From NCBI GenBank assembly GCA_020429545.1, contig JAGQLF010000001.1:1-36646 (forward strand): a DNA stretch of 36,646 bases. The letters run 5' to 3'. Positions within the stretch are counted from its first letter, which is position 1. Every line of letters begins with the position of its first letter. Below, in pieces: positions 1 through 36,646 of this stretch. The translations under genes were made by a program, and so were the position numbers. The notes below the pieces were generated by a model. The model did not search any database. It was given only the letters and a program-made list of their open reading frames with translations, and had not been told where the DNA came from. Source of the stretch: Candidatus Dojkabacteria bacterium (lineage in GTDB: Bacteria > Patescibacteriota > Dojkabacteria > J137).

Positions 1-205
1 TCCACACTACTCTATATTTACGTAACAACGCTATGTTACTCTACTCTACATCAATCACGGATATATAATTCTGCAAATGAAATTAGAAATATATTTTTAT
101 TTTATTTATTTTTATAAAATGTTTAACTATATACCACTATCCCTCATCCTCTAAAGGATAATCCCCTACTTTGTGGTAAAATCTCATCAATTTAAAAAAC
201 AAATT

Positions 206-748
206 ATGGATGAGAAAATTACTGAACAAGAGCCAACTATAACTATAAGCGAGCTAAAACAAGAAGATATTCCTCAGCTCTATAAACTATTAGAACAAAG
301 AGTTATAGATCCAGATACTGGAAAAATATTCTACGATGAGATCAATAGAATTATTGAAAGCATGGCCGGAAACTGGGGAGAAGATAACAGAAAAAGAAAA
401 TACTTGGTTGCAAGAGACGGAAATAGAGTTTTAGGTTGCATGGCTTATTCTGCGCCAGACATGTCTATGTGTAAGCATTTTGGTTTTGAACATCCCTCAA
501 CTGCTGATGCAATTGAACTATTAAATGCTTTTGTTCTTGAACAAGGAAATGGAGTGGGCAGAAAACTCTTTGAAGCTATATGTGAGGTTGGTCGAAATCT
601 TGGTAAAAGCTACTTAGTCATAAATAGCGGACCAAGATATAAAGATAGCTGGGGTTTCTACGATAAGATGTGTGACGAATCATGTGGATTTATTGAAAAC
701 AAGTATGGGGATAAACGTCATGCAAACACTTGGCAAATTAGGTTATAA
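206..748 (+). CDS. GNAT-family N-acetyltransferase
   Basis: Acetyl-CoA-binding motif A-like stretch LEQGNGVGRKLFEAI follows a beta-strand-like VARDGNRVLGCMAYS. The maximal ORF starts at GTG 173; ATG 206 is preferred but the start is uncertain. TAA stop. Confidence 0.6.
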   Translation: MDEKITEQEPTITISELKQEDIPQLYKLLEQRVIDPDTGKIFYDEINRIIESMAGNWGEDNRKRKYLVARDGNRVLGCMAYSAPDMSMCKHFGFEHPSTADAIELLNAFVLEQGNGVGRKLFEAICEVGRNLGKSYLVINSGPRYKDSWGFYDKMCDESCGFIENKYGDKRHANTWQIRL

Positions 749-755
749 GAATTAA

Positions 756-790
756 AGCTAGTAGCTAGCAGCTCGGAGCTAGGAGCTATA
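756..790. repeat. 5 x 7-nt phased array (AGCTAGT AGCTAGC AGCTCGG AGCTAGG AGCTATA)
   Basis: AGCT at 756, 763, 770, 777 and 784. Sits between convergent genes. The last unit supplies the TAG stop (786-788, minus) of the membrane protein. Confidence 0.9.
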
Positions 791-1916
791 GAAGAGTTCC
801 ATTAATTCCCCAACTGCTATTTATAACTAGCAAAAAGGTTATAAGGGCAACTAGAACCATATACTCCACCCAAACGTATCTGTTTAGGTTAGACCTAATT
901 TCTAGTGCAATACTTAAAAGAATATAGAAAACTACAGCAATAGATAAAATTGCATAAACATAGTTTACAGGCCAAATTGATAGTACAAAAATTGCATATA
1001 GAATGGTAAGAGTAATACTTAAAGACCTTATTATGCTCTGCTGAGGAGTTATGTGCTCTAACATCAAAATTGACGAGAATGTTAGATAAAATACAGGTGG
1101 ACCAATCAAAACTAATTTCTCAAAGAAATTAAAGTTAGCTCCAAAAAATAAAATCAAAATCAAATATGATGAAATCAAAGAGAATATAAATTGTGATGCC
1201 CTAGCCGCCTGTTCCAACGGAATCTTAACTTCAAGTGCAGTGTTTAATATATTAGTAGTCAAAATAACAAAATATGAGATAACGTAAAGAACTATAGAAA
1301 ACATAAACGAGAGAATAAACTTATTAAACTGAAACTGTTCTGCTATCAAAAAAGAAAGAGTTATTAAAATATAAGGAATAATTGAAAGTGCCGGATAAAA
1401 AATAATAACTTTAGATTTTAATGATTTAGTTTTAAATCCAACAACTGCGTACATGCCATAGGCAAGTGTAGCTACAATAACAGACGTTCTAAACAAAATT
1501 CCCAAAGTAATATTACCTCCAGCTTGCTGGTTAGCTATAACCGTCCCTTCTATAATATTAATTTTTGTTGTGGTTGTGGTAAATAAATCCCTTGTAGTAA
1601 TTACAATACTCTCTGGGATTTCGTCTGAATCTAAATCGTATTCAAAATCAGTTGATGTTTTTCCTAACTCAAAAATTTGATCGTTTATATTAATAGTTAT
1701 TTTTCTTAGGTCGATATCATCCGATTTATTCCACCTTAGCTTTATAGATTGTGTTGAGGTAGTTATCGAAATATTAGCAAGTTCATCTGGTGGTGTTACA
1801 ATATCTGCTACCCAATTAATGATTGGTGTCGTTAAAATAAAAAATAAAGCTGCGGCAATTCCTGCAACCCAAACAATCCTTAACCTAACTGGAATATTTT
1901 TTACAATCTTTATCAT
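786..1916 (-). CDS. multi-pass membrane protein, unknown family
   Basis: 376-aa ORF with ATG start. N-terminal TM helix (VWVAGIAAALFFILTTPII), then a ~110-aa hydrophilic T/D/I-rich segment, then about eight hydrophobic helices. The TAG stop lies inside heptamer array 756-790. Confidence 0.6.
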   Translation of the reverse strand: MIKIVKNIPVRLRIVWVAGIAAALFFILTTPIINWVADIVTPPDELANISITTSTQSIKLRWNKSDDIDLRKITININDQIFELGKTSTDFEYDLDSDEIPESIVITTRDLFTTTTTKINIIEGTVIANQQAGGNITLGILFRTSVIVATLAYGMYAVVGFKTKSLKSKVIIFYPALSIIPYILITLSFLIAEQFQFNKFILSFMFSIVLYVISYFVILTTNILNTALEVKIPLEQAARASQFIFSLISSYLILILFFGANFNFFEKLVLIGPPVFYLTFSSILMLEHITPQQSIIRSLSITLTILYAIFVLSIWPVNYVYAILSIAVVFYILLSIALEIRSNLNRYVWVEYMVLVALITFLLVINSSWGINGTLL

Positions 1917-2130
1917 TATTTCGAATTTTATCTACTCGCTATTTTACCGCGCACATAATATAAGAACAACTGACAACTAGGTTATTCTGACCAGATAGAT
2001 TTTCACTGAAAATACAAGTCATTAATAAATAGTAATTAATTGTTATTTATAGTTATTAAGTAATTATTAACAATTACTATCAATAACCTAATTACTACGA
2101 ATAACTAAAACATCGCTTGCCCATTAAAGT

Positions 2131-3132
2131 TCAAGTACTGCCAAGCCGTCTATACACCTCCTCTGCTTTATCAGTTATTTGCCTTCCTCTGTTTGTTCTT
2201 TGTATAAATCCTTTTTTTAGCAGAAATGGTTCGTATACAGTTTCTACTGTTTCTGGCTCCTCTGAAATTGAAGCAGCTAGTGTGCCAAGTCCTACGGGCC
2301 TCCCTTTAAAACTATCAATTAGACTGACCAATATCGCTCTATCTGTTCTGTTTAAACCATGTTCATCAATATCTAGTAGTTCTAAAGCTTCTCTTGTTGT
2401 ATCAATATCGATAGTGTCTTTATTGCCAACTGTTGCTAAATCTCTCACTCGTTTTAAAATTCTTATTGCTATTCTGGCTGTCATTCTGGCTCTTTTTGCA
2501 ATTTCTGCTGCTGCGCTATCGTCTATTCCAATACTCATCATTTTGGCTTTTTGTTTTACTAACTCAGTTAGTTCATTTTCCTCATAAAAATCTAGCCTAA
2601 AGTTCATACCAAATCTATCTCTTAGTGGAGCGCTAAGCATAGAAAGCTTTGTAGTTGCGCCAATTATTGTAAATTTAGGTAAATCTATTCTTAATGTTTT
2701 AGCATTTGGTCCTTTTCCAATAACAATATCAAGCACATTATCTTCCATGGCAGGATATAAAATTTCTTCAATTGTTCTTTTAAGTCTGTGAATTTCGTCA
2801 ATAAATAAAACAGAATATGGTTCAAGCGAAGTTAGAATTGCTGCCAAGTCTCCTGCTTTTTCAATTACAGAACCACTTGTCGCATGCAGTGTATAACCAA
2901 GCTCTTTTGCTATAACATATGCAAATGTAGTCTTTCCAAGTCCTGGTGGTCCATGAAAAAGTATATGATCCACAGCTGCATCTCTTTTCTTTGCAGACTC
3001 AATCATAATCTCTAAACTCCTCTTCTCTGCCTTTCTTCCAATTACTTCTTTAAAATTACTTGGTCTCAATGCCCCTTCAAATGCCACCTCATTTTCATTT
3101 TTAGCATCTGGTGTTGTAGCGTATTCATCCAT
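2131..3132 (-). CDS. ruvB: Holliday junction branch migration helicase RuvB
   Basis: Walker A GPPGLGKTT, Walker B LFIDEIH, AAA+ lid and C-terminal winged-helix region. Typical 333 aa. Lies 1 nt downstream of ruvA. TGA stop. Confidence 0.95.
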   Translation of the reverse strand: MDEYATTPDAKNENEVAFEGALRPSNFKEVIGRKAEKRSLEIMIESAKKRDAAVDHILFHGPPGLGKTTFAYVIAKELGYTLHATSGSVIEKAGDLAAILTSLEPYSVLFIDEIHRLKRTIEEILYPAMEDNVLDIVIGKGPNAKTLRIDLPKFTIIGATTKLSMLSAPLRDRFGMNFRLDFYEENELTELVKQKAKMMSIGIDDSAAAEIAKRARMTARIAIRILKRVRDLATVGNKDTIDIDTTREALELLDIDEHGLNRTDRAILVSLIDSFKGRPVGLGTLAASISEEPETVETVYEPFLLKKGFIQRTNRGRQITDKAEEVYRRLGST

Positions 3133-3133
3133 A

Positions 3134-3718
3134 CTATAGTGTTGATAGAAGTTTTTTTATTATATCTTGTTCTGAAGCATCACTTATAAATAAGTTATCT
3201 AACTTAGTCAAGTTAGATACTATATCTCTCTCTTTATAACCCAGATTCTTTAGAGCCTCTTTAACATTCTCTACTTTGCTATTATCAAATGTTCCAGTTT
3301 GGCCTAATAGAGTTGCATCTGTTGGAGCTGGAACCTTATCTCTTAGCTCTATTATTATTTTTTCTGCCGTCTTAGCACCAACACTTGAGACTTTTAGCCC
3401 TTTTGCATCTCCATTATAAATTGATGAAACTACTTCGTTATAACCTTTTGAAGTAATTATGTTCAAGGCTGTTTTTGCACCTACTCCTGAAATTGAAAGT
3501 AGTTTTTTAAAAAGTGATAGCTCTTCTTGTGAAGTAAAACCCCATAAAGAAATATCATCTTCTCTAACATTTGTATGTATAAATAGTTCTATCTCTTGAT
3601 CTTCTTTAATTGCTCCTGTGTTCACCGCATTAACCTTCCACCCTACTCCATTTGACAGGATTATTAAACTTCCATCATCAAAAATTGTTTTTATTTTTCC
3701 ACTTAAAAATCCAATCAT
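3134..3718 (-). CDS. ruvA: Holliday junction DNA-binding protein RuvA
   Basis: Typical MIGFLSGKI N-terminus, two helix-hairpin-helix motifs (ISGVGAKTALNI, VGAKTAEKII) and a C-terminal domain III. GAGG lies 4 nt upstream of ATG 3718. The ORF track extends to 3763 through non-conserved residues. Confidence 0.88.
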   Translation of the reverse strand: MIGFLSGKIKTIFDDGSLIILSNGVGWKVNAVNTGAIKEDQEIELFIHTNVREDDISLWGFTSQEELSLFKKLLSISGVGAKTALNIITSKGYNEVVSSIYNGDAKGLKVSSVGAKTAEKIIIELRDKVPAPTDATLLGQTGTFDNSKVENVKEALKNLGYKERDIVSNLTKLDNLFISDASEQDIIKKLLSTL

Positions 3719-3830
3719 GACCTCATTATACATTAAGAAATTACAAACAAGATGATTTAGCATTAAAATCGTTGTAGGTGCTTAGAATTATCTTTAAATT
3801 GGAAATTCGAAAAAAGAAATCCGAAATAAA

Positions 3831-3972
3831 TAGGAAATCTTGCTTTATCAGCAGTATAGGCTTGTCAGTTCGAGTGAAATTTGCGATAGCAAATTTTGTA
3901 TCTAGAACTCACTTCTCGATACAATTCTACTTCTCCCGATAAATCGGGATCAGTAGAATCACTCGAAGTAAC
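3831..3972. repeat. structured intergenic repeat, family 1 (cloverleaf-like four-way junction), copy A
   Basis: P1 TTCGAGTG (3869-3876) / CACTCGAA (3960-3967) encloses hairpins 3877-3896, 3898-3922 and 3924-3959. A TAGGAAAT box lies 37 nt upstream. Confidence 0.75.
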
Positions 3973-4000
3973 ACAGCTAGGGACAGGAATTTATAATTTT

Positions 4001-4035
4001 GCTAGAAGCCCGTAGCTAGCAGCTAGTGGCTATTT
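4001..4035. repeat. 5 x 7-nt phased array (GCTAGAA GCCCGTA GCTAGCA GCTAGTG GCTATTT)
   Basis: GCTA or GCCC at 4001, 4008, 4015, 4022 and 4029. It contains the ruvC TAG stop (4023-4025) and shares the 13-mer GTAGCTAGCAGCT with array 756-790. Confidence 0.85.
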
Positions 4036-4511
4036 ATGTGGCATGTAGCAACTGCAATTGCATCAGCAACATCATCAGGCTTTGGAACTTCTTTTAGTCC
4101 ATAAATTAGCTTTACCATTTTTTGAATTTGTTCTTTATCTGCTCTTCCATAACCCGTAACCGCAGTTTTGACTTGTAATGGTGTATAGTCGTATGTCGGC
4201 CGCCCTGCGTGCTCTGCAGCTAATAAAATTACACCTCTCGCCTGGCTCACATTTATAACTGTTTTTTGATTTTTGAAGTAAAAAAGGCTTTCTACTGCAA
4301 TAATATGTGGATTAAATGCTTCAATTTTCTCTGTCAATTCTTTGTAGATTATTGCGAGTCTTTCATTAGTTGGAAGCTTTGAATCTGTAATAATTGCACC
4401 ATAATCGATAAGTTTAGGTTTATTTGCAAACTGAGGATTTTTCTCAACGATAGACCAACCAACAATTGCAATCCCCGTGTCAATTCCCATTACCCTAGTT
4501 GAAGTATTCAT
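4023..4511 (-). CDS. ruvC: crossover junction endodeoxyribonuclease RuvC
   Basis: RNase H-like fold signature: MGIDTG at the N-terminus, AVESLF, C-terminal DDVADAIAVA. 162 aa. 4-nt overlap with yebC. The TAG stop sits inside heptamer array 4001-4035. Confidence 0.9.
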   Translation of the reverse strand: MNTSTRVMGIDTGIAIVGWSIVEKNPQFANKPKLIDYGAIITDSKLPTNERLAIIYKELTEKIEAFNPHIIAVESLFYFKNQKTVINVSQARGVILLAAEHAGRPTYDYTPLQVKTAVTGYGRADKEQIQKMVKLIYGLKEVPKPDDVADAIAVATCHINSH

Positions 4512-5257
4512 ATATCAAAATCGTAGTTAGTCCAAATATTAACCACATCCTGGTTTTCTTCAATTAAGGCCTCAAGCTCTTCTAATCTATCTTTTACACT
4601 TATTGCATCCACCAATGCATCTGTAACTTTTGCAAGTTCTGCTTTTTCAATTTTTATCTCATTTTCAAATTGTTTCTTTATACTATCGAACACCGATTTA
4701 AATTCCGATCTTTCAGTCTTTACCAATATTTTTTTCTCTTCTTCTTTTCTTACTGTATCAATAATTCCCGGAATCTCAAAGAGACTCAGTATTATCTCAT
4801 CTAAATCTCTATTGGCGGTTACTGTAAATTCAATTATCCCAACCTCTTTGAACTGCCATGAAATAGAGCCCTCAGAAGCCATTTTAAGACCATTTTTAGT
4901 AGCCATTGTCTTTAGTTCAGTAATAGTTCTATTTGGATTATCTGTTTCAGTATCTACTAAAAATGCAGTCCCATTCGGACCGTAAAATTCATAGGTATTT
5001 TCCACAACAGTCGAGCTATCTGCTGATACACCAATACCTTTGTCTATTGCTCTTTGAATATTATCGTTAGGCATTGATGCAGCCTTTGCTTTATCAACAG
5101 CAACTCTAAGCATTGGATTAAAGTTCACATCTCCGCTCTCTCCTAGTTTCGCTGAAACAGTAATATCTTTAGAAAGTTTTGTAAAAGTCGATGCTCTTTT
5201 TTTATCTTGAGCCTCCTTTGTCCTCTTAATATTTGCCCATTTTGAATGTCCTGCCAT
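4508..5257 (-). CDS. yebC: YebC/PmpR-family DNA-binding regulator
   Basis: Diagnostic N-terminus MAGHSKWANIKRTK. 249 aa. Classical position upstream of ruvC. Confidence 0.9.
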   Translation of the reverse strand: MAGHSKWANIKRTKEAQDKKRASTFTKLSKDITVSAKLGESGDVNFNPMLRVAVDKAKAASMPNDNIQRAIDKGIGVSADSSTVVENTYEFYGPNGTAFLVDTETDNPNRTITELKTMATKNGLKMASEGSISWQFKEVGIIEFTVTANRDLDEIILSLFEIPGIIDTVRKEEEKKILVKTERSEFKSVFDSIKKQFENEIKIEKAELAKVTDALVDAISVKDRLEELEALIEENQDVVNIWTNYDFDI

Positions 5258-5259
5258 AT

Positions 5260-6477
5260 CTAAAAATTTAAAACTAAAACCAAATCCCCTGTCTTATTGT
5301 ATGGGTATTTATCTATTTCTATCCTTATTTTATCTCTTAAACTTTGCTTAATTGCTTTGATAGAATTTTTAAACCTAACTAAATCTTCTTCACCACCCAG
5401 ATGTAAAACACTTTCTTTTTCATTTTCAAAGTAGTTACCATATTTTACTACGTTCATTCCAATATTTTGCAATTCTCTGTTGTATAGAGAAGCTAGACCT
5501 CTCTGATCAGATGCATTATAAATTTCTAACTCTGCTTGTTCGGCAACTACATCCAAATCATCTACAAATCCCAGTAAAGACTCATCGATTATAAGATAGT
5601 TTGGTAAAAATTCCAGTGCCTTTTCAGCCGATTCCTGAATAATTGCTTGCTCAACACCCAAAACTTTATAGTTAATTTGCTTATCTACTCTAAAATTAGA
5701 TAAAAATTGAATCAATTCTGGCCTATTCATGTCTGTCTTTATATAAGGATAAAGTTTAGATTTATTCCACAACAAGTTGTACATCTGTATCAACCTTGAA
5801 TTTTTATAAAATAGTGCCTCATTAAATTTGGCATAGTCTTCTGTATATTCTTGAGTTAAAAAATCTTCATTAGATTTGATTTTATTCAATAAATTCCTAT
5901 CTATCTTTAAATAGTTCTTATCAAAAACTGAAGAATTGATAAGTAAGTATCTGTCAATTCTTACGCCTAGTAAGGAACTTACTGCGCTATTTAAAGCCAT
6001 TAGTGCCGGTTCATCTCCTGAGTATTCGTTAAGAAACGTTCTCAGAGAAATATCGTTGAATCGCTCAGACATAAAATAAGGAGATACCTCAACAAGCCTA
6101 ACAGCATCATTACCTCCAACAACAACATTGATTGAGTTGATGTATTTGTATGAATCAATCTCAGATATGGTATATACAACTGTGTTTATATTATTTAAAT
6201 CATAGACAATTGGGGGCTCAGCTTCTTGGTAATAACTCTCAAAGTTTATTGTGAAATATTGAAATAAATGAACTATAAGAACTGTTAATAGAAGAAATAT
6301 ACCTAAGAAATACCCTGATTGCTTTTTAATTTTAACTATCGATGTTAGGAAAGATTTGACTTTTGTTTGACTATTTTTCTTTTTATTTATAACTTGGCTA
6401 CCTCTACTTCTTCTGAGGAGACGCCGATATGACTCACTAAAGAATGTTTTGTTTAAGATTGAACTAATTCTACTCAT
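5260..6477 (-). CDS. membrane-anchored envelope protein, degenerate LytR-CpsA-Psr-like core plus LytR_C-like C-terminus
   Basis: One N-terminal TM helix. SLLGVRIDRYLLINSSVF resembles the LCP 'id.yv.vnf' segment. The C-terminal ELEIYNASDQRGLASLYNRELQNIGMNVVKYGNY matches the LytR_C pattern. Family assignment is weak. Confidence 0.4.
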   Translation of the reverse strand: MSRISSILNKTFFSESYRRLLRRSRGSQVINKKKNSQTKVKSFLTSIVKIKKQSGYFLGIFLLLTVLIVHLFQYFTINFESYYQEAEPPIVYDLNNINTVVYTISEIDSYKYINSINVVVGGNDAVRLVEVSPYFMSERFNDISLRTFLNEYSGDEPALMALNSAVSSLLGVRIDRYLLINSSVFDKNYLKIDRNLLNKIKSNEDFLTQEYTEDYAKFNEALFYKNSRLIQMYNLLWNKSKLYPYIKTDMNRPELIQFLSNFRVDKQINYKVLGVEQAIIQESAEKALEFLPNYLIIDESLLGFVDDLDVVAEQAELEIYNASDQRGLASLYNRELQNIGMNVVKYGNYFENEKESVLHLGGEEDLVRFKNSIKAIKQSLRDKIRIEIDKYPYNKTGDLVLVLNF

Positions 6478-6535
6478 AGTAATCTTATTGTACAGTATTA
6501 AGACTACTAGTTAAAAAATCTTAAAACAATTTTAA

Positions 6536-7165
6536 TTAGTCAAAGCTCTCTTCATCTTCCAGAATAAAGAATCCCTTTACTTCTTTTAGTGTATTTTTGA
6601 TTCTTTCTCTTATTGTTTTTCTATTTTTATTTTTCTGTTTATTCTTCTTTTTCTTTACTCCATGTACTTTTTCTTTTTTATCATTCTTTTTTGGCAACAC
6701 TTCATCCTGTTTCTCCACAATTTCTTGACTAATTTCAGTATTTTCTAAAATAATATTCTTTTTGTCAGCATCAATTGACACGCTCATATTCAAGTCTGCT
6801 CTATCTTTAGGGTCAATTATGCCACCGTTAATTCTAAGATCAAATGACATAACGAAGTCTTTCTTTTCATTCAGAAATTTCACTATCGGAACATTAATCA
6901 AATCTTCAGAATCTATTTGTGAATTAGGGAAATCAATATAATCATCTGGTCTAATTATGATGTAAATAATAAAACCAGGAATATTTAAAGGCAGAACGAG
7001 AAAAAAGAAGATTTTTGCTGTTCTTGGATTGTTGTACCTCTTCTTTGCATCTAAATATACCCAGATTGGTATTAATGACCACAATACAATAAGATATAGA
7101 AATGATATGAATAGTATATGGACTATGCTGACATGTTCAAGTAGGCTTTGTAAGCTTGTGATCAT
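6536..7165 (-). CDS. membrane protein with lysine-rich tail
   Basis: 209-aa ORF. Two N-terminal TM helices flank a WVYLDAKKR motif seen in many small membrane proteins. Hydrophilic middle and a K-rich C-terminus. No confident family. Confidence 0.55.
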   Translation of the reverse strand: MITSLQSLLEHVSIVHILFISFLYLIVLWSLIPIWVYLDAKKRYNNPRTAKIFFFLVLPLNIPGFIIYIIIRPDDYIDFPNSQIDSEDLINVPIVKFLNEKKDFVMSFDLRINGGIIDPKDRADLNMSVSIDADKKNIILENTEISQEIVEKQDEVLPKKNDKKEKVHGVKKKKNKQKNKNRKTIRERIKNTLKEVKGFFILEDEESFD

Positions 7166-7310
7166 ATTGTTTTTCTAATGAATATAATGTCCCTAAGGAG
7201 ATTTAGTGGTTGATTATAAAATGAGAAGTCTAATTGAACAAGTAAAAAATAATTTAAATCTCTATAGAAGATTGATAAACTAAAATAGAATTATTTCATT
7301 GAAGAATTAA

Positions 7311-10300
7311 GTGAAAATTACAAATATTAGAAGAAGTAGACAACTACTGCTTTTTGTTTTTGTTGCACTTTTTGGGATTTTACTTATTATTCCCTTTGAA
7401 AAAGTAAATATAATCAATGCAGCAACATTAACTTGGGATGGTGGTGGTGGAGACAACAATTGGAGTACATGTGCAAACTGGACAACAGATACATGCCCAG
7501 GTACATTAGATACTGTTATATTTGATGGTACAAGCACAAAAGATGCTGCAATTGATGCAAGTTTTACTGGGATAGTAAGATATCTTACTATAAGTTCTGG
7601 CTACACTGGTACCATTACTGCTAATAGATCGATTACAGTAGTATTAAATTTTGGACAAGCAGATGGCATTTTTGATTTGACAGATCAAAGTGGAACTTTT
7701 ACAACTACAAATATAACCGGAGGCTTGTTCACCGCATCATCTACAGATACTACTTTCAAAGGTCCACTTACCATTGATAATTCTAGTTATTTTGATGCAA
7801 ATGGAGGTAATGTAATTCTAGCTCCGGCCAGTAATGTAACCTATACTTATACCTGTAATAATACCGTTTTCAATCAGGTAACAATTTCACCTGTTGCTGC
7901 AAATGCTACGCTAAATATGACTGATAGTTGTAATTTTCCTTTAGGTAGTAACCCAACAATTAGTTCATCTTCAACAATCAAAGTTTATGGAGACTTAAGT
8001 GGTACTGGTGAGTTGGGATGGCCAGCTGCTAATTTACAAATCTATTCAACTGGTACATTAACTGGATTTAGTGGCTATAACACTGGTGCTTTGAGGCTTA
8101 CTGGAAAGACACTAGATTGGTCAGGGGCAACTACCTTTGCTATGACTGGTAATCTAACTATTGAATCTAGTGGTGGTCTGACACTTCCCTTGCCTACCGG
8201 TACAATACAAATATACGATTTAACTGTATCAACTTCTAGTACTTTTACAGCTTCTTCTGGGACTATGAATGTAAGAGGCGATATCACCCTATCAAATGGT
8301 ACGACATTCGATTCAAATGGAGGAACCATTAATTTAAATCCAACAGGGAATGTATCTTACGATTGCTATAGTCATACATTTGATTTAATTACTATTAATC
8401 CTGTAAATAATAATATTGATCTTAATATAAACTCTACATGTAACTTTCCTCTTGGTGATAATCCAACAATAACTGGAACCAATGTCGATTTAAATTTAGA
8501 TGGGACACTTTCTGGTACAGGTACATTAACAGCCAGTGCCGATAATCTATTTGTAGTTTCCGGCAGTATACTGTCTGGGTTTGATGGCTTAGAAGTTAGC
8601 AGACTTTATATTAATGGAGCAAATCTAGACCTAAGTAGTTATTCAACCTTAATAACCAACAGTAATTTTGAATTGATTTCAGGAAGTTTTGTTGCACCAT
8701 CTGGAGAAATGGAGGTAAAAGCAAATTTCTACCATACTGCAGGAACTTTTACACATAATAGTGGAACTATTAATTTTTCTGGAACTGGGATTCAAACAAT
8801 AACTGGCTCAACGACTTTTAATAATTTTACAAAAGTAATGACTGCAGATGTATCAAGTAGTTTAAGATTTACAAGTAATACAACTCAAACTATCGAGGGA
8901 GATATGACATTGCATGGATACAGCGATAGTCAAAGATTGAATTTGATTGCAAGCAGCAATACTGTTCAGTGGAATATTGATCCACAAGGAACAAGAGATT
9001 TACAGTATCTAAGTGTTAAAGATTCAAATAATATAAATGCAAGTGTAATAGTACTTAGTGGTACTGGAAGCAACGATGCAGGAAATAATACTAATTACGA
9101 TTTTGCGAATAGTGCCCCAGATGCTCCTAATACCCTAGGACCTTCAGGATATGTGAATGGAAGTTCAGATACCGATACAACTCCCACATTGACATTTAAA
9201 ATATCAGATGTAGCAAATCCTTTAGATACTCTACGATTTAGAATTCAGATTTCAGATACCAATGACTTTTCTAATGTTTTAGTAGATTACACATCTGCCC
9301 TAGCAGCTGCTGGAAGTAAAACTTTTACTGTTGGGCAAGCAGTAGGTAGCGGAACATATAATGTGGGGTCAATTGGACAAACTTTAGATAGTGATAGCTA
9401 TTATTGGAGAGTTAAGACCATAGATAACAGTGCTGCGGAATCTGCTTATTCAACTGCAAATTCAGGGTCAATTGCGTTTATAGTAGCTGGGTATCCTAAC
9501 TTACCTTATGCTTTTGGACCTGCGAATAAAATCGATGGGTCAGACTCAACCGAAGGACAACCTAACCTTTATTTTACCTTAGATGATCCTAATGCAGGGG
9601 ATACTGTTAAATACCAAATACAAATTTCCTTAGCAAGTGATTTTTCTACACAAGTTGTAGATTACACATCTGATTTAAGAGCACAGGGTGTTTCTAATTT
9701 TACTGTTGGTCAAGCAGCTGGTAGTGGAAGCTATACAACTGGAAGTTCTGGACAATCACTAGGGAGTGGAAGCTACTACTGGAGAGTTAAAGCAATTGAC
9801 ATTAATAATGAAGAATCTGTATTTAAAGCTGCTTCATTTGGGGGAATTGCTTTTGTAGTATCAAATCCTCCAGATGCACCAACCAACCTAGGACCTAATT
9901 TGTTAATTACTGGGGGCTTATCTACAGATGATACACCTACATTCTCATTTGACTTATCCGATTCAGATGTAGGAGATACAGTAAAGTACAGAATTGATAT
10001 TTCCACAAATAGTGACTACTCTGCTCTAGCCGCCAGTTTTACTTCGGCACTTAGTGCTCAAGGTTCCGCTAGTTTTACTGTAGGACAGTCTTTAAACGGT
10101 GGATCATATTTTCATGGATCTGTTGGAATGGATCTAAATGATGGTGACTATTATTGGAGGGTTAAAGCAATAGATAGCAATGGTGTTGAAGGTACTTACA
10201 CACTAGCTAACGCTGGTGGAATTGCCTTTTCAGTTGGAGGTAATCCGCCAGATACACCTTCCTCTCCAGGTCCAGTAAATCTAATAAATGGTTCTGTAAT

Positions 10301-12170
10301 TCAACAGCAGCAGCCTAGCTTTACCTTTTATATTTCAGATCCAGATTTAGATCAAGTGAAATATAGGATACAAATTTCAAAACGTTCTTCTTTTAATCCC
10401 GTTTTAATAAACTACGAATCTGCATTTGGATCAATCGGAACTAAAACATTCACCGTTGGACAAGCTTCAAATGGAGGTACATATTACTCAGGTTCAGAAG
10501 GTCAGGTTTTAGCACCTGGTGATTATTATTGGAAGATAAGGGCAATTGATATATCTGAATTGGGTTCTCCGTATCTAATACCAAATGGAGCCAATGTTGC
10601 TTTCACGGTATCCAGTGATAATGCAAACTCAGACACTCCATTAGAATATGTACCTGAATTACCAGCAGAGGTAGTTGTAGAGGTAGAAGAAAGTACGTCA
10701 AATGAAGAATCTACAAGTTCTGGCTCTGGTTCATCTTCATCACAACCTACTATAAAATTGAATTTATCAGACTCAAACTCATCTCAACAACTCCAATTTC
10801 AAATTGAGATCGACAATGAATCAGACTATGAAGATCCAGAAGTAATTTATAAGTCCGGATTGATGGAACAAGGTGAGGCTAGTTTTGTTGTGGGTCAGAC
10901 AACTGGTGATGGCCAATATTTAAATGGTTCTGAAGGACAAATATTGGGAGCTGGCGATTATTATGTACGAGCAAAAACTATTGATGAAAAGAGTAATGAG
11001 TCCGAATATTTTTATATAAATAATGGTAGTGTTGCATTTATAATCACTCCATCGTCAGAGTTGGAAATTATTCCCCCTACTGAAATTTCTACTAACAATA
11101 ACCCAACCAGTCCTGGAAATGATAGCGAAGGAATAAATAACCTAAGTGATTTGCATGATGTCCAGATTGAGCAAAATGGCCTAAATGCTATAGGTGAAGA
11201 AAATTCACCAGGTGATGTTTCAGCATCAGCACAAGAAGTTTATGTAGAAACAAAAACACTTGCAAAAGCTTTTACTGAAACTATCAGTAAAGAACCTATA
11301 ACCATACCTTTAGCTGTAGTAGCTACCACAACTCTTGCTACTCTAATTGCGTATCCTAGAATAATTCTTTTGATGATTGTTGTAATTAAAAATATGTTTA
11401 GGAAAAAGAAACAATGGGGAATTGTTTATGATAAAAACACTCTATCTATAATACCATTGGCTACAATTAGGCTCTATTCTTCAGATAATAAATACTTAAG
11501 AGAGACAATCACTGATTTTAAGGGACAATATGGTTTTGTTGTAGACGCTGGTGATTATATACTCCAAATAAAGCACTCTGAGTATATAAGCACAAAAGAG
11601 AAAATTAGAATTGAGAAGGAAGAAGACTTGTTAACAAGCGACATTGAGCTAAATAAAAGTAACAAAAAAAGAATGTCCATCTTCAAAAAAATACAGAAGT
11701 CTATGCGAGAACGATTGCCTTCTATTTGGCAAGGATTATTCTTTATAGGGTTCGCAGTAGCTGTTATTTCATTTATAAATGCGAGTGAAGCACCCAATCT
11801 GTTTATATTACTTATGTTTGTTTTCTCAATAGCATTTTATACGTTTAGATCAATCATATTCGCTAGTCCATGGGGATATTTATATGATTTATCAGATAAT
11901 TCAAGAATATCTAGGGCAATAGTCCGAGTAATTAATACTAAAAATAATAAAGTCGAAGAAATAACGGTTACCGATGAAAAAGGTAGATTCCTAATTAAAA
12001 ATAAGAAAGGAAACTATAAACTAATGATTAGTTCAGATAAATACACTCTACCTGATTCAGAAAATCAAAACATTTCTATAAAAGAATTGAATAATTCAAG
12101 CCTAAAAATTGGATTAGAAAAATCTGCTGATACTTCTAAAAATAATGTAGCAAAATTTGGTGTGTTATAG
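7311..12170 (+). CDS. giant (1619 aa) repeat-rich cell-surface protein with C-terminal membrane-embedded module
   Basis: GTG start and an N-terminal signal/anchor helix. LTWDGGGGDNNWSTCANWT motif followed by a T/S/G/N-rich beta-helix-like region with ~172-aa modules. Five ~124-aa tandem beta-sandwich-like domains share P-D-A-P..LGP, KYRIQIS, FTVGQ and YYWRVKAID. An acidic/serine linker follows, then three TM helices interleaved with two CarboxypepD_reg-like segments (GIVYDKNT.., GYLYDLSD..). Confidence 0.85.
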   Translation: MKITNIRRSRQLLLFVFVALFGILLIIPFEKVNIINAATLTWDGGGGDNNWSTCANWTTDTCPGTLDTVIFDGTSTKDAAIDASFTGIVRYLTISSGYTGTITANRSITVVLNFGQADGIFDLTDQSGTFTTTNITGGLFTASSTDTTFKGPLTIDNSSYFDANGGNVILAPASNVTYTYTCNNTVFNQVTISPVAANATLNMTDSCNFPLGSNPTISSSSTIKVYGDLSGTGELGWPAANLQIYSTGTLTGFSGYNTGALRLTGKTLDWSGATTFAMTGNLTIESSGGLTLPLPTGTIQIYDLTVSTSSTFTASSGTMNVRGDITLSNGTTFDSNGGTINLNPTGNVSYDCYSHTFDLITINPVNNNIDLNINSTCNFPLGDNPTITGTNVDLNLDGTLSGTGTLTASADNLFVVSGSILSGFDGLEVSRLYINGANLDLSSYSTLITNSNFELISGSFVAPSGEMEVKANFYHTAGTFTHNSGTINFSGTGIQTITGSTTFNNFTKVMTADVSSSLRFTSNTTQTIEGDMTLHGYSDSQRLNLIASSNTVQWNIDPQGTRDLQYLSVKDSNNINASVIVLSGTGSNDAGNNTNYDFANSAPDAPNTLGPSGYVNGSSDTDTTPTLTFKISDVANPLDTLRFRIQISDTNDFSNVLVDYTSALAAAGSKTFTVGQAVGSGTYNVGSIGQTLDSDSYYWRVKTIDNSAAESAYSTANSGSIAFIVAGYPNLPYAFGPANKIDGSDSTEGQPNLYFTLDDPNAGDTVKYQIQISLASDFSTQVVDYTSDLRAQGVSNFTVGQAAGSGSYTTGSSGQSLGSGSYYWRVKAIDINNEESVFKAASFGGIAFVVSNPPDAPTNLGPNLLITGGLSTDDTPTFSFDLSDSDVGDTVKYRIDISTNSDYSALAASFTSALSAQGSASFTVGQSLNGGSYFHGSVGMDLNDGDYYWRVKAIDSNGVEGTYTLANAGGIAFSVGGNPPDTPSSPGPVNLINGSVIQQQQPSFTFYISDPDLDQVKYRIQISKRSSFNPVLINYESAFGSIGTKTFTVGQASNGGTYYSGSEGQVLAPGDYYWKIRAIDISELGSPYLIPNGANVAFTVSSDNANSDTPLEYVPELPAEVVVEVEESTSNEESTSSGSGSSSSQPTIKLNLSDSNSSQQLQFQIEIDNESDYEDPEVIYKSGLMEQGEASFVVGQTTGDGQYLNGSEGQILGAGDYYVRAKTIDEKSNESEYFYINNGSVAFIITPSSELEIIPPTEISTNNNPTSPGNDSEGINNLSDLHDVQIEQNGLNAIGEENSPGDVSASAQEVYVETKTLAKAFTETISKEPITIPLAVVATTTLATLIAYPRIILLMIVVIKNMFRKKKQWGIVYDKNTLSIIPLATIRLYSSDNKYLRETITDFKGQYGFVVDAGDYILQIKHSEYISTKEKIRIEKEEDLLTSDIELNKSNKKRMSIFKKIQKSMRERLPSIWQGLFFIGFAVAVISFINASEAPNLFILLMFVFSIAFYTFRSIIFASPWGYLYDLSDNSRISRAIVRVINTKNNKVEEITVTDEKGRFLIKNKKGNYKLMISSDKYTLPDSENQNISIKELNNSSLKIGLEKSADTSKNNVAKFGVL
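7791..8822 (+). repeat. internal ~516-nt (172-aa) module repeat in the N-terminal beta-helix-like region of the giant protein
   Basis: FDANGGNVILAPASNVTYTYTCNNTVFNQVTISP..CNFPLGSNPTI..LSGTGEL (from 7791) is paralleled by FDSNGGTINLNPTGNVSYDCYSHTFDLITINP..CNFPLGDNPTI..LSGTGTL (from 8307). A third partial module starts near 8750 (HNSGTINFSGTG). Confidence 0.7.
9111..11046 (+). repeat. five tandem ~372-375-nt (124-125 aa) domain repeats inside the giant protein
   Basis: Units start at about 9111, 9489, 9861, 10236 and, after a ~130-nt acidic/Ser linker, 10743. Protein motifs are conserved but the DNA has diverged, so the duplication is old. Confidence 0.85.
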
Positions 12171-12233
12171 AAATTGTAATGCAATACAATGTTTATTTTT
12201 CCTAATTTTGTTAAATTTAACTCACCAAGTATT

Positions 12234-12242
12234 TGTTAGAAT
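12234..12242 (+). promoter_or_regulatory. extended -10 promoter (TGTTAGAAT) with leaderless geometry for the xAFD-repeat gene
   Basis: TGnTAGAAT ends 6 nt before the A of ATG 12249, which places +1 on the start codon. There is no SD. Confidence 0.4.
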
Positions 12243-12248
12243 ATATTT

Positions 12249-12725
12249 ATGTCTTTAACTAAACAGGATTTACAATTAATTAAAGAAGTCGTAGGTGAGG
12301 TATTTGATGAGAAATTCCAGCCTGCATTTGATATTGCATTTGAACGTAGTTTTCAATCTGCGTTTGATAAAGCTTTCAATAAAGCTTTTGGGCCAGCTTT
12401 TGATAAGGCTTTTGATAAGGCTTTTGATATTGCATTTGATAGAGCTTTTGATAAAAGATTTAAACCTGCCTTCGAAGAGGCATTTGATGAAAAACTTACT
12501 ATAATTCAATCTATGATTTCAGAATCAGCAATTGCCCAAACAGACATAATGTTTAAATATTTTGCAAGTAAAGATGATTTAGATATAGCAGTTGAAAAAT
12601 TAACTAGTACAAGTTTAGATTCAAGAGTTATTACTTTAGAAAAGACAGTTGCTAATCATAGTTACAAATTAGATGTTGATCCGTTACCTTGGATTGAAGA
12701 AAAACTAAAATCTTTAAAAAATTGA
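12249..12725 (+). CDS. small protein with 16 consecutive xxFx (mostly xAFD) tetrad repeats
   Basis: 158-aa ORF. Phe occurs at residues 19, 23, ... 79 with exact 4-residue spacing (KAFDKAFDIAFDRAFD..). The C-terminal ~75 aa is non-repetitive and probably helical. TGA stop is followed directly by TAA. Confidence 0.6.
   Translation: MSLTKQDLQLIKEVVGEVFDEKFQPAFDIAFERSFQSAFDKAFNKAFGPAFDKAFDKAFDIAFDRAFDKRFKPAFEEAFDEKLTIIQSMISESAIAQTDIMFKYFASKDDLDIAVEKLTSTSLDSRVITLEKTVANHSYKLDVDPLPWIEEKLKSLKN
12297..12500 (+). repeat. 12-nt (4-codon) tandem repeat, about 17 units (consensus GCTTTTGATAAG)
   Basis: Read directly from the sequence. The repeat has no stops in other frames, which explains ORF-track artefacts 12276-12509(-) and 12295-12504(+). 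Confidence 0.9.
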
Positions 12726-12767
12726 TAAGAGCATATTCATTTAATTTTCTTTATAAACTAATAAGAA

Positions 12768-12776
12768 TGATATAAT
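12768..12776 (+). promoter_or_regulatory. extended -10 promoter (TGATATAAT) for tRNA-Leu
   Basis: Perfect TGnTATAAT ends 10 nt before the mature tRNA 5' end at 12787. Confidence 0.5.
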
Positions 12777-12786
12777 TCATTGCAAT

Positions 12787-12872
12787 GCCGAAGTGGTGGA
12801 ACTGGTAGACACGCCGGACTCAAAATCCGGTGGAGGTTATACTTCGTGAGGGTTCGAGTCCCTCCTTCGGTA
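12787..12872 (+). tRNA. tRNA-Leu (anticodon CAA), class II
   Basis: Acceptor GCCGAAG/CTTCGGT (G1:U72 wobble). D-arm GTGGAACTGGTAGACAC. Anticodon arm CCGGA-CTCAAAA-TCCGG. Long variable arm. T-arm GAGGG-TTCGAGT-CCCTC. Discriminator A. CCA is not encoded. Confidence 0.9.
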
Positions 12873-13040
12873 TGAAAAATTTACTAAAAAAGTTAGCAGA
12901 GTTTTCATTATTAAATTAAGTCTAGAACCGACGGTTCGACTCTGATTTTCTGCACGAAGTAATAAGTGCATAGAAAATCGAGATCCTTTTTCAATAAGAT
13001 CATTGCGACGAAGTAGCAATATGATCGCATTGAAATAAGA

Positions 13041-13058
13041 GAGTCCCTCCTTCGGTAT
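13041..13058 (+). repeat. 18-nt direct copy of the tRNA-Leu 3' end (att-like scar)
   Basis: GAGTCCCTCCTTCGGTAT at 13041-13058 is identical to 12856-12873. It abuts the dnaB stop codon. The two copies bracket 167 nt of non-coding, hairpin-rich DNA. Confidence 0.85.
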
Positions 13059-14372
13059 TTACTCAACCTCAAGATATCTCTGTTGAGCTCCAATAAATTT
13101 AAGCTTAGCTCCTCCAATTGGTCCATTCCTGTGTTTTGCAACAGTAAAATGAATAAGCGGCTCTTCATCTTCGTCATCATCATCAGTAGGACTTTCTCTA
13201 TTTAAAAACATTACAACATCTGCATCTTGCTCAATAGATCCAGACTCTCTCAAATCTGAAAGTTGAGGAGTTCTATCTGATCTATTTTCAACTGCTCGGT
13301 TAAGCTGTGACAAACAAATAACTGGAATTTCGAGTTCTCTTGCAAGAATCTTTAAAGATCTAGACATTTCACCAACTGCCTGTGCTCTATTTTCAATATC
13401 TCTTGCTTGCATAAGCTGAAGATAGTCAATAATAATCATATCTAGCCCTTTTTCTAACATTAGTCTTCTTGCCTTACTTCTCAACTGCATAATTGTTATT
13501 CCTGGAGTTTCATCGATCAGAATATTTGATTCAGAAAGCTTTCCTGCTCCTTCTGGGTATCTTTTAAACTCTTGATCAGTCATTTTTCCCATTCGAATAT
13601 TCCACAAATCTACCTGAATTTGTTGAGCTAACATTCTCTCCATTACCTGAAGAGCAGGCATTTCTAGCGAAAATATTGCAACTGTCTTCTTCTCGTTTAC
13701 AGCTACGTTTCTTGCAATATTAAATGCAAAGGCACTTTTTCCTGTACCTGGACGTGCAGCTAAAATTACAAGATCTGATGTATGAAATCCTCCTAAAATT
13801 TTATCTACATTTCTAAATCCGCTTGGTAGTCCTCTTAAAGCATCGGGATTTTTTGCATACTCATCGGCCTTCTGCATTTGCAGTTCTAGTAAAGTTGCAG
13901 AGTCTAAGAAATCTTGTTTTGTATTATCTTTTGATAGTTCAACAACATGCTGTTCTACTCCACTCAAAATATCTTCAATACTTTCACTTTCATTTCTAGA
14001 TTGTTCATCCAACTGCGCACCAAAAGTTATAAGACTTCTTCGAATGAACATTTCTCTAACAATCTCTGCATACTTTGATACATTTGCTGAAGTTGGTACT
14101 TCAGAAATTATTTCTGAAAGATAAACCCCACCGCCTACTTGTTTAAACTTTTTAGTTTTTTTAAGTTCTGCAGTTAGAGTTAGCACATCAATAGGACTAT
14201 TTGTCCTATAAAGATTCATCATTGCATCAAAAATTAATTGATGTTTAGGATCGTAAAAGAAGTCTGGTTTTAGGACATCGGCCACTTTATCAGTGACCTC
14301 ATTATCTATCAAAACAGATCCTATAACTGCTCTTTCTGCCTCTAGGTTTTGAGGTGGAATTCTATCTGCCAA
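13059..14372 (-). CDS. dnaB: replicative DNA helicase DnaB
   Basis: N-terminal PPQNLEAERAVIGSVL. Walker A ARPGTGKSAFAFN. Walker B IIIDYLQLM. SQLNR and ESGSIEQDADVV motifs. Apparent TTG start, with no in-frame ATG upstream. Confidence 0.95.
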   Translation of the reverse strand: MADRIPPQNLEAERAVIGSVLIDNEVTDKVADVLKPDFFYDPKHQLIFDAMMNLYRTNSPIDVLTLTAELKKTKKFKQVGGGVYLSEIISEVPTSANVSKYAEIVREMFIRRSLITFGAQLDEQSRNESESIEDILSGVEQHVVELSKDNTKQDFLDSATLLELQMQKADEYAKNPDALRGLPSGFRNVDKILGGFHTSDLVILAARPGTGKSAFAFNIARNVAVNEKKTVAIFSLEMPALQVMERMLAQQIQVDLWNIRMGKMTDQEFKRYPEGAGKLSESNILIDETPGITIMQLRSKARRLMLEKGLDMIIIDYLQLMQARDIENRAQAVGEMSRSLKILARELEIPVICLSQLNRAVENRSDRTPQLSDLRESGSIEQDADVVMFLNRESPTDDDDEDEEPLIHFTVAKHRNGPIGGAKLKFIGAQQRYLEVE

Positions 14373-14376
14373 AACT

Positions 14377-14925
14377 TTATTTTAATAGATAAGAAGTTGT
14401 TGAGGAATCTTCATCCTCAGATAAATCTTTCTCGGTAATATTTATTTTAGAATCTTCTGCTGCAAGTGGATAATCACTTTGAACTCCAGACTTTGTTTTA
14501 TCGTCAGGAGTAAATCCTGCAAAGTCCTCTACAAAAACTATAAATTCTGGACCGATTTTTCGCAAGATACCTTTTAGTTTGGAATCGTTAACTAACGGTG
14601 CAACAACAATATTAGCGTCTGGCATTTTATCAATAGCTTCTTTTGATAGTTCAAAATTCTTTCCTAAAATTACAATATTAAGGTATAGAGTGTCTGAAAC
14701 AGATGCAACATTTGGTTTTCCTTGAAAATCCTCTGATTTATCTTCTAAAAGAACAAAATGTAGTCCTTTTATTCCATATTCACCTGGTCTGTCTAAAGAC
14801 GAAATATCGTCTCCCTCAACTACTTTTAAACTGTAGTAGCCATTACTATCAACTTCTAGCATCACTTTAAGTGAGTTTGTGGGTTTGATTTGTATACTAT
14901 TCTTAGAAATCTTTTTGAATTCCAT
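14377..14925 (-). CDS. hypothetical protein, co-oriented 4 nt upstream of dnaB
   Basis: ORF with an acidic/Ser-rich tail. The ORF-track start at 14934 is TTG; ATG 14925 (MEFKK) is preferred. No confident family. It occupies the slot where rplI often precedes dnaB but does not look like L9. Confidence 0.55.
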   Translation of the reverse strand: MEFKKISKNSIQIKPTNSLKVMLEVDSNGYYSLKVVEGDDISSLDRPGEYGIKGLHFVLLEDKSEDFQGKPNVASVSDTLYLNIVILGKNFELSKEAIDKMPDANIVVAPLVNDSKLKGILRKIGPEFIVFVEDFAGFTPDDKTKSGVQSDYPLAAEDSKINITEKDLSEDEDSSTTSYLLK

Positions 14926-15098
14926 TAAAATCAAAACTAAAAAATATTCTTTACAAGTTTATCATAACTAATCTAGTGAAAAATCAAACTTATGTACCAC
15001 AGATTAACTAGTACGTGGGGTTTTGGGGATAGCCTTTCCATGAAATGAACGAGAAATAATTTACTTCAGAAGAAAATGCTATTCTCCAAGGCTTTTTG

Positions 15099-15126
15099 TA
15101 GTACTTTTGTGCCTACAAAAGTACTA
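15099..15126. promoter_or_regulatory. perfect 12-bp inverted repeat (TAGTACTTTTGT-gcct-ACAAAAGTACTA) in a divergent intergenic region
   Basis: Read directly from the sequence. It lies between the minus-strand gene start at 14925 and the rpmE promoter, and uses the same AGTACT words as the tRNA-flanking hairpins. Confidence 0.5.
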
Positions 15127-15175
15127 AATAGTTAATTGATATATAAATACTAGTCGCTCAGATCCTATTTCTTCC

Positions 15176-15204
15176 TTTACATAGTATGCATTCAAAGCTA
15201 TAAT
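15176..15204 (+). promoter_or_regulatory. sigma70-like promoter for rpmE (TTTACA-N17-TATAAT)
   Basis: -35 at 15176-15181 and -10 at 15199-15204 with a 17-nt spacer. It lies about 30 nt upstream of ATG 15236. Confidence 0.5.
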
Positions 15205-15235
15205 TTACAACGAATTTAGGTAATATATAGAAAAT

Positions 15236-15553
15236 ATGAAAAAAGGAATACACCCAAAGTGGAACAAAGAAGCAAAGGTTATTTTCAACGGAAAAGCAGT
15301 TATGACTGTTGGTTCAACATCTGACGAAATCAATACAGAAATTTGGTCAGGAAACCACCCTTTCTATACTGGTCAAGAAATTCTTGTTGATACAGATAAC
15401 CTTGTAGAAAAGTTCAATAAAAAATTAGAAGAAGCAAAGAATAAACCTACAAACTCAAGAGCAAGAAAACTTGCTAAGAGAAGAAGAGCAAAAACTGATA
15501 GTGCTGCAAAAACAGAAGTAACACTAAGAGATATGCTTAAAGACTTCAAATAG
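15236..15553 (+). CDS. rpmE: 50S ribosomal protein L31 (type B, no CxxC) with basic C-terminal extension
   Basis: MKKGIHPKW...GNHPFYTGQ core typical of L31. 105 aa because of a K/R-rich tail. Confidence 0.9.
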   Translation: MKKGIHPKWNKEAKVIFNGKAVMTVGSTSDEINTEIWSGNHPFYTGQEILVDTDNLVEKFNKKLEEAKNKPTNSRARKLAKRRRAKTDSAAKTEVTLRDMLKDFK

Positions 15554-15571
15554 AAATTTTTAACTCGTAAG

Positions 15572-16654
15572 ATGATAGATAAAGCTAAAATCCTTCTAGA
15601 AAAGGACGTATTATCTCCTGAGGTTATTGACGCCGAAATTGCGGATCTAAATCAGAAATTATCCCAAATTACAGACTACTCTAGTTCAGACTACGCGGAT
15701 TTGTCTAAGGACTTGTCAGATAAAACTTATCTAAAGTCTCTTGTAGATAAACTAAAATCATTAGTTGCAAGATATACCGATTCTGAAAGCATTACTGAAT
15801 CTGATGGAGACCTTTTCGTAATTGCACAGCAAGAGATTGAAGAAATTTCTCCAGAAATAGAAAATCTTGCAAACGAGCTTGAAGCATTAACAGCAAAACC
15901 TCTTCCTAACGATAATAGTAAAGCTATTTTTGAAGTTAGGCCGGGAGTTGGAGGAGTTGAAGCTTCTCTATTTGCAGAATCTTTATACCGAATGTATTCA
16001 AGATATTTAACTACTAACGGATTTACAATTGATCAATACTCTCTTGATTATGATGCCGAAGGTGGAATTAAAGAAGCAACATTTTTAGTTGATTCAAAAG
16101 GAAGTTATGGAAAACTTAGATTTGAATCTGGTGTACACCGAGTTCAACGTGTGCCTACAACAGAGTCAGCGGGCCGTATTCACACTTCAACTGCATCAGT
16201 TGTAGTTCTTCCTCAAATAAATGTAAGGGATGTAAATATCAAAGATGAGGACCTTAGAATTGATGTATATAGATCTAGCGGACCTGGAGGTCAATCTGTA
16301 AACACAACCGACTCTGCTGTACGAATTACGCATATTCCATCAGGAATTGTTGTAAGTTGCCAAAACGGAAAGTCTCAACATAAGAATAAAGAAATGGCTA
16401 TGAATGTTTTGGTTGCTAAACTTACAAAAATAGAAGAAGAAAAAAAATCTAGCGAAGAAAAAAATCTAAGAAATGCTTCAATTTTAGGTGGAGATAGATC
16501 TGCAAAAATTAGAACATATAATTTTCCTCAAGGGAGAGTTACTGACCATAGAATTAGTAAAAGTTGGTTCAATATAGATCAAATTATGGAAGGTGAAGTA
16601 AGTGAAATTATTGAGACTGTGAATAGAGATTTGAGAATGGAGCTTGAGAGTTAA
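15572..16654 (+). CDS. prfA: peptide chain release factor 1
   Basis: GGQ motif ([23 protein letters not shown]). RF1-type PxT tripeptide context [17 protein letters not shown]. 360 aa. Confidence 0.95.
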
Positions 16655-16668
16655 AAATATGAATTACG

Positions 16669-16699
16669 AATTAAAAATTGCTTCTCCCTTTGGGAGAAG
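16669..16699 (-). terminator. candidate intrinsic terminator for the vapBC transcript
   Basis: 8-bp GC-rich stem CTTCTCCC-ttt-GGGAGAAG (16681-16699). On the minus strand it is followed by CAATTTTTAATT. There is no U-run on the plus-strand side. Confidence 0.45.
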
Positions 16700-16778
16700 G
16701 CGATGAGGGGAGAATTTCTTGTCTTTTGTTAATAATAAAATCCTATAGAAATGGATTTTCTTCGGGAGTATTCATTTC

Positions 16779-17204
16779 TTAACTTACTACTTCAATATCT
16801 AGTTTATCAGCATTTTTAATAAAATCTGAATCGAATGTTGCAATATTTTTGATTTTAGCAAGTTTCATATAATACAGGTGGGCAGAGTCTGTTGGCTTTA
16901 AGGTAGTTTTAGAATATATATCTATAAATTGCTCAACATTGTGCACTATAAAATTCTCATCAATTACCTCTAAGTTTTCCAACTTAATAAATTTTTCAAC
17001 TAACTGACACGCAGTTGATTTATCAATTCCATACTTTGAAAGAATATAAAGAACTTCGTCTAAAACAAATAGCGAAACATATAACTTGTCACTTTTTATT
17101 TTTTTGTAGATGCTTATTGCTTCAGAGTTGTCAGCATGCCCATCTATAAGAAATGCAATCACAAAACATGCATCAAGATAGACATGGAGTTTATCTGTCT
17201 TCAT
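16779..17204 (-). CDS. vapC: PIN-domain toxin VapC
   Basis: 141 aa. N-terminal VYLDACFVIAF holds the first PIN acidic residue, with further acidic residues (LDEVLY, FDSDF) at expected spacing. 14-nt overlap with the upstream antitoxin gene. Confidence 0.8.
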   Translation of the reverse strand: MKTDKLHVYLDACFVIAFLIDGHADNSEAISIYKKIKSDKLYVSLFVLDEVLYILSKYGIDKSTACQLVEKFIKLENLEVIDENFIVHNVEQFIDIYSKTTLKPTDSAHLYYMKLAKIKNIATFDSDFIKNADKLDIEVVS

Positions 17205-17442
17205 ATCTTTTATCTAATAATTCTTGGATTTCTTCGTTAGTTACTTGTCTACCTAATTTAATAATTCCAGCTAAATTCATAATATCATTAATTTTTTTCT
17301 TTCTTTTTTTTTGAACCTTAACCTCTCCCTCTTCCATAACCACTTCTAGCTGGTCGCCTTTTTGAAAACCAGCTTCCTTTATAATTTTTGTTGGCAATGT
17401 AATCATCATTGAATTACCTACTTTTTGTAGTTTAACTGTCAT
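17191..17442 (-). CDS. vapB: AbrB/MazE (SpoVT-AbrB) family antitoxin VapB
   Basis: 83 aa. MTVKLQKVGNSMMITLPTKIIKEAGFQKGDQLEV is a classic swapped-hairpin AbrB-like DNA-binding domain. Confidence 0.8.
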   Translation of the reverse strand: MTVKLQKVGNSMMITLPTKIIKEAGFQKGDQLEVVMEEGEVKVQKKRKKKINDIMNLAGIIKLGRQVTNEEIQELLDKRYEDR

Positions 17443-17464
17443 TTTATTGGGGAATAATTAGAGT

Positions 17465-17508
17465 ATTATTGCATGATAGAAATGTTTAGTCAATATGTTT
17501 AAACATAT
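17465..17508 (-). promoter_or_regulatory. vapBC promoter (TTGACT-N17-AATAAT with TGc extension) plus abutting 16-bp perfect palindrome operator candidate
   Basis: On the minus strand: -35 at 17488-17493, -10 at 17465-17470, TG at 17472-17473. The palindrome ATATGTTTAAACATAT at 17493-17508 overlaps the -35 by 1 nt. Confidence 0.5.
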
Positions 17509-17524
17509 GAGCTTTTAGCTTTAA

Positions 17525-18802
17525 CTATTTTAGAAGCTCTAGCGCCTTATCTAATTGAGGATCAGTATTATTCTTAAAATTATCAAGATTATACTCGACC
17601 TCAAAATCAGGAGTTATAGGATTTTCTTCAGTAATTCTTCTCCCATCTGGAGTTAACCATTCTTGGAATACTAGGAATAAAATACTTCCATCTGGAAAAT
17701 CTTGAAGTGTTTGCTCTACTCCCTTACCAACTGTCTTTTCGCCAACAACAACTCCTCTATCATTTTCTTGAATTGCTGCAGAGAAAATTTCTGAAGCAGA
17801 TGCACTAGATTCATTTACCAAAACTACAAGCTTTTGATCTTCGAATGCGCCAGCTCTTTTATCTTCATAGGTTTTTGTATCTTGTTCTTTTGTTCGCTCT
17901 CCCATCATTACATCTCCATCATGTAAGAAATCTTCTAGTATATGTTTTACTCCACTTACATATCCACCAGGATTTCCTCTCAAATCTACAATTATATTTT
18001 CTAGATTTGGCATTTCTGTTCGGATTTCTGAAACTACTTTATCCCAAGTGTTAATAAATGTCGTTACATCAACATCACTAAATTGGTAAATATCTATAAT
18101 TGCAGTATTATCGTCTTGTTTTTCCCAAGTAATATTATCTATCTCTATTTTATTTCTAGTAATTGTTATGTCTAATTCTTCCTGTTGTGCACTTGCAGCT
18201 TTTTCAAATCTATATATAGTCAAAGTTACATCTGTACCTTTTTCGCCTCTAATTTGTTGCGCTACGATTCCAGGAAGTGTATCTTCAACGTCATTACCAT
18301 CAACTTTTAGAATAATATCTCCCGCCAATACTCCTGCCTCTTCTGCTGGTTGTCCATGTATCACGGATTCAACATAAGTATATTGACCATTAAATGCCAA
18401 AACTACGCCAATTCCTTCAAAATCACCTGAAGCATTATCAAAATAAGCCTTGGCTTCTTCTGGATCCAAAAAGAAAGTGTATCTATCGTTTAGTGAATTA
18501 ACCAATCCCTTAACTATTCCATACGTAACGGAATCTTTTGTTAAATCATCTGTTTGCCCTAAATAGCTACGATTGATCGTATCAATAACACTTTGTAGAT
18601 ATGCTTGGTCATAGTAATCAGAACTTCCTAAAATTCCACCTTGAAGATTATTTGAAGTTCCAGAATCATTATCAACCAGGTCAATTGCATACATTGCAAG
18701 CCCACCTATCATTAAACCAATAAATAGCGCCATTGCCACCAATACAGGCTGTATTGGATTCGGCGCTATCGTGTTATTTTTATTATTTTCGTTAAAAGAC
18801 AT
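17525..18802 (-). CDS. ctpA: S41-family carboxy-terminal processing peptidase
   Basis: N-terminal TM anchor. PDZ domain (GQPAEEAGVLAGDIILKVDG). Catalytic region DLRGNPGGY and LVNESSASASEIFSAAIQ. The ORF-track first codon is GTG; the adjacent ATG is at 18802. Confidence 0.9.
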   Translation of the reverse strand: MSFNENNKNNTIAPNPIQPVLVAMALFIGLMIGGLAMYAIDLVDNDSGTSNNLQGGILGSSDYYDQAYLQSVIDTINRSYLGQTDDLTKDSVTYGIVKGLVNSLNDRYTFFLDPEEAKAYFDNASGDFEGIGVVLAFNGQYTYVESVIHGQPAEEAGVLAGDIILKVDGNDVEDTLPGIVAQQIRGEKGTDVTLTIYRFEKAASAQQEELDITITRNKIEIDNITWEKQDDNTAIIDIYQFSDVDVTTFINTWDKVVSEIRTEMPNLENIIVDLRGNPGGYVSGVKHILEDFLHDGDVMMGERTKEQDTKTYEDKRAGAFEDQKLVVLVNESSASASEIFSAAIQENDRGVVVGEKTVGKGVEQTLQDFPDGSILFLVFQEWLTPDGRRITEENPITPDFEVEYNLDNFKNNTDPQLDKALELLK

Positions 18803-18810
18803 CACCTATT

Positions 18811-19044
18811 TTACACATATTTTGTGTAAGGCAAAAGTGCCATATGTCTCGCTCGCTTAACCGCAAGAGCCAATTTCCTTTGGTTAGAAGCACATACGCC
18901 TGTTCTGCTTGATGGCATAATTCGTCCTCTTGTAGAAATAAACTTCTCTAGTAAAGACACATTTTTGTATGTGATTTGATCCTCTTTACCTTTTAGAGGG
19001 CAACTTGCGACAACTGGTGCTTTGTATTTATTTGTATTAGCCAT
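18811..19044 (-). CDS. rpsR: 30S ribosomal protein S18
   Basis: [50 protein letters not shown] matches the S18 core. Confidence 0.9.
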
Positions 19045-19050
19045 AATTTA

Positions 19051-19085
19051 AGCTGTTAGCTTTTAGTCATTAGCACTTAGCTATT
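19051..19085. repeat. 5 x 7-nt phased array (AGCTGTT AGCTTTT AGTCATT AGCACTT AGCTATT)
   Basis: AG at 19051, 19058, 19065, 19072 and 19079. In mRNA (minus) sense it reads NNNNGCU x5 and ends 6 nt before the rpsR ATG. Confidence 0.85.
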
Positions 19086-19167
19086 TTGATTTGACTAAAA
19101 GCATTTTTCTAAAATATATTTTATTAAATTTATAATCTCTCTATTTGTTATCTTTTTTGATAAAAAA

Positions 19168-19202
19168 GCTAACTGCTAAAAGCTAGTTGCTAATAGCTAA
19201 AA
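19168..19202. repeat. 5 x 7-nt phased array (GCTAACT GCTAAAA GCTAGTT GCTAATA GCTAAAA)
   Basis: GCTA at 19168, 19175, 19182, 19189 and 19196. In mRNA sense it reads UUUUAGC UAUUAGC AACUAGC UUUUAGC AGUUAGC. The first UAG is the ssb stop codon. Confidence 0.9.
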
Positions 19203-19700
19203 AAGGTCTTTTGCATCAAACTCATCATCTGAATCCTCTTCCGTTTGTGCAGGCTCATCTGAACCTTCTAAATTTTCTTCTGGAAGATTATCTTCTCCAG
19301 TTTTTTCCATTAGGTCATCTCCTGCAACTTTTGCAGCATCAACACCCACTGGTGATCTGTCTTTAGAATTTAGAAGAAGCATATCGTTCAATTTAATTTC
19401 TGTTTTATAGTATCTTTCTCCATCATCTTTTGTTTTTGCTCTTGTTCTTAACTCTCCCTCTACATAAACAAGCATTCCTGTTGAAAGTACTTGTGCGCAG
19501 ATTTCGGCAAGTTTGTTAAAAGCAACGATGTTATGGAATTCTGCTCTTTCTTGAACATTTCCATCACCATCTTTCCAACTTGTATTTGTAGCAACACCGA
19601 ATGTGCAAACTACTACTCCATTTGATGATTCTCTTAGGATTGGATCTCTTGTCAGGTTTCCAATTAAGATTACTTTGTTTAAAGATCTTGATTTTGCCAT
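19197..19700 (-). CDS. ssb: single-stranded DNA-binding protein
   Basis: OB-fold N-terminus NKVILIGNLTRDP. Acidic C-terminal tail ending DDEFDAKDLF. Confidence 0.9.
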   Translation of the reverse strand: MAKSRSLNKVILIGNLTRDPILRESSNGVVVCTFGVATNTSWKDGDGNVQERAEFHNIVAFNKLAEICAQVLSTGMLVYVEGELRTRAKTKDDGERYYKTEIKLNDMLLLNSKDRSPVGVDAAKVAGDDLMEKTGEDNLPEENLEGSDEPAQTEEDSDDEFDAKDLF

Positions 19701-19727
19701 GTAAAAAAACTCTCTAATAAGTAAAAA

Positions 19728-20009
19728 CTATTTCTTAATAACCAAGAATCTAAGAACATTGTCCAGTAAAGACAATTCTCTTTCGAATTCATTGATGTGT
19801 GAAGGTTCAATATTCATAGAATATTCTATGTAGTGTCCTTCTTCAAACTTTTTGATTGGGTATGCTAATAATCTTTTACCCAAGTTATCGACCTCTTTGA
19901 TAGAACCACCTTTTGAAGACACAAATTTTTCTATCTGAGATGTAGTGTTCTTCTTAATATCTTCTAACAGTAGCGGTTTATACAAGATCATTACTTCGTA
20001 TGTTTGCAT
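19728..20009 (-). CDS. rpsF: 30S ribosomal protein S6
   Basis: MQTYEVMILYKP start. 93 aa. First gene of the canonical rpsF-ssb-rpsR order. Confidence 0.85.
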   Translation of the reverse strand: MQTYEVMILYKPLLLEDIKKNTTSQIEKFVSSKGGSIKEVDNLGKRLLAYPIKKFEEGHYIEYSMNIEPSHINEFERELSLLDNVLRFLVIKK

Positions 20010-20075
20010 TTCTCACCACAAATAATAAATAAATTTCCTTCGAAGATTATAATCGATTATGCTGAATTTGTAAAT

Positions 20076-20220
20076 TAGGAAATGGAACTGGCTATATTAC
20101 ATATGGTATGTAAGTTCGAGTGGCATAAATTTGACGAAGTCATAATTTATGATGTATCGAGAACTATACTATACATACTTCTCGATACAATCCTGATAAA
20201 TCAGGATCGCTCGAAGTGAC
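20076..20220. repeat. structured intergenic repeat, family 1 (cloverleaf-like four-way junction), copy B
   Basis: P1 TTCGAGTG/CGCTCGAA encloses three hairpins (20124-20151, 20154-20188, 20190-20207). It shares the upstream TAGGAAAT box at the same spacing as copy A. Confidence 0.75.
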
Positions 20221-20225
20221 GAGTA

Positions 20226-20837
20226 TTATTCAACACCATCCCTTCGCCTTAGAGAGTCTGATAAGGTTTGAGAAGACATATACTCAATACTACTTCCAGT
20301 TGGAATTCCTTTTGCTAATCTTGTAGTCTTTATATCTAAGTCCAAGTCTTTTATCTCGTTTGTTATGTATAAACTGGTCGAATCACCCTCCAGATTAGGA
20401 TTTAGACCAAAAATAATCTCTTTTATATCAGAATCAGATTTTAAACGACTCAAAAGCTCTCTTATTCTTATTTCGTCAGGTCCAATACCATTTACTGGTG
20501 ATATTATTCCATGCAATACGTGATATACACCTTTATACTCTCCTGTTTCCTCAATACTATAAAGTTCTAATGGAGTTTCTACAACTAGAATGATTGATTT
20601 ATCTCTTTGTCCATCATCACAAATTTCACATAAGCTTTCATTATCAGTTACATTAAAGCAGTTATCACAAAGTCTAATCTTTGCAGTTACATCTTTTAAA
20701 GAGTCCTCAAGTCTTGAAGCAAGTTTTCGATTTGATATAGAAAGATATAAAGCTATCCTATTAGATAGCTTTGGTCCCACTCCTGGTAGGGAGGAAAACC
20801 TTTCGCTTAAATCTCTAATGCTTCGGGGAAGAGCCAT
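20226..20837 (-). CDS. recR: recombination protein RecR
   Basis: HhH motif LPGVGPKLSNRIA. C4 zinc finger CDNC..CEIC. Toprim domain. Confidence 0.95.
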   Translation of the reverse strand: MALPRSIRDLSERFSSLPGVGPKLSNRIALYLSISNRKLASRLEDSLKDVTAKIRLCDNCFNVTDNESLCEICDDGQRDKSIILVVETPLELYSIEETGEYKGVYHVLHGIISPVNGIGPDEIRIRELLSRLKSDSDIKEIIFGLNPNLEGDSTSLYITNEIKDLDLDIKTTRLAKGIPTGSSIEYMSSQTLSDSLRRRDGVE

Positions 20838-20941
20838 AAAATAAATTCAAAAGTAAAAATTCAAAAATCAAAATTATTAATTAAGTTAGTATATTTTTAG
20901 ACCTATAGTTAACTTCATCAAAGTCTATAGTCTGTTCACAA

Positions 20942-20976
20942 CTAAAAACTAACACCTAAAACCTAGAAACTATTAA
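20942..20976. repeat. 5 x 7-nt phased array (CTAAAAA CTAACAC CTAAAAC CTAGAAA CTATTAA)
   Basis: CTA at 20942, 20949, 20956, 20963 and 20970. In mRNA sense the ybaB stop TAA is followed in-frame by TAG, then four more TAGs at 7-nt steps. Confidence 0.9.
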
Positions 20977-21287
20977 AGTCCTAACATCTCCTTAATATCA
21001 TCTAAATTTGCAGAGTTCATCATTTCTTTTTCTAATTGTTCCTTTGCATCCGACATTGCATTTTTGAACTGATCTTTTAGTTTTTTAAGAATTTTTTCAA
21101 ATTCATCTCTAGAGATTGTATCTGAATCTGTAAGTCCTTCTTCATCAATCTCAATTTCCACTATTTCGTTTAATCCGTTCATTAAAATACTTACCGACCC
21201 ACTTGTTCCTGCAACTTGTATTTTGCTCATTTGTTTCTTAGCTTGTTGAGCTTTATACATTGCCTTTGGTACGTTCATTATTCCCAT
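20973..21287 (-). CDS. ybaB: YbaB/EbfC-family nucleoid-associated protein
   Basis: 104 aa. The MSKIQVAGTSGSVSILMNGLNEIVEIEIDEE core is typical. Sits between dnaX and recR. Confidence 0.85.
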   Translation of the reverse strand: MGIMNVPKAMYKAQQAKKQMSKIQVAGTSGSVSILMNGLNEIVEIEIDEEGLTDSDTISRDEFEKILKKLKDQFKNAMSDAKEQLEKEMMNSANLDDIKEMLGL

Positions 21288-21416
21288 ATTTTTATTTTAT
21301 AAAAGTTATTATTTTGCTAAGTGTAATTATACACTATTTTAAAACCTCTCTGCCCTCCATACATCTTACCTTTGACAAAGGAGAGAAAATTTCGATTTAT
21401 CAAAATTAGAGGGGTG

Positions 21417-22901
21417 CTATAGAATGCTCTCTACTAATTCAGAATTATCAAATGATTCATCTTTAGGTTTTTCTTTAGTTTCTGTCTTAACCTCTTTTGG
21501 CTGCTCTTCCTCTTTTACTTCAACTTTTTTTATTGTGACTTTCGGTGCTGTAGATTTTTTTTGAACTTTCTTTTTATCAGAAGCAATTTCTAGTCCTTTA
21601 ATTTCACTATTCAATCGAGCAGCTGTATCTATAATCTTTTCTACATTGACTTTCTGATTTAGGTATTTAATATTAAAGTTATATTTATTTCCTAAAATTA
21701 ATTTTCCGGAATCTATTGATTCAAATTCACAAGTCTTAACAATAGCCCCTAATCTTTTATCGTCTTTTTCTATTAAATTTCCAAGAGCTTCTATAAAATC
21801 TTCACTACTACTGTTTTGTGAATCTGAATTCTGAATACTATTAGCAGGCTGTAAGTCTTCCTCAATATCTTTGACTTTTGACTTTTGACTTTTGACTTGA
21901 ATTTCTGGTTTATTAGTTTGATTAAAAGAAGCTTCTGCTTGAACATTATTAGATATATTGTTTAACTTAGCTAAGATATATACCTTTTTATTATTATAGA
22001 ACTTCTGATTTTCAATAATATTTAATAAAAGTGGAATTACACTCTCAAATTTTGAGTTGTTTACAATATATTCTAGTGCTTCTTCCAAAAAGAAATCTAA
22101 ATGAGTATCATCTATCTGCATTAGTACTTTTGATAGTTCATCATGGTCATTATTTTCTAAAGAAGATAAAAAGTTTATTATTCCTTCTTCTGGTAACAAA
22201 CCAAAAACTTTATCAATAGTCTCTTCAGTTATTTCATCTGATTCCGATTGGATTACTTTAGCGAGCATACTCTCTGAATCTCTAAAGCTCCCTCCAGACA
22301 ATTTATAAAGTTTGTCAATTGCGCCATCGCTAATTTTTATTTTCTCTTCTTTTGCAATATTCTTTATTTTCTCTTTTAGTTCATTTGATTCAGCAAGTTT
22401 AAAATCTAACCTTGTTACTCTAGATAAAATTGTAACTGGAATTTTATGAGGTTCAGTTGTTGCCAGTATAAACACAACGTGTTTTGGAGGCTCTTCTAGA
22501 GTTTTTAAGAGGGCATTAAAGGCCTCTTTTGTAAGCATATGAGCTTCATCTATAATATAAACTTTATAACCTAATTCAGCCGGTAAATAGTTCACATTAT
22601 CTCTTAGCTCTCTAATCTCATCTATCCCTCTATTTGAAGCAGCATCCATTTCAATAATATCAATGCTATCTTCTCTATATTCACTCAAGTCTCCTTTTTC
22701 TTTAAACATTTTGTCGTTGATGGCATTTGCGAATAATCTAGCAGTTGTAGTTTTACCAGTACCTCTTGGGCCAGAAAATAGATATCCATGTGAAAAGTTA
22801 TCATTATTTATGGAATGAATAAGAATATCCTTTATAGTCTGCTGTCCCTTGAGCTCAGAAAATTTTCTAGGTCTATATTTTCGATAAAGTACTGTGGACA
22901 T
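21417..22901 (-). CDS. dnaX: DNA polymerase III subunit gamma/tau
   Basis: Walker A GPRGTGKTT. Walker B IIDEAHML. Sensor SRVTRLDF. Low-complexity K/E-rich C-terminus. Confidence 0.9.
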   Translation of the reverse strand: MSTVLYRKYRPRKFSELKGQQTIKDILIHSINNDNFSHGYLFSGPRGTGKTTTARLFANAINDKMFKEKGDLSEYREDSIDIIEMDAASNRGIDEIRELRDNVNYLPAELGYKVYIIDEAHMLTKEAFNALLKTLEEPPKHVVFILATTEPHKIPVTILSRVTRLDFKLAESNELKEKIKNIAKEEKIKISDGAIDKLYKLSGGSFRDSESMLAKVIQSESDEITEETIDKVFGLLPEEGIINFLSSLENNDHDELSKVLMQIDDTHLDFFLEEALEYIVNNSKFESVIPLLLNIIENQKFYNNKKVYILAKLNNISNNVQAEASFNQTNKPEIQVKSQKSKVKDIEEDLQPANSIQNSDSQNSSSEDFIEALGNLIEKDDKRLGAIVKTCEFESIDSGKLILGNKYNFNIKYLNQKVNVEKIIDTAARLNSEIKGLEIASDKKKVQKKSTAPKVTIKKVEVKEEEQPKEVKTETKEKPKDESFDNSELVESIL

Positions 22902-22933
22902 GGTTAAATTTACATGATTTATAAGTGGATTTT

Positions 22934-22971
22934 ACAACAAAAAACCTCTTTTAAGTCTATCAAAAGAGGTT
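22934..22971 (-). terminator. rho-independent terminator after rpsU
   Basis: Minus-strand AACCTCTTTT-gatagactt-AAAAGAGGTT is followed by TTTTTGTTGT. Confidence 0.7.
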
Positions 22972-22997
22972 AATTTATCAAAATTTATACCCAATAT

Positions 22998-23198
22998 TTA
23001 GTTACTTCTTCTAGCAGCTGCTCTTCGTCTTCTCTTCATTTTTGTATATACTTTTCTTACTGCGTGCTTCTTTGTTGTTTTTGGTACAAAATATCTTTTG
23101 TCTTTTAGAGTCTGTATTATACCTTCTCTAGTTGCTTCTCTCCACAAAAGTCTCAAAGCTAAATCAATTGGCATTTTATTGTTTACAATTACTGACAT
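22998..23198 (-). CDS. rpsU: 30S ribosomal protein S21
   Basis: 66 aa and very basic, with the S21-like pattern ALRLLWREATREGII..KRYFVPKTTKKH..RRRR. Confidence 0.8.
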   Translation of the reverse strand: MSVIVNNKMPIDLALRLLWREATREGIIQTLKDKRYFVPKTTKKHAVRKVYTKMKRRRRAAARRSN

Positions 23199-23231
23199 AT
23201 TTTTGTGTATTTATTAAATAAGGACTTGGTA

Positions 23232-23240
23232 ATAATAACA
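23232..23240 (-). promoter_or_regulatory. candidate extended -10 promoter (TGTTATTAT) for rpsU
   Basis: A minus-strand TGnTATTAT lies about 35 nt upstream of ATG 23198, downstream of hairpin element C. Confidence 0.35.
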
Positions 23241-23266
23241 TGCTGTATAAAGAAAATCTAGTTATT

Positions 23267-23385
23267 CTCCCCTCGAGGGGAGTGGTATGAATTGAGCTTA
23301 GCGATAATTCATACCAAGGGGTGTTACTGTAACACCTTCCGGCCAACCCTAACAAGTTAGGATTGGCCACCCTCCTCAAGGAGGG
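23267..23385. repeat. structured intergenic repeat, family 2 (five consecutive GC-rich hairpins), copy C
   Basis: h1 23267-23282, h2 23284-23315, h3 23320-23336, h4 23341-23368, h5 23370-23385. Lies between the rseP stop and rpsU. Confidence 0.8.
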
Positions 23386-23395
23386 AAAATTAAAT

Positions 23396-24811
23396 TTATC
23401 TTCCAATTATTCCCTTTGCTGCATCTACCAAACTAGGAATAATGTTTAACTGATTAATATCTTTAATTACTATCAATAGCGATAACAACATCAAAAAAGC
23501 AAATCCTGCAAAGTTAATTGCATTTACAGTATTATCATTTATTCTTTTCCCTCTAATAGATTCTGCCGCTGCAATTGCAATTTGCCCGCCATCTAATGCT
23601 GGAATTGGTAAAACATTAAATATAGCAAAGGACAGACTAATTAATGCAGTGAGAATAATAAGAACATCATAAATTTGATACTTTACTATCTCTGAGACTT
23701 GACCTCCTACAGCAAGTGGACCTCCTACTGCTTTTGATGCTTCAGAAAAGTCTCCTGTATCAACCGCGTTAGAAATTAATCCACCAAGACTTTTCATTTG
23801 ATATAGTGCCATATCGTAGGTAAAGGAAAAAGGTGCAAGTACATTATTCTTATATTGCACAAAGAAGGTCTCCTTACTTCCTGAACTAAGGACACTATAC
23901 TCTATTCCCTCTAAATGATGAAATCCTGCACCTAATACTTGATTGTTTACTTTTTCTGGAAGAGGCACCTGTACATTTGTTTCGATACCTAGTTGTTCGT
24001 TATAAATTAAAAAGTCCGCTGTTGTTCCTTGAACTTCATCTAATTTTTCTTTAAATTCCGCTCTTGTATCAAAATAATCCCCATTTATAGCCAGAATTAT
24101 ATCTCCAACACTTAGATATTGAGTTACCTTGCTCGTACTGCTAAATGCATCAATAATCACAGGATAATGCCCGTTAAATGGTAAGTCACCTATAGTTGCA
24201 CTTTTAGTTGTAAGATCAAGTGTTTCTATGTTTATTGTAGTGATTTCAACTTCTCTACCTCTATTATCATCTATAAATTTTTGAAATTTAGCCTCGGATT
24301 CTATCTTTTCTCCATTAATTTCCACCAAAGAATCACCTTTTTCAAATCCAGTCCAACCTAATTCTTTTTGGACATTTAGTATATTAATCGGAAAGAACTC
24401 ATACGATTTTTCCACGTTATTAAAACTATAATCCGCATATTTCTCTGCAAAGAATATTCTGTTATGAGTACTAAGGAAGATTGCCAAAAAGAAAATAGCA
24501 GCTAAAGTATTCATGAATACACCAGCTATTAAAACAAAAAACTTGATTAAAAAACTTCGATTTCTAAAGCCGTTAGGGCTATTTTGAGAATGTTCCCCCT
24601 CTAAACTTACAAACCCTCCTAAGGGAAGAGCTCTAATTCTATAAACAGTTTCTCTAATTTTTTTACTGAACAAAACAGGGCCAAAACCTATTGCAAATTC
24701 ATCAACTGGAATTTTGCTAAGCTTAGCCGCGGTAAAATGTCCGAGCTCATGAATAAACACTAAAAAGCCCAGAATTACAATAAATAATACAACTGTTATA
24801 ATTGACTCCAT
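23396..24811 (-). CDS. rseP: RIP metalloprotease RseP (M50 site-2 protease)
   Basis: HELGH zinc motif at the N-terminus. Internal PDZ-like domains. C-terminal FNVLPIPALDGG motif. Confidence 0.88.
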   Translation of the reverse strand: MESIITVVLFIVILGFLVFIHELGHFTAAKLSKIPVDEFAIGFGPVLFSKKIRETVYRIRALPLGGFVSLEGEHSQNSPNGFRNRSFLIKFFVLIAGVFMNTLAAIFFLAIFLSTHNRIFFAEKYADYSFNNVEKSYEFFPINILNVQKELGWTGFEKGDSLVEINGEKIESEAKFQKFIDDNRGREVEITTINIETLDLTTKSATIGDLPFNGHYPVIIDAFSSTSKVTQYLSVGDIILAINGDYFDTRAEFKEKLDEVQGTTADFLIYNEQLGIETNVQVPLPEKVNNQVLGAGFHHLEGIEYSVLSSGSKETFFVQYKNNVLAPFSFTYDMALYQMKSLGGLISNAVDTGDFSEASKAVGGPLAVGGQVSEIVKYQIYDVLIILTALISLSFAIFNVLPIPALDGGQIAIAAAESIRGKRINDNTVNAINFAGFAFLMLLSLLIVIKDINQLNIIPSLVDAAKGIIGR

Positions 24812-24820
24812 TTATGATTA

Positions 24821-25366
24821 TTAAATTTTTGTAAGCTCTAGTTCCTTCTTTGAACTTAGTTGTTCAATTTCGTTAATAGTTTCATCTACCCTTTTTTGTA
24901 TCTCTTTTGAGTTTCTCTCTTGTTCATCTTCTGAAACTCCTTCAAGACCATCCAGGTCTTTCATGTATTTTTGTCTAACTTGTCTAACTCTTACTCTATA
25001 CTGTTCAGTTACATCATTTAATTCTTTTACCCTCTTTTTTCTATCCTCTTCTGTCATAGGTGCAAATTTTATTCTTATCGAATCTTTATCCACCGCTACA
25101 CTTCCACCTGTTTCTGCAGACCGTAAAGCAGCTTCAACCGCTGGAAGAACCCCTTTATCCCAGACATTTACTTTTAAGTTCATTGCATCTTCAACTAAGA
25201 CTTGCCCAACAGTATTTAGCTTATTCATTCCACCATAAGCTTCCACCATAATGTCTTCTAAATCTGATGCACTAGCCTTTCCTGATCGAATTGTTGTCAA
25301 TTCTTTTTTGAAATACTCTATTGCATCAGATAACTCTTTTTCGAATGATTTATCGTCTATTAACAT
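24821..25366 (-). CDS. frr: ribosome recycling factor
   Basis: 181 aa. TTIRSGKASASDLEDIMVEAYG and the C-terminal coiled region are typical of RRF. Confidence 0.95.
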   Translation of the reverse strand: MLIDDKSFEKELSDAIEYFKKELTTIRSGKASASDLEDIMVEAYGGMNKLNTVGQVLVEDAMNLKVNVWDKGVLPAVEAALRSAETGGSVAVDKDSIRIKFAPMTEEDRKKRVKELNDVTEQYRVRVRQVRQKYMKDLDGLEGVSEDEQERNSKEIQKRVDETINEIEQLSSKKELELTKI

Positions 25367-25367
25367 G

Positions 25368-25991
25368 TTATTTTTCTTCAGATTTATTTACGCTACAATA
25401 CTGAACATCTTGAGCAACTTCAAACTTGGAGAATGATTTTAATTCAATTTTTTCTCCAATTTTTGCAACCATCTCATTTAGGTAATCTTCTACTGTTTTT
25501 GAATCGTCAGCAAAAAGAACCTGTTTCATTAAAACTGATGCTTCATAATATTTATCCATTTTTCCTTTTAGAATATTTTCTTTAATATTTTCTGGCTTTC
25601 CTTCTAATTCTTTTTCAAAAGTATCATTTAGTTCAGCTACTTTTTCTTTACTAACACCATCAACACTTAAGAATTCTGGATTTGCAGCAGCAACTTGTAA
25701 TGCTAAATCATTTGCGAATTTTCTCATATCTTCACTTTTCGCAGCAAAATCTGTTTCACAACTTACTTCTACAACTGTAACTACTTTATTATTCCCATGA
25801 ATATATACACCTAAAATTCCATTAGCTGCTGTTCTATCTTTTCTTTTTTCTGCTTTAGCTTCTCCTTTCTGTCTTAAGTATTTTCTTGCAGCTTCCATAT
25901 CGCCTTTAGACTCTTTCAGAGCTTCTGTCACAGCGTTTATTCCTGCACCTGTTTCATTTCTAAGCTTTTTTATTTCTTCCATTGTTGCCAT
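25368..25991 (-). CDS. tsf: elongation factor Ts (short form)
   Basis: N-terminal UBA-like IKKLRNETGAGINAVTEALKES. 207 aa. Directly downstream of rpsB in transcription order. Confidence 0.9.
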   Translation of the reverse strand: MATMEEIKKLRNETGAGINAVTEALKESKGDMEAARKYLRQKGEAKAEKRKDRTAANGILGVYIHGNNKVVTVVEVSCETDFAAKSEDMRKFANDLALQVAAANPEFLSVDGVSKEKVAELNDTFEKELEGKPENIKENILKGKMDKYYEASVLMKQVLFADDSKTVEDYLNEMVAKIGEKIELKSFSKFEVAQDVQYCSVNKSEEK

Positions 25992-26054
25992 ATGAATTTA
26001 TTATAAATGATAAGTTAACGAGTACCAAGTTTTTAGCACTCAGAATTTTGTTTT

Positions 26055-26176
26055 CCTTCTCCTTTTAGGAGAAGGTGGCATAAAGTTAAGCGTAGCGTAT
26101 ACTTTATGCCGGATGAGGTCTTGACCTCACCTTTCTTTTGCCTTCGGCAAAATTTATCCTCTCCTACAAGGAGAGG
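26055..26176. repeat. structured intergenic repeat, family 2 (five GC-rich hairpins), copy D
   Basis: h1 26055-26075, h2 26077-26110, h3 26114-26129, h4 26136-26152, h5 26158-26176. Lies between the rpsB stop and tsf. Confidence 0.8.
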
Positions 26177-26189
26177 AAAATGTCTATGT

Positions 26190-27170
26190 TTATTTTTTCT
26201 TTTTAGCCTTTTCCTTTTCTTCTTGAACCTTTTCTAAGATTCCTTTTGATTTTCCTCCACTTGATTTAGCCTTTGAAGTTTTTTGTGGAGCTTTTACAAT
26301 TTTCTTTCCTTTGAATGTTTTTGGCGTATTTCCTTCTGGCATATCAAAATCCACTGCTGATGAAGCATCATCTGAGTCACTTTCTTTTCTAATAATTTGA
26401 ACTTCTACCTTAGCATAATCTTTTAGGTGATGTTTTACTCCTCCACCTTTGTTTCCTTCTCTTACTGCTGCTGCCAATGTTTTTACCAATAGCGTAATTG
26501 AAGAAATTGCATCATCGTTTGCAGGAATTGGATAGTTAATCAAATCAGGATCTGAATTAGAATCTATTATTCCTACAATTGGTATATGCATTTTCACTGC
26601 TTCTGCTACTGCACTCTTTTCAAATTTTGTATCAACAATAACCATTGCTTTTGGCATTTGCTCTAATGTTTTAACTCCTGAGTAAAGTCTTGATAACTTT
26701 GCCCATTCTTTTTTCATTAATGAAATTTCGTATTTAGTTCTTCCTTCTACTCCTTTTTCAAATAAAGTTTCAAGTTCTCTTAATCTTGCAAAACTTTCTC
26801 TAACTTTCTTAAAGTTTGTTAACAATCCTCCTGCCCATCTTTGGTTGGTGAAATGTGCACCGCAGTTGACTGCATTATCTTTAACAATATTTGAAGCTTG
26901 TTTCTTTGTTCCTACAAATAGAACATTTCCATTTGCTGCTGCTTCACTTAAGAATTGTACTGCCTCTTTTAATTGAGCTTCAGTTTTTGTAACGTCAATA
27001 ATATGAATATTGCCTTTTACATCGTATAGGAATTTTCTCATTTTAGGATTCCATCTTGATGTTTCGTGTCCAAACTGAACACCTGCTTTAAACATATCTT
27101 TAACATTAGGGATTTCTACTTTTGATTTTGAAGCTGTAGATGGCTTCTTTGTATCTTTATTTTCTGCCAT
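26190..27170 (-). CDS. rpsB: 30S ribosomal protein S2 with K-rich C-terminal extension
   Basis: MFKAGVQFGHETSRWNPKM core. 326 aa, against roughly 250 aa for a typical S2, because of a ~70-aa acidic-then-basic tail. Confidence 0.95.
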   Translation of the reverse strand: MAENKDTKKPSTASKSKVEIPNVKDMFKAGVQFGHETSRWNPKMRKFLYDVKGNIHIIDVTKTEAQLKEAVQFLSEAAANGNVLFVGTKKQASNIVKDNAVNCGAHFTNQRWAGGLLTNFKKVRESFARLRELETLFEKGVEGRTKYEISLMKKEWAKLSRLYSGVKTLEQMPKAMVIVDTKFEKSAVAEAVKMHIPIVGIIDSNSDPDLINYPIPANDDAISSITLLVKTLAAAVREGNKGGGVKHHLKDYAKVEVQIIRKESDSDDASSAVDFDMPEGNTPKTFKGKKIVKAPQKTSKAKSSGGKSKGILEKVQEEKEKAKKKK

Positions 27171-27202
27171 TTTATTTTCCTTTTTATTAATTAATATACT
27201 TC

Positions 27203-27248
27203 CGGGAAATGCATCATTTTTTCAATGACAAGGAATTCTAATTTCCCG
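27203..27248 (-). promoter_or_regulatory. stem-loop in the predicted rpsB 5' UTR
   Basis: CGGGAAAT (27203-27210) pairs with ATTTCCCG (27241-27248). An inner TCATT/AATGA hairpin is present. The structure sits between the predicted promoter and ATG 27170. Confidence 0.45.
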
Positions 27249-27266
27249 TGCTGGTTTTGTGGTTTG

Positions 27267-27275
27267 ATTATATCA
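27267..27275 (-). promoter_or_regulatory. extended -10 promoter (TGATATAAT) for rpsB
   Basis: A perfect TGnTATAAT on the minus strand, the same 9-mer as the tRNA-Leu promoter. It predicts a ~90-nt leader. Confidence 0.5.
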
Positions 27276-27289
27276 TAAGCAATACTTAA

Positions 27290-27319
27290 TTGACTATATT
27301 GATGCTAAAATAATTTAAT
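27290..27319 (+). promoter_or_regulatory. candidate promoter for the SDR gene
   Basis: TTGACT at 27290-27295. Possible -10 elements are TGCTAAAAT (27303-27311) or TTTAAT (27314-27319, 18-nt spacer). The register is ambiguous. Confidence 0.3.
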
Positions 27320-27333
27320 TAACTCACTAAATT

Positions 27334-28077
27334 ATGAAATTAAAAGATAAAGTAGCATTAATAACAGGTTCAAGTAGAGGTATTGGTAAAGCAATTGCTA
27401 TTGAATTTGCTAAAGAAGGTGCAAATATTGTTTTAAACTACACCAATTCGGATCCTGAAAAGATAAATTCATTGGTAAATGAAATTAAAGGCTTAGGAAC
27501 TGAAGTAATAGCAATAAAATGTGATGTTTCAAATGAGTCTGATGTAAAAAATATGATTCAAGAAACTATAGAAAAATTTGGAAGACTGGATATTTTAGTA
27601 AATAACGCAGGCGTTGTATTTGACGTTCCTCTATTTGAGAAATCTATGGAAGATTGGAATAAAACTCTAAGTGTAAATTTAACTGGAACTTTTATGTGTT
27701 CTAAATATGCAGCAATTGAAATGATGAAGAATAAAAGTGGAAATATTATTAATATAAGTTCTACGAATGGGATAAATACATTTAGTCCTGAAGCTATCGA
27801 TTATGATGCAACAAAGGCTGGAGTTGTAGTTCTTACAAAGAATTTTGCAAAAGAACTAGCACCTAATATACGGGTAAATGCAATTGCACCTGGATGGATA
27901 AATACAGACATGAATGCCGATTTACCAAAAGACTATGTAGTAGAAGAAACAGAAAAGATTTATGTAAAAAGATTTGCAAAACCTGAAGAGATTGCTAAAG
28001 TAGCGCTCTTTTTAGCAAGTGATGATGCAAGCTTTGTCAATGGAAGTGTTTTAATTGCTGATGGAGGTCACGATTAA
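27334..28077 (+). CDS. SDR-family oxidoreductase, 3-oxoacyl-ACP reductase (FabG)-like
   Basis: TGSSRGIGKAIA cofactor motif, NNAG, and catalytic YDATKAG (YxxxK). 247 aa. Confidence 0.85.
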   Translation: MKLKDKVALITGSSRGIGKAIAIEFAKEGANIVLNYTNSDPEKINSLVNEIKGLGTEVIAIKCDVSNESDVKNMIQETIEKFGRLDILVNNAGVVFDVPLFEKSMEDWNKTLSVNLTGTFMCSKYAAIEMMKNKSGNIINISSTNGINTFSPEAIDYDATKAGVVVLTKNFAKELAPNIRVNAIAPGWINTDMNADLPKDYVVEETEKIYVKRFAKPEEIAKVALFLASDDASFVNGSVLIADGGHD

Positions 28078-28116
28078 AAATATGGTGATATAATCCCGGT
28101 ATTTAAAATACACCTT

Positions 28117-28644
28117 ATGCAAAATACACCAGAATCAACACTTTATGACCTACCTTCATCAATTCAACTAGGTAATGAACATTACACTGTTACATATAAT
28201 GAAGATCCAGAAGAAGTTATTAAAGGAGTAACTTGTATTACATTAGAGCTTAATGAAATCAGTGAAATTGCAGATGGGGCAATTGTTGAAGTTCAAAAGG
28301 GATATCATACACCAATTCAAGAAGTTGGGCATAGTTTTATAGCTATTGAACAACCTTATACTGGTTCTGGGCACTTGTTATTCATGAGAAATGGAGAAAC
28401 TAATGTAAACTACCATTACTTCAATACAGAGAACAATATTAGTTGCCCTCCTCTATTCTTAGAACCAGGATCTCTACTTTGTTGGGTTGCTTCTTCATCT
28501 AAGGATCATAACCTTGTATTTGCAGAAATTATCACACCACGTTTTAAGGCTGGAGAAACTTTTAAAGAAGGATCTGAAATTGATCCAGTAAGGTTTAAAC
28601 TAATGAAAAATGCTATTAATCAATTACTTAGAATTGAAGCATAG
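28117..28644 (+). CDS. hypothetical protein
   Basis: 175-aa ORF with ATG start, 39 nt after the SDR gene. No confident family; a beta-rich cupin-like fold is only a guess. Confidence 0.5.
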   Translation: MQNTPESTLYDLPSSIQLGNEHYTVTYNEDPEEVIKGVTCITLELNEISEIADGAIVEVQKGYHTPIQEVGHSFIAIEQPYTGSGHLLFMRNGETNVNYHYFNTENNISCPPLFLEPGSLLCWVASSSKDHNLVFAEIITPRFKAGETFKEGSEIDPVRFKLMKNAINQLLRIEA

Positions 28645-28745
28645 TTTCTTCGAATTACTGATTAAATCACATACTGAGCGGGACTGCCACGTCGTTCGTT
28701 ACACTCACTCCTCGCAGATCGCCGGATATTTTTAATTCGTAATTT

Positions 28746-30977
28746 TTAATTATCCTCCTCTTTCTTAGGTTGTTTTTTCACCTTTTGAATATCCTTTACC
28801 TTTGGATAATCTGGGTGTGCCCAGAAGTAACCATACTTTCCAGAACGTAGTAGATACTCATCTCCCTTATCTGTTTTTGGAGCTGGTCCAAAAAGCTCTG
28901 TTCTTTTCTTTTTTGTATATTCTAAAGGACGAGCATCTTTTACCTTTGGATAGTCTGGGTGTGCCCAGAATTCTCCAAATCTACCCTTCTTTAAAACATA
29001 ATCCCTTTCATCTTCAGTTTTTGGAGCTGGCATATATGTTTCTTGGAATTCTTTTGTTGTTGGTTTCTTTTCAAATTCTTCTTGAGATTCTCCATCCATA
29101 CTTAAAATTCCTTCACAATCTGGCCAACGTGAACATGTATAGAATCTTCCATACTTTCCTAATTTTATTAGCATTTTTGAATTACACTCAGGACATTTAA
29201 TATCTTTTGGTGCTTTTCCTAAAATTTTAAAATCATCTCTAGTTATAGTTTTTTCTGTTTCTTTCACATTTTTTGCAAATGGTTTATAGAAATCTTTCAA
29301 CATTTTTTTCCAGTCTAAACCTCCATCAGCAATAGTATCCAGATTGTCTTCCATCTCTGACGTAAAGTCATAGTCTACAATGTCTTTAAAGTGTGATACG
29401 AGAAGTTTATTTACAACGATTCCTGTATCTGTTGGAAATAGGTATCTTCCTTCTTTTTCTACATATTTTCTCGACAAAATTGTTGAGATAATTGATGAGT
29501 ATGTTGATGGTCTTCCAATTCCAAGCTCCTCAAGCTTTTTAATTAGTGATGCTTCAGAGTATCTTGCTGGTGGCTGTGTGAAGTGCTGATCAGCTCTAAT
29601 TTCTTTGTGGTAGAACTTATCTCCTTTTGTAACTTCTGGCAGTATTGTTTCGTTTTGCTTTTCAGCTTTTACTCTTAAATATCCATCAAACAAAACTCTT
29701 GTTCCAGTTGCTTTGAATTTATGCTTGCCAGCCACAGCTGTAATTGTCATTGTTTCTACTCTTGCAGGATTCATTTGTGAAGCAATTGCTCTATTTCTAA
29801 TTAGTCTATACAACTTTTTTTGTTCTTCTTTAAAAGATTTATCATCTTCTAAATCCATCTTTACTGGTCTAATTGCCTCGTGAGCTTCCTGTGCAGTTTT
29901 ACTTTTAGTACTGTACATTACAGGTTTTTCTGGCAAGTATTTATCTCCGTATTTACTTTTAATCTCTTTTCTTGCTGCGTCTATTGCCTGCTTTGATAGA
30001 GAAATAGAATCCGTTCTCATGTATGTAATGAATCCTGCTTCGTATAGCTTTTGAGCAACCATCATTGTTCTTTTTGAGCTAAATCCAAGTGTGTTTACAG
30101 CGGCTTGCTGCAATGTACTTGTAGTAAATGGTGGCTTTGGATTTCTTTTAGATTCTTTCTTAACAACATCTTCTACAATTAAATGTTCTTTTTCAATTTC
30201 TTTAATAATCTTTTCTGTTTCTTTTTTATCTTTTAGCCCTTTCTTTTTAGAATCGTAAATATATTCAAAAGGAATTAGCTTTGGATCAATTTTATCTTTC
30301 TTTTGCTCTTCATCATCTTCATCTTCTTTTTCTTTGATTTCTATTACGACTTTGTTACCTTTCTTATCTGTTGCATAACTGATTAAAGACCAATACTCAA
30401 CAGCTTCAAACTTGTTTCTCTCTTCTTCCTTTTCCACAACTAGTCTAAGGGCAACTGATTGAACTCTACCTGCGGACAAACCAAACATAATTTTTTTCCA
30501 TAGCACTGGAGAAAGTGTGTAACCAACAAGTCTGTCTAAAATTCTTCTCGCTTGTTGAGCATTAACTAAATTCATATCTACTTTTCTTGGATGTTCAATT
30601 GCCTCTTTTATTGCATCTTCAGTTATTTCACTAAAGACAATTCTTTCCACATCATGTCCTTTCTTTGGGTTACCGCCTTCAGTTAGTGCTCCTAGTTTTT
30701 GTGCAACATGCCAAGCAATTGCTTCACCTTCCCTATCTAAGTCGACAGCTAGTATTAATTTATCTGCTCCTTTATATGCTTGTTTTAATTCTTTTAAAGA
30801 CTTATCGTTTTTGACTTCGTAGTCAACCTTAAAGTCGTTATCAACATCAACACCCATTTTAGATTTAGGTAAATCTACAACATGGCCCTTAGATGCTTTA
30901 ACAACGTAATCTTTTCCAAGATACTTATTTATTGTTTTTGCCTTAGAAGGCGACTCTACAACTACTAATGACTTCAT
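28746..30977 (-). CDS. topA: DNA topoisomerase I
   Basis: Toprim N-terminus (VVVESPSKAKTI), DxD region (VDLDREGE), and active-site Tyr region ITYMRTDS. One C4 zinc ribbon (CPECNSK..CSRWPDC) plus two Cys-less C-terminal repeats. Confidence 0.95.
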   Translation of the reverse strand: MKSLVVVESPSKAKTINKYLGKDYVVKASKGHVVDLPKSKMGVDVDNDFKVDYEVKNDKSLKELKQAYKGADKLILAVDLDREGEAIAWHVAQKLGALTEGGNPKKGHDVERIVFSEITEDAIKEAIEHPRKVDMNLVNAQQARRILDRLVGYTLSPVLWKKIMFGLSAGRVQSVALRLVVEKEEERNKFEAVEYWSLISYATDKKGNKVVIEIKEKEDEDDEEQKKDKIDPKLIPFEYIYDSKKKGLKDKKETEKIIKEIEKEHLIVEDVVKKESKRNPKPPFTTSTLQQAAVNTLGFSSKRTMMVAQKLYEAGFITYMRTDSISLSKQAIDAARKEIKSKYGDKYLPEKPVMYSTKSKTAQEAHEAIRPVKMDLEDDKSFKEEQKKLYRLIRNRAIASQMNPARVETMTITAVAGKHKFKATGTRVLFDGYLRVKAEKQNETILPEVTKGDKFYHKEIRADQHFTQPPARYSEASLIKKLEELGIGRPSTYSSIISTILSRKYVEKEGRYLFPTDTGIVVNKLLVSHFKDIVDYDFTSEMEDNLDTIADGGLDWKKMLKDFYKPFAKNVKETEKTITRDDFKILGKAPKDIKCPECNSKMLIKLGKYGRFYTCSRWPDCEGILSMDGESQEEFEKKPTTKEFQETYMPAPKTEDERDYVLKKGRFGEFWAHPDYPKVKDARPLEYTKKKRTELFGPAPKTDKGDEYLLRSGKYGYFWAHPDYPKVKDIQKVKKQPKKEEDN
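28749..29033 (-). repeat. two ~144-nt C-terminal repeats within topA (GRFGEFWAHPDYPKVKD / GKYGYFWAHPDYPKVKD)
   Basis: The DNA blocks TTTACCTTTGGATA(A/G)TCTGGGTGTGCCCAGAA at 28795 and 28939 are 144 nt apart. Confidence 0.8.
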
Positions 30978-30987
30978 TTTTTATTAT

Positions 30988-32055
30988 CTAACTCAATGAA
31001 TATTTTCCATCAAGTCGTTTATTTAAAATACCCTGAATTTCTAATTCAAAGCAAATTTTTATAAGATTATTTATATCAATCCCGCTCTCTTGTCCCATCT
31101 CATCTATACTTTTTGGCTTTGAGGACAAAAGATCATAAATGCTTTTACCCTCTTTTGTCAAACCTATAGGCAATTTTCTCTGTATTTTTTGACTTTCTAA
31201 TCCAAAATCTTCTAATAAATCTCCACTAATATTGACTAACTTTGCAATGTTTTGTTTGATTAAATTATTATTTCCGATTATTGATTCTCTATAAATATCA
31301 CCGGGCACTGCATATACCAGTCTATTATATTCAAATGCTAAATTAGCAGTAATCAAAGAACCACTCTTTATTGGTGCTTCTGTAACTAATGTTGCTTTAG
31401 TCAAACCTGCAATTAAATGATTCCTTTGTGCAAACATACCAGGCAATACATTTTGATGCGGGAATGTTTCAGAAATAATGACACCATTAGAATCTAATAT
31501 CGATTTGTATAATGATCGATTAGACTCAGGAGTTGGGATATGTGCACTTGAAGCAAGCACAGCAACAGTTCTGCCATTATCTTTTAAAGTCTGTTTATGA
31601 ACTATTGAATCTATTCCAAGTGCCATACCACTTACAGTTGCAAATCCAGCACTGACTATATCTTTAGTAAACTCAGTTGTAATTCTTTTTCCATAGTCAG
31701 TATATTTTCTTGTTCCAACAATACTTATTGATTTATCCCAGTTTATAGATTCTAAATCTCCTAAATAGAACAGAACAGCAGGTGCATCAGGGATTTCTTT
31801 TAATAGCAATGGGTAATTATCTTGCCAAATAAACACCATTGATACCTTATATTTATCAATATATGAATCCATTCTATTCATATCTGCCTTAGCTTTTGAT
31901 AATGCTTTAATAATCTTTAGATTCAAATCTGAAATACTTTTATTCTCAAATAAAGAATCAATATCTCCAAACTTACTGAGTAATTTTTTAAAACTAGATG
32001 AACCTATTCCCTTTTGTAGCAAGAGAGATAAGCTAAATTTAGCTAACTTATCCAT
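30988..32055 (-). CDS. dprA: DNA processing protein DprA (Smf)
   Basis: Rossmann-like core with IVGTRKYTDYGK and GMALGIDSIVHKQ. C-terminal winged-helix-like domain. Adjacent to topA, as in many bacteria. Confidence 0.9.
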   Translation of the reverse strand: MDKLAKFSLSLLLQKGIGSSSFKKLLSKFGDIDSLFENKSISDLNLKIIKALSKAKADMNRMDSYIDKYKVSMVFIWQDNYPLLLKEIPDAPAVLFYLGDLESINWDKSISIVGTRKYTDYGKRITTEFTKDIVSAGFATVSGMALGIDSIVHKQTLKDNGRTVAVLASSAHIPTPESNRSLYKSILDSNGVIISETFPHQNVLPGMFAQRNHLIAGLTKATLVTEAPIKSGSLITANLAFEYNRLVYAVPGDIYRESIIGNNNLIKQNIAKLVNISGDLLEDFGLESQKIQRKLPIGLTKEGKSIYDLLSSKPKSIDEMGQESGIDINNLIKICFELEIQGILNKRLDGKYSLS

Positions 32056-32069
32056 TTTGTATAATATAA

Positions 32070-33827
32070 TTAAATACTTTGTAAAAAATCTTTTAACATT
32101 GGGGCGATATAATAGCCTCCTCCTCCATATTGTTGGAAGAAGCTAAAAGTGTAGGTTTTACCATCTTTGTCAAAAGTACCAACAATCCAACCATGAACCC
32201 TTTCTACAAATACTCCGTTCATATTTTCTAAAGTTTCGGCTGACCCAGTTTTTGCATGAATATTATAGTCTTTAAGATCAGAAAAGAATCTTGCCACAAC
32301 ACTTCCATTATTGTATGCCACACCATACATACCTTCTTTGATAGCAGTACTTATACTTTCAGGCATATTAACAGTTTCTATGATTTGAGGTTGATTATAG
32401 AACTCTTCTGTACCATCATTATGTTTTATCTTATATATAAAATGTGGTTTTAATTTTTTTCCACCATTTTGAATCATTGAAACTGCAACTGCCATTTGTA
32501 TAGGTGATACTGTAACAGCCCCTTGTCCAATAACAGCATTGCAAGTATCTCCATCAAACCAACCATCACCTGTTACTTCTAATTTTCGCGTTGGAGAATC
32601 CATAACACCCTTAGATTCACTTTCAAATTCAATGCCTGTGGGTGAACCAATACCAAATTCTTGTGCATCAGAAACTAGGTACGAAAATCCTTTCTCTTCG
32701 CTCATCTTTAAAGCGTAATTACAAAAATACAAGTTGCTTGATTTAATTAATGCATTTTCAAGATTAAGTTCACCATAAAAATTTTTACCATATTCGCAAA
32801 ATTCAAAGCCTCCTCCTAGGTTCAAACATTGATTCGAAAAAAAAGTTGATGTTTTTTTGATAATATTATTATTCAACAAAGAATAAGACGTTATCAGTTT
32901 AAAAATAGAACCTGGTGTATAAGATCCAACAATAGCTTTATCAATAAGAGGTGTGGTTCTTGAAGATTGTAAATCACTAAAAGAATCAGCGCTGATACCC
33001 CTGACTATCGTATTAACATCAAAACCTGGGTAAGACACCATAGCTTTAATCTCCCCTGTCTCAGAATCCATTATTACTCCTGCACCTCCAGCTGCATTGT
33101 TCCTGTTATTATACTCAGCTAACCATCTATAAAGTTGGTCCTGCCAGCTCGCATCTATCGTTAAATAGATTGAATCACCTTCTATAGGTGGTATTGAAAT
33201 CTCAGATAAGCCGTCATGAATTATCTGACCTGGTATACCACGTAAATTCTCCTCATAAAGTTTTTCTAATCTGTACTTGCCAATAAATTCGTCTGTTTTA
33301 TATTCTCCCTCCTTAACTGTTTCTTCATCCACAATTCCCGTATATCCTGTAATATGAGCAAACTCATATGGTAGTGAATAATGCCTAATAAACCTGGACC
33401 TTACTTCTAAATTGGGGATATCTTTAAAAACTTGTTCCATTTTAGATACTTGAGAAGTATCTAATAGCGACAATACTCTTTGATCCCATTGAAGATTTGT
33501 GTCTATTTCTTCTAATAACTTTTCAATATCAATGTCATTGTTATCAAAATACTCTAATAAATCAGAATAATCCTTTTCCATTTCTTTGGAGTATTTCAAA
33601 TAAATATCAAAAGCTTTTACATCTTGAGCCAAAACTCTACCTACCGAATCTAAAATTTTTCCTCTTGGAGCTAGTTCAACTTCTTTATCTACAACAAACT
33701 GCAATGATGTTGAATTAAGAACATTACCTTCCATAAGCTGGCTAAAAGCCGCAAAAATTACTACTATAGTTATTCCTACTATATAGAAATATTGAATTGG
33801 AAACGATAAAAGTTTCGTATAATTCAT
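32070..33827 (-). CDS. mrdA: penicillin-binding protein 2 (class B transpeptidase)
   Basis: N-terminal TM anchor. SxxK (GSIFK), SxN (KSSN) and KTG (AKTGSAE) motifs at the expected spacing. Confidence 0.88.
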   Translation of the reverse strand: MNYTKLLSFPIQYFYIVGITIVVIFAAFSQLMEGNVLNSTSLQFVVDKEVELAPRGKILDSVGRVLAQDVKAFDIYLKYSKEMEKDYSDLLEYFDNNDIDIEKLLEEIDTNLQWDQRVLSLLDTSQVSKMEQVFKDIPNLEVRSRFIRHYSLPYEFAHITGYTGIVDEETVKEGEYKTDEFIGKYRLEKLYEENLRGIPGQIIHDGLSEISIPPIEGDSIYLTIDASWQDQLYRWLAEYNNRNNAAGGAGVIMDSETGEIKAMVSYPGFDVNTIVRGISADSFSDLQSSRTTPLIDKAIVGSYTPGSIFKLITSYSLLNNNIIKKTSTFFSNQCLNLGGGFEFCEYGKNFYGELNLENALIKSSNLYFCNYALKMSEEKGFSYLVSDAQEFGIGSPTGIEFESESKGVMDSPTRKLEVTGDGWFDGDTCNAVIGQGAVTVSPIQMAVAVSMIQNGGKKLKPHFIYKIKHNDGTEEFYNQPQIIETVNMPESISTAIKEGMYGVAYNNGSVVARFFSDLKDYNIHAKTGSAETLENMNGVFVERVHGWIVGTFDKDGKTYTFSFFQQYGGGGYYIAPMLKDFLQSI

Positions 33828-34846
33828 AAGAATATCAAATCTTTAACTTCTAAATTCTCTAAAAGGTCTGGGGAGTTATTAATTATTTCTAATCCCATCA
33901 CTGTAGCCTTGATAGGATCTGTAATTTGTAACTTCAGTTTAACATGCTTTTTAATTTCGTTAGAAAATTCTTTTATCAGAAATAGTCCTCCAGAAACAGT
34001 TATACCTTCTTCTAAAAGCTGATCTAACTCTGATGTCGATGCTTTTTCTATCATTTTCTTTAACTCAACTATTACAACAGAGAATTCTTCTATGATTACA
34101 TTTGTGATCTCAGATTGATAAACTTCAAACTCTACTGGTAGTCCGTCTTTCAAATTCTTACCTTTTAGTTGAACTATCTTTTTCTTTGAAGATGAAAAGT
34201 CCATCTCACTAATAACTTTGTTTATAGATTTTAGGGAGATATCAATAAGATACTTATCCTTTATATAATCTTGAACTGACGAAAGTATATTTACTGAGCC
34301 AAAGTAAAATGTGTTGTCATAACAGATTTCATTGTTAATAATTATCAACAAATCTGTAATTGAGTATCCAATTTTACATACAATTCCTGACCCTATTTCT
34401 GAATCACTATACAAAGCTGCTACACCCTCATTTACAAAAGTTACTGAACTGACTCCAAATGATTCAAGTGCATCTGTATAGGCTGAAATTTCAACCTCTG
34501 AGGATGTTGAGTGTATGCTTGCAACTATGTTTGGCCTAAAGAATTTAGTTTTCCTACCCATTTGTTCTAAAATCACGGCTAGCTCATGATGTAAAAATAG
34601 CTCAGAAGCTTTATAGTCATGGATTGTTCCATTTATTACAGGAGAAATCTTTCTATACTTTTTTGTTGAGTATTTAGTTACAGCCTCTTCCCCAATAAAT
34701 ATTACTTCGTCATAATCTTTAGAAACACATATAACTGATGGCTTAGTTTCAAATAGATTGATGCTAGGTGCATAGACTTTAAACTGATCTGTTCCAAACT
34801 CAATATAAATATATTCTGCATTATTTTTACGAAAATTTTTGAACAC
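33824..34846 (-). CDS. divergent MreB-like actin-fold protein
   Basis: Collinear with MreB (YIEFGTDQF for the phosphate-1 DLGT motif; SGGLFLIKEF..ITDPIKATVMG for GGGALL..DPL..V.G). The phosphate-2 DIGGGTT is replaced by KIGYSIT. GTG start. 4-nt overlap with the PBP2 gene. Confidence 0.6.
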   Translation of the reverse strand: MFKNFRKNNAEYIYIEFGTDQFKVYAPSINLFETKPSVICVSKDYDEVIFIGEEAVTKYSTKKYRKISPVINGTIHDYKASELFLHHELAVILEQMGRKTKFFRPNIVASIHSTSSEVEISAYTDALESFGVSSVTFVNEGVAALYSDSEIGSGIVCKIGYSITDLLIIINNEICYDNTFYFGSVNILSSVQDYIKDKYLIDISLKSINKVISEMDFSSSKKKIVQLKGKNLKDGLPVEFEVYQSEITNVIIEEFSVVIVELKKMIEKASTSELDQLLEEGITVSGGLFLIKEFSNEIKKHVKLKLQITDPIKATVMGLEIINNSPDLLENLEVKDLIFL

Positions 34847-34855
34847 TTTAAAATG

Positions 34856-34897
34856 AGTAAATAGTAATTAGTGTTGAGTATTGAGTAATTAGTTACT
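34856..34897. repeat. 6 x 7-nt phased array (AGTAAAT AGTAATT AGTGTTG AGTATTG AGTAATT AGTTACT)
   Basis: AGT at 34856, 34863, 34870, 34877, 34884 and 34891. Starts 10 nt from the MreB-like start codon. Confidence 0.85.
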
Positions 34898-34908
34898 ATA
34901 GTCTTGAA

Positions 34909-34943
34909 CACTAAATGCTCAGTACTAATTACTGGCTACTTTT
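34909..34943. repeat. 5 x 7-nt phased array (CACTAAA TGCTCAG TACTAAT TACTGGC TACTTTT), complementary type
   Basis: RCT at 34910, 34917, 34924, 34931 and 34938. ACTAATTACT (34924-34933) is the exact complement of AGTAATTAGT (34884-34893). Confidence 0.85.
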
Positions 34944-34990
34944 ACAAATTATATATGAAGATGTCTATATGAGGTAGTAATTTAAAAATA

Positions 34991-35063
34991 AGCTGAAACT
35001 GGGAATTGAACCCAGGACCTCACCCTTACCATGGGTGCGCTCTACCATCTGAGCTATTCCAGC
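34991..35063 (-). tRNA. tRNA-Thr (anticodon GGU)
   Basis: Minus strand: GCTGGAA TA GCTC AGATGGTA GAGC G CACCC ATGGTAA GGGTG AGGTC CTGGG TTCAATT CCCAG TTTCAGC + discriminator T. Cloverleaf with one G:U in the acceptor. CCA is not encoded. Confidence 0.9.
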
Positions 35064-35195
35064 ACTTACTTAAATTAACTTGTCAATTTAGTCTCGCCGA
35101 AGCTTAAGCGAAGGCGGACTATTCCAGCATTTATTACGAGTTAAAATTGTCAACTTAGTCTCGCCGTAGCTTCAGCGAAGGCGGGCTATTCCAGC
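35064..35195 (-). repeat. two tandem 66-nt units, each starting (minus sense) with the tRNA-Thr 5' decamer GCTGGAATAG followed by a GC-rich hairpin
   Basis: Units are 35064-35129 and 35130-35195. The hairpin is TAGTC-T-CGCC / GGCG-GACTA with loop GAAGCTTAAGCGAA or GTAGCTTCAGCGAA. They lie directly upstream of tRNA-Thr(GGU). Confidence 0.85.
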
Positions 35196-35254
35196 TTTTA
35201 TGAATCTGGAAGATTATACAATATTAGATCTTTTGAATGTGAGAATAAAAAATA

Positions 35255-35337
35255 TCCGGAGAGAAGGATTTGAACCTCCGTAGTCCTGGGACGCCTGATT
35301 TACAGTCAGGTGCGATTGACCGCTCCGCCATCTCCGG
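35255..35337 (-). tRNA. tRNA-Tyr (anticodon GUA), class II, with C1:G72
   Basis: Minus strand: CCGGAGA TG GCG GAGCGGTCAAT CGC A CCTGA CTGTAAA TCAGG CGTCCCAGGACTAC GGAGG TTCAAAT CCTTC TCTCCGG A. U8 and U33 are in register. 83 nt. CCA is not encoded. Confidence 0.85.
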
Positions 35338-35342
35338 AAACA

Positions 35343-35420
35343 AGTACCAAGTACTGAGTTTTTAGTACTTAGTTATTTTATTAATTTCTAAGTACTCAGT
35401 ACTAATTACTAAAAACTGAA
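35343..35420. repeat. inverted pair of 5 x 7-nt arrays forming a long hairpin between tRNA-Thr(UGU) and tRNA-Tyr
   Basis: Left arm: AGT at 35343/50/57/64/71. Right arm: (A/T)CT at 35387/94/401/408/415. AGTACTTAG (35364-35372) pairs with CTAAGTACT (35388-35396). AGTACTG (35350-35356) pairs with CAGTACT (35397-35403). Confidence 0.85.
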
Positions 35421-35424
35421 CTGG

Positions 35425-35497
35425 AGCTGGAACTGGGACTCGAACCCAGGACCGACTGTTTACAAAACAGTTGCTCTACCAACTGAGCTATTCCAGC
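35425..35497 (-). tRNA. tRNA-Thr (anticodon UGU)
   Basis: Minus strand: GCTGGAA TA GCTC AGTTGGTA GAGC A ACTGT TTTGTAA ACAGT CGGTC CTGGG TTCGAGT CCCAG TTCCAGC + T. Perfect acceptor stem. Confidence 0.92.
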
Positions 35498-35562
35498 AAT
35501 CTAATTGTTAAATCTACGTTTTTCCTTTCTGTTTATCACTTAAAAAACCAACTGCTCAATAA

Positions 35563-35604
35563 GGTCATCATTTTATAAACGTAGTGCAATAAAATGATTT
35601 GACC
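35563..35604. other. long AT-rich hairpin (9 bp + 2-nt bulge + 5 bp)
   Basis: GGTCATCATTTTAT-aaacgtagtgca-ATAAAATGATTTGACC. Located between the tRNA-Thr fragment and tRNA-Thr(UGU). Confidence 0.6.
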
Positions 35605-35607
35605 GCA

Positions 35608-35706
35608 TTAGTCCCGACAATGTCGGGGAGCTATTCCAGCACTTACTTAAATTAACTTGTCAATTTAGTCTCGCCGTAGCTTCAGCGAAGGCGGACTATT
35701 CCAGCA
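35608..35706 (-). repeat. 13-nt tRNA-Thr 5' fragment fused to a hairpin, plus a third 66-nt GCTGGAATAG-hairpin unit
   Basis: 35628-35676 is identical over 49 nt to 35051-35099, i.e. the first 13 nt of tRNA-Thr(GGU) plus its upstream flank. About 80 nt aligns with 2 mismatches. The tRNA body is replaced by TCCCCGAC-att-GTCGGGA. Confidence 0.85.
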
Positions 35707-35717
35707 TAACTGTATCG

Positions 35718-35788
35718 AGTAATGAATTTTTAGTACTTAGTTATTTTGTTAACTTCTAAGTACTCAGTACTAACTACTCTGTACTAAT
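35718..35788. repeat. second copy of the AGTACT-word hairpin (4 + 5 heptamer units)
   Basis: 35727-35778 is near-identical to 35359-35410 (TTTTTAGTACTTAGTTATTTTrTTAAyTTCTAAGTACTCAGTACTAAyTACT). The right arm has (A/T)CT at 35755/62/69/76/83. Confidence 0.85.
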
Positions 35789-35803
35789 TTAAAGTGCTCA
35801 TCA

Positions 35804-35833
35804 AGTATAGCAAAAGGTTATAAAACTTTGCAA
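35804..35833 (-). promoter_or_regulatory. candidate promoter of the minus-strand tRNA cluster (TTGCAA-N18-TGcTATACT)
   Basis: Minus strand: -35 at 35828-35833, -10 at 35804-35809, TG at 35811-35812. Confidence 0.45.
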
Positions 35834-35856
35834 AATATTTAATTTTGATATAAAAT
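35828..35856 (+). promoter_or_regulatory. candidate rpmB promoter (TTGCAA-N17-TAAAAT, overlapping TGATATAAA)
   Basis: The -35 hexamer is palindromic (TTGCAA) and shared with the divergent tRNA promoter. -10 at 35851-35856. ATG at 35886. Confidence 0.45.
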
Positions 35857-35885
35857 CTACACGTTATTTAAACAATTTCAAAGAA

Positions 35886-36125
35886 ATGGCACGAGTTTGC
35901 GAAATATCAGGAAGAAAAACAAGAACAGGAAATAGAATTCAGCACAGAAGAGGTAAGTCTGGATCTGGAGGAGCGTGGAATTATAAGGCACCTAAGACAA
36001 AAAGAACTTGGAAACCTAATCTAAGAAAGGTTAAAGTTAACATTAACGGCACTACAAAAAGAATCAAAGTTAGCATGAAAGAGTACAAAAAAATGCGAAA
36101 AGAATCTGAAGCTCTAGCTAACTAA
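35886..36125 (+). CDS. rpmB: 50S ribosomal protein L28
   Basis: MARVCEISGRKTRTGNRIQHRRGKSGSGG...KPNLRKVKV matches the L28 core. 79 aa. Confidence 0.9.
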   Translation: MARVCEISGRKTRTGNRIQHRRGKSGSGGAWNYKAPKTKRTWKPNLRKVKVNINGTTKRIKVSMKEYKKMRKESEALAN

Positions 36126-36143
36126 TTGACTCTACTTTCATAA

Positions 36144-36192
36144 GACTATAAACTCAGTACTAAATACTCAATATTCATTATTAACTACTCTT
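36144..36192. repeat. 7 x 7-nt phased array (GACTATA AACTCAG TACTAAA TACTCAA TATTCAT TATTAAC TACTCTT)
   Basis: AYT cores at 36145, 36152, ... 36187 (five ACT, two ATT). The array ends 1 nt before ATG 36194. Confidence 0.7.
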
Positions 36193-36193
36193 A

Positions 36194-36646
36194 ATGATTT
36201 TCTACGGTAGAAATATAGTAATAGAAGCACTTAAATCAAACCATCAAGTGTCTAAAGTTTCTATTCAAGAAGGGTCAGATAACAACGAAAAGATAGGTCT
36301 AATTGTGAAACTAGCAAAATCTTTAAATGTACCAATTTCATATCTAGATAGAAGAGAAATTTCTAAGGTCACCAGTTCTGAAGAACACCAAGGAGTTTGT
36401 TGCGAAGTTAAGTTTAATGAATCTAAATTAAAAGATTTAATTACCGGCGAGGATAATCAATCATTTATATATATTTCCACTGCGACTTTTGAACACAATA
36501 TTGGAGCTATTACTAGATCAGCCGAAGTTGCTGGAGTTAATGGTGTAATCATTCCAACAAATGCAGAAATCACTCCTACTGTAGCAAAAACTTCTGCAGG
36601 TGCGATATTTCATATACCAATTATTAGATTATCCGTTTTTAATGCT
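36194..36646 (+). CDS. TrmH/SpoU-family RNA 2'-O-methyltransferase (RlmB-like), 3'-truncated by the window end
   Basis: Open frame from ATG 36194 to the window end (151 codons), not in the ORF track because it has no stop. It has an N-terminal GRNIVIEAL substrate-binding domain, an HQGV motif, and the start of the SPOUT domain (HNIGAITRSAEVAGVNGVIIP). Confidence 0.8.
   Translation, partial: MIFYGRNIVIEALKSNHQVSKVSIQEGSDNNEKIGLIVKLAKSLNVPISYLDRREISKVTSSEEHQGVCCEVKFNESKLKDLITGEDNQSFIYISTATFEHNIGAITRSAEVAGVNGVIIPTNAEITPTVAKTSAGAIFHIPIIRLSVFNA

Follow-up and report, generated by a model that had tools for sequence, protein, structure and literature searches.

The window, a 36,646-nt stretch of Candidatus Dojkabacteria DNA (positions 1 to 36,646 of contig JAGQLF010000001.1), carries on its minus strand a cluster of two tRNA-Thr genes and one tRNA-Tyr gene. 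The sequence GCTGGAATAG, with which both tRNA-Thr genes begin, occurs six times on that strand between 35054 and 35705, against 0.08 expected from shuffled sequences, in which six copies were never reached. The first-pass annotation had counted the same six copies and assigned two of them to the genuine genes, and both points hold. Three of the others open units of 65–67 nt (type 1; units A, B, and C) and one opens a unit of 40 nt (type 2). The features of the locus are as follows:

34991–35063, minus: genuine tRNA-Thr(GGU), presumed target of units B and C (ARAGORN; Rfam tRNA, 65.4 bits; 99% identity in sister species G001)
35064–35128, minus: unit C (type 1), with tRNA nucleotides 1–10, hairpin 1 (35089–35121), and a 32-nt tail ending exactly at the tRNA +1
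35129–35195, minus: unit B (type 1), with tRNA nucleotides 1–11, hairpin 1 (35156–35188), and a diverged 34-nt tail
35213–35220, minus: extended -10 box TGTATAAT of the conserved tRNA-Thr(GGU) promoter, upstream of unit B
35254–35338, minus: tRNA-Tyr(GUA), member of the conserved Thr-Tyr-Thr cluster, outside the repeat system (ARAGORN; Rfam; relatives)
35422–35497, minus: genuine tRNA-Thr(UGU), presumed target of unit A and the type 2 unit (ARAGORN; Rfam; relatives)
35498–35600, minus: AT-rich filler of 103 nt that separates the type 2 unit from tRNA-Thr(UGU), missing from G001
35601–35640, minus: type 2 unit, with tRNA nucleotides 1–13, hairpin 2 CCCGACATTGTCGGG (35613–35627), ACTAATG, and CGGTC
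35641–35705, minus: unit A (type 1), with tRNA nucleotides 1–10, hairpin 1 (35666–35698), and a tail
35711–35721, minus: 11-mer TACTCGATACA, which departs at one position from TTCTCGATACA, a motif in the inner stem of a dispersed cloverleaf repeat
35804–35833, minus: promoter of sigma-70 type (TTGCAA-18-TATACT) for the tRNA-Thr(UGU) operon, with conservation extending to G001, G002, and G003

The four extra 5′ ends in the window are not genes. ARAGORN and Infernal/Rfam call only the three tRNAs listed above, and neither calls a tRNA at the extra copies even at E ≤ 10; as had been proposed from the letters alone, the units lack the T arm and the 3′ acceptor strand of the RF00005 cloverleaf. At this threshold tRNA was also the sole Rfam family found at the locus and at six hairpin-rich loci of other phyla. 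Elsewhere in the 0.96-Mb genome GCTGGAATAG has only four matches, which are unrelated and apparently lie in coding-like sequence. Directly upstream of unit B stands a TTCCAG that was considered as a permuted 3′ acceptor strand; it is a lone 6-mer.

The type 1 units each join a tRNA-derived fragment to a bulged hairpin (TAGTCCGCC / GGCG-A-GACTA), and the type 2 unit carries a second hairpin (TCCCCGAC-att-GTCGGGA), both as first described. The three units reported as 66 nt long are present, but their start-to-start spacing is 67, 65, and 65 nt. An 80-nt duplication with two mismatches (35051–35130 versus 35628–35707) was likewise borne out, at 98% identity and with both mismatches in the hairpin loop; put in terms of units, C is 98% identical to A plus the next 13 nt. 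The hairpin of unit B equals that of unit A except at nucleotide 11, while its tail differs by about 50%, as it does from the tail of unit C, and ends in TTAACTCGTAATAAAT, similar to the tail end of a type 1 unit at tRNA-Lys. Across A, B, and C the tRNA-derived 10 nt and the hairpin are perfectly retained, with no mismatch in 30 nt of tRNA-derived fragment. Such retention beside diverging tails could reflect selection acting on fragment and hairpin together, and hence function, but could also stem from gene conversion or from independent insertions. Predicted RNA folding energies of the units are ordinary (z -0.5 to -0.9; -2.4 for the second hairpin), and support for the hairpins therefore comes from compensating stem changes among copies rather than from energy. 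Two further candidate features were rejected: a -35 box read from the TTGACA found in every unit tail, which has no -10 box at 16–18 nt and is followed by the tRNA start after 17–19 nt, and an alternative RNA fold UUCGCUG/CGGCGAG within hairpin 1, which is lost in copies with other stems.

The type 2 unit reads as a shortened pseudo-tRNA 5′ part, in which hairpin 2 stands in place of the anticodon arm and CGGTC matches the variable loop of tRNA-Thr(UGU); type 2 units at tRNA-Lys and tRNA-Asp share this architecture. The AT-rich filler that follows occupies the position at which full-length elements have a GIY-YIG gene, and tblastn with GIY-YIG proteins found no ORF remnant in it. On the far side of unit A, TACTCGATACA ties this unit weakly to the cloverleaf repeat family, a link that, at 11 nt with one mismatch, is suggestive only. 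Unit A and the type 2 unit are placed between the TTGCAA-18-TATACT promoter and tRNA-Thr(UGU). Unit B, the leftmost copy at its site, retains the original promoter and leader, and since the TGTATAAT box lies upstream of it, units B and C would be transcribed as a leader of about 150 nt of tRNA-Thr(GGU). The same box is found 11–24 nt ahead of tRNA-Thr(GGU) in G001, G002, and G003.

The units prove to be lineage-specific insertions. In the same-genus genomes G001–G003, and likewise in members of the family, conservation extends over the Thr(UGU)-Tyr-Thr(GGU) cluster, its two promoters, and rpmB and mreB on its flanks, whereas the gap between tRNA-Tyr and tRNA-Thr(GGU) measures 190 nt here and 8–49 nt in relatives. 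In the sister species G001 both tRNA-Thr sites are empty; G002 has one homologous unit, at Thr(UGU), which is longer than unit A and consists of a 17-nt tRNA copy, a related hairpin, and the tail end TTGACAAT..TAAGT. Unit C was not found in G001, G002, or G003, and blastn of the two-unit region against 60 relatives returned short hairpin-sized matches only and no whole-unit homologue. Four sites filled in the present genome (G000) are empty in G001 (Thr-UGU, Thr-GGU, Lys-CUU, and Ser-GCU), a presence/absence polymorphism at fixed sites between close relatives such as marks homing endonucleases. G001 in turn decorates another set of four tRNAs, and a cassette at tRNA-Asp is common to G000, G001, G015, and G052. 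Comparison of G000 with G001 at Ser-GCU and Thr-GGU places the ancestral leader in the left copy.

Nor are the units a peculiarity of tRNA-Thr, as had first been supposed: the self-copy pattern is genome-wide, directional, and linked to small GIY-YIG genes. About 12 of 35 tRNA genes have upstream copies of their own 5′ end and seven have downstream copies of their own 3′ end, which occur upstream in a single case; about half of all tRNA genes bear partial self-copies of some kind. Counting cross-hits between the two tRNA-Thr genes, 23 self-5′ copies lie within 800 nt upstream and three downstream (all Thr/Thr cross-hits), with two on the opposite strand. All of these tRNA-end copies are joined to conserved modules, of which there are only a few. 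The duplicated 5′ segments vary in length (10, 11, 13, 17, 27 nt, and more) and often start exactly at the tRNA +1, reaching further upstream at tRNA-Asp (13 nt) and at tRNA-Asn of G002 (7 nt). The exact start at +1 is not what a purely DNA-level accident predicts, and it counts against reading the units as insertion footprints.

Both hairpins are conserved, dispersed modules with compensating stems. Hairpin 1, defined by its conserved loop CGCTRAAGCTWCG, has 19 copies in the genome and occurs in many phyla; the loop pattern [TA]CGCNNAAGCNNCG gave 19 copies against none in a reversed control. Stem pairs 1–4 are paired in 19, 19, 19, and 18 of the 19 copies, with C-G at pair 1 in every copy and two to five pair types at pairs 2–4. 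For eleven copies the distance to a tRNA is at most 500 nt, where 0.6 such copies would be expected (P = 2e-12), and the tRNA-linked copies each follow the 5′ end of their own tRNA (Thr, Lys-UUU, Lys-CUU, Asp, and Ser-GCU here; Asn and Thr in G002/G003), the junction falling at tRNA position 10/11 for two tRNA-Lys genes, Asp, and Ser, and for Asn in relatives. Because eight of the 19 copies here and many in other phyla lack tRNA-derived ends, hairpin 1 is a general repeat module strongly enriched at tRNA genes and not a tRNA-specific device; hairpins lacking such ends were one of the two outcomes that the first-pass annotation had named as refuting its reading. A literature search with several spellings of the loop sequence returned no match.

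Hairpin 2 (CCCGA-N3-6-TCGGG; 21 copies) substitutes for the anticodon arm, and the type 2 units outside this locus retain up to 27–44 nt of tRNA sequence. The type 2 signature was found in 17 of 221 genomes of the class (32 matches versus two in the control); across the phylum it was found in 45 of 401, an upper bound inflated by hairpins with a 5-nt centre that may be genuine anticodon arms, e.g., tRNA-Ala(GGC) in L168. Arm-swapped pseudo-tRNAs recur in another class of the phylum, where a Saccharibacteria contig has the same layout: a pseudo-5′ part with hairpin 2, an ORF, the tRNA, a pseudo-3′ part with hairpin 2, and hairpin 1. The two hairpins also form the arms of the dispersed cloverleaf repeat, which is represented by about 40 half-sites with repeats in tandem or mosaic arrangements, and they flank five genes for single-domain GIY-YIG proteins of 82–99 aa.

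Both here and in other genomes, GIY-YIG genes are found at tRNA genes together with these hairpins. The five ORFs match PF01541 only (E 1e-10 to 1e-19), with intact GIY, YIG, Arg, and Glu motifs as in single-domain proteins of about 90–100 aa; all lie outside the locus, and four abut tRNA genes. GIY-YIG ORFs of the genome include those at C40 7773–8036, C77 2491–2688, and C55 28686–28871. Among 15 genomes, 16 of 16 tRNA-adjacent ORFs are co-oriented with the tRNA, in several genomes the ORF at the tRNA-Asp and tRNA-Lys loci is bracketed by hairpin 2, and one full-length dispersed cloverleaf copy contains a GIY-YIG ORF. Since tblastn found no such ORF or remnant within 35064–35705, the gene occurring at other tRNA loci only, the GIY-YIG link of the window units is an association at those other loci. 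The best PDB matches of the ORFs are the UPF0213 proteins BH0048 (E 1e-13) and EF2693 (E 5e-9), and an NCBIfam scan matched no specific model. The GIY-YIG tree is weakly resolved, with support only for the Lys-UUU group (90/97), and does not prove tRNA-specific lineages. Nothing specific emerged from the literature on partial tRNAs or on GIY-YIG and tRNA in Patescibacteria.

We propose that the units are probably gene-less insertion footprints of a selfish hairpin-repeat family that is tied to small single-domain GIY-YIG nucleases (Ssn/UPF0213-like) and prefers tRNA genes. The insertion would enter a tRNA gene at a helix boundary, hairpin 1 at nucleotide 10/11, where the D stem starts, and hairpin 2 in the place of the anticodon arm, and would duplicate the part of the tRNA between +1 and the point of entry. 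The original 5′ end would then stay with its former promoter, a dead stub joined to the hairpin, while a complete tRNA would be re-formed downstream. The putative nuclease may act on hairpins or cloverleaves in single-stranded DNA of the highly transcribed tRNA genes, with the duplication arising through repair by template switching or gap filling. Direct repeats of 10–17 nt common to both tRNA-Thr genes could subsequently recombine or slip, a process that may have carried a copy of a unit from tRNA-Thr(UGU) over to tRNA-Thr(GGU) and built the B-C tandem, and that could also remove units precisely. The family shows a patchy distribution and fast turnover, with its signature in 17 of 221 genomes and differing decorated tRNAs in G001. 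The first-pass annotation, in offering scars of insertion or recombination, or a hairpin element targeting the D-arm region, had come close to this evidence, given the absence of units from the G001 sites and the 10/11 joins at other tRNAs.

A function in the leader RNA is an unlikely reading. Here the tRNA-like 5′ strand and hairpin would be a processing signal, a decoy for RNase P or another nuclease, or an alternative partner of the tRNA 3′ acceptor strand that tunes maturation. The units do lie between conserved promoters and tRNAs in the same orientation, their fragments start exactly at +1 and match the tRNA at 10 of 10 positions despite diverging tails, and the stems change in compensating fashion. 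However, a conserved decoy or processing signal, in line with one suggestion of the first-pass annotation, is not supported, as conservation is missing even between species of one genus: G001, with 99%-identical tRNAs and the same promoters, has no units, and the decorated tRNAs differ by species. The same hairpins also occur far from any tRNA and in many phyla, the folding energies are ordinary and no Rfam family is matched, and an upstream copy of the acceptor strand is likelier to disturb folding than to aid it. We consider it rather improbable that a purely local accident is at work, in which replication slippage or unequal crossing-over doubled a hairpin already present in the leader, along with tRNA-Thr nucleotides 1–10, and neither mobile element nor nuclease took part. 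A head-to-tail array with short direct repeats is of a kind that expands by slippage, and the 80-nt match between units A and C reaches 98% identity; yet the same hairpin with the same 10/11 junction stands ahead of five further tRNA species, in each case with that tRNA's 5′ sequence, the genome-wide 5′/3′ pattern is left unexplained, and the empty sites of relatives contain no leader hairpin from which to start. Slippage is accepted only as a secondary amplification step.

Decay of tandem tRNA-Thr duplicates into ordinary pseudogenes, later invaded by hairpins, would account for pseudo-copies that are co-linear with the 5′ part of the tRNA, as well as for the 27–44 nt retained by some type 2 units, but is very unlikely: no relative has additional intact tRNA-Thr genes at these positions, the other refuting outcome that the first-pass annotation had named, or elsewhere in the cluster, the fragments end sharply at helix boundaries instead of decaying gradually, their lack of any mismatch is unlike old pseudogenes, and across different tRNAs and phyla a given arm is replaced by one and the same module. 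tRNA genes are also classical integration sites at which integration leaves partial tRNA copies (PMC9897764), and the targeting of a tRNA gene, the re-formation of an intact gene, and the outward displacement of a fragment are all shared with att duplications. Nonetheless, attL/attR-type scars of an integrase-mediated element or prophage at tRNA-Thr are hardly credible. Such scars duplicate the 3′ part of the gene through a tyrosine integrase on a kilobase-scale element, whereas the duplications here are of 5′ parts upstream and of 3′ parts downstream, around inserts of 55–300 nt or nuclease cassettes of about 0.5 kb; at this locus it is the 5′ part, no integrase gene is present among the ORFs of 30000–36646, and the pattern recurs at one third of all tRNA genes. 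Mis-joined repeats in a metagenome-assembled genome are exceedingly improbable as well. The draft does comprise 121 contigs, and three further assemblies with an identical L28 gene all stop at window position 35764, in a nearby heptad array and short of the units, while an exact MreB protein look-up for assemblies spanning the locus returned no record. Against this, units B and C are distinct enough for unique assembly, the A/C repeat is only 80 nt long, and the same architecture stands on many contigs and in independent genomes, complete ones included.

For the insertion footprints proposed here, the Ssn nucleases with their NTS/SRM hairpin repeats are the closest known system. These are single-domain GIY-YIG proteins of 94 aa whose genes are flanked by hairpin repeats found genome-wide, and they cleave single-stranded DNA a few nucleotides 5′ of the hairpin; tRNA goes unmentioned in the paper (Chenal et al., 2025; PMC11893778). 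Shared with the present family are the single domain of about 90 aa, a gene flanked on both sides by a GC-rich, genome-scattered hairpin, hairpins that are oriented and have conserved flanking bases, and a host with transformation machinery (DprA in this genome); the core of hairpin 2 (ATCCCGA..TCGGGAT) moreover resembles the NTS/dRS3 core (ATTCCCG..CGGGAAT). Unlike in the Ssn system, the SRM consensus HGTCWY..YYVSBRH..WNVSBRG..RNCYNB has no match in the whole genome and one in the reversed control, the ORFs, putative members of the cd10448 clade, are closest in solved structures to UPF0213, and the genes overlap tRNA genes, the hairpin replacing the anticodon arm of partial tRNA copies. The second hairpin here also combines a conserved loop with free stems, whereas the NTS has a conserved stem. 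What is new relative to Ssn is the differing hairpin consensus and the targeting of tRNA, which is undescribed.

Other repeat systems match in part. We know of no REP that duplicates tRNA 5′ ends. REP/BIME sequences, GTAG- or CGTC-tagged palindromes paired with IS200/IS605-like RAYT transposases (PMC3733652), are likewise short, intergenic, GC-rich, multicopy hairpins in mosaics and tandem arrays with compensating stems, on which a small dedicated enzyme is believed to act in their single-stranded form. The palindromes here are many-copy, short, intergenic, and arranged in mosaics but show no constant tag across copies, and the associated enzyme appears to be a GIY-YIG nuclease rather than an HUH/Y1 transposase; a REP-like GTAG 5′ of hairpin 1 at tRNA junctions is simply tRNA positions 7–10, and copies away from tRNAs lack it. 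Phage T4 SegB is a free-standing GIY-YIG homing endonuclease encoded in a tRNA cluster (PMC2330249), and nuclease-stimulated segmental amplification of tRNA regions has been described (PMC13096335). SegB resembles the present case in placing a GIY-YIG gene among tRNA genes, in co-inheriting flanking tRNA sequence, and in cutting in a tRNA gene, as is proposed here. Enzymes of its type carry a DNA-binding domain apart from the catalytic one and work on double-stranded DNA, between phages that infect the same cell, while the ORFs here are bare catalytic domains; hairpin modules and arm-swapped pseudo-tRNAs are absent from that system, and no endonuclease gene lies inside the inserted segment at 35064–35705. 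Bacterial MITEs, finally, are also short, non-autonomous, structured, multicopy intergenic inserts related to gene-carrying copies. The units differ from them in having no terminal inverted repeats, in hairpin arms that are modular and exchangeable, and in target duplications that are long and variable (10–27 nt or more), unlike the fixed target-site duplication of a transposase.

More broadly, and tentatively, we suggest that tRNA genes of Patescibacteria, and possibly of other phyla, may be preferred targets of undescribed selfish elements driven by bare GIY-YIG (Ssn-like) single-strand nucleases. Such nucleases might recognise cloverleaf or hairpin DNA, cut at helix junctions, and leave the gene rebuilt with exchanged arms (D arm to hairpin 1, anticodon arm to hairpin 2) and with pseudo-tRNA halves on both sides of an intact copy. 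The idea makes a testable substrate prediction, namely single strands of tRNA genes cut at the D-arm and anticodon-arm junctions, and would offer a way in which streamlined genomes could remodel their tRNA leaders rapidly. It also carries a warning for annotation, as fragments and arm-swapped tRNA copies can be mis-called. There are thousands of single-domain GIY-YIG proteins (Ssn and UPF0213), and to our knowledge their biological role is known only in Neisseria. If true, the proposal would give this large group a second biological role beyond the control of transformation, and would represent a natural, ongoing route to split, partly duplicated, or remodelled tRNA genes and a possible model for the origin of split or fragmented ones.

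The start shared by both tRNA-Thr genes, GCTGGAATAG, occurs six times at the locus, as the first-pass annotation had stated, where 0.08 copies are expected by chance, and the 0.96-Mb genome holds only four further matches, all in unrelated contexts. A size of about 1 Mb and a G+C content of 32% are compatible with a member of the Patescibacteria. ARAGORN and Infernal call only the three real tRNAs there, confirming that the extra copies are not tRNAs. In minus-strand order the locus reads:

35833-35804, minus: promoter TTGCAA-18-TATACT
after the promoter: heptad-repeat block
between this block and unit A: TACTCGATACA
35705-35641, minus: unit A (type 1: tRNA-Thr 5' end, hairpin 1 and tail)
35640-35601, minus: 40-nt unit, a shortened type 2
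between the type 2 unit and tRNA-Thr(UGU): 103-nt filler
35497-35422, minus: tRNA-Thr(UGU)
between tRNA-Thr(UGU) and tRNA-Tyr: heptad block
35338-35254, minus: tRNA-Tyr
35220-35213, minus: TGTATAAT, followed by a 17-nt leader and unit B
35195-35129, minus: unit B (type 1)
35128-35064, minus: unit C (type 1)
35063-34991, minus: tRNA-Thr(GGU)

The initial description was correct except that the units measure 67, 65 and 65 nt, not 66 nt. The duplication of about 80 nt noted there also stands: units A and C, each with its next 13 nt, are 98% identical, and unit B is about 65% identical to both. The genes around the cluster are rpmB and one encoding a SpoU methylase (plus strand) and mreB, mrdA, dprA and topA (minus strand). 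Phased 7-nt AGTACTN/TAGTAMT repeat blocks, arranged as inverted pairs (34855-34940, 35343-35420, 35712-35785 and 36146-36190), border each of the cluster's tRNAs as well as the rpmB-rlmB spacer, and three independent public assemblies with an identical L28 gene all stop at 35764, within a heptad-repeat block.

Comparison with relatives shows that the units were inserted and do not belong to the conserved tRNA-Thr locus. The Thr-Tyr-Thr cluster is kept in three species of the same genus (G001, G002 and G003) and in other genera of the family. In G001, the closest species, tRNA-Thr is 99% identical, yet the TATACT promoter lies about 20 nt from tRNA-Thr(UGU), versus about 300 nt here, and TGTATAAT lies 11 nt from tRNA-Thr(GGU), versus about 150 nt here. 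Both sites are likewise empty in G003, and G002 carries one homologous, longer unit 5' of tRNA-Thr(UGU), in which 17 nt copied from the tRNA are followed by a related hairpin (TCCCGC-TTCGCTAATGCTACG-TGGGA) and a tail that ends in TTGACAATTAAAAGTTTAGCTAAGT. No relative compared has intact additional tRNA-Thr genes at these positions, which the first-pass annotation had named as the sign of simple pseudogenisation. At tRNA-Ser(GCU), the TAGTATAAT promoter and leader of G001 precede a fragment in the genome under study instead of the intact tRNA. The ancestral leader thus remains with the outermost (left) fragment, both at this gene and at unit B, which argues that the insert entered the gene body and that an intact gene was re-formed on its far side. 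Turnover is fast, since only four of 28 tRNAs examined in G001 are decorated, the set differs from that of the genome under study, and the Lys-CUU and Ser-GCU sites are empty.

The hairpins within the units are dispersed repeat modules. The hairpin 1 loop motif, [TA]CGCNNAAGCNNCG, has 19 copies in the genome and none in a reversed control. The four pairs closing the loop are formed in 19, 19, 19 and 18 of the 19 copies; the closing pair is always C-G and the next three are built from two to five pair types, which makes the stem changes compensatory. Of the 19 copies, 11 have a tRNA gene within 500 nt, where 0.6 would be expected. The 17-mer CTTCGCTGAAGCTACGG occurs in at least 120 contigs from Bacteroidota, Acidobacteriota, Verrucomicrobiota, Planctomycetota, Patescibacteria and others, a count to be read against about 70 matches expected by chance alone; nearly all of the observed hits have complementary stems on either side, many are tandem, and a 3' ACAGG/ACAAG tag is usual. 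No Rfam family covers the loop motif, and no mention of it was found in the searchable literature. In other phyla (L093, L107, L108, L109 and L122, from Bacteroidales and other MAGs) the loop recurs in tandem about every 30-36 nt, also without an Rfam family, and one such array reaches directly to tRNA-Met +1.

Every co-oriented upstream copy of hairpin 1 is preceded by the first 10-11 nt of its own tRNA (type 1), with the following fused starts:

tRNA-Lys(UUU): GGTTCGGTAGC (two cases)
tRNA-Lys(CUU): GGTCTGGTAGC
tRNA-Asp: GGGGTGGTAG
tRNA-Ser(GCU): GGAGTGGTACC
tRNA-Thr: GCTGGAATAG

The same junction is found at tRNA-Asn in G002 and G003. Common to the aligned type 1 units are TAG-Y, the hairpin, a bulged A and, on the 3' side, the flank YAAAsTCRA, which resembles CACTCGAA, the outer-stem motif of a dispersed cloverleaf repeat. 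Type 2 modules keep tRNA nt 1 to about 27, exactly replace the anticodon arm with hairpin 2 (CCCGA-N3-6-TCGGG; 21 copies in the genome, none in the control), and continue with the variable loop and first T-stem bases before diverging. Hairpin 2 itself resembles an anticodon arm with a GC-rich stem; a 5-nt centre gives a legitimate 7-nt anticodon loop (tRNA-Ala GGC in L168, G063), and most repeat copies have a 4-nt centre, leaving the loop one base short. A third module, CTYAAGAGATTCTTGMAGAG..AGCGATGCTAGAAGATCTTAG, lies within or beside the D loop in several pseudo-tRNAs: those of Glu (two genes), Lys-CUU and Ser in the genome under study, of Val in G002 and of Arg in G001. Both tRNA-Gln genes (contigs C6 and C84) have 17 nt of their own 5' end 138-150 nt upstream, followed by a different shared insert, YTCAATAAGCAGCYTTGAAG..., a fourth module type.

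The pattern is directional and genome-wide. Searching 800 nt on each side of 35 tRNA genes for their own first 10 nt (at most one mismatch) returned 23 copies upstream on the same strand, three downstream and two on the other strand, tRNA-Thr cross-hits counted; the three downstream matches are all cross-hits between the two tRNA-Thr genes, and about 12 of the 35 genes are affected. The mirror test with the last 12 nt gave seven matches downstream, including that of tRNA-Leu at 12786-12873 of the window, and one upstream. At this tRNA-Leu(CAA) (12786-13058), one of seven such genes, the last 18 nt are repeated 173 nt downstream.

The repeat system also has a physical link to GIY-YIG genes. In the genome, five ORFs, 82-99 aa long, match the GIY-YIG catalytic domain alone:

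one ORF: between a type 2 pseudo-tRNA-Asp and tRNA-Asp, stop codon inside the tRNA
one ORF: abutting tRNA-Met
two ORFs: 3' of tRNA-Lys(CUU) and tRNA-Glu, each with a tRNA 3'-end copy downstream
one ORF: in the central loop of a full-length cloverleaf repeat copy

In outline, the cloverleaf repeat reads TGTCAGTTCGAGTG-arm-GTATCGAGAA...TTCTCGATACA-arm-CACTCGAAGTGACA. About 40 half-sites of it were counted, and its arms come from the same hairpin pool, hairpins 1 and 2 included; copies in the window lie at 3850-3990 (hairpin 2 as one arm) and 20100-20240. Across the class, 17 of 221 genomes contain the type 2 signature GAGC-N1-3-hairpin 2 (32 matches versus two in the control). Its loci almost always include a tRNA (Lys, Asp, Arg or His), and most also have a GIY-YIG ORF overlapping hairpin 2. 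All 16 tRNA-adjacent ORFs collected are co-oriented with their tRNA, the ORF coming first in the Asp, Arg, His, Ile and Met types and the order being tRNA, ORF, pseudo-3' part in the Lys, Glu, Ser and Ala types. In a weak tree of these ORFs, the Lys-UUU type grouped at 90/97. A Saccharibacteria contig (L140, 2300-2800) has the full layout: a pseudo-5' part carrying hairpin 2, the ORF, an intact tRNA-Ile, a pseudo-3' part that again carries hairpin 2, and finally hairpin 1. Contig C40 of the genome under study is arranged likewise at tRNA-Asp. The TAG stop codon of the L140 ORF is tRNA-Ile nt 8-10, and on C40 (7716-8200) the ORF reads into tRNA-Asp and stops at the D-loop/D-stem TAG, making gene and tRNA 5' end inseparable.

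The units are lineage-specific inserts in which duplicated tRNA ends are fused to conserved dispersed hairpin modules. Helix boundaries (+1, 10/11, 13, 26/27 and 43/44) are where the breakpoints cluster, and most fragments start exactly at tRNA +1. We hypothesize that the substrate of the nuclease is single-stranded DNA folded into hairpins or cloverleaves, and that tRNA genes would be frequent victims because they are highly transcribed and cloverleaf-forming when single-stranded. If the damage is repaired by switching template to another hairpin module, or by filling the gap of a staggered break, the sequence from +1 to the break would be duplicated, and only events re-forming an intact tRNA would survive. 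Since G002 shares the tRNA-Thr(UGU) unit, that one is probably older; recombination through the 15 nt common to both genes would then have copied it to tRNA-Thr(GGU), which would account for the 98% identity of units A and C. Unit B would be either an older copy or an independent insert, and the same direct repeats would permit precise unit loss, as in G001. The fragment and hairpin are perfectly preserved beside diverged tails, which could reflect gene conversion or some selection.

T4 SegB offers a functional analogy to GIY-YIG genes at tRNAs: this GIY-YIG homing endonuclease sits in a tRNA cluster and is capable of driving segmental amplification (PMC2330249, PMC13096335). The same logic as here is seen in Ssn proteins (cd10448), 94-aa single-domain GIY-YIG proteins that act as site-specific single-stranded-DNA nucleases, cut a few nt 5' of a hairpin and modulate natural transformation, and for which the authors point to likeness with insertion sequences and REP/RAYT (Chenal et al. 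2025, PMC11893778). The NTS core of that system is similar to hairpin 2; however, the published SRM pattern has no match in the genome under study, the ORFs here are closest to UPF0213 structures, and tRNA is unmentioned in the Ssn paper (PMC11893778). A DprA gene (30988-32055; PF02481, E 4e-70) lies 3 kb from the tRNA-Thr locus, and the transformation pathway would be relevant if the nucleases act on incoming single-stranded DNA, like Ssn.
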